Assembly (NCBI GenBank): GCA_963555985.3
Contig: OY820591.1
Location: 288,001-352,000, forward strand
DNA: 64,000 nucleotides
DNA from: Dehalococcoidia bacterium
GTDB taxonomy: Bacteria; Chloroflexota; Dehalococcoidia; Bin125
Direction: 5' to 3'
Every line of letters begins with the position of its first letter. Positions within the stretch are counted from its first letter, which is position 1. Both the position numbers and the translations under genes were made by a program. Below the pieces are notes generated by a model. That model worked only from the letters and a program-made list of their open reading frames with translations. It ran no database searches and had not been told where the DNA came from. Shown one piece after another: positions 1 to 64,000 of this stretch.

Positions 1-496
1 GCCCGGCTACGATCCCACGACCTATCTGGTCAAGCTCACGATCATGAGCTTTCTCGGCAACACCGACGCGATCTCCGAGGTGATCTACGCCGGACTCTGC
101 CACCGCTTTCCCGAGCTCGACTTCGTCTCTGTCGAGAGTGGGATCGGCTACATCCCCTATCTGCTCGAGTCGATGGACTGGCAGTGGATCAACCTCGGTC
201 TGGACAAGGCGCACCCCGAGCGCGACCTCTTGCCGAGCGAGTACTTCTACCGTCAGGTCTACGGCAGTTTCTGGTTCGAGCACGACTCGGCCCTGCGCGT
301 GATCGACCTGATCCAGGACAACGTGATGTACGAGACGGACTTCCCCCACCCGACCAGCATCACGCCGGGAGCGTTCGAGTTTTCCGAAAGCGCCAGCGAG
401 AACTTGGACCGTAAGTTCAGCAACTCCGGCATCTCCGAGGAGATCCTGCGCAAAGTCCTCCACGACAACGCCGCCAAGGTCTACCACCTCGACTGA
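1..496 (+). CDS. Amidohydrolase family 2 protein, 5'-truncated by the window edge
   Basis: Frame is open from position 2; VSVESGIGYIPY, MYETDFPHPTS and LHDNAAKVY motifs are typical of amidohydro_2 C-termini. Confidence 0.85.
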   Translation, partial: PGYDPTTYLVKLTIMSFLGNTDAISEVIYAGLCHRFPELDFVSVESGIGYIPYLLESMDWQWINLGLDKAHPERDLLPSEYFYRQVYGSFWFEHDSALRVIDLIQDNVMYETDFPHPTSITPGAFEFSESASENLDRKFSNSGISEEILRKVLHDNAAKVYHLD

Positions 497-558
497 GCGA
501 TCTAGTTAACCATCTGATCCCCCTGCACACTTCTGGTCAATTCGCCCAGTGCGATCTC

Positions 559-605
559 CCCTCTCCCCCCGCACCGCGGGGGGAGATGCCGCAGGCAGAG
601 GGGGT
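559..605. repeat. REP-like double-hairpin repeat (family A); may also act as a terminator
   Basis: CTCTCCCCCCGCACCGCGGGGGGAGA-TGCCGCAGGCAGAGGGGG; near reverse complement of the copy at 55785-55832. Confidence 0.8.
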
Positions 606-681
606 CCGGTCAGCAAGCCCATCAGCCAGCAGCCACTTACTGTACGGGTGACGAGCGCGTAGGTGGTCAAGGGGACATTCG

Positions 682-2244
682 ATGAGCTGGCAAGCCGAGC
701 TTGATGAGCTGGAACGGCGGGCGGAGCTCGCGCGGCAGATGGGCGGGGAGGAGAGCGTCGCCTTTCATCACGGGCGGGGCAAGCTGACCGTGCGCGAACG
801 GATCGACCTCTTGGCCGATCGCGATGGCTTCCAGGAATCCGGCGCGCTTGCGGGCAATCCCGAGTGGGACGGCAACCGGCTGAGCGGATTGACGCCGGCC
901 AACAGCGTCGTCGGCGTGGCCCGGATCAACGGGCGCAAAGTCGCCGTCCAGGGCGACGATTTCACGATTCGCGGCGGCTCGGCGGATGGTTTCGTCGGCA
1001 GCAAGTCGATCTGGGCGCTGCGCCACGCCTACATGAACCGGATCCCTTTCGTGCGCCTGCTCGATGCGACCGGCGGCAGCGTCCGCACGTTCGAGAAGAT
1101 CGGGCGCACCTACCTCACCGGACCAGAGCAGGGCGGCAATCACGGCTACGAGGATGCGCTCTGGTATGTGCCGGTGGTCAATGTCGTGCTTGGATCGGTG
1201 GCGGGTCTGCCGGCTGTGCTGGCGGCGGACGGCCACTTCAACGTGATGGTCAAGGGGACGAGTCAACTGTTCGTGGGCGGGCCGCCGGTGGTCAAGGCGA
1301 GCCGCGGGTTGGACATCTCCAAAGAGGAACTGGGCGGCGAGCAGATTCAGGTTTTCGAGAACGGGGTCGTCCAGAATCTCGCCGAGACCGAGGCTGAGGC
1401 GATGGCGCAGGCACGGAGGTTCCTGAGCTATCTGCCGCAGAACGTCTGGGAGACGCCGCCGCGAATCGAACCGACCGATGCTCCGGAGCGGCGCGAAGAA
1501 GGCTTGCTCTCGGTGATCCCGCGCAATCTCCGCCGGATCTACAACGCGCGCAAGATTCTCGACTGGGTGTTGGACCAGGATTCGTTCTTCGAGATTCAGC
1601 CGCATTGGGGCAAGTCGCGGATCACCGGTCTGGCTCGCGTTGATGGCTACCCGGTCGGCGTGATGATCAACAACCCGCGCGAGAACGGCGGCGCGACGGA
1701 CAAGGCGGCTGCGGAGAAGGTGATTCGCTTGATCCAGCTCTGCGACACGTTTCATCTGCCGCTGATCTATTTCTGCGACGAGCCCGGATTCTCGGTTGGC
1801 CCCGCCGACGAACGCTCCGGCATCATTCGCGGGGGAACGCGCTTGATGCTGATCAGCCGGCTCTCGCAGATGCCCTATCTGGTCTTCATCACCCGTCAGG
1901 CTTACGGGGTCGCGGGCGGACTTCAGTACCGCCGCGGCAACGCGCTCTACCGCCGCTACGCCTGGCCCTCGGCGCATTGGGGATCGATGCACATTGAGGG
2001 CGGCGTCACCGCCGCCTATCGGCGCGAAATCCGCGAAGCGGGCGATCCGGAGGCGAAACGACTGGAGATTGAGGCGCGGCTCAACGAACTACGATCACCG
2101 ATGCGCACGGCGCACGCCTTCGGGATCGAAGACATGATCGACCCGCGTGAGACTCGTCCGTTGATGGTGGATTTTGTGCGCGACGCCCAGTCATACATCG
2201 CCACCACGCTGGGCCCAACGACGCGCATTCCCTACCTGCCCTGA
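682..2244 (+). CDS. Acyl-CoA carboxylase carboxyltransferase (beta) subunit
   Basis: GKLTVRERIDLL, DDFTIRGGS, GLARVDGYPVG, DEPGF and IDPRETR motifs of PccB/MccB-like proteins. Confidence 0.9.
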   Translation: MSWQAELDELERRAELARQMGGEESVAFHHGRGKLTVRERIDLLADRDGFQESGALAGNPEWDGNRLSGLTPANSVVGVARINGRKVAVQGDDFTIRGGSADGFVGSKSIWALRHAYMNRIPFVRLLDATGGSVRTFEKIGRTYLTGPEQGGNHGYEDALWYVPVVNVVLGSVAGLPAVLAADGHFNVMVKGTSQLFVGGPPVVKASRGLDISKEELGGEQIQVFENGVVQNLAETEAEAMAQARRFLSYLPQNVWETPPRIEPTDAPERREEGLLSVIPRNLRRIYNARKILDWVLDQDSFFEIQPHWGKSRITGLARVDGYPVGVMINNPRENGGATDKAAAEKVIRLIQLCDTFHLPLIYFCDEPGFSVGPADERSGIIRGGTRLMLISRLSQMPYLVFITRQAYGVAGGLQYRRGNALYRRYAWPSAHWGSMHIEGGVTAAYRREIREAGDPEAKRLEIEARLNELRSPMRTAHAFGIEDMIDPRETRPLMVDFVRDAQSYIATTLGPTTRIPYLP

Positions 2245-2256
2245 TCTACACCAGCA

Positions 2257-2988
2257 TCAGACGTCCAGCGGTCGATCGGCGCACCAGAGCAAGCCGTTCC
2301 GGACGAGTCTGCCAAACGCCGGGTGCTTCCAGGTACGCGGGTCGTGTCCGAGCTGCATACAGAAGATGCGCGAATCGCGGTACGTTCGGGTCCAGGCCAA
2401 GGTCTGCATCGAGTTGGGATTGTCGGTCGTCAAGAGCACATCGCAGTCGTCGCCGCAATCGGCGATGTCGTAGGTCTCGTCCTGGATTGAGAAATCCGAG
2501 AGTCCGGCTGCGGCGGGGTGATCGAGATTCACTCGGATGTCGTAGGTGCTCTCCCAGGTGTCCGCGACCTCGATCGTGCGGTCGGGCATCCCGATGACTT
2601 CTGACCACAAGCCGCCCGTACCCCAGTTCAGCAGCGCATGGTGCATCACGAAGATCGGCATCCCTGATTCGATCATGCGCTCCAGACTGTCCACCGTCTT
2701 CTTGCTTGGCTCGTCCCGCAGCATCGTGTAGAACAGCGTCACGTCGTAGCTGTCGCGCATGTCCTGATCGTCCGAGGGCGGCTCGACAATCCCGTGGTCG
2801 CCGCGCAGGTCGGGCCGGCTGATCCGGTGCCCGTCCTCCATGAAGGAGTCGTTACCGGCGCCGAAGAGCCATTGATCGAAGTGGTGGACATAGGCGTCGA
2901 TCCCGTCGAGGCCGTTAAAGAAGTCGATGAAGGGCCGGACGTGGAAGAAGTGTCCGCCGGTGAGGACGGCGACTGAAAGGTTGGTCAT
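2257..2988 (-). CDS. ThuA-like (class I glutamine amidotransferase fold) protein
   Basis: LTGGH near the N-terminus; DETY, LAWTRTY and QLGHD motifs of ThuA domains. Confidence 0.75.
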   Translation of the reverse strand: MTNLSVAVLTGGHFFHVRPFIDFFNGLDGIDAYVHHFDQWLFGAGNDSFMEDGHRISRPDLRGDHGIVEPPSDDQDMRDSYDVTLFYTMLRDEPSKKTVDSLERMIESGMPIFVMHHALLNWGTGGLWSEVIGMPDRTIEVADTWESTYDIRVNLDHPAAAGLSDFSIQDETYDIADCGDDCDVLLTTDNPNSMQTLAWTRTYRDSRIFCMQLGHDPRTWKHPAFGRLVRNGLLWCADRPLDV

Positions 2989-3051
2989 GCTGGTGTCCGT
3001 TTCGTTGGGCGCTCCGCGAGCGACGATGACCGGTCTACTCCCGAGCGGGCG

Positions 3052-3810
3052 TCACCACTCGGCTTGGACCTCCCATTCGGCGGAGATCAGATCGGGCGCC
3101 GTCCAGCAGGCGCAGGCGTGATGGGCGACTCGATCCGGATCGATCAGGCGAATTGCGCCGCGCCGAATAGAGGAGACCAGGCCCTCGCGCGTGAGCAGTG
3201 AGAGGGCTGCGCTGACCGCGGGTCTGGTCGCTCCTACGACTTCGGCGAGTTCTTCATGCGTGATCGGCACGATCTCGTCGCCGGTCTCCTGATGCACCAG
3301 CGAGAGCCAGGCGCAGCAACGGGTGCTGAGCGAGTGGAAGCGGGCGCAGACGGCGTGGGAGGCGGCGAGCCGGAATTTTCTCGCGCTGGCGCGCGCCAGC
3401 GCCACGCGCAGGGTTGAGGAGTGGGTGGCGAGTTCACGCACCGTCGCCGCCGAGACGACGATCGCTTCGCCGGCGACGCGGACTTTGTAGGTGAGGAAGA
3501 AAGGCATCCCGTGCACCGCGCGCATCCCGCCCAGTACGCCCTGGGGTCCGACGAAGACGGGCTGGATGCAATCGCCGTCTTCGGTTTCGAGCACGCCGCC
3601 GAAGATGCCGCTGAGCGGGAAGAGCACGCTGCCGCGGTTGAACCAGCGATCGAGCCGATCGCCGCGCTTGAGGAACACGAATTCGGCCTGTTCCAGGAGT
3701 TCGGCCAGAGGCTCGGGCGCGACCTGCGCGAGAATCCGGTTGCTGCGAACGCGGGCGTCCCAATTGACGCCGAGCTGTGTGGGCACGCCATTTCCTACTG
3801 CTTGAGTCAT
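3052..3810 (-). CDS. Crp/Fnr family transcriptional regulator
   Basis: cNMP-binding-like region plus C-terminal HTH ITHEELAEVVGATRPAVS; ATG at 3810 follows AAGGA. Confidence 0.9.
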   Translation of the reverse strand: MTQAVGNGVPTQLGVNWDARVRSNRILAQVAPEPLAELLEQAEFVFLKRGDRLDRWFNRGSVLFPLSGIFGGVLETEDGDCIQPVFVGPQGVLGGMRAVHGMPFFLTYKVRVAGEAIVVSAATVRELATHSSTLRVALARASARKFRLAASHAVCARFHSLSTRCCAWLSLVHQETGDEIVPITHEELAEVVGATRPAVSAALSLLTREGLVSSIRRGAIRLIDPDRVAHHACACWTAPDLISAEWEVQAEW

Positions 3811-4017
3811 CGTCGGGTCCTTGCTAGGAGAGGCGTGCGAGTCGTAGGGCTGTGTCCTATCGTTCGCTCCGCAGCAAATGTTAGCGCGAGTGAATTGATC
3901 CAAGCAGGACCATCAATCGCGTTGAAGGATTATCGCTGTTGAGAATTGCCTTCGCAACGCCTAGTCTGTGCGCCGGTCAAGGCTGTTTGGCCGCGTCTTG
4001 GGCAGAGGGGAACGAGC

Positions 4018-4776
4018 ATGGACGAGAGCAACGCGATTCTCGAAGTTCGCGGTCTGCGCAAGTGGTTTGGCGGCGTGCATGCACTTGACGGCGTGGACCT
4101 GGAGGTCTACGACGGCGAGATTCTGGGCATCATCGGCCCCAACGGCTCGGGTAAGACGACATTGTTCAACGTGATCGCCGGGGTGCATCGCCCGACCGGT
4201 GGGTTGGTGACGTGGATGGGCGAGAACATCACCGGCAAGTCGGCCGAGTCGATGGCGGGGCGGGGGATCATTCGCACCTTTCAGCAGGCGATGGCGTTCG
4301 AAGACCTGACGGTGCGGGACAACGTTGGGATCGCCTGCCAGCACCGGCCGCGGTCGACGCGCGCCGACCGGACCTATGAGGGGCTGCACAGCGCGGCGGA
4401 GATCATCGATTTCGTCGGCCTGAGTGAGTTCGCCGACGAGAAGGCGACCAATCTCGGTTTTGGCAACCTGCGCCGGCTGGGGGTGGGGATCGCAATCGGC
4501 GGGCATCCGCGGCTGTTGATGGCCGACGAGCCGGCCGCGGGCTTGAATGACAACGAGACCGCCGACCTGAGCCAGCTGATCGAGTCGATTCGCGGGCGCG
4601 GAGTGACCGTCGCGGTGATCGACCACGACATGAACATGATGATGAACATCTGCGACCGCTTGGTCGTGCTGGATTTCGGTCAGAAGATCGCCGAGGGCAA
4701 ACCCGACGAGGTGCGGAACGATCCCAAGGTGCTCGAAGTGTATTTGGGGGAAGATCTTGCCGCTGCTGGAGATTAG
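4018..4776 (+). CDS. livG: Branched-chain amino acid-type ABC transporter ATPase (LivG-like)
   Basis: Walker A GPNGSGKTT, RTFQ, DEPAAG, DHDM, VYLG. Confidence 0.9.
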   Translation: MDESNAILEVRGLRKWFGGVHALDGVDLEVYDGEILGIIGPNGSGKTTLFNVIAGVHRPTGGLVTWMGENITGKSAESMAGRGIIRTFQQAMAFEDLTVRDNVGIACQHRPRSTRADRTYEGLHSAAEIIDFVGLSEFADEKATNLGFGNLRRLGVGIAIGGHPRLLMADEPAAGLNDNETADLSQLIESIRGRGVTVAVIDHDMNMMMNICDRLVVLDFGQKIAEGKPDEVRNDPKVLEVYLGEDLAAAGD

Positions 4777-5491
4777 CGACCTGCATACCGCCTACGGTCG
4801 CACACGGGTTCATCGGGGTATTGAGCTGAGCCTGGAGGCGGGCGAGATCGTCGCCATTCTCGGCCCCAATGGGGCGGGGAAGTCGACGCTGTTGAGCGCG
4901 ATCGCGGGCTTGATCCGTCCGACTGGCGGGCGGATCGAGTACCAGGGGCAGAATTTGGCCGGATGGACGGCCGATCGCGCGGCCAAGGCGGGGATCAGCC
5001 TGGTGCCCGAAGGCCGCCGCATCTTTCAGGGGATGACGGTGCGCGACAACCTCGAGTTGGGCGCGTATGTGCAGTCGGATCGCGGATCGGTTGAGGAAGA
5101 TTTCGGGCGGGTGCTGGAGTATTTCCCGATTCTGCACGAGCGGCTCGATTCGCAGGGCAGCGACCTCAGCGGCGGCCAGCAGCAGATGCTGGCGATTGCG
5201 CGGGGCTTGATGGCGCGTCCGACGCTGATGCTGCTGGATGAGCCGTCGTTGGGGTTGTCGCCTGTGCTCGTGAAGGATCTTGAGGCGATCATCCTCGGTC
5301 TGCGCGAACAGTTTGGCGCGTCGGTGCTGCTGGTGGAGCAGAACGCAAGTCTGGCGCTTGCGGTGGCAACGCGCGGCTATCTGATGCAGACCGGCTCGAT
5401 TGCGGCTGAGGGACTGTTGGAGGAGATGCGCGAGACGGGTCTGATGCGCGAGCTCTACCTGGGGGCGGCGGACGCGGCCGGGGGCGCCTGA
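4757..5491 (+). CDS. livF: Branched-chain amino acid-type ABC transporter ATPase (LivF-like)
   Basis: GPNGAGKST, VPEGRRIF, LSGGQQQMLA, LLDEPSLGL, VEQN; overlaps livG. Confidence 0.9.
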   Translation: MPLLEISDLHTAYGRTRVHRGIELSLEAGEIVAILGPNGAGKSTLLSAIAGLIRPTGGRIEYQGQNLAGWTADRAAKAGISLVPEGRRIFQGMTVRDNLELGAYVQSDRGSVEEDFGRVLEYFPILHERLDSQGSDLSGGQQQMLAIARGLMARPTLMLLDEPSLGLSPVLVKDLEAIILGLREQFGASVLLVEQNASLALAVATRGYLMQTGSIAAEGLLEEMRETGLMRELYLGAADAAGGA

Positions 5492-5508
5492 GCGCACAGC
5501 GTCGTACC

Positions 5509-5928
5509 TCAGCCCAGGGCGGCTGCGCCGGCTTGGGCGACTTCGGTGTCCTGCTGGTAGCTGCCGCCGCTGACGCCGATCGCGCCGATGATCGCGCCCT
5601 CGCTGACGAGCGGGACGCCGCCGCCGATCATCATGAAGTTGGGGATGGCGGTGACGCCGTGAAGCAGGGGCGGATCGTTTTCGATCACGCTGTACCACTG
5701 GTCGGTGGCCAGACCAAAGCCGACCGCTGTGGTCGCCTTGTGCTGGGCGACGTCGACGCTGGCGAGGAGCGCTCCGTCCATGCGCAGGAACGCCTTGAGC
5801 TTGGCGGATTCGTCGACGATCGCGATCACCATCGGTACGCCGAGCTCGTTTGCTTTGGCGATGGCCGCTTCGATTGCCTGTCCGGCGCCTTCGGCGCTGA
5901 TGGTCTGCTTGGAGGTCGTTGAGGCCAC
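5509..5928 (-). CDS. GlcG/HbpS family heme-binding protein
   Basis: IAIVD, RMDGA, KA-TA, GGGVP and GAIGVSGG motifs. Confidence 0.9.
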   Translation of the reverse strand: MASTTSKQTISAEGAGQAIEAAIAKANELGVPMVIAIVDESAKLKAFLRMDGALLASVDVAQHKATTAVGFGLATDQWYSVIENDPPLLHGVTAIPNFMMIGGGVPLVSEGAIIGAIGVSGGSYQQDTEVAQAGAAALG

Positions 5929-5976
5929 GTTGTGCTCCAGTTTCGTTGTGTCTGATTGACGCGCACTCCGGCGGCG

Positions 5977-6852
5977 CTAGGCCGCCGAGCCTCGCAGCAG
6001 CCCCTGCGGGCGCACGAGCAGGATCAGGATCATGAGGCCGAAGGCGTAGGCGTTGGTCCAGGCGGGGGCGAAGTAGCCCTGGCTCATGGCTTCGAGCAGG
6101 CCGAGGAAGAGGGCGGCCAGTACGGCTCCGGTGACGTTGCCCAAGCCGCCGATGATCGCGACGGCGAAGCCTTTGATCACGAAGTTCGCGCCGACGAAGG
6201 GGGAGACGGGGAAGAAGGAGATCAGCAGCGCTCCGCCGAGACCGGCGATGGCGCTGCCGACGATGAAGATGCCCATGACGTAACGCCGAACCGGGATGCC
6301 CATCAGCGCGGCGGTGTCGCGGTCGGTGGCGATAGCGCGGAGGGCGCGTCCCCAACGAGTGCGCTGGATGCCGTAGAAGGTGGCGGCGAAGAGGGCGAGG
6401 GTGGTGCCGATCACGAAGACGCGGGTGGCGAGCACGCGGACATCGCCGACGTCCCAGACGACGTTGAGGGGACGAGGGATATCGACCGCATCGGCGTTCC
6501 AGATGCCGGCGACGACGTGTTGGAGGATGAAGATCAGACCGATCGAGACAATGAAGCCGTTGATCGGTTCCTGGAGGGTGAAGCGGAACAGCCCCCGTTC
6601 GAGGGCGAGGCCGAGCGTGCCGACGACGGCGATCGCGACCATCAGACCGAGGAAGTACCAGCCGAAGCCTGCGCCCAGGCCGAGTTCGACGACGACGGCC
6701 CAGACGGCGTAGCCGCCGATCATCAGCATTTCGCCCTGAGCGAAGTTGACGATTCCGGTGAGGCCGAAGATCAGGGTGATGCCGATCGCGATCAGGGCGA
6801 TCACGCTGGCGATGGAGAGACCGAGCACGACCTGCTGGAGGAAGGTATCCAT
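5977..6852 (-). CDS. livH: Liv-type ABC transporter permease (LivH-like), copy 1
   Basis: GITLIFGLTGIVNFAQGE, GRALRA, IIGGLG, VRPQGL. Confidence 0.9.
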   Translation of the reverse strand: MDTFLQQVVLGLSIASVIALIAIGITLIFGLTGIVNFAQGEMLMIGGYAVWAVVVELGLGAGFGWYFLGLMVAIAVVGTLGLALERGLFRFTLQEPINGFIVSIGLIFILQHVVAGIWNADAVDIPRPLNVVWDVGDVRVLATRVFVIGTTLALFAATFYGIQRTRWGRALRAIATDRDTAALMGIPVRRYVMGIFIVGSAIAGLGGALLISFFPVSPFVGANFVIKGFAVAIIGGLGNVTGAVLAALFLGLLEAMSQGYFAPAWTNAYAFGLMILILLVRPQGLLRGSAA

Positions 6853-7083
6853 CTGCTCGCCGTCCTCTCGCGGGCGCGTCCTCCGGGAGCGCGGAGCGGA
6901 TCGTCTTGCTGCGTCGCAGCCGCGCACAAGTTAGCGAAGCGGCGCAGCCTGTTTCGTCATGACGCTTACTGACATCGCAGCTCGATATTTTCATCTTGCC
7001 CGCAGGTTGGCGGCCTGAGGCTGCCGATGGTCGTTCTGCCGCAGATGGAAAGCGCAGACGACGAACGAGAGGAGCGGGAACCC

Positions 7084-8499
7084 ATGATGGCGACACGATG
7101 GAACAGGCTGTTGGGGGGTCGAGGGTTGCTCGCCTTTGTCAGCCTCTTTGTGATGGGAGCGATGATTTTCGCTGCCTGCGGCGATGACGACGAAGAGCAG
7201 CCGCAACCGGCCGCCGCCCAAGCGCAGGAACAGCAGGAACAGGAGCAAGCGGCTGCGCAGGCGCAAGCGGAAGAGCAAGAACAAGAGCAAGCGGCCGCCG
7301 AGGCAGAGGAAGAAGAGGTCATCTGGATCGACATCGGCGTGGTCGCGCCGAGTTCGGGCGGCTATGAAGTCTTCGGGCACACCTATGAAGCCTCGGGCAA
7401 GCTCGTTGAGCACGAGATCAACACGGGCGCGCAGTACTGCGTCGACATGGGCGTCTGCGAGCCCGGGGGCGGCTTCCTGATCGACGGCAAGCTGCACAAG
7501 CTGCGGATCCACTTCCGCGACGACCGCAGCGACATCAACGCGCACGTTGCGCTCGTGCAGGAGTTGGTCCGCGATGTCGGCATCGTCGCCTGCATGTGCG
7601 GCACGCCGCACGACTTCGCGGTGGCCAGTTCGAAGGTGACGCAGCCGGCCAAGGTGCTGCATTTCTCCGGTTCGAGCACGCTGGAAGAGATTCTGACCGA
7701 GGAGGCGACCGCGCCCGGCGGTGAGAACCGCTACCTCTTCCAGACCGAGACGCGCGAGTGGCAGCGCAGCGGCAGCATCATGAAGGGCGCGGTCGACCTG
7801 ATCGACCCCAACTCTGAGGTCACCGTGATCATGATGCTCAACGACGCGACCGGCCAGTTTCTCGCGCCGTACATCAAGCGCGCGCTCGAGGCGAACAACC
7901 AGACGGTGCCCGAGATCATCTACTGGGATCCCGACACCACGGACTTCTCGCCGTTGTTCTCGCGCGCCAAGGGGCACAACCCCGACATCATCGTCTTCAT
8001 GTACGACCCGGACCGAGCGATTCAGGCCATCCCCCAGGCCCTGGAGATCGGTACCGCGAACAGCGGTTACTTCATGTTCGGGATCGACCCCGGCGAGTAC
8101 CTGAAGCGCGAGCTCCAGTCCGACCTGCCGGTTGGCATGGCTTGTGTGCCGATCTGTTGGGGCGCGACCGACCGCCAGCAAGCTGCTGACTACTGGGTCC
8201 GCTACGAGGAGTTCGGCAACGAGCTGCGCTCCTTCTCCTCGGTCAGCCTGCTCACCTACGACGACTACTACATGCTGATCAAGGCCTACCAGGCCGCCGG
8301 CACGTTCACGGACGCGGACGCCGTGGTCGATGCCTTGCTCGAGGTCCGGCACGACGGCGTGATCGCCGACGGGTTCTACTTCGACAATCGTCACATCGTG
8401 GCGCACGGGACTGAGGTTTGCGTCTCGCGCAACCTTGAGTTCGAGTGCCAGTTCACACCGCCGCCGTCCGATCCCCCGCCCGGCACGCCAGGCTTCTGA
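7084..8499 (+). CDS. Liv-type ABC substrate-binding lipoprotein, copy 1
   Basis: Lipobox FAAC, Q/E/A-rich linker, IGVVAPSSG, TTDFSP and YD motifs of periplasmic binding protein family 6. Confidence 0.85.
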   Translation: MMATRWNRLLGGRGLLAFVSLFVMGAMIFAACGDDDEEQPQPAAAQAQEQQEQEQAAAQAQAEEQEQEQAAAEAEEEEVIWIDIGVVAPSSGGYEVFGHTYEASGKLVEHEINTGAQYCVDMGVCEPGGGFLIDGKLHKLRIHFRDDRSDINAHVALVQELVRDVGIVACMCGTPHDFAVASSKVTQPAKVLHFSGSSTLEEILTEEATAPGGENRYLFQTETREWQRSGSIMKGAVDLIDPNSEVTVIMMLNDATGQFLAPYIKRALEANNQTVPEIIYWDPDTTDFSPLFSRAKGHNPDIIVFMYDPDRAIQAIPQALEIGTANSGYFMFGIDPGEYLKRELQSDLPVGMACVPICWGATDRQQAADYWVRYEEFGNELRSFSSVSLLTYDDYYMLIKAYQAAGTFTDADAVVDALLEVRHDGVIADGFYFDNRHIVAHGTEVCVSRNLEFECQFTPPPSDPPPGTPGF

Positions 8500-8700
8500 T
8501 CGGCCTCGGAGCGGAGCGGACGTTCGGCGCTCGTGATACAGCCGAACGTCGAGGAGGCGCTGGCAGCCGCCCGGTCGCGGGCGGCCGCCAGCGCCGCGCC
8601 AATCGCATTGCCAGCTCGTTTCAGGTCGGTCAATCGCGGCAGGGGGACTGCCAAAGCGGTATGTTCCGTCTGCGAGCGAAGCACGAGGTAGGACAGGGCC

Positions 8701-9891
8701 GTGATTGCTGAGTTCTGGGACTCGCGGGGACGCCGCCTGGCCAGCCAGTTGACGCGCGAGCTGACACCGGCGCAGACCGTGATCTGGACTGCGCTGGTGA
8801 TCGTGATGGTGCTGTTTCCGACGATCGTCCATAGCTCACGCTTTCTCGATGTGGCGATCACCTACGGCATTTTTGCGATTGCGCTCTACGGCCTGGGATT
8901 TTTGTACGGCCAGACGAATTTTCTCTCGATTGCGCACTCGGCCCTGATGGGGGTCGGCGCCTACACGGCGGCGATTCTGTTCATTCAGGCCGGGCTGGGG
9001 TTCTGGGCTGTCTTGCCGCTGGCGGCGCTGCTGGCGATGGCGGCGGCGCTGCTGCTTGGCTATCCGGCGCTGCGGGTGAGCGGCTATCACTTCGTGATCG
9101 TCACCTTCGCGGCGTGCGAGTTGTTCGTGCTCGCGACGCGCAATCTGGGCGGGGCGGAAGCGCGCAAGGGGCTGACCGGCGGCGCGCAGGGTCTCGACAT
9201 CACTGAGCCGGTGGGCGCGATTTTCGGCCAGAGCTTCGACATCAACCTCGAACTGGAGCCGTTCTATTACCTGGTGATCGCGTTTCTGTTGATCACGATC
9301 GTGGTCACGCAGGTATTCGTTGGATCTCCCCTGGGCCGGACCTTCCGGGCGATCCGCGAGAACGAGCCGCTGGCGCGCTCGGTTGGGATTCAGGCGAATT
9401 GGTACAAGATTCTGGCGTTCGGGATCAGCGGCCTGTTCGCGGGCGTGGCGGGAGCGTTGTTCGCGTACAAGCTGCGCCACATTGCGCCCGATCTGTTCAA
9501 CTCGTTCGAGGGTGTGGAGTTGGCGCTGATGGTGTTGCTGGGCGGTTCGCGGCGGCTGATGGGTCCGCTGGTGGGGGCGATCATCGTTGGTTTCCTGCCG
9601 GATGTGCTCGACGTGATGGGGCTGGGGCTGACGCCATTCCAGCGGCAGATCGTGTTCGGCGCGCTGCTGATCGCGGTGATCATCCTGTTGCCGCATGGTC
9701 TGGTGCAGGGCGTGGCTGATCTCTATGGCCTCGGCAAGCGTGAGTTGGGGGCGAGGCTGAGACCGCCGCCCGGGCCGCCCAGCCCGGGTGGAGGAGCGGC
9801 GGAAGCAGAAGCGGAAGCGGAGCTGCCTGCCGTGGATGATGCTGAAGAGGAGGCCGCGGTGGCGGATGAGGAGCCGGCTCCGAGGGGCTGA
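8701..9891 (+). CDS. livM: Liv-type ABC transporter permease (LivM-like), copy 1
   Basis: SIAHSALMGVGAY, PALRVSGYHF, RAIRENE, MVLLGG. Confidence 0.9.
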   Translation: MIAEFWDSRGRRLASQLTRELTPAQTVIWTALVIVMVLFPTIVHSSRFLDVAITYGIFAIALYGLGFLYGQTNFLSIAHSALMGVGAYTAAILFIQAGLGFWAVLPLAALLAMAAALLLGYPALRVSGYHFVIVTFAACELFVLATRNLGGAEARKGLTGGAQGLDITEPVGAIFGQSFDINLELEPFYYLVIAFLLITIVVTQVFVGSPLGRTFRAIRENEPLARSVGIQANWYKILAFGISGLFAGVAGALFAYKLRHIAPDLFNSFEGVELALMVLLGGSRRLMGPLVGAIIVGFLPDVLDVMGLGLTPFQRQIVFGALLIAVIILLPHGLVQGVADLYGLGKRELGARLRPPPGPPSPGGGAAEAEAEAELPAVDDAEEEAAVADEEPAPRG

Positions 9892-9928
9892 ACCTGAACA
9901 TAGCTGAACGCGGTTGGCGCCGGCTCCG

Positions 9929-9996
9929 CCCCTCTGTCCCCCCGCCTACGCGGGGGCAGGCTCTACGGGACATCTCCCCCGCAGAGGGGGGAGGGG
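9929..9996. repeat. REP-like family A repeat carrying a 23-bp internal insert
   Basis: CCTCTGTCC[CCCCGCCTACGCGGGGGCAGGCT]CTACGGGACATCTCCCCCGCAGAGGGGGGA; compare the empty copy at 43553-43603. Confidence 0.75.
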
Positions 9997-10110
9997 ATAA
10001 GAGGAAAGGCACGGTAGGGACTCGCGGTCGTGATCCGCTCGGTCGGTGAGAAAAAAACGAGGGGTTGAGTTTGCCGCTTGCGGGCTGGGGACAGCCCTCC
10101 GGTCGGGGGA

Positions 10111-10461
10111 TTACTGCGGCTCTTCCTCTTCTTCGAGGCTGTCGTCGTCGTCCGGCAAGGGCACGTCTTCGCCGCGCATGAGGGCGACGGCGATGGCGTG
10201 CGGATGCAGGTGGAGCTCCTTCTTCTGCTCGGGGGTGAGCGGGGCTTCGGACAGGCGAGGGGAGTAATTGGGTCGGGGCGCAGGTTCGGGGTGGGGTTCG
10301 ATGTCGAGCGCGTGATGGATCTCTCGGGTCTTGGAGTTGGACGGGGAGAGTTCGCGGATGAGGAGGGCGAGCGCTTTGATGCGGACATGGCCGGCTTCGT
10401 CGGAGTGGGCGATTTGGCCGACGCCGGTCATGCTGGACTGGTAGGTGTAGTCGAAAGACAT
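10111..10461 (-). CDS. Hypothetical protein (116 aa, acidic tail)
   Basis: AAAGGA RBS upstream of the ATG, TATAAG -10-like hexamer at 10503-10498, C-ending codon bias; no family recognised. Confidence 0.55.
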   Translation of the reverse strand: MSFDYTYQSSMTGVGQIAHSDEAGHVRIKALALLIRELSPSNSKTREIHHALDIEPHPEPAPRPNYSPRLSEAPLTPEQKKELHLHPHAIAVALMRGEDVPLPDDDDSLEEEEEPQ

Positions 10462-10582
10462 GGGGTGTTCCTTTCTGCTGAATCCAGGACTCTTGATCTT
10501 ATATGGATAGATGTTCGGTTTGCAAACTGGTTAGGTGTGTTGTGGTTGTCGTTGGTGGGTTGGGTGCTGGATGTGGCGTTTC

Positions 10583-10870
10583 ACCCCCTCTGCCCCGTTG
10601 GGGCCTCTCCCCCTCAAGGGGGAGATTTTGGGGGAGGTGGGGTTGGGGGTTGGGTGCTGGTCACGGCGAGATACCCGCGGCGGAGCGCGGGTATGACGGA
10701 GTTTGTTGGGGTGGGAATGACGGAGATGGGGATTTCGCAACGGTCTCCGCAGGCGCGAGTCCAGATGCCATTCGAGACGCTGCATGGATTCCCGCGTTCG
10801 CGGGAATGACGGACATAGGGATTTGCACAGGCCTCCCTGTGCGGGGACAGGCTCTTGAGGGGGAGATTTT
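10583..10870. repeat. Composite repeat cluster (family A hairpin, GATACCCGCG-type hairpin, dRS3-like hairpin, TIR-like ends)
   Basis: CCCCTCTGCCCC..CTCCCCCTCAAGGGGGAGA; GAGATACCCGCGGCGGAGCGCGGGTATGACGG; ATTCCC-N8-GGGAAT at 10788-10807. Confidence 0.8.
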
Positions 10871-10888
10871 GGATGGGGGGCGTGGTTG

Positions 10889-11956
10889 TTAGGGTTGCTT
10901 GGAGGTTGGTTCTGGGGGTTTGAGCAGGTTTGTGAGGAGTTCTCGGGCTTGGAGGTAGAGGGCTTTGACGCCGCTGACCATGCCTTGGGGGAGGAGGAGG
11001 ATGAGCAGGATGAGGGCGAGGCCGTAGGCGATCTGGACGTAGTTGGGGTTTTCGGCGAAGGGGAGTTCGGGGACGAAGAGGACGACGGCGGTTCCGACGA
11101 GGGGTCCGAGCAGGGGGACGGCGCCTCCGAGCAGGACCATGAGGGCGAGTTCGATTCCGTCCTGGGCACCGAAGAGGCTGGGTTCGATGTGTCTGAGCAG
11201 GAAGGCGTAGTGGACGCCGGCGGCTCCGGTGAAGGCTCCGCTGAGGGTGAAGGCGATGATTTTGGTGCGCGCGAGGCGGATGCCGATGGACTCGGCGAGG
11301 TCTTCGTTTTCGCGGACGGCGCGCATGGTGGCGCCGAATCCGGAGCGGCGAATGAGGTAGACCGCGAAGATCGCGATGACGAGATAGGCGACGGTGACGT
11401 AGTAGATCGAGTTCGCCGACTGGAGGCCGATACCGAAGAAGTCGGGCATACCGCCCTGCACGATCAGGCCGAGCCGGCGGCCGCTCTCGAAGCCGCCGCC
11501 GTTTTCGAGCACGATTCGCACCAGTTCGCCGAAGCCGAAGGTGGCGATCAGGAAGAAGTGGCCGCGAATGCGGAGTGCGGGATAGGCGAGCATCGCCGCT
11601 GCGACCGAGGAGAGGATGATGCCCAAGGGCAGCACGGCCCAGTAGGACCAGCCAAACTCACGGAAGAAGATGGCTCCGGTGTAGGCGCCGATGGCCCAGA
11701 GTCCGGCGTGGGCGAGCGAGAGGATGCCGGCTTGCCCGAAGATCACGGCGAGTCCGTAGACGGCGATTGCGGTGGTACCGGTGACGGTGGCGAGGAAGAG
11801 GTGGCGGCTGGTGGTGAACTCGGGAATCAGCAGGATGAAGATGCCGACCGCGATGATCACGACGACGCGCTCGGCGGTGGACAGCCGCCGGGGGCCGCTC
11901 ATGGCTTCGGCGATCCGGTTGCTGGCGAAGGTGCTCATTCGCATCTGATCGCGCAA
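10889..11956 (-). CDS. livM: Liv-type ABC transporter permease (LivM-like), copy 2
   Basis: SLAHAGLWAIGAY, PALRIRGHFF, RAVRENE, MVLLGG. Confidence 0.9.
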   Translation of the reverse strand: MRDQMRMSTFASNRIAEAMSGPRRLSTAERVVVIIAVGIFILLIPEFTTSRHLFLATVTGTTAIAVYGLAVIFGQAGILSLAHAGLWAIGAYTGAIFFREFGWSYWAVLPLGIILSSVAAAMLAYPALRIRGHFFLIATFGFGELVRIVLENGGGFESGRRLGLIVQGGMPDFFGIGLQSANSIYYVTVAYLVIAIFAVYLIRRSGFGATMRAVRENEDLAESIGIRLARTKIIAFTLSGAFTGAAGVHYAFLLRHIEPSLFGAQDGIELALMVLLGGAVPLLGPLVGTAVVLFVPELPFAENPNYVQIAYGLALILLILLLPQGMVSGVKALYLQARELLTNLLKPPEPTSKQP

Positions 11957-11969
11957 TCGTGGGGCGCGG

Positions 11970-12848
11970 CTAGCGCGCCGGCGGGCCCTGCAAGCCGGTC
12001 AGCAGACCTCTGGGGCGGACCAGCAGGATGATGATCATGACGATGAAGGCGTAGGACTCGGACCATTCGGGCTGGAAGTACTGGGTGCCCATGGCTTCGG
12101 CGAGTCCGAGTCCGAAGGCGGCGAGGATCGCGCCGAGCGGATTGCCCAAGCCACCGGCGAGAGCGACGGCGAAGGCCTTGATCACGAAGCGTCCGCCGAT
12201 GAAGGGGTCGATGGGGAAGAGTCCGATCATGAGCGCGCCGCCGAGGCCGGCGAGCAGGGAGCCGACCAGGAAGACGATCATGATGTAGCGGCGGACGGGG
12301 ATGCCCATGAGGGCGGCGGTGTCGCGGTCGATCGCGCTGGCGCGGAGCGCGCGTCCGTGACCGCTGCGGTAGATCACCCAGAGCATGATGGCGACGACCG
12401 CGAGCGTCGCGCCGACGACCAGCACGCGAGTAGCCGGGATGCGGGCGCCGCCAAGGTCGAAGACCTTACTGATCGGGGCGGGGATATCGACGATGCTGGC
12501 GCCAACTGGAGACAGTTCGACCAATAAGTGCTGTAAGACGATGATCAGACCGAGCGAGACGATGAAGCCGTTGATGGGTGAGTCGAAGGTGAAGCGGAAG
12601 ACGCCGCGTTCGAGGGCGAGCCCGATCAGTCCGACGGCGACGATGGCGAAGACGAGGCCGAGCCAGAAGCTGCTGCTGAGTTGGATCGTGACGAACCAGG
12701 CGAGGAAACCGCCGATCACCAGCAATTCGCCATGGGCGAACATGACGAGTCCGGTGAGGCCGAAGATCAGGGTGACGCCCAGGGCCATGAGGGCGATGAC
12801 GGCGCCGATGGACAGGCCGTTGATCACCTGTTGCAGGAAGATCTCCAT
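11970..12848 (-). CDS. livH: Liv-type ABC transporter permease (LivH-like), copy 2
   Basis: GVTLIFGLTGLVMFAHGE, DRDTAALMGIPV, VRPRGL; clear paralog of 5977-6852. Confidence 0.9.
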   Translation of the reverse strand: MEIFLQQVINGLSIGAVIALMALGVTLIFGLTGLVMFAHGELLVIGGFLAWFVTIQLSSSFWLGLVFAIVAVGLIGLALERGVFRFTFDSPINGFIVSLGLIIVLQHLLVELSPVGASIVDIPAPISKVFDLGGARIPATRVLVVGATLAVVAIMLWVIYRSGHGRALRASAIDRDTAALMGIPVRRYIMIVFLVGSLLAGLGGALMIGLFPIDPFIGGRFVIKAFAVALAGGLGNPLGAILAAFGLGLAEAMGTQYFQPEWSESYAFIVMIIILLVRPRGLLTGLQGPPAR

Positions 12849-12907
12849 GAGTGGCTCATCCTCCCCGAATCGGCCTGACCGCTAACGACGCGCAACCCCT
12901 GATCCTG

Positions 12908-12938
12908 CTCTCCCCCCGCGCCGCGCACGGGGGGAGAG
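12908..12938. repeat. REP-like hairpin (partial family A)
   Basis: CTCTCCCCCCG..CGGGGGGAGAG between the binding-protein gene and livH. Confidence 0.65.
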
Positions 12939-12965
12939 CGACTGTTTCAGCTCACGATCTGTCTC

Positions 12966-14429
12966 TTACTGCTCGGAGCCGTCCTGGTTTGCCAGCACGA
13001 ACTCGTCGGTGACGCCGAGCGCTTCGGGGCCGTACTCCTCAAGTGAGAAGTTGGTGCATGAGATCTCGCCGAGCTGGACCCGGCAGGTGTCGTAGCCGTG
13101 TGCGACCCGATGCCATTCGGGGTCCATCGTCAGGGTCGAACTGAGTACTCCGTCGATGGTGATGCCCTCCATCGCTTCGGCGATCGCGGTGGTGTCGTCC
13201 ACCGTGCCGGCCTTCTGCATCGCCGCCACCAGCATGTAGACGTAGTCGTACTGCCAGAGCGTGATGTCGGTCAGCGGGGCGGGTGAGCAGCCGTCGGGGT
13301 TGCCGCATTCGAACTCGTTGACGGCGCGGTAGTGCTCGCGCGAGCGCTCGCTGCTGTTGATGGCGCGGCAGAGGTTGATGCAGGCCAGCACGATCGGGGC
13401 TTCGTTGTCGATCCCGCCGGGGAAGTTCTCTTCCCACCAGCCGGGGTCAACGCCGAAGACCATGTAGCCGCGGGCGACTTCGAGTTCGAGCGCCTGCTCG
13501 GCGATCAGGACCGAGTCGGCCGCGATGTACCAGTTATGCATCCAGTCGGGCTCAAGCCCCTTGAGGCGGGTCAGGAAGGGGGTGAAGTCGGTGGTGCCGG
13601 GCGGGTAGAAGACGACCGGGTGGGTCTTCTGCCCGAGCGCGGTGAGGACGCCGTTGTAGAAGCGTCCGAGGAACTGTCCGGAGGGGTCGTCGGTGGCGAT
13701 GATGACGGAGGTGTCGCCTTCTTCGGCACCGAGCAGTTCGAGCACGCCGGCGGCGGTGATGGTGCTTCGGGTGAGCTCGGAGGGCTCGATCTGGAACAGC
13801 CACTTGTGGGTGGTTTGCGATGTCTCCGGGTTGAGCACGCCATCCTCGGAGGTGAGGATGCTGAGCGACATCAGGTGCAGCACCTGCTCGGGCTGGGTCA
13901 GCTCGGAGGCGGCCAGGCCAATCCCGTGGGGGATGGGGCCGAAGATGATCTTGATGCCTTCGTCGCGGATCAACTCCTGCACCGCCGCGATGCCGACCGC
14001 GTCGTCGGAACGGGTGTCGCGGGCGACGACTTCGATGGTGTAGGTGGTGTCGCCGACGACGAAGCCGCCGGCCTCGTTGATCTGCTGGACGGCGAGCATC
14101 AGCCCAACCTCTTCGGACTTGCCGTAGAAGGCGAGGCCGCCGCCGGAGAGCGGCTGGACGGAGCCGATGCGGACGACGCCGGTCTTGGCTTCGGGTTCTG
14201 CTTGTTGCTGGGCCTGCGGTTGGGGCTGCGGCTGAGCTTGCTGTTGTTGCGCTTGCGGCTGGGCTTGCTGTTCCGCTTGCGGTTGCGCCTGGGCGACCGT
14301 TTGTTGCTCGTCATCATCGTCGCCGCAGGCGGCGAGGACGAAGCCGAGCAGGAGCGCAGTGAGCGCGACGGCGACCATTCCGATCCAACGCCACCGGGGC
14401 AGGCGTGTATCCAACTGCTGGTCGTTCAT
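12966..14429 (-). CDS. Liv-type ABC substrate-binding lipoprotein, copy 2
   Basis: Lipobox LAAC-GDDDD, Q/P-rich linker, IGSVQPLSG, INEAGG, GTTDFTP. Confidence 0.85.
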   Translation of the reverse strand: MNDQQLDTRLPRWRWIGMVAVALTALLLGFVLAACGDDDDEQQTVAQAQPQAEQQAQPQAQQQQAQPQPQPQAQQQAEPEAKTGVVRIGSVQPLSGGGLAFYGKSEEVGLMLAVQQINEAGGFVVGDTTYTIEVVARDTRSDDAVGIAAVQELIRDEGIKIIFGPIPHGIGLAASELTQPEQVLHLMSLSILTSEDGVLNPETSQTTHKWLFQIEPSELTRSTITAAGVLELLGAEEGDTSVIIATDDPSGQFLGRFYNGVLTALGQKTHPVVFYPPGTTDFTPFLTRLKGLEPDWMHNWYIAADSVLIAEQALELEVARGYMVFGVDPGWWEENFPGGIDNEAPIVLACINLCRAINSSERSREHYRAVNEFECGNPDGCSPAPLTDITLWQYDYVYMLVAAMQKAGTVDDTTAIAEAMEGITIDGVLSSTLTMDPEWHRVAHGYDTCRVQLGEISCTNFSLEEYGPEALGVTDEFVLANQDGSEQ

Positions 14430-14483
14430 CTGGGCGCCTCTCTGGCTCCAGCGCCGCACCGCCGGCGGGGCGGTCAGCGCTCC

Positions 14484-15320
14484 TTACTCATAGGTGTGTC
14501 CGGGCATGAATTGGATCTCCTTGATCGCCAGTTCTCCCTGGGAGTACTGCATGCCCGATTCGTCGTGGCCGGGGAAGATGAAGGCATCGAGTTCGGAGGC
14601 GATGCCTTCGACCTTCGTGCATGAATTGAGGAAGTCTTCGTTGCTGGTATTGACGAAGTTGGGGATCGGGGGCGGACCGAAGGCGTCGTGCGTGCTGACC
14701 GCGTCGCCGGCGAGCAGCGCCCAGCCGGTGGTGTCGAGCCGCACGAGGACGCCCATCGAGCCGGGGGTGTGACCGGGCAGGCTGATCGTCCAGAGGTCTT
14801 CGAGGATCTCCTGGTCGCCGTACATCAGGGTGGGATTGCGGCGGGAGATGAAGTGCCAGTCCTTGCGCACGAAGAAGTTGTCGGCCGACCAGATGTTGGT
14901 GGCGTAGCGGTGTTCGTCTTCGTGCAGGACGATCTGCGCGCCGGCGTCTTCGAACGCTCGCAGGCCGCCGGCGTGATCGGCGTGGCAGTGGCTGAGGATC
15001 ACATAGTCGAAGTCGTCCGGGCCCAGTCCGATCTGTTTGAGCGAGTTCTCCAGCAGTACATCGGCGTTGAGTTCACTGAGGTCGATCGTGGCTTGCCATT
15101 CGGGCAGCCACTCCTCGGCGAAGTTGGTCGAGATGCCGGTGTCGTAGAGGATGCGTCCGGCGGGGTGATTGATGATGTAGGCGAGCGAGGGACAGCGGTA
15201 CCAAGTACGCGGCATACTGGTGCGGCCGGGCAAGAGCATGTCGTTGGGGTTGGGGTAGCCCAGCAGCCCGTAGTCCATGCCCATGTAGCCGAGCTTGAGG
15301 CCTTGCAGCGTGATGCCCAT
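14484..15320 (-). CDS. Metallo-beta-lactamase-fold lactonase (N-acyl-homoserine lactonase AiiA/AttM-like family)
   Basis: LYDTG, HCHADH (HxHxDH), PGHTPG, GDA and PGHD metal ligands. Confidence 0.85.
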   Translation of the reverse strand: MGITLQGLKLGYMGMDYGLLGYPNPNDMLLPGRTSMPRTWYRCPSLAYIINHPAGRILYDTGISTNFAEEWLPEWQATIDLSELNADVLLENSLKQIGLGPDDFDYVILSHCHADHAGGLRAFEDAGAQIVLHEDEHRYATNIWSADNFFVRKDWHFISRRNPTLMYGDQEILEDLWTISLPGHTPGSMGVLVRLDTTGWALLAGDAVSTHDAFGPPPIPNFVNTSNEDFLNSCTKVEGIASELDAFIFPGHDESGMQYSQGELAIKEIQFMPGHTYE

Positions 15321-15367
15321 CGTGATTCCTACCTCTCGGTCAAGGCCCGGTTGGGGAGTCTGGCTGG

Positions 15368-15412
15368 GACCCCCTCTGCCTTCGGCAGCTCCCCCCGCAG
15401 TGCGGGGGGAGC
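15368..15412. repeat. REP-like family A repeat
   Basis: CCCCTCTGCCTTCGGCAGCTCCCCCCGCAGTGCGGGGGGAG. Confidence 0.8.
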
Positions 15413-15422
15413 TGGGAATGCG

Positions 15423-16805
15423 CTAGGCGCCGTTGGTCGGGCTGAGGCCGGGCGAGACGTCGGGGTTGACCACGAGGCCGCCACAGGCGTCGGCGAGCGC
15501 GGGCATGCACTGGTCGGCGAACATGTGCATCTGCTCTTCGGTCTCTTCGCCGCGGTAGCCGCCCATTTCGAACCAGCAGGTGAACATGAAGTCCTCGTAG
15601 CCGACGGTCTCCTTGACCTCCATGATCTGTTCAACGATCTGGTCGGCGGTGCCGACGAAGGCGAGGCCCTTGTCGATGCAGAGGTCGGCGGTGACGGGGC
15701 GGTCGGGCGGGGGGGGCGGCTCGTCGATGTCGGTGATCACGCCGCCGAAGCCGAACGCGCCGAGGTAGGGCCAGGCTGCTTCCATGCCCAGCTTGTAGCG
15801 TTCGAGGTCGTTCTTCTCGTCGCCCGGCTTGAGGATGTGCACGTAGCGGGCCGGCGAGAAGCCGCGCTTGACATCCGCGTCGTAGCCGAACTTCCAGGGA
15901 CCCTCACGGTCGAGGCGGTCCGGCCAGCTGTGCTGCTCCAGCGTCTCGTAGTAGCGCTCGACATTGGCCTTGAGCCGCGAGTTGGGCTCGGGAATCGTGT
16001 AGCAGTTCACCCCGTGCGCGGCGGCCCACTCGATCGAGCGCGGGCTGGTGACCGGCATCCACATCGGCGGAACCGGCTTCTGGATCGGGTGCGGATAGAC
16101 GCTGATCTCCTTGAGGGTCGTACCGGTCGCGTAGACGGGCGGACCGGAGGCGTACATGTCCGGCGCGCCGAGGTCGAGCACGCTGTCGAGGTCGCGGTCG
16201 ACGTGCTCCTGGCTGAAGTAGGCGATCGTCGAGGGGTTGCCCCACTTGGTGTAGCTGGGCGGCAGGTTGAAGAACTCGCCGGTGTGGCTGAACGAGTGCT
16301 CCCTCCAGGCTTTGTTGATGATCTGGAAGCACTCTTCGAAGAAGGAGCGGTTGCGCTCCTGGTCCTGGATCGTCGCGCCCTGCGCGCCGCCGAGGACCTC
16401 GGTCTCGCGCGACTGATAGCCGCGTCCGACCCCGAATTCGAGCCGCCCGCCGCTGATCACGTCGAGCATCGCGCCCTGCTCGGCCAGCCGGATCGGGTGG
16501 TGCCAGGGCAGGATGTTGGCCATCTGGCCCAGGCGGATGCGGCTCGTCTGGGCAGCGATCGCGGTCTCGGCGAGGATCGGGTTGGGGCTGAATTCGACCC
16601 CCTCCGGCTGCATGTGGTGCTCGGTCATGAACCAGTAGTTGAAACCGAGTTCCTCGGCCAGGACGCCCTGCCGGATCTGATTGACCAGGACTCGCTGGAA
16701 GCTCTCGCTGGTCTCGTCGAGCGTTCCGGCATTGACCCGCGTGCCGTTGACCACGTTGCTACCGAGGTCGACGGCGCCGTTGTGGAAGATTCCGAGCTCA
16801 AGCAT
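15423..16805 (-). CDS. LLM-class (luciferase-like) flavin-dependent monooxygenase
   Basis: AEELGF-WFMTEHH, HPIRLAEQGAMLDVISGGRLEFGVGRGY, YPHPIQKP. Confidence 0.9.
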   Translation of the reverse strand: MLELGIFHNGAVDLGSNVVNGTRVNAGTLDETSESFQRVLVNQIRQGVLAEELGFNYWFMTEHHMQPEGVEFSPNPILAETAIAAQTSRIRLGQMANILPWHHPIRLAEQGAMLDVISGGRLEFGVGRGYQSRETEVLGGAQGATIQDQERNRSFFEECFQIINKAWREHSFSHTGEFFNLPPSYTKWGNPSTIAYFSQEHVDRDLDSVLDLGAPDMYASGPPVYATGTTLKEISVYPHPIQKPVPPMWMPVTSPRSIEWAAAHGVNCYTIPEPNSRLKANVERYYETLEQHSWPDRLDREGPWKFGYDADVKRGFSPARYVHILKPGDEKNDLERYKLGMEAAWPYLGAFGFGGVITDIDEPPPPPDRPVTADLCIDKGLAFVGTADQIVEQIMEVKETVGYEDFMFTCWFEMGGYRGEETEEQMHMFADQCMPALADACGGLVVNPDVSPGLSPTNGA

Positions 16806-17101
16806 GGTGTTCCTTTCGTTCGCCGGCTTCGGCGAGGCTGCTGTCCACCGCTGTGGTGGAGCGCTGCGACTAATGGATGCGTCTCCGTTCGGCTATCGCA
16901 GGCGATCCGATCTGCGCGGACGCCTACTCCAGCGCGTAGCGGCATTCTGCGAATCGCAACATGGGCTGTCAGTACGCGCCATGACAGTGAGGGGCGCTCC
17001 GTTCTCCTCTCTTTTGGAGGTGAGTGGATGGGAAGAGAGGGATGTTGCAGCCGCCTGCACTCGCGCTATCATTCTCGTACGGTTGTGCCGTATCAGTCGA
17101 A

Positions 17102-20023
17102 ATGACCGACGCTTTGCCGACCTCGCTCTCCGCCTCCGAATTCGCCGCCAAGTGGCGCGACAACGCGCGACGTGAGCGCGCCTCCTCTCAGGAGCACTTC
17201 ATCGACCTTTGCCGCCTGCTTGGTCTCCAGACCCCCAACGAAGCCGACCCGGCCGGCGAGTGGTACAGCTTTGAGCGCCGCGTCGACAAGACGCTTGGCG
17301 GCAAGGGCTGGGCTGATGTCTGGAAACGGGGGCACTTCGGCTGGGAGTACAAGGGCGACCACGCCGACCTGAGCGCTGCCTACCGGCAACTGCTTGATTA
17401 CCGCGAAGACCTCGAAAATCCGCCTGCGCTGGTTGTCAGCGATATGGACCGGATCGAGATCCACACCAACTTCACCTACACCCGCCCGACCGTTCACACG
17501 CTGACCCTCGATGACCTCGCCGCCGGCGGCGAAGCGACCGCCGATGCGTTGCGCATTATCCGCGCCGTGATGAGCGACCCGGAGGCGCTGCGACCGCGAC
17601 GCACGCCCGACGAGGTAACTCGGGAGGCGGCCTCGCGCTTCGCCGATCTCGCGCGCGGAATGCAGGAGCGCGGCCACGATCCCGAAGTCGTCGCGCACTT
17701 CCTCAATCGCGTGTTGTTTTGTCTGTTCGCTGAAGACGTCGGCCTGCTGCCCCGGCGCTTGATGACCGACCTGATCGAATCGCGCAAGGACGACCCCGGC
17801 GAGTTCGCCCAGGGACTCGCCGATCTGTTCCGGCTGATGTCCGAGCGTGACGCCGGGCGTTTTTTCGGTACCCAGCGGATCGAGTGGTTCAACGGCGGAC
17901 TGTTCGACGACGACTCGACGCTGGCCTTCACGCGCGACGAACTGCGCACCGTGGCCGAGGCCGCCACGCTCGACTGGTCGCAGGTCGAACCCGCGATCCT
18001 CGGCACGCTCTTCGAGCGCGGACTCGACCCGGCCAAGCGCGGACAACTGGGCGCCCACTACACCGACCGCGAGAAGATCCTGATGGTGGTCGAGCCGGTC
18101 GTGATCATCCCGCTGCGGCGCGAGTTTGCGACGATGCGTGAGCGCGCCGACGGGCTGATGAAGGGCCGCGCCCCCAGCCCGCTCACCCGCGAGGGCAAAC
18201 GCCGCACGCGCCTGCCCCAGTGGGAGCGGAACGCCGAAGCCGAGTGGCGCGGCTTCCTCGAGCGCCTGCGCAACGTGCGCGTGCTCGATCCTGCCTGCGG
18301 CTCGGGCAACTTCCTCTACGTCACCCTGCGCCTGCTCAAAGACCTCGAACACCAAGCGATCCGCTGGGGTGCAGAGCGCCTGCGGATCACCGGCGAATTC
18401 CCCCAAGTTGGCCCACACAACGTGCTGGGGATCGAGATCAATCCCTACGCCAAGGAACTGGCGGGAGTCGCGATCTGGATCGGGCACATTCAGTGGATGC
18501 TCGATCACGGCTACGGATTTCCGCGCGATCCAGTCTTGCAGCCGCTCGACAACATCGAGTTGCGCGACGCGATTCTGGCCTATGACGAGGAGGGGAGTCC
18601 GGTCCTGGCGACGTGGCCGGAGGCGGAATTTGTGGTTGGCAATCCGCCGTTTCTGGGTACGAAACTGATGCGGTTGTCGCTTGGGGATGCGTATGTGGAT
18701 GACTTGTTCACTGCATGGGATGAAGTGGTCGCTCGTGAGTCAGACTTGGCTTGCTACTGGCACGAGCAGGCGCGTCGTCAGATCGTCGCGGACAATTTGA
18801 GCCGCGCAGGATTGCTGGCGACGAACTCCATTCGCGGCGGCGCGAATCGCGCCGTGCTGAACGCTGTCAAGGAGAGCGGCGACATCTTCATGGCGTGGTC
18901 GGACGAGCCCTGGGTAGTTGATGGGGCAGCAGTTCGAGTCTCAATCGTTGCGCAAGACGGCGGCTCCGAAGAGCGCCACGTACTTGATGGCAAGACGGTG
19001 ACTGCGATCAACGCCGATCTGACCGTCGGGATCGATCTGACGCAAGCTCGGGTGCTTGCGGAGAACCAAAGCGTCTGCTTTATGGGCGATACCAAAGGCG
19101 GCGCATTCAACCTAGCGGGCGAAGTGGCTCGTGAGATGTTGCGGGAGCCGACCAACATCAACGGCTGCCCGAACGCCGATGTGGTAGTACCAAGAGTGAA
19201 CGGGTTAGACGTTACGCGCCGGCCTCGGGACGAGTTCGTCATTGATTTCGGCGCGGAGCTCTCCGAATCAGAAGCTGCTGCCTACGAAACGCCGTTTGAG
19301 TACCTGGTTGAGCATGTGCAACCAATTCGATCAAAGAATCGGCGGAAGGCATATCGGGAGCGTTGGTGGTTGCATGTCGAACCTCGTCCAGCGATGCGTG
19401 AAGCCTTAGCCCCGCTTCATCGCTTTATCGCTACACCGGCGGTTGCGAAACACCGGCTGTTCGTCTGGTTGTCAGCCCCGACTCTGCCTGACCATGCCCT
19501 GTTCGTATTCGCCCGCGACGACGACTATGCCTTCGGCGTGCTCCACTCGCGAGCGCATGAGCTCTGGTCGCTGCGCATGGGCACCTGGCTCGGTGTCGGC
19601 AACGATCCCCGCTACACCCCGACCTCTACCTTCGAGACCTTCCCCTTCCCCTGGCCGCTCAACACCCCCGACGACGCGCTGACCGCCGAACAATGCGCTC
19701 AGCGCGACGCGATCGGCAAGGCGGCGCGGGCGCTGGACACTGCCCGCCGGCGTTGGCTCAACCCGCCCGAGTGGGTGCGCGCAGAGGCGGACGTGCTGTC
19801 CTCGCTGCCGCCGCGTCTGTTGCCGGTCAACGAGGACGCGGCTAAGCAGTTGCGTAAGCGCACGCTGACCAATCTGTACAACGCGCGTCCGGCCTGGCTT
19901 GCGAATCTGCATCACGCCCTGGATCTAGCGGTCTTTGCCGCCTACGGCTGGCCGGCGGAGTTGGAGGATGATGAGATCCTGGAGCGGTTGCTGGCGCTCA
20001 ATCTGGAGCGTGCTGGGGATTAG
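17102..20023 (+). CDS. MmeI-like Type IIG/IIL restriction-modification fusion (endonuclease + N6-adenine methyltransferase + target recognition domain)
   Basis: N-terminal AD..WEYK PD-(D/E)xK motif, GAHYT, motif I DPACGSGNF, motif IV NPPF, C-terminal RYTP-TFETFPFP and RTLTNLYN. Confidence 0.85.
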   Translation: MTDALPTSLSASEFAAKWRDNARRERASSQEHFIDLCRLLGLQTPNEADPAGEWYSFERRVDKTLGGKGWADVWKRGHFGWEYKGDHADLSAAYRQLLDYREDLENPPALVVSDMDRIEIHTNFTYTRPTVHTLTLDDLAAGGEATADALRIIRAVMSDPEALRPRRTPDEVTREAASRFADLARGMQERGHDPEVVAHFLNRVLFCLFAEDVGLLPRRLMTDLIESRKDDPGEFAQGLADLFRLMSERDAGRFFGTQRIEWFNGGLFDDDSTLAFTRDELRTVAEAATLDWSQVEPAILGTLFERGLDPAKRGQLGAHYTDREKILMVVEPVVIIPLRREFATMRERADGLMKGRAPSPLTREGKRRTRLPQWERNAEAEWRGFLERLRNVRVLDPACGSGNFLYVTLRLLKDLEHQAIRWGAERLRITGEFPQVGPHNVLGIEINPYAKELAGVAIWIGHIQWMLDHGYGFPRDPVLQPLDNIELRDAILAYDEEGSPVLATWPEAEFVVGNPPFLGTKLMRLSLGDAYVDDLFTAWDEVVARESDLACYWHEQARRQIVADNLSRAGLLATNSIRGGANRAVLNAVKESGDIFMAWSDEPWVVDGAAVRVSIVAQDGGSEERHVLDGKTVTAINADLTVGIDLTQARVLAENQSVCFMGDTKGGAFNLAGEVAREMLREPTNINGCPNADVVVPRVNGLDVTRRPRDEFVIDFGAELSESEAAAYETPFEYLVEHVQPIRSKNRRKAYRERWWLHVEPRPAMREALAPLHRFIATPAVAKHRLFVWLSAPTLPDHALFVFARDDDYAFGVLHSRAHELWSLRMGTWLGVGNDPRYTPTSTFETFPFPWPLNTPDDALTAEQCAQRDAIGKAARALDTARRRWLNPPEWVRAEADVLSSLPPRLLPVNEDAAKQLRKRTLTNLYNARPAWLANLHHALDLAVFAAYGWPAELEDDEILERLLALNLERAGD

Positions 20024-20039
20024 GGGGCGTGGTCGTCTC

Positions 20040-20347
20040 TTCCCCGTTCAAGCCGGGGGTCATCGCCGCGCCCGCTTCCGTCATACCCGCGCTTGTCGCG
20101 GGTATCTCGCCGTGATCTGCACCGTCGTCGCTTATACGGCGAGATTGCCGCGACGGAGCGCGGCAATGACGGAGAGAGGGACGCGGGTATGACGGAGAAG
20201 ATCGACTGTTGCACAAGTCTCCTTGAGGGGGTGAGACGTGGGGTATCAGAGGGGGCTGGGCGTTCTCACCCCCTCTGCCTGCGGCATCTCCCCCTCAAGG
20301 GGGAGATCGATTGAGGTTTGTGCGCAAGTCTGCTCAAGGGGGGAGAT
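20040..20347. repeat. Composite repeat cluster (inverted pair of GATACCCGCG-type hairpins, TIR-like end, family A hairpin)
   Basis: CCGTCATACCCGCG..CGCGGGTATCTCGCCGT and its inverted partner ACGGCGAGATTGCCGCG..CGCGGCAATGACGG; CCCCTCTGCCTGCGGCATCTCCCCCTCAAGGGGGAGA. Confidence 0.8.
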
Positions 20348-20358
20348 TGGATTTGTAG

Positions 20359-22269
20359 ATGGCGTTGCTCGCAGCAGCCTTTGTGGTCGTCTTTGGCTTG
20401 CAGTTGTTGCGGGGCATGGTGGCGGGGCTGTCGGTTTACCTGGGGCAGGTGCGGGATCTTGATCCGCTGCTCCTGGGCGGGCTGATCTTCGCGGTCTTTC
20501 TGGCGGGGTTTGGGGCGCGGTTGGTGCGGCTGCTGCTTGGCGTCGGTTGGGCGTTTCCGATCCTTGCCGCTGTCTTGGCGCTGCTGCGCCTCGCGGAACA
20601 GTTCAGTTCGCAGCCGGACGCTCGGCTCATCATCGAGATCGCCGGAGTCGTGGTTTGGCTCTGGCTTGTACCGCTGGTGCTTGCGGGCGATCACGCGGTC
20701 GGCAAGAGGCGCGATGCGGCTTCGCCGGTTGTGGCGCTGTTGCTCGGGCTCACGTTCGATACGGCGATTAAGGGGGCGTTTGGGACGCTTGATCTGAGCT
20801 TTGCTGCGGGGTTGGCGCCGCAGCTGACGACGGTTGCGCTGACGTGTGCGCAGCTCGGGTTGATCCTGTTGATGGCTCGCACTCGCGCCCAAGCGGAGAG
20901 CGCGATTGCTCTGCCTGCGTCCGCGTATGTGGTTGGGTCCGGGCTTGCGCTGCACCTGCTGATCTTTCAGAACATCGCGCATCATGCGGCGCTGATTGGC
21001 TGGTCGTTGCCGGCGGTGTTCGCCTGGACGCTGGCGGCGAATTTGATTGCGATCTGGGCGGTGGTTTGGTTATCTCGGCGTGCTTCGGGCTTGCCTCGTT
21101 GGGCGTCGGTTGGGGCTGCGGGGTTGCTGGTAGCGAGCGTCGCGCCGGGTCTCTCGCCGGCGTTGGCGGCGATTGCCGCGCTCGTGGGGCCGGTTGCGAT
21201 CGCGGTGCTGTGGACGCCTGCGCTTGCGGGCAGTAGCGGAGATCGGCGCGGGTGGGTTGCGGTTGCGCTGGGATTGTTGGCGATTCCGGTGGTGCTGTTT
21301 GGATGGTACGCGCACTATGAGATTGCGGTTCCGATTCCGCAGTGGCTGATTCCGTTGGTTGCGGGGCTGTTGGTTGCGGGTCCGGTTTGGGTGTGGAGTC
21401 CCCCCTCTGTTCCTTGTTCAAGCCAGGGACAGGCTCCTGCGGGACATCTCCCCCCGCACTACGGGGGGAGAGTGGGGATCGGCGTTGCGGTTGGGGCGAT
21501 CTTGTTGCTCTTGCTGCCTTTGTATCAATTTCTCGCCTGGAATTCGCCTCCTGCGCCTCCCGCTGAGGGTTCTTCGCTGCGGGTGATGACTTACAACATT
21601 CATCAGGGTTTCGACCTCTCCGGGCGGCCCGGGCTCGAAGGCGTTGCCGAGGCGATTGAGGCTGAGCAGGCTCAGATTGTGGGCTTGCAGGAGGTTCCGC
21701 GCGGTTGGGTGGTCAATGGCTCGGTGGATGCGCTGAGTTGGCTCGCGCAGCGGCTGGGGATGCACGCCGCCTGGGGTCCGGCCGCCGATCCGTTCTGGGG
21801 CAACGCGATTCTGAGCCGTTATCCAATCGTGCGGGTTGAGAATGCGCCAATGCCGGACAACGCCGACATCCTCTTCGACCGCGCCTATTTGGTCGTCACG
21901 ATTGAGGTCGGCGGTAAGCAACTTCAGGTCGTTGCGACGCATCTGCACCACGTCCAGCGGGAGCGGCAACACCGCTTGCCTCAGGTTCGGGCGCTGATCG
22001 AGGGCGTTGACTGGAGCCGTCCGACGATCCTGTTGGGCGATCTCAATGCCCAGCCGCAGCACGAGGAATTGCGGCTACTGCTGCGGGCGGGTCTGGCGAC
22101 GAGCGAGCGTCCGATCCCGACGTATCCGTCGGATCGGGCGAGGCGGCAGCTTGACTACGTTCTGGTAACGCCCCACTTCGCACTCAGCGAAGCGACGGCA
22201 ATCCGCACCACTGCCTCGGATCATCGACCGCTGGCGGCGACGCTGATTCGTGTAGAAGCTGCTCAGTGA
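20359..22269 (+). CDS. Polytopic membrane protein with C-terminal endonuclease/exonuclease/phosphatase domain (CWH43/PGAP2IP-like architecture)
   Basis: About a dozen hydrophobic segments, then MTYNIHQG, GLQEV, NAILSRYP, GDLN, DY and SDH motifs. Confidence 0.8.
   Translation: MALLAAAFVVVFGLQLLRGMVAGLSVYLGQVRDLDPLLLGGLIFAVFLAGFGARLVRLLLGVGWAFPILAAVLALLRLAEQFSSQPDARLIIEIAGVVVWLWLVPLVLAGDHAVGKRRDAASPVVALLLGLTFDTAIKGAFGTLDLSFAAGLAPQLTTVALTCAQLGLILLMARTRAQAESAIALPASAYVVGSGLALHLLIFQNIAHHAALIGWSLPAVFAWTLAANLIAIWAVVWLSRRASGLPRWASVGAAGLLVASVAPGLSPALAAIAALVGPVAIAVLWTPALAGSSGDRRGWVAVALGLLAIPVVLFGWYAHYEIAVPIPQWLIPLVAGLLVAGPVWVWSPPSVPCSSQGQAPAGHLPPHYGGRVGIGVAVGAILLLLLPLYQFLAWNSPPAPPAEGSSLRVMTYNIHQGFDLSGRPGLEGVAEAIEAEQAQIVGLQEVPRGWVVNGSVDALSWLAQRLGMHAAWGPAADPFWGNAILSRYPIVRVENAPMPDNADILFDRAYLVVTIEVGGKQLQVVATHLHHVQRERQHRLPQVRALIEGVDWSRPTILLGDLNAQPQHEELRLLLRAGLATSERPIPTYPSDRARRQLDYVLVTPHFALSEATAIRTTASDHRPLAATLIRVEAAQ
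21400..21472. repeat. REP-like family A repeat (with micro-insert) lying in frame inside the EEP gene
   Basis: CCCCCTCTGT[..CAGGGACAGGCT]CCTGCGGGACATCTCCCCCCGCACTACGGGGGGAGA, translated as PPSVPCSSQGQAPAGHLPPHYGGR. Confidence 0.8.
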
Positions 22270-22276
22270 TACGGAA

Positions 22277-22327
22277 TCACTGTTCCTCGTCGATGATGAT
22301 CACGTTGGCGTCGAGGACGACTCTCAT
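22277..22327 (-). pseudogene. 16-codon stub resembling a PIN-domain toxin N-terminus
   Basis: Reads MRVVLDANVIIIDEEQ-stop; MRVVLDxNV is the usual PIN beta1 motif. Confidence 0.45.
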
Positions 22328-22418
22328 TGCTGTGAGAGGCTGATGCATAACCCCTGAATTGCCTCATTTCCGCCAATCCGACTCAACGAAGCATCCAGTG
22401 CCGACCAGATACGGAGAC

Positions 22419-22650
22419 TGGATTCCCGCATTCGGAGGCTCCCTGCCTACGCAGGGACAGGCTTTTGCGAAAGTCCATCCTGGTGCGTTGGGGGCTCGGA
22501 GGAGCGGATCGCGCGATGTGAGGTCGGTGGTACGACCAGATTGAGAGTGGTTTCAGACTTGGTTGCTTCGAGATTCCCGCCTACGCGGGAATGACGGAAA
22601 TGTGGATTTTGCAAAGGTCTTCCTGCGCGGGAATGACGGAATTTGGGATT
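22419..22650. repeat. Nested repeat cluster: dRS3-like hairpin halves flanking a TIR-bounded segment
   Basis: GATTCCCGC at 22421; inverted ends GGAGGCT/TTTGCGAAAGTCC and GGATTTTGCAAAGGTCTTCC; ATTCCC-N8-GGGAAT at 22573-22592; GCGCGGGAATGAC at about 22625. Confidence 0.75.
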
Positions 22651-22735
22651 GCGCGCGGGTCGCCTCTGGGTGTTACTCAGTCTTACTCCGAGTTTCGGAG
22701 CGCGCTGGTCGGTTGTCAAGTCCGGCCTGGCTTGC

Positions 22736-23566
22736 TTAGTCGCGCTTGGAGGGGTGCCAGCGCAGGACGTAGCGGTCGATGCCGGCGACGATCATGTACT
22801 GGCTGATGCCGAGGGCGCAGGCCATCACGATGGCGGTCCAGACTTGAACGGTACGGACGTTGTTGGCCTGGTTGCGGATGTAGCCGCCGAGGTTTTCGAA
22901 GCTGCCGCCGAAGTACTCGGAGATGATGGCGACGATCATGGCGATTGTGACCGCGATCTTGAGACCGGAGAAGAAGAGCGGCAGCGCATAGGGCACGTGC
23001 AGGCTCCAGAAGGTGCGGAACGGTCCGGCGGCGTAGGAGCGCATCAACTCCTGCGCGTTCGGGTCGGCATTGCGCAGGCCGACCAGCGTGTAGGTGAAGA
23101 GGATTGGCGCGGTCGAGATGGCGACCGTGGCGATCTTTGAGCCTGCCTCAATGCCAAACCAGACCACAGTCAGCGGAGCGAGCGAGATCACCGGCACGGC
23201 CTTGAGCACGGCGGCGTAGATGCCGACGCCTTCGGCCAGCCAACGAGTACGGGAGGTGAGCGCGGCGAGCACGATCCCGATCGCGCCGCCGAGCAGGAGA
23301 CCGCGTCCGGCCACGCCGAGCGTGTTCCGGCCTTGGCGGATGAGCCTGCCGAAGTCCTCGAAGAAGAGGTCGATGATCTCGCTCGGGCGAGGCAGCAGGA
23401 AGCGCTGGATCGCGAAGACTTCGATGATCAACTCCCAGAGCGCGATCGCGGCGATGAACACGAGCAGAGGCGGCAGCACGACAGCCGCGTGGCGAGTCCA
23501 CGGTCGCGGCTGTTCGGGGGCGTCCTCTTCGAACGCGGGCCGGTCGGGATCGACGGTCGCGGCCAT
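22736..23566 (-). CDS. NitT/TauT-type ABC transporter permease
   Basis: LLPRPSEI, VPVISLAP, PYALP, SEYFG. Confidence 0.9.
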   Translation of the reverse strand: MAATVDPDRPAFEEDAPEQPRPWTRHAAVVLPPLLVFIAAIALWELIIEVFAIQRFLLPRPSEIIDLFFEDFGRLIRQGRNTLGVAGRGLLLGGAIGIVLAALTSRTRWLAEGVGIYAAVLKAVPVISLAPLTVVWFGIEAGSKIATVAISTAPILFTYTLVGLRNADPNAQELMRSYAAGPFRTFWSLHVPYALPLFFSGLKIAVTIAMIVAIISEYFGGSFENLGGYIRNQANNVRTVQVWTAIVMACALGISQYMIVAGIDRYVLRWHPSKRD

Positions 23567-23569
23567 TGC

Positions 23570-24394
23570 TTACCAGCCCATCGCCTCGCCCAGGGCTTCG
23601 CGGACCTCGGTGACGAGTTCGTAGTAGCGGGTGGATTCCTCCACCTCGGTGGTGCGGGGGTAGGGCAGATCGATCGGGATGATGGTCTGCACGCGGCCCG
23701 GGCGTGCGGTCATTACCACGACTCGGCCGGAGAGGAGCACAGCTTCGGGGATGCTGTGGGTGACGAAAAGGATGGTGGTGTCGGTCTCGGCCCAGATGCG
23801 GTGGAGTTCGAGGTTCATGCGGTCGCGGGTGATCTCGTCGAGCGCGCCGAACGGTTCGTCCATCAGCAGGATCGAGGGGCGGAAGACCAGCGCCCGCGCG
23901 AGCGAGACGCGCTGCTGCATCCCGCCGGAGAGCTGGTAGGGGTGGTGTCCCTCGAATCCGTCCAGGCCGACCATGCCCAGCAGCCGCTCGATCTCTTCCT
24001 GCCGCTTGGCCTTGGTCATGCCCGGGATGCGCATGAGCTCGAGCGGGAGGGCGACGTTCTTCCAAACGGTGCGCCAATCGAAGAGCGTGGGCGCTTGAAA
24101 GATGAAGCCGTAGTCGCGATCGAGACGGGCTTGCCGCGGAGTCTTGCCGTTGACGAGTACGTTGCCGCCGCTCGGTTCGATCAGGTCGGCGGCGAGACGC
24201 AGGAGGGTCGATTTGCCGCAGCCCGAGGGGCCGATCAGGGAGACGAACTCGCGCTCGGCGATGTCGAGGTCGACGCTCTCGATCGCGAGCGTTGCGTTAC
24301 TGCCGCTGCCGAATTCCTTGCGTACGCCCTCGAAGGTGATGCCGCGCTGCGAACCGGTTGAGAGCGTCTCGGCCGCGGTGTCGGGTGTGGTCAT
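23570..24394 (-). CDS. NitT/TauT-type ABC transporter ATPase
   Basis: GPSGCGKST, LSGGMQQR, MDEPFGALD, FVTHS. Confidence 0.92.
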   Translation of the reverse strand: MTTPDTAAETLSTGSQRGITFEGVRKEFGSGSNATLAIESVDLDIAEREFVSLIGPSGCGKSTLLRLAADLIEPSGGNVLVNGKTPRQARLDRDYGFIFQAPTLFDWRTVWKNVALPLELMRIPGMTKAKRQEEIERLLGMVGLDGFEGHHPYQLSGGMQQRVSLARALVFRPSILLMDEPFGALDEITRDRMNLELHRIWAETDTTILFVTHSIPEAVLLSGRVVVMTARPGRVQTIIPIDLPYPRTTEVEESTRYYELVTEVREALGEAMGW

Positions 24395-24406
24395 GGCCTT
24401 GTCCCT

Positions 24407-25282
24407 TCAGCTCAGTTCCTGGGCGCGGTGTCCGCGCAAGATGACGATCTGGATGATGCGCACCATCGCCACCATTGCGCCACCGAGCAGGCAGGCGCCG
24501 CCGATGGCTGCGAACAGGGACTCGGGTTGCAGGCTGAAGTATTGCTGTGAGGTGAGAATCACGACGCCGATGCCGTCCTGCGATCCGACGGGCAGCTCAG
24601 CCACGATCGCGCCGATCACGCTGAAGGCGGCAGCCACTTCGAGGCCGGTGAAGATGTAGGGCAAAGCGCTGGGCAGACGCAGCTTGAAGAACACCTCGGT
24701 CGGTGAGGCTCCGTAGGAGGCCATTAAGTCGAGACTGTCCTGGGAGACGTCGCCGATCCCGCGCGCGGTTGAGACGGCGATCGGGAAGAAGGCGAGGAAA
24801 CCGGCGATCAGGGCCTTGGTTTCCCAGCCGGTCCCGAGCCAGATCACGAGGGCCGGCGCGATCGCGACGATTGGGACGGTTTGCGCGCCGATCACGAAGG
24901 GCATGATCCCGCGTCCGGTCCAGCGGCTGAGCGCCATTAGCGTGCCAGCGGCGAATCCCGCGACGATCGCGACCGAGAGACCGGTCAGCGCTTCGATGAA
25001 GGTGAGGCGCAGATTGCGGCCAATCGCGAGCCAGACCTTGTCGCCCTGCGAGTTGATGCTGAAGAGGTAATCGGCGACCTCGTGGAAGTGGGGCAGCGTC
25101 GTTCGGGGCGCGTCGGTGACCCACTTGAGGAATTCCCAACCGCCGAGGAAGAGCGCGATCAGAATCAGGATGAGGGTGACTCTGGCCGAAGCCGAGCGCA
25201 AGCGTTCGGCACGCTCGTCGGTGAGGAGGCGGTCACGTGCGGCGAACTGCGGGGATGTCTGCGGACTCGCGCTGGCGCTCAT
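24407..25282 (-). CDS. NitT/TauT-type ABC transporter permease
   Basis: QTVPIVAIAP, FFPI, LRLPSALP, GAIVAE. Confidence 0.9.
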   Translation of the reverse strand: MSASASPQTSPQFAARDRLLTDERAERLRSASARVTLILILIALFLGGWEFLKWVTDAPRTTLPHFHEVADYLFSINSQGDKVWLAIGRNLRLTFIEALTGLSVAIVAGFAAGTLMALSRWTGRGIMPFVIGAQTVPIVAIAPALVIWLGTGWETKALIAGFLAFFPIAVSTARGIGDVSQDSLDLMASYGASPTEVFFKLRLPSALPYIFTGLEVAAAFSVIGAIVAELPVGSQDGIGVVILTSQQYFSLQPESLFAAIGGACLLGGAMVAMVRIIQIVILRGHRAQELS

Positions 25283-25316
25283 CGATCGGCGGGCTCGCTT
25301 TCGGCTGCTGGACGGG

Positions 25317-26339
25317 CTATCCGACGGGCCGAACCGCCCGTGCGATCTTCTCGACGGTGCTCTCGTAGTTGGCAAGCGGAGTGAGCACGGGTTCGCTGCA
25401 ACCGGCGGCGACGAACGCTTCGATGCGTTCGATGGTCTCTGAGGTGGTGCCGCAGCAGCAGACGTCGCGGACGAGCTCGTCGGGGATGAACTGCATCGCT
25501 TCCTCGATCTGCTCCTGCGTCGCGGGCCAGCCCATTGTGCTCTTGACGCCGGCGATTTGCTCCTCCGTCGCGCCGCAGGTCTCGGTGATGTGCGGCTGCT
25601 GCCCGATGTACTGGGTGAGGAACTTCTTGCAGGCGTCGACCGCCGCCTTCGGATCGTCGTCGTCGATTGCGACTCCCAGCAGCTGGGGGCAATCGATCTC
25701 GTCCATTGAGCGACCGGCGCGGTCGGCGCCGATCTTGATGTGCTCCACCGAGAGCGCGGTGTATTCGGGCGGAACGAGGAAGTCCATCAGGGCTCCGTCG
25801 GCGATCTCGCCGACCAGTTCCATCATCCGCAAACGGACGGCGCCGATGTAGATCGGCACGGGATAGGAGGGGCTGTCGTCGTCTTCGGGGGTGTCGAACT
25901 TGATCTCTTCGACATCGACGTATTCGCCTTTGTAGGTCACCGACTTGCCATCGAGCAGGTCTTTGAGGGCGAGGATGATCTCTTTCATCGCGGTTCGGGG
26001 CTTGGCCGTGTGCAGACCGTTGCGGGTCGCCAGCGGCTCCCACCAGGCACCGAGCCCGAGTTTGAACCGGCCGGGAGCGAGGTCGTCAAGCGTGCGTGCG
26101 GTCATGCCCAGCAGCCCGACGCTGCGGGTGCGGAAGGGGAAGATGCCACTGCCAAGCGTGATCCGGTTGGTGTTGGCGGCGGCCAGGGTGAGATGCACGA
26201 CCGAGTTGCGGGTGAGCCGGCCCTCACCGGTCCAGACCGTCTCGAAGCCCTGCTCTTCCGCCCACTGCGCCTGGGGGACGATATCGCGTGGATGGTCGAT
26301 CCCTGACATCAATCCGAGTTTCATGTCTGCTGCTCCCAT
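25317..26339 (-). CDS. LLM-class oxidoreductase, Mer-like (possibly F420-dependent)
   Basis: AEEQGFETVW-GE, TLDDLAPGRFKLGLG, VPIYIGA, GEIADG. Confidence 0.85.
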   Translation of the reverse strand: MGAADMKLGLMSGIDHPRDIVPQAQWAEEQGFETVWTGEGRLTRNSVVHLTLAAANTNRITLGSGIFPFRTRSVGLLGMTARTLDDLAPGRFKLGLGAWWEPLATRNGLHTAKPRTAMKEIILALKDLLDGKSVTYKGEYVDVEEIKFDTPEDDDSPSYPVPIYIGAVRLRMMELVGEIADGALMDFLVPPEYTALSVEHIKIGADRAGRSMDEIDCPQLLGVAIDDDDPKAAVDACKKFLTQYIGQQPHITETCGATEEQIAGVKSTMGWPATQEQIEEAMQFIPDELVRDVCCCGTTSETIERIEAFVAAGCSEPVLTPLANYESTVEKIARAVRPVG

Positions 26340-26371
26340 CCCGATCAGTGCGCACCGGCTGCGCTACCCGG

Positions 26372-26776
26372 TTAGCTGTCGTCCTCCGCGTCAATGGCGG
26401 CGAAGACCTCTGCGGCGACCTGCAACCCCGATAGCCCCATCGGGAAGCCGCCGTAGGCGAACTGGTGGACAAAGACGCTCTGGATCTCCTCGCGCGTGAA
26501 CCCTTGCGCGAGCGCGCCGGCGATGTGTCCGCGCAGTTGCCGCTCGCGTCCCAGCGCCGAGATTGTCGCCAGCGTGATGATCCGCTTCGTGCGTACGTCC
26601 AGCGGTCCGTGAGTCCAGACATCGCCGAAGCAGAACTCGCCCAGCATCCGTGCGACCTCTGGGCCGACCTCGCCGTTGGCCGCGGCGATCGCGTCCATGC
26701 CGCTCGGATCCATGCTGATGCTCTGCATCAGCTCGACGCCTTGTTGGTAGCGATCGCTGTCGTGGTAGTCAGTCAC
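26372..26776 (-). CDS. Carboxymuconolactone decarboxylase family protein
   Basis: FGDVW, LDVRTKRIITLA, QLRGHI, YGGFP. Confidence 0.85.
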   Translation of the reverse strand: MTDYHDSDRYQQGVELMQSISMDPSGMDAIAAANGEVGPEVARMLGEFCFGDVWTHGPLDVRTKRIITLATISALGRERQLRGHIAGALAQGFTREEIQSVFVHQFAYGGFPMGLSGLQVAAEVFAAIDAEDDS

Positions 26777-26839
26777 AGTCGGAACCCGTCCTTTCTCTGC
26801 TCTCTGTCAAACTGCGCCGTTCGCGCGGACTGGATAGCG

Positions 26840-28183
26840 CTATGCACGGACGGCTTCGTCGGTGAGCTCGAGCGCGCGGTCGACGACCGACAGCGCCCAG
26901 CGCAACTCTTCTTCGCTGATCGAGAGCGGCGGGTTGCCGAAGATGAAGTCGCCGCGCACGTTGACGAACATGCCCTCGTCGCGGAAGAACTGATCGACCC
27001 GTCGCGTGAGCTCGGGATCGACCGACATCAACGGCGCTTTGCTGCGGCGATCCGCTGTCAGCTCCAGCACCGTGAACAGCCCTCGTCCGCGCCCTTCGCC
27101 GACCGACGGGTGCCGCTCGGTCATGGCGGCGTATTCGGACTGGATGAGCTGGCCCATTCGGGCGGCGTTCTCGATTAGGTCGTCTTGCTCGTAGACGCTA
27201 ATGGTCGCCAGGGCGGCGGCGCAGCCGACGGCGTGGCTGCCGTAGGTGATCCCATGTCCGAGCGGGTGCTGCTCGAAGTGAGCTGCGATCTGGTCGCTGA
27301 CGATCACCGCACCGAGCGGCACGATCGCGCTGGTCAGGCCCTTGGCCATCGTCATGATGTCGGGCACGACGCCCTCGTGTTCGATCGCGAACCACTTGCC
27401 GGTTCGGCCGAAGCCCGCCATGACCTCATCGTCGATCAGCAGGATGCCGTAGCGATCGCAGAGCTCTCGTACGCCCTGGTACCAGCCTGCCGGCGGAACG
27501 ATGATCCCGTTGGTGCCGGTGATCGGCTCCAGGAGGAAGGCCGCGATCGTGTCGGGCCCCTCACGCTGGATTACGTCCTCGAGGTACTGCATGTAGGCGG
27601 GAACAAAGTCCTCCTGATCGACCGCCAACGGGCTGCGGTAGAGATATGGATCGAGAATCCGGACGACACCGGTCATGCCTTCCTCGGACGGCATTCGGCG
27701 GAAGTCGCCCGATGCGTACATGACGCCCTGGCTGCTGCCGTGATAGGAGCGGTAGCGGGTCATGATCTTGTGGCGGCCGGTGAAGAGGCGGGCAATCCGA
27801 ACCGCCGCCTCGTTCGCGTCGGCTCCGGCCAGGGTGATGTAGGACTTGTTCAGACCGGGCGGCGTGATCCGCGCCAGTTCGCGCCCCAGCGCGCCCCGCG
27901 CCTCGGTCGCGTGGGCCGGCACGACGTAGGGCAACTGCGAGACCTGCTCGTTGATCGCGCGGACGACCCGATCATCGGCGTGACCGATGTTGACGCACAT
28001 CGCCTGCGAGTTGAAATCGAGGTAGCGCTTGCCGTCGGCGTCCCAGAGGTAGTTTCCCTTGGCGCGCACGAACGGGATCGGGTTGATCTGTTCCTGCGTG
28101 CCCCACTCGTAGAGGGTGTACTCGCGGCAGAGATCGAGGATCTCTTCCGCGCTCGCGGCTGCGACCGCTTCGTTGGTGGTCAT
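26840..28183 (-). CDS. Class III PLP aminotransferase (probable beta-alanine transaminase)
   Basis: YLDFNSQ, SYHG, DEVMAGFGRTG, MAKG (PLP lysine); operon context. Confidence 0.88.
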   Translation of the reverse strand: MTTNEAVAAASAEEILDLCREYTLYEWGTQEQINPIPFVRAKGNYLWDADGKRYLDFNSQAMCVNIGHADDRVVRAINEQVSQLPYVVPAHATEARGALGRELARITPPGLNKSYITLAGADANEAAVRIARLFTGRHKIMTRYRSYHGSSQGVMYASGDFRRMPSEEGMTGVVRILDPYLYRSPLAVDQEDFVPAYMQYLEDVIQREGPDTIAAFLLEPITGTNGIIVPPAGWYQGVRELCDRYGILLIDDEVMAGFGRTGKWFAIEHEGVVPDIMTMAKGLTSAIVPLGAVIVSDQIAAHFEQHPLGHGITYGSHAVGCAAALATISVYEQDDLIENAARMGQLIQSEYAAMTERHPSVGEGRGRGLFTVLELTADRRSKAPLMSVDPELTRRVDQFFRDEGMFVNVRGDFIFGNPPLSISEEELRWALSVVDRALELTDEAVRA

Positions 28184-28184
28184 G

Positions 28185-29621
28185 TCAGGCCGTCACGCTC
28201 TGGGGATGGTCGAGCACGTAGGGCGTCGATCGGCGAATGTACTGTCCGCGTCCCAGCGATCCCAGGAACTCCTCCCCGCTGACGATGATCTCGCCGCGCG
28301 AGATCACGGTGCTGGGGCGGCCGCTGACCTTCATCCCTTCGTAGAGGTTGTAGTCCACGCGCATGTGATGCGTCGCCGCTTCAATCGTGTAGTTCGCGTT
28401 CGGGTCCCAGACCACGATGTCGGCGTCTGCGCCGACGCCGATGATGCCCTTGCGTGGGTAGAGGCCGAAGAGCTTGGCCGGCATCGTGCAGTTGAGGTCG
28501 ACGAAGCGCATCATGTCGAAGCGGCCGCCCTGCACGCCGCCCTCGTACATCAGGTGCATCCGGTTCTCGACGCCGGGCACGCCGTTGGGGATGTAGCGGA
28601 AGTCGCCCTTGCCCATCGGTTTCTGCGGCGGCAGTTCGGCCAGATCGTCATTCATCCGGAAGGTGCAGTGGTCGGTGGCGATGACCGAAAGGGCGCCGGT
28701 CTCGATCCCGCGCCAGAGTTCGTCCTGGTTCGCCCGCTCCCGAATCGGCGGCGAGCAGATGTATTTGGCCGCCTCGAAGCCGGCATTCTCGTAGTCCTCG
28801 TAGGCCGCGAACAGGTACTGCGGGCAGGTCTCGGCCCAGACATTCTGTCCGCGGGCCTTCGCCGCTTCCACTTCCACCAGCGCGGTACGGCTGGAGAGAT
28901 GCACGATGTAGACGGCTGAGCCGGCCATCTCGGCCATGGCGATCCCGCGATGCGTCGCCTCGCCCTCAACGAGATGAGGGTGCGCGTGCATGTGCATGTG
29001 CTCCTGGAGCTTGCCTTGCTGGGTGAACTGCTCGGTGATCTGCTGGATCACGTGGCCGTTCTCGGCGTGCAGGGTGACAATCGCGTTCGTGTCGGCGGCG
29101 ACCTGCATGGCGCGGAAGATCGTCAGGTCGTCCACCATCATCGTGCCCGGGTAGGCCATGAGCAGCTTGAAGCTGGTCACGCCTTCGCCGGGCAGTGCGG
29201 CCAATTCTTCCAGGTATTCCTGCGAGGAGAGATTGGTCGCCATCAGGTGGAAGCCGTAGTCGATCACCGCCTGCGACTCGGCCTGTCGGCGTCGGTGCTC
29301 AATCGCTTCAATCGGCGACATCCCTTCGCGCTCCTGGCGCGCGAAGTCGACGACTGTGGTCGTGCCGCCAAAGGCGGCGGCCACCGTGCCCGATTCCCAG
29401 CTGTCGGCGGTGATGGTGCGGAACACGGTCTCGCCGAGGTGGGTATGCACGTCGATCCCGCCCGGGATGACGTACTGTCCCTCAGCCGGGACGACCGTAT
29501 CGGCGGCGACTTCGAGATCGGCTCCGATCTGCACGATCACGCCATCGTCCACAAAGACATCGGCGACGTACTGTTCGCTTGCGGTGGTGACGGTTCCGCC
29601 GGTAATCAGCACTGACGGCAT
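28185..29621 (-). CDS. hydA: Dihydropyrimidinase (D-hydantoinase)
   Basis: PGGIDVHTH, GGTTT, SFK, HAENG, ETCPQYL, CSPP, TDHC, PNGVPG. Confidence 0.92.
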   Translation of the reverse strand: MPSVLITGGTVTTASEQYVADVFVDDGVIVQIGADLEVAADTVVPAEGQYVIPGGIDVHTHLGETVFRTITADSWESGTVAAAFGGTTTVVDFARQEREGMSPIEAIEHRRRQAESQAVIDYGFHLMATNLSSQEYLEELAALPGEGVTSFKLLMAYPGTMMVDDLTIFRAMQVAADTNAIVTLHAENGHVIQQITEQFTQQGKLQEHMHMHAHPHLVEGEATHRGIAMAEMAGSAVYIVHLSSRTALVEVEAAKARGQNVWAETCPQYLFAAYEDYENAGFEAAKYICSPPIRERANQDELWRGIETGALSVIATDHCTFRMNDDLAELPPQKPMGKGDFRYIPNGVPGVENRMHLMYEGGVQGGRFDMMRFVDLNCTMPAKLFGLYPRKGIIGVGADADIVVWDPNANYTIEAATHHMRVDYNLYEGMKVSGRPSTVISRGEIIVSGEEFLGSLGRGQYIRRSTPYVLDHPQSVTA

Positions 29622-29649
29622 GCCATACCTCCTTCAGGCAGATTCGCGG

Positions 29650-30483
29650 TTAGGGCTTAGTCAGCGGGGCGTACATGTCCGGACGCCGGTCGCGGTAGAA
29701 GGGCCATTCGGCACGAGCTTCGGAGAGTTGGTCGAGGTCGAGGTCGGCCACGATCACCTCCTCTTCCTCGCCCGCCTCGGCCAGCACTGTGCCGCCGGGG
29801 TCGCAGAAGTAGCTGTGTCCGTAGAAGTGGACATCGGGCTTGAGCGCGGTACCGACGCGGTTGATCGTGCCTACGAAATAGCCGTTGGCGATCGCATGGA
29901 AGCGCTGTTCGACATCCCACAACTGGCGTGAGAACCCGGCCGTGGCAGCCGGGATAAACACGATCTCGGCACCGTTCAGCCCGAGTGCGCGCGCACCTTC
30001 AGGGAAATGCCGGTCGTAGCAGATGTAGACGCCGATCCGGCCGACGCTGGTGTCGAACGTGGGGTAACCGAGATTCCCGGGCCGGAAGTAGTACTTCTCC
30101 AGGAAGTTGTCGGAGTGTGGGATGTGCGTCTTGCGGTACTTGCCGAGGTAGGTCCCGTCGGAGTCGAGCACGGCGGCGGTGTTGTAGAGGAAGCCCGGCG
30201 CCTCGCGCTCGTACACGGGCACGATCAGCACCATCCCGGTCTCGCGGGCGACCTCCTGCATTCGCTGCACGGTCGGTCCGTCGGGTACGGGTTCGGCGAG
30301 GTCGTACCAGCGTTTGTCCTCTTCCTGGCAGAAGTAGGGACCGGTCGCCAGCTCTTGTAAGCAGGTGATTTGCGCGCCCTGTTCCGCGGCCTGGCGGAGG
30401 AGCTTGACTTGATGCTCGACCATCTTCTCCTTGGGCGTCATGCCTTCGGTTTGGATCAATGCAGCGCGTACGATGCGGCTCAT
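29650..30483 (-). CDS. Nitrilase-family C-N hydrolase (beta-ureidopropionase-like)
   Basis: Catalytic E (CLQEL), K (YRKTHIP) and C (ICYDRHFPE); EKYYF; directly upstream of hydA. Confidence 0.9.
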   Translation of the reverse strand: MSRIVRAALIQTEGMTPKEKMVEHQVKLLRQAAEQGAQITCLQELATGPYFCQEEDKRWYDLAEPVPDGPTVQRMQEVARETGMVLIVPVYEREAPGFLYNTAAVLDSDGTYLGKYRKTHIPHSDNFLEKYYFRPGNLGYPTFDTSVGRIGVYICYDRHFPEGARALGLNGAEIVFIPAATAGFSRQLWDVEQRFHAIANGYFVGTINRVGTALKPDVHFYGHSYFCDPGGTVLAEAGEEEEVIVADLDLDQLSEARAEWPFYRDRRPDMYAPLTKP

Positions 30484-30540
30484 GGTTCACCGTTCCTGGT
30501 AGCGGAGCGGCAGCCATGATTGGCTACCGCTCCTGTCGCC

Positions 30541-31785
30541 TTAGCTGTCGTCGGGCAGCAGGTCTTCGACGTCGAGATCGAGCGGCGTGTAGTCGTTGCG
30601 GAAGCGGTCCGCGTCGGAGAAGCCTTCGAGTGCAGCCTCCACGAACTCATTCGTGTAGGCCGCGTCGAGGTCGGCGGCTTCGGAGATCACTTCGTACTCC
30701 AGCATGATCCCGGCGGTGCGCTCGGCCGACTCGCGGTCGATTACGCCCCAGCCCTTGGTTGAGGGCCACATCAGCTTGTTGATCTCGTTCATCATCCAGG
30801 TCTGGTGCGCGCGCGGCAGCGCGGGACCGTACTTGAGCACGATCTCGACGCAGGCCTCCGGGTCGTCGGCGCAGAGCGCCCATCCGCGAGCGGAGGCGCG
30901 CAGGAAGCGGGTGACGATGTCCTGGTTGTTCTCATCCGCGAGCCATTCGCCGCGAGCCAGGAGCGCATCCTCCAGCGTGTTGGTGTCGTGGTCTCCAAAG
31001 TCGACCACGTGGAAGTCGCTGACCGGGTTGCCGGCCGCAATCAACTGCGCGAACTCGTTGTAGATCATCGCCGAGGCGAGATCGACCTGGCGCTCCAGCA
31101 ATAGCTGCATGTCGAAGCCCTGGCCGACCAGTTCAACCTGGTCGGAGCCTGAACCCTCAGTCAGGCCGTACTTGTTGATCGTGGCTGAGACCATCTCATG
31201 TCCGGCCCACACTCCAAGCTTCTTGCCCGCCCAATCTTCTGGCGACGTGATCCCGTCGTCGGCCCAGGAAACGAGTCGGTAGCCGGAGCGCTCAAACACC
31301 TGCGCCACTGCGACCACATCGATTCCCTGATCACGAGCCGACAGTAGGACAGCGAACGGCTGCACAGCTAGTTCCGCCGCGCCGGCCGCTACCAACTGCA
31401 CGGGCAGGATGTCGGGGCCGCCCGGCTGAATCTCAACCTCAAGGCCCTCTTCCTCGTAGAAGCCGTTCTCAAGCGCGGCGTAGTAACCGGCGAACTGGGC
31501 CTGGACGACCCACTGAAGGACGATCTTGACCTTGTCGGGCTCGGCGGCTGGTTCAGGTTCGGGTTGCGGTTGTTCCTGCTGCTGGGCCTGCGGCTCGGGT
31601 TGAGCCTGTTGTTCCTGCTGCTGGGCCTGCGGTTCGGGTTGGGCCTGTTGCTCCTGTTGCTGAGCCTGCGCCGCCGCCGGCGCTGCTTGTTCTTCGTCGT
31701 CGCCGCAGGCCGCGAAGACGAGCGCAACGCCCAGGGCGAGCGCGGTGAGTAGAGCGGTCAGATAGGAAAGTCGTGGTCTCGGCAT
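30541..31785 (-). CDS. NMT1/THI5-like ABC substrate-binding lipoprotein (probably pyrimidine-related)
   Basis: Lipobox FAAC, LQWVVQAQFAGYY, PGGP, AMIYNE. Confidence 0.88.
   Translation of the reverse strand: MPRPRLSYLTALLTALALGVALVFAACGDDEEQAAPAAAQAQQQEQQAQPEPQAQQQEQQAQPEPQAQQQEQPQPEPEPAAEPDKVKIVLQWVVQAQFAGYYAALENGFYEEEGLEVEIQPGGPDILPVQLVAAGAAELAVQPFAVLLSARDQGIDVVAVAQVFERSGYRLVSWADDGITSPEDWAGKKLGVWAGHEMVSATINKYGLTEGSGSDQVELVGQGFDMQLLLERQVDLASAMIYNEFAQLIAAGNPVSDFHVVDFGDHDTNTLEDALLARGEWLADENNQDIVTRFLRASARGWALCADDPEACVEIVLKYGPALPRAHQTWMMNEINKLMWPSTKGWGVIDRESAERTAGIMLEYEVISEAADLDAAYTNEFVEAALEGFSDADRFRNDYTPLDLDVEDLLPDDS
31571..31669 (-). repeat. 39-bp coding tandem repeat (about 2.5 units) in the binding-protein linker
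   Basis: Encodes repeated QAQQQEQQAQPEP. Confidence 0.8.
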
Positions 31786-32024
31786 TCGTTCCCGCTTTCT
31801 GGATTCAGGCTTGGCCTCCGGTGACGCCAGACGCCCCCAAGCTCTTGAGCGGCTGTGGCGGTGAGGCTAGATCGCTCGTGCAGTATTCTCAAGCGGACAG
31901 GCGTCCGTTGGACAAGTCCGCGTTGCAATCCAGGCCAGAGATCGCAAGAGTCGAGCCGGGTCGTCGCTCACCCGCCTGCTCCTTGACGGTGTGAGGACTG
32001 CCAACGAACGCAGAGGAGTCACCA

Positions 32025-32945
32025 ATGGCACTCGTCATCAACAGAGGCCGGGCCAGGCGAATCGCCGAGCTGAACGCCGCCTCTGAGGTCGTCGAAACAG
32101 CCTCCGGGCCCGTCGAATTCGCCCGCCATGGCGACCCGCCCTACGTCCTGATCATCCACGGCACGCCTCAGGGTCACAACGCGAGCTTTATCGGCGAGCC
32201 CATGGAGGCAGCAGGCTTCGGCACGATCACGCCCTCCCGGCCCGGTTACCTCCGCACCCCCCTCGAAACCGGCCCCAGCTTCGAGGCCCAGGCCGACGCC
32301 CTGGCCGCCTTGCTCGACGAACTCTCGATCGATCAGGTCGCTGCCTACGCCCTCTCCGGCGGCGGACCGACCGGCATCCAGTTCGCCGCCCGTCACCCCG
32401 ATCGTGTCAGGGCGCTGATTCTCGAAGTCGCGATCTCGCAGACCTACAACCCCGCCGTGTCTGGCCTGGTCCTCGCCCTCTTCTCAGCCGGCATCTTCAT
32501 CTGGCTTCAGGCACAGATGACGAGGTTCCTGCCCCGGCTCGCTGTGAGCCAGTTCGTTGGTCTCGAAAGCACCCTCGAGCCGGCGGATCGCGCGCGTGTC
32601 ACGGCCGACATCCTCGCCTCGCCGGAAAAGATGGCCTTCGTGTGCGACCTGCAAGACAGCGCGCCGCCCATGAACCTGCTCCGCGCTGGATTCGACAACG
32701 ACATGGAACGCTTCAGCGCCATCGAGCAACTGCCCATGCAAGACATCCGCTGTCCGACCTTGGTCGTCCACGGCACCCACGACGGCGACGTTCCCTTCAG
32801 CCACGCCGAAGCCTCCGCCCAGGGCATTCCCGGAGCCGAACTCTTCGAAGTCGAGAAGGGCTGGCACCTGCTCGCCCTCAGCGACGGCGACAATGCCTAC
32901 CAGCAGGCCGAGATCGACTTCCTGCGCGAGCATCTCGCCGGATAA
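32025..32945 (+). CDS. Alpha/beta hydrolase
   Basis: HGTP, SRPGY, nucleophile ALSGGG, HGTHDGDVP, GWH. Confidence 0.88.
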   Translation: MALVINRGRARRIAELNAASEVVETASGPVEFARHGDPPYVLIIHGTPQGHNASFIGEPMEAAGFGTITPSRPGYLRTPLETGPSFEAQADALAALLDELSIDQVAAYALSGGGPTGIQFAARHPDRVRALILEVAISQTYNPAVSGLVLALFSAGIFIWLQAQMTRFLPRLAVSQFVGLESTLEPADRARVTADILASPEKMAFVCDLQDSAPPMNLLRAGFDNDMERFSAIEQLPMQDIRCPTLVVHGTHDGDVPFSHAEASAQGIPGAELFEVEKGWHLLALSDGDNAYQQAEIDFLREHLAG

Positions 32946-33133
32946 CCAGCGTGGCGCAGATGTCGATTAATGCGGCAAGCCGTGCTTGTCACAGAGGTGA
33001 GCGGCAGGGCCTACCCACAATCCTTCCGGTCTGAGCTCGCGCGGCGATCGGCGAGGCGTTGCGGCTCCTTGGGCGATGCCGTCAGCGGCTACATTGCAAG
33101 TACGGTCAGAGCCGAACAGAGGACAACGCAACG

Positions 33134-34027
33134 ATGAGCCAACGCACTAACGCCTTCCCCGAACTCGAACGCGACCTGCGCTTTTTCCCGCTCGGTGTGG
33201 ACGAACCTCGGCATCTGACTACCGATCAAATCCGGCAGTACAACGACAAGGGCTACGTCTTTCCGATCGATATCTTCTCGCAATCCGAGATCGAGGCGAT
33301 CCGCAGCTACTTCGACGAGCTCTTGCCCAAAGCGCTGGACGCGGGCTGGAATAGCTACGAACTGACCAACTGGCATAAGCACTGCCAGGGTGTCTGGGAC
33401 ATCGTGACCGACCGCCGCATCCTCGACATCATGGAGGACATGCTCGGCGACACGGTGATCCTGCGGCACAGTCACTTCTTCGCCAAGCTGCCGGGTGACG
33501 GGATGCGGGTGAGTTGGCACCAGGACGCCTCCTACTGGCCGCTCACGCCGAGCAAGGTCGTCTCCGCCTGGCTCGCGATCGATGACTCTGATGTCGGCAA
33601 CGGCGCGATGCAGGTGATTCCCGGCTCGCACCACAACCCGCAGGCCGCATTCCGCGACAGCACGGCCGAGGAGCGTAACGTGCTCAATCAGACCGTCGCG
33701 AATCCCGAAGACTACGGCGATCCGCCGGTCGCGCTGGAACTGCGTGCGGGCCAGATCTCACTGCACAGCGACTGGGTGTTGCACGGCTCGGATCCGAACG
33801 TATCGAACCGCCGCCGCTGCGGATTGGCGATGCGCTATCTGTCCAAGGACGTCCGCGCTTACAACGGCTGGAACGAGAACTCGATCGTCTGCCGCGGCGT
33901 TGAGCCGACCGGCCACTGGGCCAATCACCCACGTCCGGATGGCGAACTGATCCCGACCAAGGAGGGGCTCGATGCTGTCACGGCGTCGAGTATGGCGCTG
34001 CGTTCGGGCGACGACGCAGCCGAATAA
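33134..34027 (+). CDS. Phytanoyl-CoA dioxygenase family Fe(II)/2-oxoglutarate enzyme
   Basis: WHQD (HxD), WLAID, PGSH, LHGS-N-S-RR. Confidence 0.9.
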   Translation: MSQRTNAFPELERDLRFFPLGVDEPRHLTTDQIRQYNDKGYVFPIDIFSQSEIEAIRSYFDELLPKALDAGWNSYELTNWHKHCQGVWDIVTDRRILDIMEDMLGDTVILRHSHFFAKLPGDGMRVSWHQDASYWPLTPSKVVSAWLAIDDSDVGNGAMQVIPGSHHNPQAAFRDSTAEERNVLNQTVANPEDYGDPPVALELRAGQISLHSDWVLHGSDPNVSNRRRCGLAMRYLSKDVRAYNGWNENSIVCRGVEPTGHWANHPRPDGELIPTKEGLDAVTASSMALRSGDDAAE

Positions 34028-34038
34028 CGCAGCGACGC

Positions 34039-35826
34039 TCAGTCCAGATCGGTCACGCTCGCCCCGTTGCGCCCCGCCACCGAGTGCTGCGGCCGCACCT
34101 GCGCCACCCAAGCCATCCCTTCCTCGCCGCCCGGCACGCGCGCTCCGTTGCCGCTCGCATTCGCCTCGCTCACGACTGGTATGAACGCCGGCTCGTCAAA
34201 CGTCTGGGCAGGTCCGTAATGGCGATGGTCGACGGGATCCGGCTCGTCGTGCTCTCCGGTGCGGAGCCGTTTCTCGCGCAAGGTTAGGACGGCGACCAGC
34301 GAGATCATGCCGACGCCCACCGAGATCCAGAAGTTGCTCGTGATCGCGACGGCCAGCGCTTCGGGCAGCGTGACGAGAATCTCGATGAATCCTGATTCCC
34401 CGATCTCAGCTAGGAGTCCGGCTCTCGCTTCCTCGTTCAGCAGTTGCGTCGGGTCGGCGTGAGCGGCAAGGTCGGCCGGCAATCGGGAAGCGAGTTCGCT
34501 CGCCAGCCGCCCCGTGACGAGTGCGCCAACCAGCGTCACACCAATGATCCCGCCGATCTCCTGGAAAAACTGGGTCGCCCCGGAAATCGTGCCCAGCATG
34601 GCCTGCGGGAGCGCGTTCTGCGCTGCCGTCATCAGCGACGGGTAGAGCAGCCCCAGTCCGGTACCGAAGATCACCAGCCGCCAGACTACGTCCACCGCCC
34701 CGGATTCCGTGCTCAGCTGGGTCATTAACCAGGAGCCAATCACGATCACGAACGCGGCGATGATCGCCAGGATCTTGTAACGGCCGGTGCGCGACATTAC
34801 CTGGCCGGCGATCGAGGCCATGAACACCATCGAGATAATCTCGGCGCTCAAGAGCAGGCCCGAGGCAGTCGGCGTGTAGCCCAGCACGCCCTGCATGAAG
34901 TAGGCGAGGAAGAACGAGACGCCGAACAGTCCGCCGCCGACCACGGCCATCACCAGCGCTGCCACTCGGAAGGTGTGATTGCGGAACAGCGCGCCGGGCA
35001 AGATTGGCTCCTTCGCGGTTCGCTCTGCCGCGATGAAGGCGATCACGCCCACGCCCGAGACGCCGAACAGCGCCAGGGTCTTGATGTCGAGCCAGGCAGT
35101 CCCGGTCGAGACCAGCGCCAGGGCCAGCATCGCCGGCATCAACATCAGCAGCATCGCGCCGATCCCCAGCCAGTCGATTGTGACTTTGCGCGGCGGCGGC
35201 CGCAGCCAGGGCATGATGAAGGCGATCGAGGCGAACGCCAACACTGCCAGGGGCAGAATTGACCAGAACACCCAGCGCCAGCTCAGCGCGTCAACGATCA
35301 GTCCCCCGAGCAGCGGCCCGATCAACCCGCCGATCCCGAATACGGCCGCGAAGATGCCCATGTACTTGGCGCGTTCGGATGGCGGAAACAGATCGCCGGA
35401 GATCGAGAACGAGTTGCCCATCAGGATCCCGCCGCCGATGCCTTGCAAGGCGCGGAAGCCGATCAGCATCTCCATCGAGGTGGCGAAACCGGCTAAGGCG
35501 GTGGCTCCGGCAAAGATCACCAGGCCGATCAGCAGGAACGGTTTGCGTCCGTACGAATCAGATAAGCGCCCGGCGATCGCGACGGCCGGCATGGAGGTCG
35601 CCATGAAGGCCGACTCCATGAACGCGATCAGATCGAAGCGGCCCAGATCTGCGGCCAGCACCGGCGTCGCCGTGGCGACGATCGAGTGCTGCACCGCAGA
35701 GAGGAACATCGCGACGACGGCGCTGCCAAGAATCAGCATCTTGGTGCGATGCGGCAGTGCGAAGCCGACGGTCGCGGCAGTCGGGGTGAATTCCAGCGCT
35801 GGCGCGTCCGCTGTGGAATGACTCAT
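34039..35826 (-). CDS. MFS transporter, DHA2 (14-TM, EmrB/QacA-like)
   Basis: GRLSDSYGRK, RALQGIGGG, GPLLGG, WRWVF, EPILP. Confidence 0.9.
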   Translation of the reverse strand: MSHSTADAPALEFTPTAATVGFALPHRTKMLILGSAVVAMFLSAVQHSIVATATPVLAADLGRFDLIAFMESAFMATSMPAVAIAGRLSDSYGRKPFLLIGLVIFAGATALAGFATSMEMLIGFRALQGIGGGILMGNSFSISGDLFPPSERAKYMGIFAAVFGIGGLIGPLLGGLIVDALSWRWVFWSILPLAVLAFASIAFIMPWLRPPPRKVTIDWLGIGAMLLMLMPAMLALALVSTGTAWLDIKTLALFGVSGVGVIAFIAAERTAKEPILPGALFRNHTFRVAALVMAVVGGGLFGVSFFLAYFMQGVLGYTPTASGLLLSAEIISMVFMASIAGQVMSRTGRYKILAIIAAFVIVIGSWLMTQLSTESGAVDVVWRLVIFGTGLGLLYPSLMTAAQNALPQAMLGTISGATQFFQEIGGIIGVTLVGALVTGRLASELASRLPADLAAHADPTQLLNEEARAGLLAEIGESGFIEILVTLPEALAVAITSNFWISVGVGMISLVAVLTLREKRLRTGEHDEPDPVDHRHYGPAQTFDEPAFIPVVSEANASGNGARVPGGEEGMAWVAQVRPQHSVAGRNGASVTDLD

Positions 35827-36141
35827 GGGCGCTTCTCGTGCGTGTCCACACTAACGGCAGGACTTGCCGAAGCGCTGTGAGATACGTAGCAGAGAGGCGA
35901 TTTGGTTCCGGCGAGTTCGAGTATTGCGCCGCTCAACCGCTGGCCTCAGCCGACGGTCCATCCGGCGGTGTGAGCGAGTCGAGCATGGCATTGCTATTCA
36001 CCGCGGGCGCGCGGTGGCGACGGACGCGCTCGATCGGATTGCGCCGGGAGCCGCCGTCGGAGCTGGCTGCCCGACGCTGGTCGACCCGATCTGCATCCGT
36101 GAGATGGTCGCGTACGCCGCTTGGAGCCGCCCGGGCGAGTC

Positions 36142-36435
36142 TTAGCCGTCGTAGCCCTGCACCGCTAACACGCTGGATCGCACGGCCCGGTGGCGAAGCT
36201 CATCAAGCGTCGTGTACTCGGCCGAGCTGAGGAACTCGCTGGCCCCATTCGCGCTCTCGAACTGCATGATCACGAGTCGTTGCGGTCTCCAGTCACCCTC
36301 CATGGCCTCCGGATTGCCGCCGCGCACGAGGAACGTACCGCCGTGGGCCGCCAGTGCGTCGGCAATCTTCGCTGCGAACTCCGAGTACGCTTCTTCGTCC
36401 AACGTCTCGGTGTCAATCACGACGTAACTGCTCAT
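36142..36435 (-). CDS. DUF1330 domain protein
   Basis: HGGTFLVRGG, EGDW-P-RLVIMQF, SAEY. Confidence 0.88.
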   Translation of the reverse strand: MSSYVVIDTETLDEEAYSEFAAKIADALAAHGGTFLVRGGNPEAMEGDWRPQRLVIMQFESANGASEFLSSAEYTTLDELRHRAVRSSVLAVQGYDG

Positions 36436-36510
36436 CTCAGCAAACCCTTTCTTTGGCAACCGCGCGTTTGGCGCGCAGTTTTCGGCGTGTGGGTCGAGCT
36501 CCGGTCTCGT

Positions 36511-38247
36511 TCATGAACGAAAACCTTCGATCTCGACCGTGACGATGTCGATACCATAATACTTCCGGTGTCTCACCGCCGAGGCGTAGAAGCGCAACAG
36601 GCGGAACGAGATATCGCCGACATCAGGTTCCTCGGCCTGGTCGCTCAAATAGGCAATGCGGTCTTCAATGTTCTCCTCGGAGAACAGCGCTAGGAACTCT
36701 AACTCGACTGAGCCGCTGCCCGGGCGGGCGATCAGCACCAGGCGGGGCGGCTGGTCGGATTCATAATCGTCGCGCAGATGCAGCATCGCGGAAAGGGTTT
36801 CTTCGCCTGCCGCGTGCAGTTGGTCGATCGATGCTTGATTCCAGCGCAGATCGGCGCCGAGTTTGCGCAGGAACGCCTCAATGTCGGGCAAGGCTGAGAG
36901 GTCCAACGCAGTCTCCAGGCGCCGGGAGCGTGAGCCGGTCAGCTCGAGCACCAGCGTCAGCAGAATCGCGGCGAATACGCCGAATACGACGCCGTTGCCC
37001 AGGGTCGCTCCCCAGGTGCCGCCGATGATGTCGGCCAGGATGTTCTGGTTCTGCAGGCCGACTGTGATCGCGAGCGAAACGCCAACAATGAAGGCTCGTT
37101 GCCGGTTGAGTCCCTCGCGCAGGACAGTGCGCATACCTTCGACGAAGAGCAGCCCCATGATGACCATCAGCAACGCGCCGCTGACCGGTCGCGGCATCGT
37201 GAGCAGTATGGCCACGATCTTGGGCAGCAACGCGACCACGATCAGGATCGCGCCGATGACAATGCCGACCCGCCGGGCGGCGACTCCGGTGAACTGGAAC
37301 AACGAGATGGTTGACGGCAGGTAGGCGATGGTGGGCAGGATGCCGGCGATTCCCGACAGCAGGAGCGCGATTCCGCCGACGTTCAAGGTGCGCTGGACGC
37401 CGCGAAAGTCGATGCTGCGCGGTTCGCGCCGGGAGGCCTGCTGGATCGCGGCGCCTTCGCTGCTGGATCTGATCGCGACCACGGCGCTGACGACCAGAAA
37501 GACGAGCAGTAACGCCCAGAAGTCTTCGTCCAACACCGAACCGAAGCCGGGCCAGCCGGAGACCTCGGGGAGATCGAACCAGGGTGCGTCGAGCGCCCGT
37601 TGGATGTCATATACGCCAAGCGGCACGGCGATCGCGCAGCCCGCTACCAAAGCGATCGGCAGGGCCCAGAGGCTCCAGAGGCCAGTTCCGCGCAACATCA
37701 GCAGGGCGGTGATAGCCAGAGTCGCCAATCCCACTCCGGGGCCGGCCAGGTCGCTCACGCCGGCAGGCACGTCGGTGAACCGTTCAATTGCGATCGGCAT
37801 GGCCAGGACTGCGATGATCATGAATGCGACGCCGGAGACGACGGGTGTGATCAGGCGGCGCATCTGCGCCAGTCGAGCCGCTACTGCGAATTGCACGAAC
37901 GATGAGGCGATCACAAGGCTCGACATCATCGCCAGACCACCTTGTTCCACAGCGAGCACACAGGCGGCGAGAAACGGGACTCCCGATCCCATCAGGAGCG
38001 TGTGGCCCGGTCCCAAGCGGCCAATCTTCGATGCGTGCAGCGCCGTGGTCAGGCCGGCAACGATCAGGGCGCCAACAATGGCCCAGGTCACATAGCTGCC
38101 ATCGTCGCCAATCGCGGCAGAAAAGAGCACCACCCAAGTGACCACGTTCGAGACGATCAGGACCGCGCCCTGGAACGCGACATTGAGCGTCAACGGCGGC
38201 GGGACGGTCTCTTCGGGTTCGTAACGGATGTGGTCGTTCGCGGCCAT
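36511..38247 (-). CDS. NCS2 (uracil/xanthine) family permease with a ~135-aa soluble C-terminal extension
   Basis: ITPVVSG, TGVAARRVG, PKIVA-L-MPRPV typical of NCS2; extension starts near RLETALD. Confidence 0.8.
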   Translation of the reverse strand: MAANDHIRYEPEETVPPPLTLNVAFQGAVLIVSNVVTWVVLFSAAIGDDGSYVTWAIVGALIVAGLTTALHASKIGRLGPGHTLLMGSGVPFLAACVLAVEQGGLAMMSSLVIASSFVQFAVAARLAQMRRLITPVVSGVAFMIIAVLAMPIAIERFTDVPAGVSDLAGPGVGLATLAITALLMLRGTGLWSLWALPIALVAGCAIAVPLGVYDIQRALDAPWFDLPEVSGWPGFGSVLDEDFWALLLVFLVVSAVVAIRSSSEGAAIQQASRREPRSIDFRGVQRTLNVGGIALLLSGIAGILPTIAYLPSTISLFQFTGVAARRVGIVIGAILIVVALLPKIVAILLTMPRPVSGALLMVIMGLLFVEGMRTVLREGLNRQRAFIVGVSLAITVGLQNQNILADIIGGTWGATLGNGVVFGVFAAILLTLVLELTGSRSRRLETALDLSALPDIEAFLRKLGADLRWNQASIDQLHAAGEETLSAMLHLRDDYESDQPPRLVLIARPGSGSVELEFLALFSEENIEDRIAYLSDQAEEPDVGDISFRLLRFYASAVRHRKYYGIDIVTVEIEGFRS

Positions 38248-38336
38248 CTTCGCCGGCCTCGTTACCGCTCGGCGCCCTGATCCATCGGTACGCCCGCCAC
38301 AGGCTACGGCCTGGTGCAGCCGGTTCCGAGGCTGGG

Positions 38337-39431
38337 TCAATCGCGAGGTTTCGGTTCGGCGTGTGAGTCGGCCGGGTCCACTGTGTCGGGCAGGAATTGC
38401 CGGTACCAGCGACGCATGGCGTGCACCGGGCCGTCGTCGCGGCAGAGCACGGGACGAGCGCGGTAGACCTTGTTCTCCCAGATCTCGATGTCTTGTTGCC
38501 ACTGGGACACCCAGCCGCCGATCACGTACGAGACCAACAGTCTGGGCGCATGTCGATCAGCGAACCAGTGGAAGTGGACTCTCTGTTCCAGCGGCCCGAC
38601 CGGGAGAAGGGTCTGATACATCGCAATCTCGCCCACTTTGGGGATCGAGAAGCGAAAGATGATCACGCCGCCCGGTCCCCAGAACGACACCCGCGCATGT
38701 ACTTTGACTTGATCGATTCGGCGACCAAACAAGTTGAGCACCGCATCATCGAGTAGATGCATGGCCCAGGGACGCTCGTCATCGAGCATCCAATCGATTG
38801 AGTGTTCGACCTGGATTCCGCGTATGGGGATCGGTGTCCAGGGAATCAGGAACTGACCGTGCAGCGGCTGAAAGTGAGCGGAGTCGGCCACATTCTCGGC
38901 GAACTCGATGATGTGCATCCCTACGCGGCCGCCATCGTGGTGACCGCGATAGACGAAACGGCCGTCGTCCACTTCCTCAATCCGGGGGACATCGTAGGGA
39001 GGCGGGAGATCGTCGCCGTAGGCCGAGCGGTCGTGACGGTGATAGGCGAAGATCTGCCCGTGGACTTCTTGTACGGGAAACGGCCTGGTCAGGACGCCCG
39101 TGGGCGGGTGCTCGCTGTAGGGGATGTGCCGGACGCGACCATCGTTGTCGAATTGCCAGAGGTGGAAGGGGCACTCGATGCAGTCGCCGCGAACGCGCCC
39201 CAGCGCGAGGTTGGTTCCGAGATGCGGGCAGAAGGCGTCCATCAGATGTACGCGGCCGCTGTCCTGTTCGCGCCAGAGGACGAACTGACCGCCGAGGCAC
39301 TCGAGGTAGCGAGTCTGGCCGCGACGCAGCGATGCCGAGGCTGCCAGTCGATACCAGCCCTCGGGGTAGGGGTGGGGGTAGCTCGCCACTCGCGGCGCAT
39401 CGGAGACGCGCGGGGCGCGGCGGCGAATCAT
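38337..39431 (-). CDS. Rieske non-heme iron oxygenase, Neverland/DAF-36 or KshA type, copy 1
   Basis: PYPEGWY, CPHLG..CPFH Rieske ligands, ENVADSAHFQPLH iron site, DIEIWENK..DGPV..RRWYRQF. Confidence 0.85.
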   Translation of the reverse strand: MIRRRAPRVSDAPRVASYPHPYPEGWYRLAASASLRRGQTRYLECLGGQFVLWREQDSGRVHLMDAFCPHLGTNLALGRVRGDCIECPFHLWQFDNDGRVRHIPYSEHPPTGVLTRPFPVQEVHGQIFAYHRHDRSAYGDDLPPPYDVPRIEEVDDGRFVYRGHHDGGRVGMHIIEFAENVADSAHFQPLHGQFLIPWTPIPIRGIQVEHSIDWMLDDERPWAMHLLDDAVLNLFGRRIDQVKVHARVSFWGPGGVIIFRFSIPKVGEIAMYQTLLPVGPLEQRVHFHWFADRHAPRLLVSYVIGGWVSQWQQDIEIWENKVYRARPVLCRDDGPVHAMRRWYRQFLPDTVDPADSHAEPKPRD

Positions 39432-39543
39432 GGGTCCGAGGGCGACGGCGCGCTATCGACCGCCGGCTTGCGGGCGTCTGGTTGGGCGTTCGTCATAGCG
39501 GCAATGTAGCAAGCGTTGCGGTGGTTGGGTGTTTAGCGCCCTA

Positions 39544-40572
39544 CTAGTCCCCCCGGCAGAACGCCGCCACGTCTCGCGCGGTCGCCAGCGCCAGATCGGT
39601 GCACGGTAGGACCATGTTGTCGCCGCCGTGGATCGTGCCCATCACCTGCCGGCAGCGCGCCGACTGACCCGCGCGCAGCAGCAGACGATAGAACTCGATC
39701 CCCTCGTCGCGCAGCGGGTCGCACTCGTTGACGCTGATTACGGTTGTGGGGAATCCCTGGACATGCTCCTCGTTGGCGAACAGCGGCCAGGCCTCGGGAT
39801 CCTGCGCCTCGAACGCATCCATGCCATAGCCCATTCTGCCAAAGTTGCTGTGCGAATCGAGCCAGACTTCGTTGTTCTCGATCGACGAGGGCAGGTCATC
39901 GCGCGGCCTGCTCCCGGCGATGTCGGGGCACATGGCGTAGAGCCCGTTGACCAGCCCCGCATCGCCCTCGCGGGTCAACCGCAGACCAAGCGCGAGCGTG
40001 AGATTGCCGCCCCCGCTCTCGCCCGCGACGAGGATCCGGCTCGCGTCGATGCCGAACTCGTCCGCCTGCGAGATCAACCAGCGCAGTCCGGACACGCAGT
40101 CGTTCAACCCCGCTGGATATGGCGCAATCTCCGGCGCCGACGATGGGATCACGCAGTTGCGGAAGTCGACCATCGCCACGGCCACGCCCTGGTTCGCGAT
40201 CATCCGCCCCCAGGCTTGGTAGCCCAGGTCGAAGGCCGATGTGACCGCCATGCCGCCGCCGTGGATGTGGTACACGCAGGCCAGCGGAGCGTCGGACTTA
40301 GGCCGCATCAGTGAGACCTGAATCGTGTTGCCGTCCGGTTCCGAGACGAACGTCTCGGTGGTGATCGTCAAGCCCTCGGACGGTGCGACAGCCTCCGCCT
40401 CTTCCTCCGTGAACAGCGTCGTCGCGTGCAGGCCCTCAAGCACCTCCGGCGCATTCATCGCCGCAACTAGCTCTTCTCGCGAGTCGAAGTTCGGCAGCGG
40501 AAATGCCGACAGCCCGCCAAACATCTCCTTGATTCGCGGGTCGATTCGGGGGTCCTCAGTCATCCGGCTCAC
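39544..40572 (-). CDS. HSL-family esterase (alpha/beta hydrolase fold 3)
   Basis: HGGG, GESGGG, DPLRDEG, HG; probable GTG start at 40572 after GGAG. Confidence 0.88.
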   Translation of the reverse strand: MSRMTEDPRIDPRIKEMFGGLSAFPLPNFDSREELVAAMNAPEVLEGLHATTLFTEEEAEAVAPSEGLTITTETFVSEPDGNTIQVSLMRPKSDAPLACVYHIHGGGMAVTSAFDLGYQAWGRMIANQGVAVAMVDFRNCVIPSSAPEIAPYPAGLNDCVSGLRWLISQADEFGIDASRILVAGESGGGNLTLALGLRLTREGDAGLVNGLYAMCPDIAGSRPRDDLPSSIENNEVWLDSHSNFGRMGYGMDAFEAQDPEAWPLFANEEHVQGFPTTVISVNECDPLRDEGIEFYRLLLRAGQSARCRQVMGTIHGGDNMVLPCTDLALATARDVAAFCRGD

Positions 40573-40599
40573 GAGTCGCTCCTGCCTTGATCCTGGCTC

Positions 40600-40988
40600 G
40601 GACATGTTCAGACTGCGCGAAGTGCGTCGGGGCTGTTTGGCGGGAGAATTTCGGAGGGATTGAGCGGATCTCCTGGCGAGCGCTGAGGATCGTGCGTTTG
40701 AGGGTCTGGATTTGTCCAGATTTGTCCAGATCTGTCTGGATTCGTCTGGATTGATCTCGATTCGGGCGGATTTTTTCCAGGCGAATCCGGGCTTGTCCAG
40801 CGCCGTCCGGGTTTGGAGCGAGTCGTTTGTGGGACACAGCGGTCTCCGATTGGATTCGTGCGCGTATATGTTCTGAGCATACCCGGTTTCGGCTCGGTGG
40901 AGGAGGGCGGGGCAGGGAGCGCCGAGGCTCAGTCTCGAGACCAGCGCGCGTGCGGGCCGACCGCGCTCGTGGTTGTGTGAACAGGCCC
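40600..40988. mobile_element. ~389-bp non-autonomous element (MITE-like), copy 1
   Basis: Colinear, same length and about 90% identical by eye to 60323-60711; ends GGACATGTTCA..TGAACAGGCCC; TC on both flanks. Confidence 0.75.
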
Positions 40989-41777
40989 TCAGACCTCACT
41001 GTGAGCCTCAGCCAGCAGTTCATCGAGCACGGTGTTGTACGCGGCCGGCAGCTCCCAGTAGACCGAATGCCCGCCGGTTGGCACCTCAACGTAGCGGGCG
41101 TGCGGGATCAGCTTGGCCGCCTCCTGCACGATGGCCGGCGGCACCAGTTCGTCCTCGGAGCCGGAGAGCAGCACGACGGGCATGTTGAGATTGCCGAGTT
41201 CCTCGTTGGAAGCGGCTCCGCCCTCGACGCCGAAGCCCGCCCGCACCATCTGATCCAGCGACGGGTTCAGCGCTCGAATCTGGTTGTAGAGGAAGACGCC
41301 TTCGGGCGAACGCTCGCGGTAGGCCGGCCCGACCATCCGATTTTGCTGGAGCACCGCCGGCGCATTTGCGGCCTGTTTCTGGAATTCGGCAACCAGCCCT
41401 TCGTCGCCGAATCCGATGATCGTGCCGGACAACAGCAGCGCTGTGACTCGCTCAGGGTTGCGCACGGCATAGGGCAGGACGCTGAAGCCGCCCAGCGACT
41501 GTCCGGCCAGCGCGGCCCGCCCGATCTCAAGATGATCCATCAGTTCGCCGAGGTCGCGCGGATGAGCTGCGTTGCCCTCGCGGGAGCGATCCTCGCTGCG
41601 CCCGAAGCTGCGCACGTCATAGGTCACGCAGCGAAACCGATCGCTGAAGTGAGGAATCTGGTTCCACCAACTCAGATGATTCCCCCCACCCCCGTGGACG
41701 AACACAATCGCCTCTGGCCCCTCGCCGAACTCCTCGTAGAACAGCGTGCCGCCGGTCACTTCAAGCATTTCGGGCAT
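40989..41777 (-). CDS. Alpha/beta hydrolase
   Basis: HGGGG, DVRSFGRS, GQSLGG, GSEDELVP, GHSVYWE. Confidence 0.88.
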   Translation of the reverse strand: MPEMLEVTGGTLFYEEFGEGPEAIVFVHGGGGNHLSWWNQIPHFSDRFRCVTYDVRSFGRSEDRSREGNAAHPRDLGELMDHLEIGRAALAGQSLGGFSVLPYAVRNPERVTALLLSGTIIGFGDEGLVAEFQKQAANAPAVLQQNRMVGPAYRERSPEGVFLYNQIRALNPSLDQMVRAGFGVEGGAASNEELGNLNMPVVLLSGSEDELVPPAIVQEAAKLIPHARYVEVPTGGHSVYWELPAAYNTVLDELLAEAHSEV

Positions 41778-41908
41778 CTGGGTCTCCTGTCTCGCTGCCG
41801 ATCCCTTCAGAGGGTATGACTGGGGCTTCGAGCCGATCCATACGGCCGCGTAGATTCGTTAGCCTCGCTTCGCACGGAACATCGCGCTCTGACACGAGGG
41901 AGTCGAAG

Positions 41909-43516
41909 ATGGAGTTGCTCTTCACCGGCGGGCGTGTGCTGACGATGGATGCGCTCGATCGCATCGCTTCGGGTGTCGCGGTGCGCGATGGCCGGATCGT
42001 CGCGGTCGGAGAGAGCGACGAGGTACGCAACGCGGTCAGTCCCGACGCGACCCACGTCGAATTGCAGGGACGCGCCCTGATCCCAGGCTTCTGCGACCCG
42101 CACAATCACTTCTCGATGACGACGTTTGAGCCGCGCTCGGTCGATTGCCGCATTCCGCCGCTGGCAGGGAAGCCGGCTGTGCTTGATGCGATCGCGGTTG
42201 CCGCGGCTGGAAGTCCGGCCGGGCAGTGGGTCTGGGGTCTCGGCTACAGCGCGCGACATGCGAACGGCGGTTGGCTGACCCGCTCCGAACTGGACGACGC
42301 GGCTCCGAACAATCCAGTTTGCGTGATGGACTTCTCCTATCACGCCAGTTACGCCAACTCCGCGGCGATGGCGATTGCGGGGATCAATTTCGAGACTCCC
42401 GATCCGCGCGGCGGCCAGATTCTGCGAGACGAGAGCGGCGAGGCGACGGGGATGCTCTACGAGCGGGCGTCCGATCTCGTCCACCACGCTTCGATGCGGG
42501 CGCACATCGACACGCTCGGACCTGAGGTCGTAGCTGATCTCGTTGAGCAGAACGCGCTGCGTCATCTGTCGCATGGGGTGACTAGCGTGGGCGACGCGGT
42601 GGTCATGCCGGAAAGCGCGGAGATGTACCGCCTCGCCGACGAGCGCGGCAAGCTGCCGATCGTAATTCATCAGATGCGGGGCGGGAACGGCTTCTTCGCC
42701 GCGCCCGAGGCGGCGGCAGGCGGGGCGTTCTTGCAGGACGACGTGTCGGATCGGCTGCGGGGCGGGATCGTGAAGCTGTTCATGGATCCGGTCTATCCCT
42801 CGAACGCGCTGCGCAAGTGCCACGCGGACGGCACGTTTGAGGATGTGGGCGAGCCGTACTACAACCAAGATGAGGTGGATCAGCTCGTGCTGAACGCCGC
42901 TTCGCACGGCTTGCAGACGGCGATTCACTGTCTCGGCAATCGCGCCATTGAGCAGGCGCTCAACACCTACGAACGTGTCCAGCGCGAGATTGCGCGCAGC
43001 GACGCCCGCTACCGGATCGAGCACTTCTTCTTTGCGGATCCGGGTCAGATGGAGCGGGCAGCGTCGCTTGGGGTGATCATCTCGCACCAGCCCGCCTTCC
43101 TCTATTCGGTCGGGCAGGGGTTCGTCGATTTCATCGCGGATGCGGGCCTCACGATCCCGCCGCTGCCCTACCGCTCGTTCCTCGACGCGGGCGTGACGGT
43201 GGCGTCGGGTTCGGATTTCCCCTGCGCGCCGGTCGAACCGCTGCTTGGTCTCTACGGGTTGACCGCGCGTCGCTCGCGCGACGGCGATCTGATCGCAGAG
43301 GAGGAAACGCTTTCGCCGCTCGAAGCGCTGCGCACACAGACGATCAACTCGGCGGTTGCGATGTTCCGCGATCACGAGGTCGGCTCAATCGAAGTCGGCA
43401 AACGCGCCGATTTGGTCGTCCTGAGCCACGACCCGTCGTTGGTGGACGCCGAGTACATCCGCGAGATCGTGGTTCAGCAGACGTACGTTGACGGTGAGCT
43501 GAAGTACGCGGTCTAA
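41909..43516 (+). CDS. Amidohydrolase 3 (YtcJ/NfdA-like), tandem copy A
   Basis: PGFCDPHNH, HCLGNRA, RIEH, SGSDFP, GSIEVGKRADLVVL. Confidence 0.88.
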   Translation: MELLFTGGRVLTMDALDRIASGVAVRDGRIVAVGESDEVRNAVSPDATHVELQGRALIPGFCDPHNHFSMTTFEPRSVDCRIPPLAGKPAVLDAIAVAAAGSPAGQWVWGLGYSARHANGGWLTRSELDDAAPNNPVCVMDFSYHASYANSAAMAIAGINFETPDPRGGQILRDESGEATGMLYERASDLVHHASMRAHIDTLGPEVVADLVEQNALRHLSHGVTSVGDAVVMPESAEMYRLADERGKLPIVIHQMRGGNGFFAAPEAAAGGAFLQDDVSDRLRGGIVKLFMDPVYPSNALRKCHADGTFEDVGEPYYNQDEVDQLVLNAASHGLQTAIHCLGNRAIEQALNTYERVQREIARSDARYRIEHFFFADPGQMERAASLGVIISHQPAFLYSVGQGFVDFIADAGLTIPPLPYRSFLDAGVTVASGSDFPCAPVEPLLGLYGLTARRSRDGDLIAEEETLSPLEALRTQTINSAVAMFRDHEVGSIEVGKRADLVVLSHDPSLVDAEYIREIVVQQTYVDGELKYAV

Positions 43517-43552
43517 CAGGCTGAATGAACAGTCTGCGCGTTAGCGCTCATT

Positions 43553-43603
43553 GCTCTCCCCCCGCATTGCGGGGGGAGATGTCCCGTAGGGACGGAGGAG
43601 GGC
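43553..43603. repeat. REP-like family A repeat (empty form)
   Basis: CTCTCCCCCCGCATTGCGGGGGGAGATGTCCCGTAGGGACGGAGGAGGG. Confidence 0.8.
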
Positions 43604-43677
43604 GACCAGAACCAGCGCAACGAAATCGCTAGCCTCTGCGCGCCACTGATAAATCCTGCGCAACCGAGGAGTTGATC

Positions 43678-45294
43678 ATGGAACTGCTATTCACCGGCGG
43701 ACGAGTACTGACGATCGATCCGCTCGATCGCATTGTCTCCGGCGTTGCCGTGCGCGACGGCCGGATCGTCGCGGTCGGCGACAGCGATGAGGTGCGCAAC
43801 GCGGTTGGGCCTGACGCGACCCACGTCGATCTGCGCGGCCGTGCGCTCGTGCCCGGTTTCTGCGACCCGCACAACCACTTCTCGATGACCACCTTCGAGC
43901 CGCGCTCGGTCGACTGCCGCACGCCGCCGCTGGCAGGACCGCGGCAGGTACTTGACGCCATCGCGGCGGCGGCGGCCGGCAGTCCGGACGGGCAGTGGAT
44001 TTGGGGTTTGGGTTTCGCCGCCCGCAACTTTGAGCCTTCCGGCGATGATGTGCTGCACCGCCGCGAGTTGGACGAGGCCGCGCCGAACAATCCGGTCTGC
44101 GTGATGGACTCTTCCTATCACGCCTGCTACGCCAACTCGGCGGCGATGGCGCTGGTCGGCATCAACCGCGATACGCCGAATCCGCCCGGCGGCGAGATTC
44201 GCAAGGACGACCACGGCGAGCCGAACGGGATTCTGTGGGAGCGGGCGATGGACCCGGTGCATCATGCCTCGATGCGCTCGTATATCGACACGTTCGGCCC
44301 CGAGGTCGTGGCCGGCTTGGTCGAGCAGAATGCGCGCCGCCACCTCTCGCACGGAATCACCAGCGTCGGCGATGCGTTGGTGATGCCCGAAAGCGCGGAG
44401 ATCTATCGGCTGACCGATGAACGCGGCCAGCTGCCGATCGTGATCCACCAGATGCGAGGCGGGCCGGGCTTCTTCGCTGCGCCCGAGGACGCTGCCGGCG
44501 GCGCGTTCATGGAAGACGATGTTTCCGACCGGCTGCGCGGCGGGATCGTCAAGATTTTTATGGACCCGGTCTGGCCGAGTCCGGCGCTGGAAATCTGCCA
44601 TGCCGATGGGACGACCAATCCGGTGGGCGAGCCGTACTACGGGCAGGAAGAGGTTGATCACCTCGTGCTCGACGCCGCCTCGCACGGGTTGCAGGTGGCG
44701 ATTCACTGCATCGGGAACCGCGCCATCGACCAGGCGTTGAATGCGTTTGAGCGTGCTCAGCGGGAGTATCCGCGCGATGATCCGCGTTACCGGATTGAGC
44801 ACTTCAGCTTCGGTCTGGCGGAGCAGATGGAGCGGGCGCGCTCGCTCGGCGTGATCGTTTCGCACCAGCCGCCCTTCCTGAACGCGATTGGCGAGTACTT
44901 CGAGATGCGGATCGCCGAAACGGGACTGGACGCGATCCCGATCCCCTATCGCTCAATGCTGGACGCGGGCGTCTTCGTCGCCTCCGGCTCCGACTTTCCC
45001 TGCGCTCCGGTCGAACCTCTGCTCGGCCTCTATGGATTGGTCGGGCGGACGGCGCGCGACGGTCATCAGGTCGCGCCGGACGAAACGATCGCTCCGCTCG
45101 AAGCCATCCGCACCTACACGCTCAACTCCGCTACGGCCATGTTCCGCGAGCACGAGGTCGGCTCGATCGAGGTCGGCAAGCGCGCCGATCTGGTCGTGAT
45201 GAGTCACGATCCGACGCTGGTGGATCCGACCTTTATCCGCGAGATCGTGGTGCAGCAGACGTATATCGATGGAGACTTGGTGTATTCGATGTAG
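43678..45294 (+). CDS. Amidohydrolase 3 (YtcJ/NfdA-like), tandem copy B
   Basis: Same motifs as copy A; long identical stretches such as PGFCDPHNHFSMTTFEPRSVDCR. Confidence 0.88.
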   Translation: MELLFTGGRVLTIDPLDRIVSGVAVRDGRIVAVGDSDEVRNAVGPDATHVDLRGRALVPGFCDPHNHFSMTTFEPRSVDCRTPPLAGPRQVLDAIAAAAAGSPDGQWIWGLGFAARNFEPSGDDVLHRRELDEAAPNNPVCVMDSSYHACYANSAAMALVGINRDTPNPPGGEIRKDDHGEPNGILWERAMDPVHHASMRSYIDTFGPEVVAGLVEQNARRHLSHGITSVGDALVMPESAEIYRLTDERGQLPIVIHQMRGGPGFFAAPEDAAGGAFMEDDVSDRLRGGIVKIFMDPVWPSPALEICHADGTTNPVGEPYYGQEEVDHLVLDAASHGLQVAIHCIGNRAIDQALNAFERAQREYPRDDPRYRIEHFSFGLAEQMERARSLGVIVSHQPPFLNAIGEYFEMRIAETGLDAIPIPYRSMLDAGVFVASGSDFPCAPVEPLLGLYGLVGRTARDGHQVAPDETIAPLEAIRTYTLNSATAMFREHEVGSIEVGKRADLVVMSHDPTLVDPTFIREIVVQQTYIDGDLVYSM

Positions 45295-45308
45295 GGGGCT
45301 GACATGCG

Positions 45309-46418
45309 CTAATCGCGAGTCCAGGCTTGGCCGTCCGTGTCCGCTTTGGGCAGGAATTGTTGATACCAGCGGCGCATCTCGTAGACCGGGCCGTCGTCTC
45401 GGCAGAGCTTCGGCTGAGGGATGTGGACCTTGTTCTCCCAGATGTCGACATCTTGAGGCAACTGCGAGGCCCAGCTTCCGATCACGTACCAGACCAACCA
45501 GCGAGGCAGTCTGCGGTCGGCGAACCAGCGGTAGTCCACCTGCTGTTCGAGCGGGCTGATGGGGAGGAAAGTCTTGTACATGGCGATTTCGCCTCGGCCA
45601 GGGAGGTCGAAGCGAAAGAGCAGCAGGCTGCCGGGGCCGAAGTAGGAGACGCGCACGCGGGCTTCGGTGCGCATGGACAGGCGGCCAAAGATTCGCAAGA
45701 GCACGTAGTCATCGAAGTGCATCAGCCAGGGATGGTCCTCGTCCAGCGTCCACTTGGCCGTGTGCACGATCTCAATGCCCGGGATCGGCACTTGCGTCCA
45801 GGGCACTCGAAACTGCCCGTGCAGCGCCTGGAAGTGGGCCGTGTCCACCGCGTTGTCGGCGATCTCGATGATGTGCATCCGCACGCGGCCGACATTGCGA
45901 TGACCGCGCATGAGGAAACGTTCCTCGTCTACTTCGGGGATGCGCGGGACATCATACGGAGGCGGTGAAGCCTCATCGTCCGATGAACCGTCGCTGCGGT
46001 GGTAGAGGAACAACTGACCGTGGACTTCTTGGAGCGGATACGTCCGTGCCAGGACGCGGTTCGGAGGCAGGTCGCTGTAGGGAATATGCGCGACGCGGCC
46101 ATCTCCGCTGAATTGCCAGAGGTGGAACGGGCACTCGAGACAGTCGCCGCGAACACGTCCGCGAGCGAGGTTGGCGCCCAGATGCGGGCAGAAGGCGTCC
46201 AGCAGATGGATTTCGCCGCTGTCCCGTTCACGCCAGAGGACAAAGCGCTTGCCCAGGCATTCGAGCTCACGAATCTCGCCGGGGCGAATGGAGTCGGTTG
46301 ACGCCAGTCGATACCAGCCCGTGGGGTAGGGATGGGGGTAGCCCTCCGCCTGTTGCGTTTCCCAGCGCGCTTCCAGAAGCGGGGAGTTGCCGTCGCGTCG
46401 GCGCCTGAGACTCAGCAT
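45309..46418 (-). CDS. Rieske non-heme iron oxygenase, Neverland/DAF-36 (sterol 7-desaturase) or KshA type, copy 2
   Basis: PYPTGWY, CPHLG..CPFH, DNAVDTAHFQALH, DVDIWENK..DGPVYEMRRWYQQF; start overlaps the SMT stop. Confidence 0.85.
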   Translation of the reverse strand: MLSLRRRRDGNSPLLEARWETQQAEGYPHPYPTGWYRLASTDSIRPGEIRELECLGKRFVLWRERDSGEIHLLDAFCPHLGANLARGRVRGDCLECPFHLWQFSGDGRVAHIPYSDLPPNRVLARTYPLQEVHGQLFLYHRSDGSSDDEASPPPYDVPRIPEVDEERFLMRGHRNVGRVRMHIIEIADNAVDTAHFQALHGQFRVPWTQVPIPGIEIVHTAKWTLDEDHPWLMHFDDYVLLRIFGRLSMRTEARVRVSYFGPGSLLLFRFDLPGRGEIAMYKTFLPISPLEQQVDYRWFADRRLPRWLVWYVIGSWASQLPQDVDIWENKVHIPQPKLCRDDGPVYEMRRWYQQFLPKADTDGQAWTRD

Positions 46419-47473
46419 GGCGTCTCTTCGTCAGCGGGGGGCTTTCGAGCGTGGATGAGGAAGCTGGGGGTGAAGATTTCGAGTTGGCCGGCTTCGACGA
46501 GGGCGTCGGCGGCGATGTTGAGGAAGCTTGCGGTTTCGCTAGTTCCCGCCGGGGCGATGCGCAGCGTTTCGAGGAAATTCGTGACGGCCGCGGTGAAGCG
46601 GCGACCGACGGGCGTCCGCGCCCATGAGCTCAGGGAGAAGTCGCGTCCCTGCAGCGCCATGTACCAGGGCGTGTCGGGGTTGCCGTTGGCGGCCTGCTGG
46701 TCGATGGCCTGGATGATCTCGAAGCCGGCCTGTCGAACGACCTCCACATGCTGTTCGGTGGTGGGCAGGTCGGGCACGGCGTTGGTGGTCTCGATGCGGT
46801 TGCGGATGTCCTGATGCTGGGGATTGTCGGGGTCGAAGCGATCGGTGAGGCACCAATCGACGATCGCCATTTCGGCGCCGGGCTTGAGTAGGCGGTAGAG
46901 CTCGCGGAAGAGGAGCAGGTTGTTGGGGGCGTGGCAGACGGCCTCGAAGGAGTAGATGGCGTCGAAGGTCTCGTCCTCGAGGGGGACGTCCATGAAGTTG
47001 GCGTAGAGGAAGTGGCAGGTTTGTTGCAGTCCGGCCTTGTCGACCATGTGTCGGCCGCGCTCGATCTGGTAGGTGTTGTAGTTGATGCCGGTGATGTTGG
47101 CGCCGGTCGCTTTAGCGATCGTGACCAGCGGCCCGCCGACGCCGCAGCCGAGATCGGCGACGTCCATACCCGGCTTGAGCCGCAGGATCTCTCCGATTTC
47201 TTCGTCGTGCCGTCGCTGGGAGGCGGCCAGGTTCTCTCCGGGCCGGCGGGGCGAGAAGTGGAAGGTCGAGCCCCAGCCGAATTCGTAGAACCGCGTGACG
47301 GCGTCGTAGAAGCGGCTGACCAGCCTGGGCTGTTCGGCGATTCTCGCGGCGTCTTCCTGCGATTCGCTCAGTTCCTTGATCTGCTGGTAGTCGTGCAGCG
47401 CCTCGCGGATTCCGCTGTTCGGGTTGGCTTCACCGCTCGGTGGGGTGCGGGTCTCCGGTTGGACTTTGGCCAT
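46412..47473 (-). CDS. smt: Sterol C24-methyltransferase (ERG6/SMT-like)
   Basis: SMT region I FYEFGWGSTFHF, SAM motif DLGCGVGGP, FEAVCHAP (cf. IEATCHAP), C-terminal PWY and IFTPSFLIHARKP. Confidence 0.9.
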   Translation of the reverse strand: MAKVQPETRTPPSGEANPNSGIREALHDYQQIKELSESQEDAARIAEQPRLVSRFYDAVTRFYEFGWGSTFHFSPRRPGENLAASQRRHDEEIGEILRLKPGMDVADLGCGVGGPLVTIAKATGANITGINYNTYQIERGRHMVDKAGLQQTCHFLYANFMDVPLEDETFDAIYSFEAVCHAPNNLLLFRELYRLLKPGAEMAIVDWCLTDRFDPDNPQHQDIRNRIETTNAVPDLPTTEQHVEVVRQAGFEIIQAIDQQAANGNPDTPWYMALQGRDFSLSSWARTPVGRRFTAAVTNFLETLRIAPAGTSETASFLNIAADALVEAGQLEIFTPSFLIHARKPPADEETPC

Positions 47474-47620
47474 GGCCGCCTCTCGCGAGTCTTTGCGTTC
47501 GAGCCATGATAGCGTCCTGAATATTCACCTCAAATTCATTACAAGAGATTCAGAACTGCAAGCAAGACACGATACCGATCCTCTACCGCTCAATGATCGG
47601 TACAGGTTGACTGTCAGCTT

Positions 47621-48283
47621 CTACGGCTGCCAGATTGTCCCCAGGCGCGTCTTTCCGCGCCAGGACTCTACCGAGATCACGAAGCGACGGATGTCCGGTA
47701 CGGCGTAGTCCACCGTGAGCTCGGCGAGTCCAGACAGACCTTGAGTCGCAGCGCGCTGCTCGATGGATTGAAATGACTCGAAGGAACGCTTGGTGACTTT
47801 GCCGAACATGGGCATGGCGAAGCCGGAGTTGATCGGGCAGACCGTGATCCGCTCCATGTAGCTGTCGACCAAGCCGCGAGTGTCCAAGGTGAGCACGTCG
47901 TGCGGATCGTTCCGGTAGGGTGCTGCGTTGAGCATTCGCATGAGGCGGTCTTCGGAGAGCCAGAGGAACGCCTTGCGATTGAGGAAGCGGTACCACTGCT
48001 CGGGCGTGATGCCGTCCAATCCCTTCGCCAGGTGTTTGGGCGGCATGGGCCATTGGTCGCGGATCACAGCGGTCCCGTGGATTGGATGATTGATCGGTAC
48101 CTTCGCCGGCCGCCACTGTGATTCAAGGCTGGTTCGATCCTTGCCGTCAAGCTCGAACAGATCCAGCAAGGCGGTCGTGCTGAGCAGCCCTTGCTCGCAA
48201 ATGCGCGGCCAACTGCCTGACTCGGCCATGTGGTAGAGGCGCGGATATCGCGCGACGAACTGATCCAGCAGGCGGGAGATCAC
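47621..48283 (-). CDS. DUF7002-like protein, possible DarT-related ADP-ribosyltransferase fold
   Basis: LYHM..SWPRI...GLLS at the N-terminus and a late AELTV echo the DarT YHxT..N...I...GL and QAE motifs. Confidence 0.6.
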   Translation of the reverse strand: MISRLLDQFVARYPRLYHMAESGSWPRICEQGLLSTTALLDLFELDGKDRTSLESQWRPAKVPINHPIHGTAVIRDQWPMPPKHLAKGLDGITPEQWYRFLNRKAFLWLSEDRLMRMLNAAPYRNDPHDVLTLDTRGLVDSYMERITVCPINSGFAMPMFGKVTKRSFESFQSIEQRAATQGLSGLAELTVDYAVPDIRRFVISVESWRGKTRLGTIWQP

Positions 48284-48387
48284 TGTCCTGGCTCCGATCG
48301 TCTATTGGCTCGCTGGGCGGCTTTGTTGGGCGCGGGCGGGAGTATTTTCGACCGCGCAGCGTGGATTGGCAGTGGAAGGCGGGGAAT

Positions 48388-48500
48388 TGTCCGACAGATA
48401 GTCCGAGATAGTCCAGATTTGTCCAGATCCGTCTGGATTTGTGGAGTGTGTGTGGCCGATTTTGTGGTGTGAATCCGGGGTTGTCCAGCTCTGTCCAGAT
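48388..48500. repeat. Diverged copy of the 10-bp-periodic core of the MITE
   Basis: GTCCAGATTT GTCCAGATCC GTCTGGATTT and GAATCCGGGGTTGTCCAGC shared with 40704-40801. Confidence 0.65.
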
Positions 48501-48557
48501 GGGCTGCGGCGGTCATGGCGGGTTCCGTTGTTGTCGGCGAGGGGGTGGGTGCGGTCG

Positions 48558-48578
48558 ATTATATGTGGACGGGTGTTC
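48558..48578 (-). promoter_or_regulatory. Sigma70-type -10 box (TATAAT) with adjacent SOS-box-like site
   Basis: Minus strand reads CGAACACCCGTCCACATATAAT; GAAC-N4-GTCC is one mismatch from GAAC-N4-GTTC. Confidence 0.4.
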
Positions 48579-48643
48579 GGTGGCGGGCCTTGGCTGTGCG
48601 GGGTTGTTGCGGGGGTGACAGTCGTGTTAGGGGGCGGGTCGAA

Positions 48644-48838
48644 TCCCCTCTGTCACTTCGTGACATCTCCCTCCCCGCCTGCGGAGGGAGATGCCGCGGG
48701 CAGAGAGGGGTCTGGGGTGGTCGCCGTTGCTGTGTGATCCCATCTGGTCAGGCGCAGCGGGGACCCCCCCTCTGTCACTTCGTGACATCTCCCCCCGCAA
48801 GGGGGGGAGAGGAGAGCGGACTTTTGCAAAAAGCACTC
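48644..48838. repeat. Cluster of family A repeats ending in a TIR-like motif
   Basis: CCCCTCTGTCACTTCGTGACATCTCCC occurs twice; ends GACTTTTGCAAAAAGCACTC. Confidence 0.8.
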
Positions 48839-49001
48839 TCCCGGCGTCAACTCCGTTGCGGCTCTCAAGAACCATTGTCGTTTCCACCGATGACACAACC
48901 GACAGGCGGCAATCATTCGCAGTGATTAGCGCTTATCTGAGTTCTTCAGCATCTGCTTCTCCCAACAGAATGAATACAAGGACCGAGGTGTCGATGATCA
49001 A
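48830..49001 (-). pseudogene. vapC: vapC (PIN toxin) pseudogene: in-frame stop and 3' truncation by repeat
   Basis: TTG start overlaps the vapB stop; MIIDTSVLVFILLGEADAEELR, TAA at 48935-48933, then ALITANDCRLSVVSSVETTMVLESRNG, then repeat DNA. Confidence 0.8.
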
Positions 49002-49255
49002 TATGGGAGTCCATTTTCGTCGTACATCCAGTGGTCGATGTCTCTCTGGGTCATGGGTCGCTTGATCACGGCCTCAATCTCCTCGAAGCCAGATCCAGCT
49101 CGGGACATCTCACGGATCTTCGCCTCGATCGCTTGCTCGCGTTCGATTGCCGACCGCAGTTCCGCTGTGATTGCCTTTTCCGGCGACACGCCGGTCAACG
49201 ACGCAAGTTCGCGTGCCAGTCGGCAGGTCTCTTCGTTCGTGATCGTCAGGCTCAT
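48998..49255 (-). CDS. vapB: VapB-family antitoxin (Rv0623-like)
   Basis: MSLTITNEETCRLARELASLTG and C-terminal YDENGLP, typical of this family. Confidence 0.85.
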   Translation of the reverse strand: MSLTITNEETCRLARELASLTGVSPEKAITAELRSAIEREQAIEAKIREMSRAGSGFEEIEAVIKRPMTQRDIDHWMYDENGLPY

Positions 49256-49343
49256 GCGACACTCGCAGTCCCGTCTTGCAGGGTCCTGATTACGATATCG
49301 CGCTCCGCTAGCCTGAGGGCGCTGGAGACTTGGTTCGGAGGGA

Positions 49344-50567
49344 GTGCGAGTGACTGCTGAACAGCCAACTGCGACGCCGTTGTTGAAGGGCCTCAAAGTC
49401 GTCGAGATGGCGACCTGGCTGTTCGGGCCGATGAGCGCCTGCATTTTGGGCGAGCTCGGCGCCGACGTGATCAAGGTCGAGCCGCATGAGGGCGATCCGA
49501 TGCGCGGGTTGATTCATCGGCTGCATGACGGGGTGGATTGGGTCTTTGAGATTCCCAATCGGAACAAACGCAGCGTGGCTCTGAATGTGCGCACGCCCGA
49601 GGGCATCGAGGCGCTGCGCCGGCTGCTGAGCGACGCCGACGTGTTCATCGTCAATCTGCGGCGGGGCGCGCTGGAGCGGCTGGGGATCGACTATGGGTCG
49701 ATCCAGGCGGAGCATCCGCGTTTGATCTACGCGCACGCGACCGGCTACGGCACGGAGGGGCCGGATATCGACCGTCCCGCCTTTGACGAGCTGGCTTACT
49801 GGGCGCGGGGCGGGTTCATGGAGACGCTCGGCCCGCCCGACAGCGAGCCGATCCGGTTGGTCGGCGCGATGGGCGATTTGCCCAGCGCGATGAATCTCTC
49901 GGCGGCGATCTTCGCGGCGCTGTATCAGCGCGAGTTGACCGGCGAGGGGCAGTTCGTGACCTGCTCGCTTTACGGCGGCGGGATTTGGGCGAACGGCTTT
50001 GCGATCCAGGGTGCGCTGGCAACCGGTCAGAACTTCCCACGCAGCGACCGCTACAGCGCGTTCAATCCGCTGTACAACTCCTATCGAGCGGCGGACGGCA
50101 AGTGGATGCAGTTGGCGATGATCCAGGAGGAGCGCTTCTGGGGTCCGTTTGCGGAAGCGATTGAGCAGCCGATTTTGACGGAGGATGCGCGGTTTGCGGT
50201 CGCCAATGAGCGGCGGAAGCACATCCGCGAGGCGGTGGAGGTGATCGAGCGGCGGATCGGCGAGCAGCCGCGCGAGCACTGGGCGGCGATCTTCGACGCC
50301 AACGACTTTCCCTGGGCGCCGGCGGCGGATTCAGTGGAGATCGCCAATGATCCGCAGGCGGCGGCCAACGGCTACGTGCGCACGATGCAGCATCGGACGG
50401 CTGGCGAGTTCAAGATTTTCGGTCTGCCGTTCCAGCTCGAGCAGGCGCCGGCGAAGACGTTCAGCAGCGCGCCTGAGTTGGGCGAGCACACCGAGCTGGT
50501 GCTGGAAGAGTTGGGCTACGACTGGGACGAGATCGCAGGTATGAAGCAGGCGGGGGTGATTCCTTAG
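49344..50567 (+). CDS. CaiB/BaiF family III CoA-transferase
   Basis: LGADVIKVEP, GDPMR, NRNKRS, GYG-EGP, APELGEHT. Confidence 0.92.
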   Translation: MRVTAEQPTATPLLKGLKVVEMATWLFGPMSACILGELGADVIKVEPHEGDPMRGLIHRLHDGVDWVFEIPNRNKRSVALNVRTPEGIEALRRLLSDADVFIVNLRRGALERLGIDYGSIQAEHPRLIYAHATGYGTEGPDIDRPAFDELAYWARGGFMETLGPPDSEPIRLVGAMGDLPSAMNLSAAIFAALYQRELTGEGQFVTCSLYGGGIWANGFAIQGALATGQNFPRSDRYSAFNPLYNSYRAADGKWMQLAMIQEERFWGPFAEAIEQPILTEDARFAVANERRKHIREAVEVIERRIGEQPREHWAAIFDANDFPWAPAADSVEIANDPQAAANGYVRTMQHRTAGEFKIFGLPFQLEQAPAKTFSSAPELGEHTELVLEELGYDWDEIAGMKQAGVIP

Positions 50568-50586
50568 AGGGCAAGGAATGCCAGAA

Positions 50587-50643
50587 CCCTCACCCCAGCT
50601 CCCCGCCTGCGCGGGGACAGGCTCTCTTCCAGGGGGAGAGGGA
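50587..50643. repeat. CCCTCACCCC..GGGAGAGGG REP-like repeat with 23-bp micro-insert
   Basis: CCCTCACCCCAGCT[CCCCGCCTGCGCGGGGACAGGCT]CTCTTCCAGGGGGAGAGGG. Confidence 0.75.
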
Positions 50644-50659
50644 GCAAGAAGGAGAGCAG

Positions 50660-51547
50660 ATGCCGGAAATCATTGACTTTCGAGTAACCCTGCCGCCGCG
50701 CGAGTACGCCGATCCGTCGGGCGACGGCGACGAGCGCTTCAGCGACAGCAGCTATCTGTCCAACTACAACCGCATCTACACGCGCGAACGCGGCGGCGGC
50801 GCGGACGCGCAGGCGATGATCGCCGCGATTGCGGAGGCGGGTATCGACCGGGCGGTGCTCCAGGCCGAGTGGGGCGCGGGCGACTATCGGGCGATGAACG
50901 ACGCGGTGCATCGGATTGTGGCGGGGCATCCGGAGATGCTGACGGGATACGTGACGGTCAATCCGGCGGCGGGCGACAACATGGCGGCGGTGGTCGAGCG
51001 AGAGGTGCGCGAGCGCGGCGCGAAGGGCGTCAATCTCCAGCCGTTCTCGTATCGCGTGCTGGCCAACGACAAGCGCTTCTATCCGCTTTACTCGAAGTGC
51101 CAGGAACTGGGCGTTCCGGTCACGATTCATTCCTCGATCAACTTTTCCAACGACCGCCCCATCGAGTACGGCCGTCCGCTGTACCTCGACGAGATCGCCT
51201 GCGATTTCCCCGACCTCGTGATCGTCGCCAATCACGGCGGCTGGCCCTGGGTCAACGAGCTGGTCGCGGTGGCGTGGAAGCACGCCAACGTCTACATCGA
51301 GATCGGGGCGGTCGCGCCGAAGTACATCGGCACGCCGGGGACGGGTTGGGAGACGTTGATGCAATACGGCAACTCGTCGCTACTGAGTGATCGGGTGCTG
51401 TTCGCCACCGACAATATGATTCCGTATCGGCGGGCGGTGCAGGAACTGCAAGAGTTGCCGCTCAAGGATCATGTGAAAGAAGGCTGGCTCGGCGAGAACG
51501 CCGCCCGCCTGCTGGCGCAGGTGGAGGATCGCCTGGCCGTCCTGTGA
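50660..51547 (+). CDS. Amidohydrolase family 2 protein
   Basis: PVTIHS, HGGWPW, NVYI, LFATD, GENAARLL. Confidence 0.88.
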   Translation: MPEIIDFRVTLPPREYADPSGDGDERFSDSSYLSNYNRIYTRERGGGADAQAMIAAIAEAGIDRAVLQAEWGAGDYRAMNDAVHRIVAGHPEMLTGYVTVNPAAGDNMAAVVEREVRERGAKGVNLQPFSYRVLANDKRFYPLYSKCQELGVPVTIHSSINFSNDRPIEYGRPLYLDEIACDFPDLVIVANHGGWPWVNELVAVAWKHANVYIEIGAVAPKYIGTPGTGWETLMQYGNSSLLSDRVLFATDNMIPYRRAVQELQELPLKDHVKEGWLGENAARLLAQVEDRLAVL

Positions 51548-51572
51548 TGTACCCCTACAGAGAGCGCGCGCT

Positions 51573-52004
51573 ATGAGCGAAAGAGACCACGCCCTACGCC
51601 AAAATGCGGAGTCAACCGATCGTCTGCGCGGGATCGTCGGGCGACTCACGGACACAGACCTGGAACGCTCGCTGGGCGGCGGTTGGACGGTCGGGTTCGC
51701 GCTCGTACACCTCGCGTTTTGGGATGCGCGTCAGGTCTTTGCGGTGCAGAGCTTTGCTCGCGGCGACGGCTTCCCGTCCGAGGACTGGATGACGAACGCC
51801 ACGCTGGAATCGATTGCGCCGCTGTTCCGCGCCGACATCGCCGCTGACATGGCTGTCACAGCCGCCGAGCGGCTCGACGCGACACTCGCGAAACTCAGCG
51901 CCGAGCAGCACGCCGCCTTGCGCGAGGCAGGCTTTGCATATGCAATCGAGCGTTGGCCGCACCACGAGGAGCATCTGGCGCAGATCGAGGAGGTCTTGGT
52001 GTGA
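51573..52004 (+). CDS. DinB/MDMPI-like four-helix protein
   Basis: GWTV..ALVHLAFWD and HHEEHL metal-binding histidines. Confidence 0.75.
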   Translation: MSERDHALRQNAESTDRLRGIVGRLTDTDLERSLGGGWTVGFALVHLAFWDARQVFAVQSFARGDGFPSEDWMTNATLESIAPLFRADIAADMAVTAAERLDATLAKLSAEQHAALREAGFAYAIERWPHHEEHLAQIEEVLV

Positions 52005-52531
52005 GGGCTTGGGACCTGCGAGCGCGTCGCGTCACCAACCGGCAGTTCGGATGGACTATCGCCTTCATGTTGCTGTTGGGTTCCCTCTGGCTTCTGTCCG
52101 CTGCCTGTAGCGGCGGCGAAGCGGACGCCACTGTCGGTGAGGCGGAGACGGCGGACTACGAGACGAGCGAGGCAACGGAGACGAGCGCTCCTGAGCCGGT
52201 CGCCACAGCCGACGGAGAGCTATCCGATGCGGCTGAGGCGGGCAAGAAGCTGTTCATCGCCAATTGCGCACAGTGTCACGGCCGCCGGGCGGACGGCACG
52301 GACCAGGGGCCGCCGCTGGTGCACCAGATCTACGAGCCGGGGCATCATGGCAACGCCAGCTTCGTGATCGCCGTCACGCGAGGCGTCCGCGCCCATCACT
52401 GGGACTTCGGCAACATGCCCGCCGTCGCCGGCCTCTCCATCGACGATATCCACCAGGTCATCTGCTACGTGCGCGAGTTGCAGGTAGCGAATGACATCAT
52501 TGGTGAGGTGCCGGCGTCAACGCCTTGTTGA
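52001..52531 (+). CDS. Monoheme cytochrome c lipoprotein
   Basis: Lipobox SAAC, CAQCH heme motif, GPPL, HHWDFGNMP; GTG start overlaps the upstream stop. Confidence 0.85.
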   Translation: MRAWDLRARRVTNRQFGWTIAFMLLLGSLWLLSAACSGGEADATVGEAETADYETSEATETSAPEPVATADGELSDAAEAGKKLFIANCAQCHGRRADGTDQGPPLVHQIYEPGHHGNASFVIAVTRGVRAHHWDFGNMPAVAGLSIDDIHQVICYVRELQVANDIIGEVPASTPC

Positions 52532-52538
52532 GGGGGGT

Positions 52539-53738
52539 CTAGCCGACGACTCCCGACTCTCGCAGCTGAGCAATCGCCTCGGGCGCGCAACCGATCTCTT
52601 GCAGCAGCGCATCTGTGTCCTGACCTAACTCTGGCCCTAGACACTTCACTCGACCCTGGACGCCATTCGCCCGGATCGGCGAACCCACCGTGGTCAGTGT
52701 GCCGAAGCGGGCGTCCTCGTACCGGACGATGTACTCGTTGGCGGCGGCCTGCTCATCCTTGGCGATCATGGGGTAGTCCTGGATTAGGGTGCTCGGCACT
52801 TCTTCGGCGTCGAACCGCGACGGCCATTCGGCGGCCGGTCGGGTGGCAATCGTCGAAGCGACTTCGCTCCTCAGTTCCTCCAGGTTTGCGTTGCGGTCGG
52901 CGAGTGTGCTGAAGCGCGGGTCGGTGACCAGGTCTTCGCGCTCGAGCGCCCGGCACATCGGTACCCAGCGGTCGGTGATGTAGCCGACGAAGAGCCAGTC
53001 GCCGTCGGAACCCTGCGCTTGCAGGGTGAACATGTTCGAGATGGGCATGTTGCGGGCGGAGGGCACGATGTTGCCGTTGGCGATGGCGTTGATCGCGGGC
53101 GCGCGGCCCCAGATTTGGCTGCCGTAGAGCGATGTCTGCACGAGTTGGCCCTCGCCGCTGCGTTCGCGTGCGACCAGGGCGCTGGCGATGGCAAAAGCGA
53201 AGATCATGCCGCCGGTCTGGTCGGGGTCGGGGGCGGCGACGTTCGCGTATGGTTTGGCGCCATTCTCGCCGCGGACACCGTTGGGCCACATGCCGCCGCC
53301 GGCCGCGCCGGCGACTGAGGCCCATGAGGTCGCGTTCGCTCGCGGCCCCTTCGGTCCGAAGCCGCTGGCGCTCGCGTAGACGAGCTTGGGATTGCGCTGC
53401 TTGAGCTCTTCCCAACCGAGGCCGAGGCGGTCCATCACGCCCGGTTTGAAGTTCTCGGTGACCACATCGACGCGCTTGACCAGTTCGTAGATCAGATTGC
53501 GCCCCTCGGACGAGCGCAGATCGACGGCGATGCTGCGCTTGCCTCGGTGGTGAGTGTGGAAATACTGCGAGAATCCGTCCGCGCGTCTGGCGACGTGCCG
53601 CGAGGGATCGCCAACCTTGAGGCGCTCCACCTTGATCACCTCAGCGCCGAGGTCGGACATCAGCACAGTCGCCGATGGGCCTTGCTGAAATTGCGTGAAG
53701 TCGAGTACACGGATGCCGTCGAGTAGTGGTTGGGTCAT
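52539..53738 (-). CDS. CaiB/BaiF family III CoA-transferase
   Basis: LDGIRVLDF, GAEVIKVE, GKRS, ENFKPG, SGFG-KGP, PELGQDT. Confidence 0.92.
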   Translation of the reverse strand: MTQPLLDGIRVLDFTQFQQGPSATVLMSDLGAEVIKVERLKVGDPSRHVARRADGFSQYFHTHHRGKRSIAVDLRSSEGRNLIYELVKRVDVVTENFKPGVMDRLGLGWEELKQRNPKLVYASASGFGPKGPRANATSWASVAGAAGGGMWPNGVRGENGAKPYANVAAPDPDQTGGMIFAFAIASALVARERSGEGQLVQTSLYGSQIWGRAPAINAIANGNIVPSARNMPISNMFTLQAQGSDGDWLFVGYITDRWVPMCRALEREDLVTDPRFSTLADRNANLEELRSEVASTIATRPAAEWPSRFDAEEVPSTLIQDYPMIAKDEQAAANEYIVRYEDARFGTLTTVGSPIRANGVQGRVKCLGPELGQDTDALLQEIGCAPEAIAQLRESGVVG

Positions 53739-53818
53739 GGTTGCCGCCTCCGGATCTGGGATCAGTGAGTACGAATATACGCGGCGCTAATCTCTGAGCT
53801 CGGGGAAGGATCAGCGCC

Positions 53819-54925
53819 ATGAAGATTACCGATATCACTTGCACCCCGCTGACGATCGGCAAGAGCCTGCTCAGGGTCGTGACCAACGCCGGGGTCGAGG
53901 GCTGGGCTGAGGTACCGGGCGGCAACTACAACACGAGCTCGAAGGCGGCTGTCTTCCAGGCGTACCTCGAGACCGACATCAAGCGAGCCCTGTTGGGTGA
54001 AGACCCGCGCCTGATCGACCGTCACTGGGAGACGCTGGCGCTGGGTCGGGGCGAACGCGCCTACAAGCTCCCCGGCTGGGTGGTTGGAGTGGTGGACGTG
54101 GCGCTTTGGGATCTGCTGGGTAAGGAGACCGGCCTGCCGGTGCATACGCTGATGGGCGGCGCGCGCCGCACCACCATTCCGCTGTACTGGAGCACCGGCT
54201 CGGGCTGGCGGATGCAGCCGGAAGAGATGCTGGCGCTAGTCGAGGCGGGCAAGGAACAGGGCTACGAGTCCTTCAAGATTCGGATGGACTGGCGCGGCTG
54301 GCGACAGGACATTGATCCGGAGAAGGACTTCCGGATCTTCAAGTTGGTGCGCGAGTACCTAGACGAAGGCCAGTACCTCGGCTTTGACGCCAACAACGGC
54401 TACTCGGTCTCGACGGCGATCCAGCAGGGACGGCGTTTCGAGGAGCTAGGTATCGACCACTTCGAGGAGCCGATCCCGCACTACGATCTGCTCGGGCTGA
54501 AGCAGGTGTCCGACGCTCTGGACGTGGCGGTCTCGGCCGGGGAGCAGGACGCTTACCGCTGGTGGTTCGAGCACCTGGTGCTGCTCGGCAACGTGGACAT
54601 CCTCCAGCCGGACATTCTCAACGCGGGCGGCCCCAGCGAGGTCAAGCGCATCTTCGAGATGGCGACGGTGCTGAACAAGCCGGTGATGCCGCATAGTCCG
54701 CAGGCTGGGATCAACTCGATGGCGTCGTTGCACGTCTACGCCACCGTGCAGAACGCTACCCGTCCGCATGAGTACTCGGAGGAGTTCTCTGGCCCGATTG
54801 ATGACGTGGCTGACCTGTACGGCGAGTCGGTGATTCCGAAAGACGGCTGCATCCAGCTCAGCGACAAGCCGGGCTACGGGATCGAGTTGAACGAGGCGGC
54901 GGTGCAGCGGTTGACGGTGCGCTAG
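53819..54925 (+). CDS. Mandelate racemase/muconate lactonizing enzyme family protein
   Basis: DVALWDLLGK, KIR, DAN, EEP, GE, QPD, PH motifs. Confidence 0.9.
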   Translation: MKITDITCTPLTIGKSLLRVVTNAGVEGWAEVPGGNYNTSSKAAVFQAYLETDIKRALLGEDPRLIDRHWETLALGRGERAYKLPGWVVGVVDVALWDLLGKETGLPVHTLMGGARRTTIPLYWSTGSGWRMQPEEMLALVEAGKEQGYESFKIRMDWRGWRQDIDPEKDFRIFKLVREYLDEGQYLGFDANNGYSVSTAIQQGRRFEELGIDHFEEPIPHYDLLGLKQVSDALDVAVSAGEQDAYRWWFEHLVLLGNVDILQPDILNAGGPSEVKRIFEMATVLNKPVMPHSPQAGINSMASLHVYATVQNATRPHEYSEEFSGPIDDVADLYGESVIPKDGCIQLSDKPGYGIELNEAAVQRLTVR

Positions 54926-55347
54926 GTCGTCTCGTATTCCCACGGGTTGATGATCTCGATGCCTAGTCCCTCGAAGTCGCTCACATTGCGAGTCACGACC
55001 GTCATCTCGTGGGCCATCGCCGTGCCAGCGATCAACGCGTCCGCGATACTGATCGTTCGTCCGCTGCGGCTTGCCCGCGCCCGCAGTACCGCCGCCAATT
55101 CGGCCGCCAATCTGTCCAGTGAAACGATGCGATTCTCGAATGCTGAGAGGAACTGTACGTGTGTGGCATACAGTCGCTCACGGCGGCGACCGTCGGGAAG
55201 CCGTTGCAGTCCGAACTCCAATTCATGCAAGACGACCGCCGAGATCCATTGGTCGGGATGCTCCAGGATGAACGCGGCCACGCGAGGGTTGGGGTCATCG
55301 TTCGCGAGCTCTGAGACGACATTGGTGTCCAGTAGATAGCCACTCAC
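54922..55347 (-). CDS. vapC: VapC-like PIN toxin
   Basis: YLLDTNVVSE, HEL, DALIAGTA, VTRNVSDF, INPW. Confidence 0.9.
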   Translation of the reverse strand: MSGYLLDTNVVSELANDDPNPRVAAFILEHPDQWISAVVLHELEFGLQRLPDGRRRERLYATHVQFLSAFENRIVSLDRLAAELAAVLRARASRSGRTISIADALIAGTAMAHEMTVVTRNVSDFEGLGIEIINPWEYETT

Positions 55348-55709
55348 TAGTTGTCCGGATCCGCCGCGTCAAACGCGGCCCAATCCTCTTCTGTCCAGTC
55401 GGCATAGGGAATTGGACGGTTCGACCCTCGTTCGTGCGGAATGTCGTCATAGATCCCGCGCGGCATCATCTGAAGCAAGTACTGACCTATGGACATTTGC
55501 GGCGGCTCGCCCGAGGGCGAGACGTCCTCCGACACTTGGGGCGACGGCTCACGCTCGAGCCAGACCTCCTCTGGCACGACGACATAGCGCTTGCGCCTGC
55601 CGATCCGTTGCGGGCCTTCGCTCTCGGCCAGGCGCAGAATCTCGGACAGCTTGGCCTTCGCTTCGGCGATGGTCCAGACGGGACGTGCTTCATGTTCTCG
55701 AAGGCTCAA
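55347..55709 (-). CDS. Phd/YefM-type antitoxin
   Basis: WTIAEAKAKLSEILRLAESEGPQRI; abuts vapC. Confidence 0.85.
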   Translation of the reverse strand: MSLREHEARPVWTIAEAKAKLSEILRLAESEGPQRIGRRKRYVVVPEEVWLEREPSPQVSEDVSPSGEPPQMSIGQYLLQMMPRGIYDDIPHERGSNRPIPYADWTEEDWAAFDAADPDN

Positions 55710-55784
55710 GGGGCAGCCCTCCGGTATGCACCAAGCCTGTCGGCGTGTCCAGGATGCGACTCCGCTGTCGTTGGCAGCAAGCCG

Positions 55785-55832
55785 GACCCCCCTCTGCCTT
55801 CGGCATCTCCCCCCGCGGTGCGGGGGGAGAGG
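55785..55832. repeat. REP-like family A repeat
   Basis: CCCCTCTGCCTTCGGCATCTCCCCCCGCGGTGCGGGGGGAGA. Confidence 0.8.
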
Positions 55833-55855
55833 AGATCCGGTTTGTTGGGCTGGTC

Positions 55856-57499
55856 CTAATCCGCCAGCACCGGCTCCTGGGCTTCGCTCATGGTGAAGCC
55901 CTCGTAGCTGTTGGCGGCGATTTGGTCGCAGCGCTCGCGGTAGGGGCCGACGCCTCCGGCGTAGGGCATGAAGACCCGGGGCTTGCCGGGGATGTTGGCT
56001 CCGAGGTACCAGGAGTCGGCGAGCATGTACATCGTCTGGTCGGCGATGTCATACACGTGCTGCACCCAGTCGACCTCTGCTTGCGGATCGGCATCGACCA
56101 CGTCGACGCCGCGCTCGCGCAGGTACTCGATGAAGTCGGAGATCCATTCAACGTGCTGCTCGATCGAGACCGGCATGTTGCTCAGCACCGACGGGCTCTG
56201 CGGACCGGTGATCATGAACATATTGGGGAAGTCGGCGGTGGCGAGACCGAGATAGGTCGTCGGGCCGTCGGTCCACTTCTCCTTCAGCTCGCGTCCGTTG
56301 CGGCCGCGGATGTCCATCTTGAAGAAGGTGCCGGTCATTGCGTCGTAGCCGGTGGCGAAGACGATCAGGTCGACCTCGTACTCGTTGCCGTCGGCGGTGC
56401 GGAGGCCGGTCGGGGTGATCTCCTCGATCGGGAAGTGGCGGATGTCGACTAGGTCGACGTTGTCGCGGTTGTAGGTGTCGAAGTAGTTGGTGTCGATCAA
56501 GGCCCGCTTGGAGGCGAAGGGGTGGTCGCGCGGGAGCAGCTTCTCGGCGGTCTCCGGGTCCTTGACGATCTCGCGGATTTTGCCGCGGATGAACTCGGCC
56601 GCGGTGTCGTTGGCGCGGCGGTCGGTGGAGATGTCGGCGTAGGCGCCGAAGAGGAAGTTGAACCCGCCCTTCTTCCAGAGCGCCTCGTATGTCTGGGTGC
56701 GCTCTTCATCCGTCACTTCCAGGGCAGATTTTTCAGAGAACTCGTAAGGCATGCCAGCAGCCGAGAGCTTCGACTTCTGCATGATCTCGGCGTAATTGGC
56801 CTTGACCTCCTTGAGGAACTCCTGGTCGACGGTCTCGTGCCGGGCCGGGATCGTGTACTGCGGCGTGCGCTGGAACACGGTCAGGTGCTTGCATTCGCGG
56901 GCGATCACGGGGATCGACTGGACGCCGCTGGAGCCGGTGCCGATCACGGCGACGCGCTTGCCTTCGAACGAGACGCCCTCGTGCGGCCAGGCGCCGGTGT
57001 GGTGCCAGTCGCCCTCGAACGAGTCGAGGCCGGGAATTTTCGGAATCTGACCGGTCGAGATGCAGCCGATCGCGGTAATCACGTACTGAGCGGTCACGCG
57101 ATCGCCCTGGTCCGTTTCCACCTGCCAGAGGCCGGTGTCGTCGTTGAAGTGGGCGGAGGTCACGCGCGTGTTGAACTGGATCCCGCTGCGCAGGTCGAAG
57201 CGGTCGGCGACGTGATTGAGGTATTCCAGAATCTCCGGCTGCTCCGGATACTTGCCGCTCCAGTTCCACTCCTGGAGCAGGTCGTCGTCGAAGGAGAAGC
57301 AGTAGATGTAGCTCTCCGAGTCGCAGCGCGCGCCGGGGTAGCGGTTCCAGAACCAGGTGCCGCCGACGCCGTCGCCGGCTTCGTAGACCTGGGTCGTCAT
57401 GCCCAGGTCGTCGCGCAGCTTCTTGAGCATGTACATGCCGGAGAATCCGGCTCCAATCACGACGGCGTCGACATGTTTGGTCGTGGCGTTCTCAGACAT
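55856..57499 (-). CDS. Type I Baeyer-Villiger monooxygenase (cyclohexanone/phenylacetone/steroid monooxygenase family)
   Basis: GAGFSG, GGTWFWNRYPGARCD, BVMO fingerprint FEGDWHHTGAWP, GTGSSG, ATGYD. Confidence 0.93.
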   Translation of the reverse strand: MSENATTKHVDAVVIGAGFSGMYMLKKLRDDLGMTTQVYEAGDGVGGTWFWNRYPGARCDSESYIYCFSFDDDLLQEWNWSGKYPEQPEILEYLNHVADRFDLRSGIQFNTRVTSAHFNDDTGLWQVETDQGDRVTAQYVITAIGCISTGQIPKIPGLDSFEGDWHHTGAWPHEGVSFEGKRVAVIGTGSSGVQSIPVIARECKHLTVFQRTPQYTIPARHETVDQEFLKEVKANYAEIMQKSKLSAAGMPYEFSEKSALEVTDEERTQTYEALWKKGGFNFLFGAYADISTDRRANDTAAEFIRGKIREIVKDPETAEKLLPRDHPFASKRALIDTNYFDTYNRDNVDLVDIRHFPIEEITPTGLRTADGNEYEVDLIVFATGYDAMTGTFFKMDIRGRNGRELKEKWTDGPTTYLGLATADFPNMFMITGPQSPSVLSNMPVSIEQHVEWISDFIEYLRERGVDVVDADPQAEVDWVQHVYDIADQTMYMLADSWYLGANIPGKPRVFMPYAGGVGPYRERCDQIAANSYEGFTMSEAQEPVLAD

Positions 57500-57593
57500 C
57501 TTCGTTCTCTCTCTGGTGCGCTCAATCGAGCTGGCTGGACCGGGTGCTCTGTACGGGCGCTCGGTTCGGGGCGCGTCGTTCAGTGCGATTCTA

Positions 57594-58544
57594 CTACCGC
57601 GCAAGCGCGGCATGTTGGACGACGTGGCGGCGAATCGCTTTCACGACCTGCTGGAAGCCGCGTTCGCTGCCCGGCAGCATCAGCAAGGCGAAGAAGGCGT
57701 GCATCTGGCGGTCGTGCCGCTGGAAGTCGACCGGTACGCCGGCGTCTTCGAGCCGCTGGGCATATTCCTCGCCCTCGTCGCGCAGCGGGTCGTGCTCGGC
57801 GGTCAGCACGACGGCCGGGGGGAGACCGGAGAGGTCGGGTGTGTAGAGCGGCGAGGCCTCGGGTTCGGTGCGCCGTGAGACATCGGGGATGTAGTGGTCG
57901 AAGAACCAGATCATCGAGTCCCTCGTCAGCAGGAGCTGGTTCTCCGGGTCGAGGTACGAGGGCCGGTCGAAGTTGGCGTCGGTGACGGGGTAGATCAGGA
58001 CCTGCATCGCGATCTTGGGTCCGTTGCGGTCGCGTGCGCGGATCGCCATGACGGCGGAGAGGTTGCCTCCCGCGCTGTCGCCGGCGACGATGAGCGGCAG
58101 CTCGCGTCCGGCGATCTGGTCCATGTGCGCCGCCGTCCACTCCAGCGCCGCGTACGAGTCATCGACTGCGACCGGGTAGCGATGCTCGGGCGCGAGGCGG
58201 TAGTCGACCAGCACGACCGCGCATGATGTCCGCTCGGCGAGCTTGCGTCCGAGCGCGTCGGACTCGTCAATCGAGCCGACCACCCAGCCGCCGCCGTGGT
58301 AGTAGACGATCACGCCGGCGGGAGGCTCGATCGGCACGAGCACGCGAACCTGGAAGCTCCCATCGGCCTGCTCGATCGTGTGTTCCTCAACCCGGGCCAT
58401 GTTCGGGGCAGGACCGTTGAGCGCGGCCAGGTTCGCGCGGTAGGCGCGCGCGTCTTCCGGAGTGCGCTCGTTCATCGGCCTGGCGTCTTCGCCTCCCCGG
58501 AGCGTTTCTTCGACGAAGAGTGTCGTCGCAGGATCAAGGGTCAC
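57594..58544 (-). CDS. HSL-family esterase/lactone hydrolase
   Basis: HGGGW, YRLAPEH, GDSAGG, DPLRDEG, HAF; upstream of the BVMO. Confidence 0.9.
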   Translation of the reverse strand: MTLDPATTLFVEETLRGGEDARPMNERTPEDARAYRANLAALNGPAPNMARVEEHTIEQADGSFQVRVLVPIEPPAGVIVYYHGGGWVVGSIDESDALGRKLAERTSCAVVLVDYRLAPEHRYPVAVDDSYAALEWTAAHMDQIAGRELPLIVAGDSAGGNLSAVMAIRARDRNGPKIAMQVLIYPVTDANFDRPSYLDPENQLLLTRDSMIWFFDHYIPDVSRRTEPEASPLYTPDLSGLPPAVVLTAEHDPLRDEGEEYAQRLEDAGVPVDFQRHDRQMHAFFALLMLPGSERGFQQVVKAIRRHVVQHAALAR

Positions 58545-58763
58545 GCACTGCTCCAATCGTCTGCTGAACGGTCAATGCTGCAAGGGTACAGACGCGGCGT
58601 ACGAGCGCGAGTTGGGCCGCTAGCAGGTCTCCAGCGCCGCGCCAATCCGCGAGCGCGATCGGAGCATTGGCGTCGGCACTTTTCGGCGGCTCGAACACGT
58701 ACGGGTCACAGCAGCCGGTCGATGGGATTGGAGCCATCCGCGCAAACGAAGCTTGGCTACGCG

Positions 58764-59528
58764 CTAGCCTCGCCCGAACAGCGGCATCTTCGTCGCCATC
58801 ACTGTGATGAATGGCACGTTCGCGTCGAGCGGCAGCGCGGCCATGTAGACGATCGCGTCCGCCACGTGCTCGACATCGAAGGTCGGCTCCTGCATTCGCT
58901 CGCCGTTCGGCTGGGGCACGCCCCGGCCCATGCCCGCCGTCATCTCGGTCAAGGCGTTGCCGATGTCGATTTGCCCGCAGGCGATGTCGTACTTGCGGCC
59001 ATCGAGCGCCGTCGACTTCGTCAGCCCGGTGAGCGCGTGCTTGGTCGCCGTATAGGGCGCGGAGTTGGGCCTCGGACGGTCGGCCGAGATCGAACCGTTG
59101 TTGATGATCCGTCCGCCGCGTGGATCCTGCTCCTTCATGATTCGGAACGCTTCCTGCGTACAGAGAAACGAGCCGGTCAGATTGAGATCGACGACCCGCT
59201 GCCATTGCTCCAGGGACAAGTCTTCCAACAGCAGCGGCGGGGCTCCGCCGCCTGCGTTGTTGAACAGCAAGTCCAGTCGCCCGTATTCCTCTCGGACGCG
59301 CGCGAACAGCGCCGCCACCGCGTCCGGATCGGACACGTCGGCGGCGACCGCCAGCGTCCGCGCTGCATCCTCACCGGCCATTTGCTGCGTCTCTTCCAGG
59401 CGCTCCATCCGCCGACCCGTCAGCACCACTGACCAACCCTCCCGCAGCAGCGCCAGCGCCGATGCGCGGCCGATTCCGGTCCCGCCGCCCGTTATCAGCG
59501 CGACTTTCGGCAATTCGGTATCTGTCAT
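58764..59528 (-). CDS. Short-chain dehydrogenase/reductase
   Basis: [22 protein letters not shown]; ATGA overlap with the hyi-like gene. Confidence 0.92.
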
Positions 59529-60310
59529 CTTGCTGTCCCTTCGAGTGCCGGCCCGGCCGAGTTCGTCACACCGTAAGGCCGTGCCCAATCCAGCCCGGCC
59601 AGCGTGCCGGCGCGCGGGCGGTACTCGCAACCCACCCAACCGTCGAAGCCCAGTTCGTCGATCAACGACAGCAGGTAGGGGTAGTTGATCTCCTGCTGCT
59701 CGTCGGGCTCATGCCGTCCGGGCACGCCGCTGATCTGGACATGGCCGATCACGTCGAACTGGGCGGCAAACGTCTCCGCCAGGTGGCCTTCCATGATCTG
59801 GAGGTGGTAGAAGTCGCATTGCATACGCACATTCGCACGCGCGACCTGCTCAATGATCCGCCGAGCCTGCGCGCTGCCGGTCAGGAAGTAGCCGGGATTG
59901 TCGATTGTGTTCAGCGGTTCCAGCAGGATGCGGACACCCTGCGCCGCCGCTGCATCGGCTGCCCAGCGCACGTTCTCGATCAACATCGTTTCGGCTGCGG
60001 GATCACCGCTGCGTCCCGCCAGGCAGTGCACCTGCTCGCAGCCCAGCACATCGGCGTACTCCAGCGCCGTCGTCATCCCCGCCCGGAACGCCCGCTCCTC
60101 GCCCGGTACCGCCGCCAGCGCGACGGGCGTGTTGATCAACACCGCCCGCAGCCCCGCGTCGCGCAACCGCTCCGCCAGCGTTGGGGCAGGCTCGGTGTAG
60201 GGCGCCTGAATCTCGACCGCCCGAAAGCCCGCCGCCGCCGCCAGCGCAAATCGATCCGGCAAGGCCGCTTCCTGAAACATCCAAGACAGGCTCGCAGCGA
60301 GGGCTGGCAT
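59525..60310 (-). CDS. hyi: Hydroxypyruvate isomerase family (Hyi/OtnI-like)
   Basis: GFRAVE, LEPLN, DFYHLQ, PGRHEP, GCEYRP. Confidence 0.85.
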
Positions 60311-60322
60311 GGACTCATGCTA

Positions 60323-60711
60323 GGGCGTGTTCAGACTGCGCGAAGTGCGTCGGCGCTGTTTGGCGGGAGAATTTCGGAGGGATGGAGCGGATCTCCTGGC
60401 GAGCGCTGAGGATCGTGCGTTCGCGGGTCTGGATTTGTCCAGATTTGTCCAGATCTGTCCGGATTCGTCTGGATTCATCTCGATTTGGGTGGGTTTTTTC
60501 CAGGCGAATCCGGGCATGTCCAGCACTGTTCAGGTTTGGAGCGAGTCGTTCACGGGACACAGCGGCCTCCCATTGGATTCGTGCGCGTATATGTTCTGAG
60601 TATACCCGGTTTCGGCTCGGTTGCGGAGGGCGGGGCAGGGAGCGCCGAGGCTCAGTCTCGAGACCAGCGCGCGTGCGGGCCGACCGCGCTCGTGGTTGCG
60701 TGAACAGGCCC
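60323..60711. mobile_element. ~389-bp non-autonomous element (MITE-like), copy 2, with TIRs and target duplication
   Basis: CTAG-GGCGTGTTCA...TGAACAGGCC-CTAG; colinear with 40600-40988; no transposase ORF. Confidence 0.8.
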
Positions 60712-60840
60712 TAGGGCCTGCTCAGATGGCTCTGGCCGGAAGCTGTGGAGGGACTTGCAGAAGCTGCTGATCCCCGTCATGGCCGCTCGCGTCACGTTCC
60801 GCGATCACAGCAGGGTTGCGAGCGGTTATCTTGCCGCCTG

Positions 60841-61536
60841 ATGAATGGACTCGATGGCGTCCGCGCGCTCACATTTGATCTCTTCGGTACTGTGCTGGAC
60901 CTCGACGGGAGTCTGGTACCGCCGCTCGGTCGCTTCTTCGGGGAGCGGGGCATCGCTGTCGACGCGGCGGAGTTCTGGGCGCAGTGGCGCGCCCGCCAGC
61001 GCATTGAGCAGTACCAGGACACGCTCTTGATGCTTGGCCACAGCGGCTATCTGACGACCTGTGAGCGCGCCCTTCGCTACACCCTTCGCCTGCACGGCGT
61101 CGACTTCGACGACGGGACCGACGCTGAGATCATGGCCTTCTGGCAACACTTGAATCCCTACCCGGAGGTTCTCGATGCGCTCGCGCGCCTGTCCGAACGC
61201 TACGACCTCGTCGCGCTCTCCAATGGGAATCCGGGTTTTCTCCAGCATCTGGCCCAGAACCGCATCCGCTGGGAGTTCGACGCCATCATCTCCGTAGCCG
61301 CAGTGGGAGCGTTCAAGCCTCACCCCGCGGTTTACCGCCACGCCGCCGCCAAGCTGGGGCTCGAACCGGCCGAGTGCCTGATGGTCTCGGCCAACTCGTT
61401 CGATGTGCTGGGAGCGCGAGCCTGCGGCTATCGAGCCGCATTTGTGAATCGCCGCGGACTCCCCTACGAGGACTCGTCCCTTCAACCTGACCTCACCGTC
61501 CCCTCCTTCACGGAGCTCGCAGAGGCTCTGCAATAA
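60841..61536 (+). CDS. Haloacid dehalogenase type II (HAD superfamily)
   Basis: FDLFGT, WRARQ, LSNG, FKPHP-VY, SANSFD. Confidence 0.88.
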   Translation: MNGLDGVRALTFDLFGTVLDLDGSLVPPLGRFFGERGIAVDAAEFWAQWRARQRIEQYQDTLLMLGHSGYLTTCERALRYTLRLHGVDFDDGTDAEIMAFWQHLNPYPEVLDALARLSERYDLVALSNGNPGFLQHLAQNRIRWEFDAIISVAAVGAFKPHPAVYRHAAAKLGLEPAECLMVSANSFDVLGARACGYRAAFVNRRGLPYEDSSLQPDLTVPSFTELAEALQ

Positions 61537-61590
61537 CCGTGTCCCTCCCCCGCGCAGGCGCGCGCGTCATAGACCTGACCGGCGGGTGAG

Positions 61591-62115
61591 CTAGTGAGTG
61601 CCCTGGGCGGCCATCACGGTCGGCATGCCCTGCATCCCGCGCAGGGTGTTGATCTCGCCGCGATGGCCGTTGAAGTGCCCCATCATGTGCAGCGAGATGG
61701 CCTCGCCCACGCTCTCGGTACCGTTGCGTGCCGGGATTTGGCGCTCAAGGTCTTCATCGCTCGCGTCGGCGAGGAACTGACGGGTGCGCTCGAAGACGGC
61801 TTCCTGGTAGCCGCCGAGCGCGTCGAGGTCGGTGATCTGAATCTCCTGGGCCTCGTCGTCGGACATGCCGGTGCCGAAGCCCTTGAAGGGCAGGCCGGTG
61901 CGCTCGGCCCACTCTTCGTCCCAGATCGGGGGCTGGCCGCTGACGTTGCTCATGACGAGATCCTCGACGCGCGACGTGTGCCAGAGGCACCAGGCGATCG
62001 AGTGGCTGCCGTGCTCGGGCACGAAATGAAGCTGTTCGTCGCTGCCGTTGCGGGCGTCGATCAGTGCGGCGTGGGCGAAATCGAGGCTGCGCTGGATGAA
62101 TTCGACGGTGCTCAT
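61591..62115 (-). CDS. DinB family protein
   Basis: SIAWCLWH..RVED and HFNGHRGEI. Confidence 0.82.
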   Translation of the reverse strand: MSTVEFIQRSLDFAHAALIDARNGSDEQLHFVPEHGSHSIAWCLWHTSRVEDLVMSNVSGQPPIWDEEWAERTGLPFKGFGTGMSDDEAQEIQITDLDALGGYQEAVFERTRQFLADASDEDLERQIPARNGTESVGEAISLHMMGHFNGHRGEINTLRGMQGMPTVMAAQGTH

Positions 62116-62277
62116 GGACTCACTCCTCTACTCAAGCCAAGAGTCTAAGCGCATCGCTGCCGTGCTCGGCGACAACGCCGGGAACTGTGCACAGATTGCT
62201 CCCCGCGCGCATCCACGCCGCCGGTGCTGCCTGAGTCGAGCGCCTCTCGTATCGTGAACAGGTTCCTGGAGGCATCC

Positions 62278-63918
62278 ATGAAGACTGAAGTCCACCCTCT
62301 CAGCGGCGCGACCTATACGGAGCTCGGCGACGGCAGGGTGCGCGTCGACAAGGCGCAGAAGTACGGCATCTTCGACTGGGAGGGTCACCACATTGAGGGT
62401 GATCTGCACTACGCCGACCCGCATCTGCTCCAGTGGGTGGGAGGTCCGGAGTTGCCGTCGCGCGCGGCCAAGCGCGATCCCCGGCGCAACAACTCCGCCT
62501 CGCAGATGCAGCGCGACGCCAAAGCAGCCGAGGCGCAGTACACGGGCGGCACTGCCCTGCTGGGCGAAGTCGACGAGAACTTCACCCGCTACACCGGCGA
62601 TCCGGGCCGCGACACGGCGGCCGGGAGGCGCTCATCGGGCATCTCGTTCATGGAACTGCTGGAGCTGGATCAGTTCCCGGAGCGCATCCCCGACACGCTG
62701 AGGATGGAGCGCTCCCTGCCTGGCGGCGTACGCAAGGTGCCGACCGAGCGCTACACCTCACAGAAGTGGCACGACCTTGAGGTCGAGCGGCTCTGGAAGC
62801 GGGTCTGGCAGATGGCCTGCCATGTCGACGACATCCCGGAGGTGGGCGACTACATCGTCTACGACGTGGCCCAGTTCTCCTGGATCGTGGTGCGCACCGG
62901 AGCCGACGAGTTCAAGGCTTACAACAACGCCTGTCTCCACCGCGGCCGCCAACTGCGCGAGTTCGACGGCAAGCAGGCGACCGAGTTCCGCTGCCCCTTC
63001 CACGGCTGGTGCTGGGAGCTGGACGGTTCTCTGCGCGAGATTCCCTCGGAGTGGGACTTCCCCGAGGTGCGCGAGGACGTCGGCCATTTGCCCGAGGCCA
63101 AGGTCGGAACCTGGGGCGGCTTCGTCTTCATCAACCCCGATCCGGACTGCGAGCCGTTCGAGGACTTCCTCGGCTCATTGCCGGCGCATTACGAGAAGTA
63201 CGACTACGAGACGAAGTACAAGCAGGTCCACGTAGCCAAGATCGTGCGGGCCAACTGGAAGGTGAACCAGGAAGCCTTCATGGAGGGCTACCACATCATC
63301 GCCACTCATCCGCAGCTCATGATCTACGGCGGCGACGGGGCTAACCACCAGTACGACTCATTCGACAACTGGTCGCGCGCGGTGACGCTGGCCGTGAAGA
63401 CGAGCGCTCACCTCAATGTGCATCCGCCGCGCGAGGAGTTGAGCGAATCGCGCAACAGGATGGCCAACATGATGCGCGAGAGCTTGCGTGAAACGATCGG
63501 CGAGCGGGTCGATATCTACTGCGACGCCGAGCTGATCGACGGGCAGTACAACAACCTCTTCCCCAATTTCCACCCCTGGGGCTCGTTCAGCCGGATCGTC
63601 TACCGCTTCCGCCCCTACAACGACGACCCCGACATGTCGATCATGGAGGTGATCTACCTCGCTCCCTGGCCGGCGGACAAGCCCAAGCCGCCGGCCGCGC
63701 CGATCCACTGGCTCGGCCCCGACGACCACTGGACCGACGCTCCCGAAATGGGCGGCCTGGCCCGGGTGCTCAATCAGGACAGCTACAACCTGCCCAAGCT
63801 CCAGCGCGGCCTCAAAGCCAAGATCGATCCTCACATCTACTTGGCCGCCTACGAGGAGGGGAAGATTCGCCATTTCCACCACCTCTACGACCAGTGGGTC
63901 GCCTACGACGACGGTTAG
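62278..63918 (+). CDS. Rieske ring-hydroxylating oxygenase alpha subunit with N-terminal extension
   Basis: CLHRG..CPFH, NWK..EAFMEGYH..THP, QD; about 140 extra N-terminal residues. Confidence 0.88.
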   Translation: MKTEVHPLSGATYTELGDGRVRVDKAQKYGIFDWEGHHIEGDLHYADPHLLQWVGGPELPSRAAKRDPRRNNSASQMQRDAKAAEAQYTGGTALLGEVDENFTRYTGDPGRDTAAGRRSSGISFMELLELDQFPERIPDTLRMERSLPGGVRKVPTERYTSQKWHDLEVERLWKRVWQMACHVDDIPEVGDYIVYDVAQFSWIVVRTGADEFKAYNNACLHRGRQLREFDGKQATEFRCPFHGWCWELDGSLREIPSEWDFPEVREDVGHLPEAKVGTWGGFVFINPDPDCEPFEDFLGSLPAHYEKYDYETKYKQVHVAKIVRANWKVNQEAFMEGYHIIATHPQLMIYGGDGANHQYDSFDNWSRAVTLAVKTSAHLNVHPPREELSESRNRMANMMRESLRETIGERVDIYCDAELIDGQYNNLFPNFHPWGSFSRIVYRFRPYNDDPDMSIMEVIYLAPWPADKPKPPAAPIHWLGPDDHWTDAPEMGGLARVLNQDSYNLPKLQRGLKAKIDPHIYLAAYEEGKIRHFHHLYDQWVAYDDG

Positions 63919-63921
63919 GCG

Positions 63922-64000
63922 CTACTCGGTCTGGTAGAGCGGCGCGGACGGCGCGCCGGCAGCCGCCGCTTCAGTGACCGCCAGCAGCTCGCGGATGCGC
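63922..64000 (-). CDS. 3' end of an unidentified convergent gene running off the window
   Basis: Open frame RIRELLAVTEAAAAGAPSAPLYQTE ending in TAG at 63924-63922. Confidence 0.35.
   Translation of the reverse strand, partial: RIRELLAVTEAAAAGAPSAPLYQTE

Follow-up and report, generated by a model that had tools for sequence, protein, structure and literature searches.

What would a sterol methyltransferase (SMT) and a Rieske oxygenase, encoded side by side, do in a marine Dehalococcoidia bacterium, and whose sterols would they act on? The two genes lie in the window, the 64,000-nt stretch of DNA analysed here, as a pair that a preliminary description had placed at 45309..47473. Both open reading frames are present there on the same strand, exactly at these coordinates (Table 1), and the announced 7-nt overlap was read as ATGCTGA, in which the SMT gene ends with TGA and the Rieske gene begins with ATG. 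The overlap suggests translational coupling of the two genes; in relatives (loci L006, L008, L009, L042, and L052) it is 4 nt. The promoter match 5' of the SMT gene is weak evidence, with 9 of 12 consensus positions and one site found vs. 0.4 expected in shuffled sequences. The pair is also found in other bacteria; its probable role is to remodel sterols, which this bacterium, itself unable to make them, may take from a host.

Table 1. Positions of the cassette genes and associated features in the window.
Feature	Coordinates	Strand	Basis
SMT/ERG6-type sterol C-24 methyltransferase, 353 aa, gene 1 of cassette	46412..47473	-	Pfam, motifs, homologues
Neverland-clade Rieske non-haem iron oxygenase, soluble, 369 aa, gene 2 of cassette	45309..46418	-	Domains, ligands, tree
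SMT stop/Rieske start overlap, 7 nt, ATGCTGA	46412..46418	-	Read from sequence
Sigma-70-like promoter match, weak, 33 nt 5' of SMT start	47506..47533	-	Consensus scan
Second Neverland-clade Rieske paralogue, 364 aa, unlinked to SMT	38337..39431	-	Rieske + KshA_C

The first gene product has a class I SAM domain (Methyltransf_11, PF08241, 68 bits) followed by Sterol_MT_C (PF08498, 77 bits, cut-off 21.7). All SMT motifs quoted in the preliminary description are present, namely FYEFGWGSTFHF, DLGCGVGGP, FEAVCHAP, and IFTPSFLIHARKP. GWGSTFHF at residues 66-73 and DLGCGVGGP at 107-115 correspond to Region I (GWGxxFHF) and Region II (DxGxGxxGP) as defined in a recent preprint, which also lists 25 residues conserved across all SMTs active in vitro (Brown and Welander, 2025; 10.64898/2025.12.19.695621). 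With a constant offset of -18, taken from both motif anchors in the published yeast numbering, 18 of the 25 could be placed in the cassette SMT and all 18 are present; sites 81 and 83 of the same preprint are also kept (20 offset-mapped sites in total). The remaining seven sites (yeast 268, 286, 333, 341, 352, 357, and 359), as placed by local context rather than by an ERG6 alignment, are present as well. All of these sites are conserved in all seven clade-I SMTs except for single Y74W and Y81F changes. The Phe at yeast position 83 is shared with propylating SMTs, and the residue that probably corresponds to yeast 249 is Asn, not the Gly required for propylation. Homologues are 60-81% identical, and several of them carry the JGI name sterol 24-C-methyltransferase. 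The enzyme would thus be expected to methylate a delta-24 sterol at C-24.

The second gene product gave Pfam matches to Rieske (72.9 bits) and KshA_C (88.9 bits). The 2Fe-2S ligands C77, H79, C96, and H99 and the Fe-site residues D192, H195, H200, and D323 are invariant in a 36-sequence alignment; H195, H200, and D323 align to KshA H181, H186, and D304. The PYPxGWY start that had been pointed out was found as HPYPTGWY near the N-terminus, and the reported lack of an N-terminal membrane anchor was borne out: over its first 80 residues the 19-residue Kyte-Doolittle average peaks at 0.54, vs. 1.80, 1.89, and 2.56 for three homologues from eukaryotes. In a tree the oxygenase falls in a 52-row clade with 100/100 support that holds all seven named eukaryotic sequences (five from protists and two 'cholesterol 7-desaturase/nvd-like' entries, from Folsomia and Amphibalanus); these anchors are named by homology, and none is an Nvd, DAF-36, or DES7 protein characterised by experiment. 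Outside the Neverland clade there is also a second KshA_C family of bacteria, and another tree gives the same topology. Pairwise scores are 289-328 bits with the protist homologues; arthropod Nvd scores only 166-168 bits (31-33% identity), barely above KshA-type proteins (143-156 bits), and the Neverland grouping therefore rests on the tree. Judged from this placement, C7(8) desaturation of the B ring of sterols is the most likely activity of the cassette oxygenase. The unlinked paralogue, ~6 kb away, is 62% identical to the cassette oxygenase, and in the tree it is joined with a second paralogue of locus L005 as sister to the SMT-linked Dehalococcoidia clade.

A role of the cassette oxygenase in steroid degradation, as a 3-ketosteroid 9-alpha-hydroxylase of the KshA type, is very improbable. 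In favor of this reading are the KshA_C match, the best solved-structure matches, which are KshA enzymes, and a BVMO resembling steroid monooxygenase together with an esterase at 9-11 kb from the cassette. The oxygenase also shares with KshA (PDB 2ZYL and 4QDC) the Rieske + KshA_C fold family, the iron ligands and the C-terminal motif QDVxIWxNK...RRWYxQF. However, KshA forms its own clade at 100/100, in agreement with the earlier view that the PYPxGWY start looks more Neverland-like, and the cassette oxygenase reaches 143 bits to KshA5, whereas a genuine Rhodococcus KshA scores 562 bits. Known KshAs are ~60% identical to each other, and their substrate contacts are V176, Q204, Y232, M238, N240, N257, F301, and W308. 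At these ring contacts the cassette oxygenase has A190 in place of V176 and L320 in place of F301, and W308 is kept; KshA residues 204-257 fall in a divergent central, substrate-binding part that is not alignable to Mtb KshA. The catabolic context is missing too: no KshB-type reductase was found in the genome, where PF00175 gave a single weak 26-bit match, and tblastn gave no match in the genome to an HsaC-like gene for 9,10-seco catabolism. We rejected the KshA identity on these grounds. An identity as SdmA was also rejected, as the NF052579 score was 46.5 bits (cut-off 600) and covered the N-terminal half only.

The adjacency of the two genes is conserved in other genomes and recurs far beyond chance. 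SMT and Rieske genes are directly adjacent in five sister-genus genomes (G022, G060, G218, where the pair occurs twice, G271, and G357), in four of six Dehalococcoidia/Chloroflexota loci (which overlap these genomes) and in 12/12 metagenome loci of a second, distant and non-sister clade. Members of this second clade are 35-41% (Rieske) and ~40% (SMT) identical to the cassette proteins and are surrounded by unrelated housekeeping genes; a DHCR24-like gene comes next in 4-5 of the 12 loci (protein Atlas names are automatic and were taken as leads). The Rieske and SMT trees agree in subclades. The two SMT-linked clades require two changes on the Rieske tree and are seen as one clade in 0% of the bootstrap trees; in the SMT tree the deep nodes have weak support (80/68). 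Each gene also occurs without its partner. The close relatives L004 and L007 have the Rieske gene without SMT, and no SMT remnants were detected 5' of it even at E = 10; L028 has a C-terminal SMT fragment 1.2 kb upstream of the Rieske gene, and no Rieske gene follows the SMT G218:C25, which is of the cassette type. Separately, 14 contigs are apparently common to the top-120 Rieske and top-120 SMT homologue lists, which suggests more co-located pairs.

The preliminary description had reported no oxidosqualene cyclase (OSC) or squalene epoxidase in the window, and both are absent from the window and from the whole assembly (96.4% complete, 7.5% contamination, 11 contigs, main contig 3.15 Mb). 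The sole cyclase in the assembly is a squalene-hopene cyclase (TIGR01507, 781 bits), encoded along with HpnD, HpnE, and a polyprenyl synthase; PF08491 (squalene epoxidase) has no match across the assembly. When the five cluster proteins of relatives were used in tblastn, no orthologues of SMO-OSC, CYP51, ERG24, SdmA, or SdmB were found in the assembly, only paralogue-level matches of 25-30%. The completeness and contamination values limit how far absence of the cluster can be called complete, and a cluster may have been missed. All five sister-genus genomes with the cassette carry a de novo sterol cluster made up of an SMO-OSC epoxidase-cyclase fusion, ERG24, an SdmA-like Rieske protein, an SdmB-like protein, and CYP51. 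In a synteny comparison for a clean deletion, the genes flanking the G022 cluster were far apart in G000. An SMT without OSC is common, since 49 of 61 SMT-bearing genomes in the class sample have no OSC-like gene. The suggestion that the cassette works on scavenged sterols would apply to this genome, in which no OSC cluster was found; it does not extend to the cassette generally, because the five sister genomes carry the sterol cluster.

Other genes with a possible bearing on sterols were also inspected. Elsewhere in the genome are an MMPL transporter with a sterol-sensing domain and a GPP34-P450 fusion, a type that PMC11706023 reports from sponge symbionts only. To the right of the window a P450 gene adjoins an ERG4/ERG24-family reductase gene, an arrangement that, in the stretches examined from five relatives, is confined to G000 and G022. 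The P450 was rejected as CYP51, its best solved relatives being 6gmf and a CYP125 ancestor (208-215 bits), and the reductase was dropped as sterol evidence, since its family keeps at least 68% identity between phyla, with Acidimicrobiaceae and Dadabacteria among its carriers.

We consider it reasonably probable that the cassette is a two-gene operon for sterol tailoring, in which an SMT and a Neverland-clade C7 oxygenase act on self-made sterols in the relatives and on imported sterols here. The SAM-dependent SMT would alkylate the delta-24 side chain at C-24 and the soluble oxygenase would desaturate the B ring at C7(8), which should yield 24-alkylated sterols of the delta-7 or delta-5,7 type. 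The sister genus, with its complete cluster, would use the cassette on its own sterols; in the present genome the substrates would be imported, probably from the host, because the sterol cluster is absent. A point against this reading is that SMTs require a delta-24 olefin, which is absent from cholesterol-type host sterols. Gene structure, family membership, placement in the trees, conservation of the pair, and absence of the core pathway from the assembly are results of the analysis; what the two enzymes do, C7 as the site of attack, the sequence of the steps, the electron donor, and the origin of the sterols are inferred. A more far-reaching version, in which the cassette is a self-sufficient salvage module whose Neverland-type enzyme or its 6-kb paralogue supplies the double bond for the SMT and turns host sterols into 24-alkylated delta-5,7 sterols, appears unlikely. 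If true, such a module would supply the enzyme described as missing from the conversion of cholesterol to ergosterol, and sterol-less symbionts would add directly to the sterol profiles of sponges and to sterane biomarker signals.

Three other readings differ in where the Rieske enzyme acts, in whether the operon is still in use or in what its substrate is. There is a small chance that the Rieske enzyme acts on the side chain, either making the delta-24 bond for the SMT or oxidising the 24-methylene product, and such a role would account for the joint occurrence of the two genes. It would fit the tight SMT pairing in two non-sister clades, the DHCR24-like neighbor (a side-chain reductase) in the second clade and a division of labor with the nearby paralogue, and the step from cholesterol-type sterols to delta-24 olefins has been named as one with a missing enzyme (PMC4967820). 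However, wider-family members with known chemistry in the literature covered all act on the B ring (Nvd/DAF-36/DES7 at C7, KshA at C9), and the sequence gives no hint of a flipped substrate. The chance is about as small that the cassette is a decaying leftover after loss of the SMO-OSC cluster, or that the cluster was left unassembled and the sterols are self-made. This genome is alone in lacking the cluster that all its cassette-bearing sister genomes have, and the assembly is incomplete and in several contigs; yet both reading frames are intact with all catalytic and motif residues conserved, five cluster genes are jointly missing despite the long main contig, and most SMT-bearing genomes of the class sample are likewise without an OSC-like gene. 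Quite unlikely is a non-sterol triterpenoid substrate (squalene, hopene, or a hopanoid) in this hopanoid-capable, OSC-less bacterium. It encodes the hopanoid-type genes listed above, and squalene-methylating SMT-like enzymes are known from a green alga, but orthologous cassettes co-occur with the sterol cluster in 5/5 relatives, the SMT retains Region I, which binds sterols, as well as the residues of active sterol SMTs, and the Rieske enzyme lies within the sterol-acting Nvd clade.

Side-chain-alkylated steranes are read as biomarkers of eukaryotes and sponges, and active bacterial SMTs already complicate this reading. If sterol tailoring by the operon is true, a mobile SMT + animal-type desaturase operon would let symbionts alter the nucleus of host sterols as well as the side chain, and the operon would be present even in genomes incapable of sterol synthesis. 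Delta-5,7 24-alkyl sterols are reported as dominant in cultured Ircinia cells (PMC4210886), and the cassette offers a testable source for them. The oxygenase would be the first bacterial, soluble, and easily expressed Neverland-family member for biochemistry. This genome without a sterol cluster and the sister genus with a full one form a natural experiment on imported vs. endogenous substrates.

A printed description of the SMT-Neverland pairing was not found in the literature searched. The cassette SMT shares its family, domain pair, Region I/II and active-SMT residues with the bacterial SMTs of uncultured and sponge-symbiont bacteria, which are described alone or clustered with OSC and sdmAB (Brown et al., 2023, PMC10070321; 10.64898/2025.12.19.695621). 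Unlike them, it is in an operon with a Neverland-type oxygenase and in a genome that lacks OSC; the main text and seven searchable supplementary files of PMC10070321 have no mention of Rieske, desaturase, Neverland, or Chloroflexi. The cassette oxygenase has the 100/100 clade, the cofactor ligands and the PYPxGWY start in common with the Neverland/DAF-36/DES7 C7(8)-desaturases of animals and protists, but it is bacterial and soluble, distant from the arthropod proteins and has an SMT as operon partner.

A cluster comparable to the sponge-symbiont sterol clusters (the ERG24-CYP51-LSS 'CSGs' of Kelly et al., 2022, PMC9531527; the Melophlus msb locus, PMC7074536) is present in the sister-genus genomes, and the symbiont communities with such clusters are also enriched in SMTs. 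The cassette is distinct from such clusters: it lies ~230 kb from the cluster in G022, its Rieske protein is not SdmA, and it is found here in a genome without the cluster. A functional parallel is the salvage set of Capsaspora owczarzaki, in which a Rieske C7-desaturase and an SMT are co-expressed and taken-up cholesterol is converted to ergosterol (Najle et al., 2016, PMC4967820). The likeness would be a Rieske C7-desaturase and an SMT working on taken-up sterols. In that eukaryote the genes are dispersed and co-regulated and include a P450 C22-desaturase and ERG4, whereas here the corresponding pair is a bacterial two-gene operon.

The sterol 24-C-methyltransferase (SMT, P0001) and Rieske oxygenase (P0002) genes form a real and conserved operon, a cassette whose sequences predict sterol tailoring. 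Both open reading frames lie on the same strand at the positions assigned in the preliminary description (Table), and the sequence confirmed a 7-nt overlap of the SMT stop codon and the Rieske ATG, with ATGCTGA as the common string. Every SMT and Rieske motif cited in that description was found in the two proteins. In domain search, Sterol_MT_C scored 77 bits in P0001 (cut-off 21.7), and the Rieske and KshA_C domains scored 72.9 and 88.9 bits in P0002. One weak match to a promoter was detected 33 nt 5' of the SMT start (0.4 expected), and 14 nt separate the end of the Rieske gene from a convergent amidohydrolase gene. The closest neighbours are non-sterol genes (amidohydrolases, DUF7002, permease, CoA-transferases).

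Features of the cassette, the window and related loci in the Dehalococcoidia genome G000 (contig C1)
Feature	Coordinates	Strand	Description
P0001, SMT	window 46412-47473	-	353 aa; class I methyltransferase domain and Sterol_MT_C
P0002, Rieske oxygenase	window 45309-46418	-	369 aa; Rieske and KshA_C domains
PIN/Phd-type toxin-antitoxin pair	window 54922-55709	-	
BVMO, type I	window 55856-58556	-	followed by Abhydrolase_3 esterase
Rieske/Ring_hydroxyl_A oxygenase	window 62224-63918	+	564 aa; N-terminal extension of ~190 residues
Hopanoid-type locus L003	G000:C1:3884-11281		HpnE, HpnD-like synthase, GNAT, SHC, polyprenyl synthase
P450 and ERG4/ERG24-family reductase	G000:C1:352322-354858 (L026:2322-4858)		divergent genes; 0.3-2.9 kb right of window end
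Third Rieske/KshA_C paralogue, GPP34-P450 fusion, MMPL transporter	G000:C1:2688108-2694118 (L027:8108-14118)		outside window

A 2025 preprint lists 25 residues common to all in-vitro-active SMTs in yeast numbering (anchors 84-GWGxxFHF-91 and 125-DxGxGxxGP-133), together with sites 81 and 83 and a G249N mutant that retained ethylation and lost propylation (10.64898/2025.12.19.695621). Both anchor motifs are shifted by the same -18 in P0001. This offset places 18 of the 25 residues, all of which P0001 has, and it also has sites 81 and 83, giving a total of 20 sites (including Y74, T78, G147, Q154, D189, E195, G217 and the motif residues). The Phe at position 83 is the same as in propylating SMTs. 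The other seven residues, placed by similarity of the surrounding sequence to yeast ERG6, are presumably present too, and the residue tentatively aligned with position 249 is Asn, a lead only. Homologues with 60-81% identity to P0001 come from Chloroflexi and Gammaproteobacteria MAGs, several of them labelled sterol 24-C-methyltransferase by JGI.

Rieske ligands C77, H79, C96 and H99 and iron-site residues D192, H195, H200 and D323 are invariant in a 36-sequence alignment including P0002. The iron-site residues align with D178, H181, H186 and D304 of the 3-ketosteroid 9-alpha-hydroxylase KshA (numbering from PMC4064121). A KshA identity was rejected all the same: P0002 scored 143 bits to KshA5, vs. 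562 bits for a Rhodococcus plasmid KshA, which is neighboured by acyl-CoA dehydrogenase, VOC and hydrolase genes. It is also opposed by the alignment to Mycobacterium tuberculosis KshA, which covers just the N-terminal 176 and last 37 residues, and by the replacement of KshA V176 and F301 by A190 and L320. SdmA, a bacterial C-4 sterol demethylation protein, was rejected as well, its model giving 46 bits where the cut-off is 600. In a full scan against 1.84 billion representatives, 418 proteins matched P0002 at E<=1e-30, and many top matches measured 400-470 aa and carried an extra 70-115 residues at the N-terminus. Among 20 of these looked up, 12 had no name, one had a JGI name only and seven had eukaryotic names: five from EukProt (Clim, which we take to be Corallochytrium, Gefionella, Heterolobosea sp., Rhodelphis and Syssomonas) and two from NCBI (Folsomia candida 'cholesterol 7-desaturase' and Amphibalanus amphitrite 'cholesterol 7-desaturase nvd-like').

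To the preliminary description the start of the Rieske protein looked more Neverland-like than KshA-like, and the trees agreed. In an IQ-TREE analysis (66 rows, LG+G4, ultrafast bootstrap not fully settled), one 52-row clade with branch supports of 100/100 united the seven eukaryote-named proteins with P0002 and its bacterial family, the eukaryotic anchors being named by homology and including no experimentally characterised enzyme. KshA formed a separate clade (100/100), and a second bacterial KshA_C family, including the third paralogue of G000, fell outside the 52 rows. A 127-row quick tree gave the same picture. P0002 and its bacterial relatives group into a single clade (95/93), which is nested among proteins that have N-terminal extensions. 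Pairwise scores to P0002 were only slightly higher for the arthropod proteins (166-168 bits) than for KshA-type proteins (143-156 bits). The hydrophobic N-terminus present in three tested eukaryotic homologues is absent from P0002, in line with the earlier claim that it has no N-terminal membrane anchor.

Conservation was examined in a sample of 401 genomes from this class, of which 61 have SMT homologues (E<=1e-30) and 17 have Rieske matches. Seven of the 17 carry close matches (at least 54% identity), namely G000 and six genomes of the sister genus g2; the remaining ten matches are N-terminal-only and all from family f53 (one of them, G244, is flagged unpublished and supports no claim). By coordinates, the SMT and Rieske genes lie side by side in G022, G060, G218 (two pairs), G271 and G357; G309 has its SMTs and its Rieske gene (54%) on different contigs. 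In titled Dehalococcoidia/Chloroflexota loci, which overlap these genomes and are not an independent sample, an SMT lies directly upstream in four of six (L005, L006, L008 and L009), with none beside the Rieske gene in L004 and L007; homologues from Myxococcota (two) and Sphingomonadales (two) likewise have no SMT alongside.

Scanning metagenomes with the family alignment yielded 80 loci. By tblastn, an SMT lies directly upstream in 12/12 loci of one group (L042-L053; Rieske 35-41% and SMT ~40% identical) and in none of the other 68, with 21 rows of the 94-row Rieske tree, drawn from metagenome and titled loci, marked as having <900 nt of upstream sequence. In L028, an SMT C-terminal fragment lies 1.2 kb upstream of the Rieske gene. 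With five sister-genus genomes and these 12 loci, the adjacency is not unique to this contig. The surroundings of L042-L053 are unrelated (argB/argD/argF, ClpX-like ATPases, AsmA and an efflux protein of the outer membrane) and suggest diderm hosts. An FAD_binding_4 gene directly follows the Rieske gene in four to five of the 12 (L044, L046, L049, L050, and a fragment in L051), all in one subclade; the protein Atlas places its product next to clusters auto-named delta(24)-sterol reductase, a lead only, and it has no homologue in G000. The sterol-binding Region I is altered in the SMTs of L042-L053 (His/Gln at yeast 83, G84A in 3/11, G86A/S in 7/11). Their substrate may differ, since two of these positions are invariant among active SMTs.

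In the 94-row Rieske tree (L058, L094 and L099, short or fused, were left out), L042-L053 form one clade (support 100) and the Dehalococcoidia pairs another. Well-supported branches part the two SMT-linked clades in the 66-row IQ-TREE analysis, requiring at least two changes, and a single SMT-linked clade appeared in 0% of bootstrap trees. In a 36-row SMT tree, SMTs linked to a Rieske gene make up two clades, both monophyletic with support 100, and inner subclades mirror the Rieske tree; deep SMT nodes are weak (80/68). The two genes are thus inherited together. Their pairing has either two separate origins or one ancient origin followed by repeated loss, and either history argues for a functional link between them.

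The G000 assembly (3.33 Mb, 11 contigs, 96.4% complete, 7.5% contamination), in which the window spans C1:288001-352000, lacks the core sterol pathway. Its sole cyclase is a squalene-hopene cyclase (SHC; TIGR01507 781 bits, osq_cycl 267 bits vs. a cut-off of 851) in the hopanoid-type locus, where the HpnD-like synthase scored 236 bits, under the 279 cut-off. Domain search of the assembly found no squalene epoxidase domain. The earlier observation that neither this enzyme nor an oxidosqualene cyclase (OSC) lies in the window thus extends to the whole assembly. In contrast, all five cassette-bearing sister-genus genomes carry an OSC-like gene (745-757 bits, open frame 1146-1277 aa). In G022 and G357 this gene is a squalene-epoxidase/cyclase fusion clustered with an SdmB-like dehydrogenase and a C14-type ERG24, joined in G022 by an SdmA-like Rieske/VanA_C protein and in G357 by a P450 in the CYP51 position. 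Searched by tblastn, the proteins of these clusters gave paralogue-level matches only (25-30%) in G000. Because OSC clusters occur in 5/5 sister genomes and not in G000, the cassette is predicted to operate alongside de novo sterol synthesis in the relatives and without it in G000. The suggestion that the pair acts on scavenged sterols thus fits G000, but not the sister genomes. Class-wide, OSC-like genes (E<=1e-120) occur in 15/401 genomes, and among the 61 SMT-bearing genomes 12 have one and 49 do not. SMT-bearing Dehalococcoidia without OSC make up whole genera (18/22 genomes in g12 and 9/9 in g27), with SMT homologues 33-46% identical.

Other oxygenase and sterol-related genes were observed in G000. 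The third Rieske paralogue has a GPP34-P450 fusion (682 aa) in divergent orientation and, next to it, an MMPL transporter of 814 aa that carries sterol-sensing/Patched domains. The GPP34-P450 architecture is reported by Ferreira et al. (2025; PMC11706023) solely from sponge symbionts; the fusion is the sole lifestyle evidence for G000. No KshB-type reductase was found in G000. The P450 right of the window is CYP125-like, and a CYP51 identity was rejected. The adjacent reductase, which matched the sterol reductase MaSR1 (4quv) at 114 bits, shares 76-87% identity with its counterparts in four sister genomes. Since members of its family from several phyla are still at least 68% identical, it may lack sterol specificity. 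The BVMO scored 671 bits to phenylacetone monooxygenase and 617 bits to steroid monooxygenase, and with its esterase is 50% and 44% identical to the KshA-adjacent BVMO and hydrolase on the Rhodococcus plasmid. The Ring_hydroxyl_A oxygenase is conserved beside the P450 in G022.

C-24 alkylation combined with B-ring C7(8) desaturation is the best-supported prediction for the cassette. P0001 would carry out SAM-dependent C-24 alkylation of a delta-24 sterol and P0002 would introduce the C7(8) double bond, and the expected products would be 24-alkyl delta-7 or delta-5,7 sterols. Capsaspora is a eukaryotic precedent for the joint use of a Rieske C7-desaturase and an SMT: it co-expresses both with a C22-desaturase and ERG4, converting taken-up cholesterol to ergosterol, and the enzyme making the required delta-24 olefin was stated by the authors to be unknown (PMC4967820). 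Given that gap, a bolder reading is that the Rieske enzyme of the bacterium, or its paralogue, may act on the sterol side chain.

Literature searches on Neverland/cholesterol 7-desaturase gave no bacterial enzymes among the matches listed, and those on Neverland with sterol methyltransferase or symbionts gave no SMT-Neverland pair among the matches listed. Brown et al. (2023; PMC10070321; main text and seven searchable supplements) contains no Rieske, desaturase, Neverland or Chloroflexi, and nine supplements of Kelly et al. (2022; PMC9531527) contain no Rieske, K14938 or 7-desaturase. New here are the contrast between the OSC-less G000 and its OSC-bearing sister genus, the placement of the P0002 family with named eukaryotic Neverland-type proteins, and the two non-sister SMT-linked Rieske clades. 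Cultured Ircinia muscarum cells are reported to contain ~90% delta-5,7 sterols (7-dehydrocholesterol, ergosterol, 7-dehydrositosterol; PMC4210886). The Melophlus msb locus holds an SdmA/B-type pair and an SMT (PMC7074536). What is new in the cassette is the combination of two known enzyme kinds in one operon.
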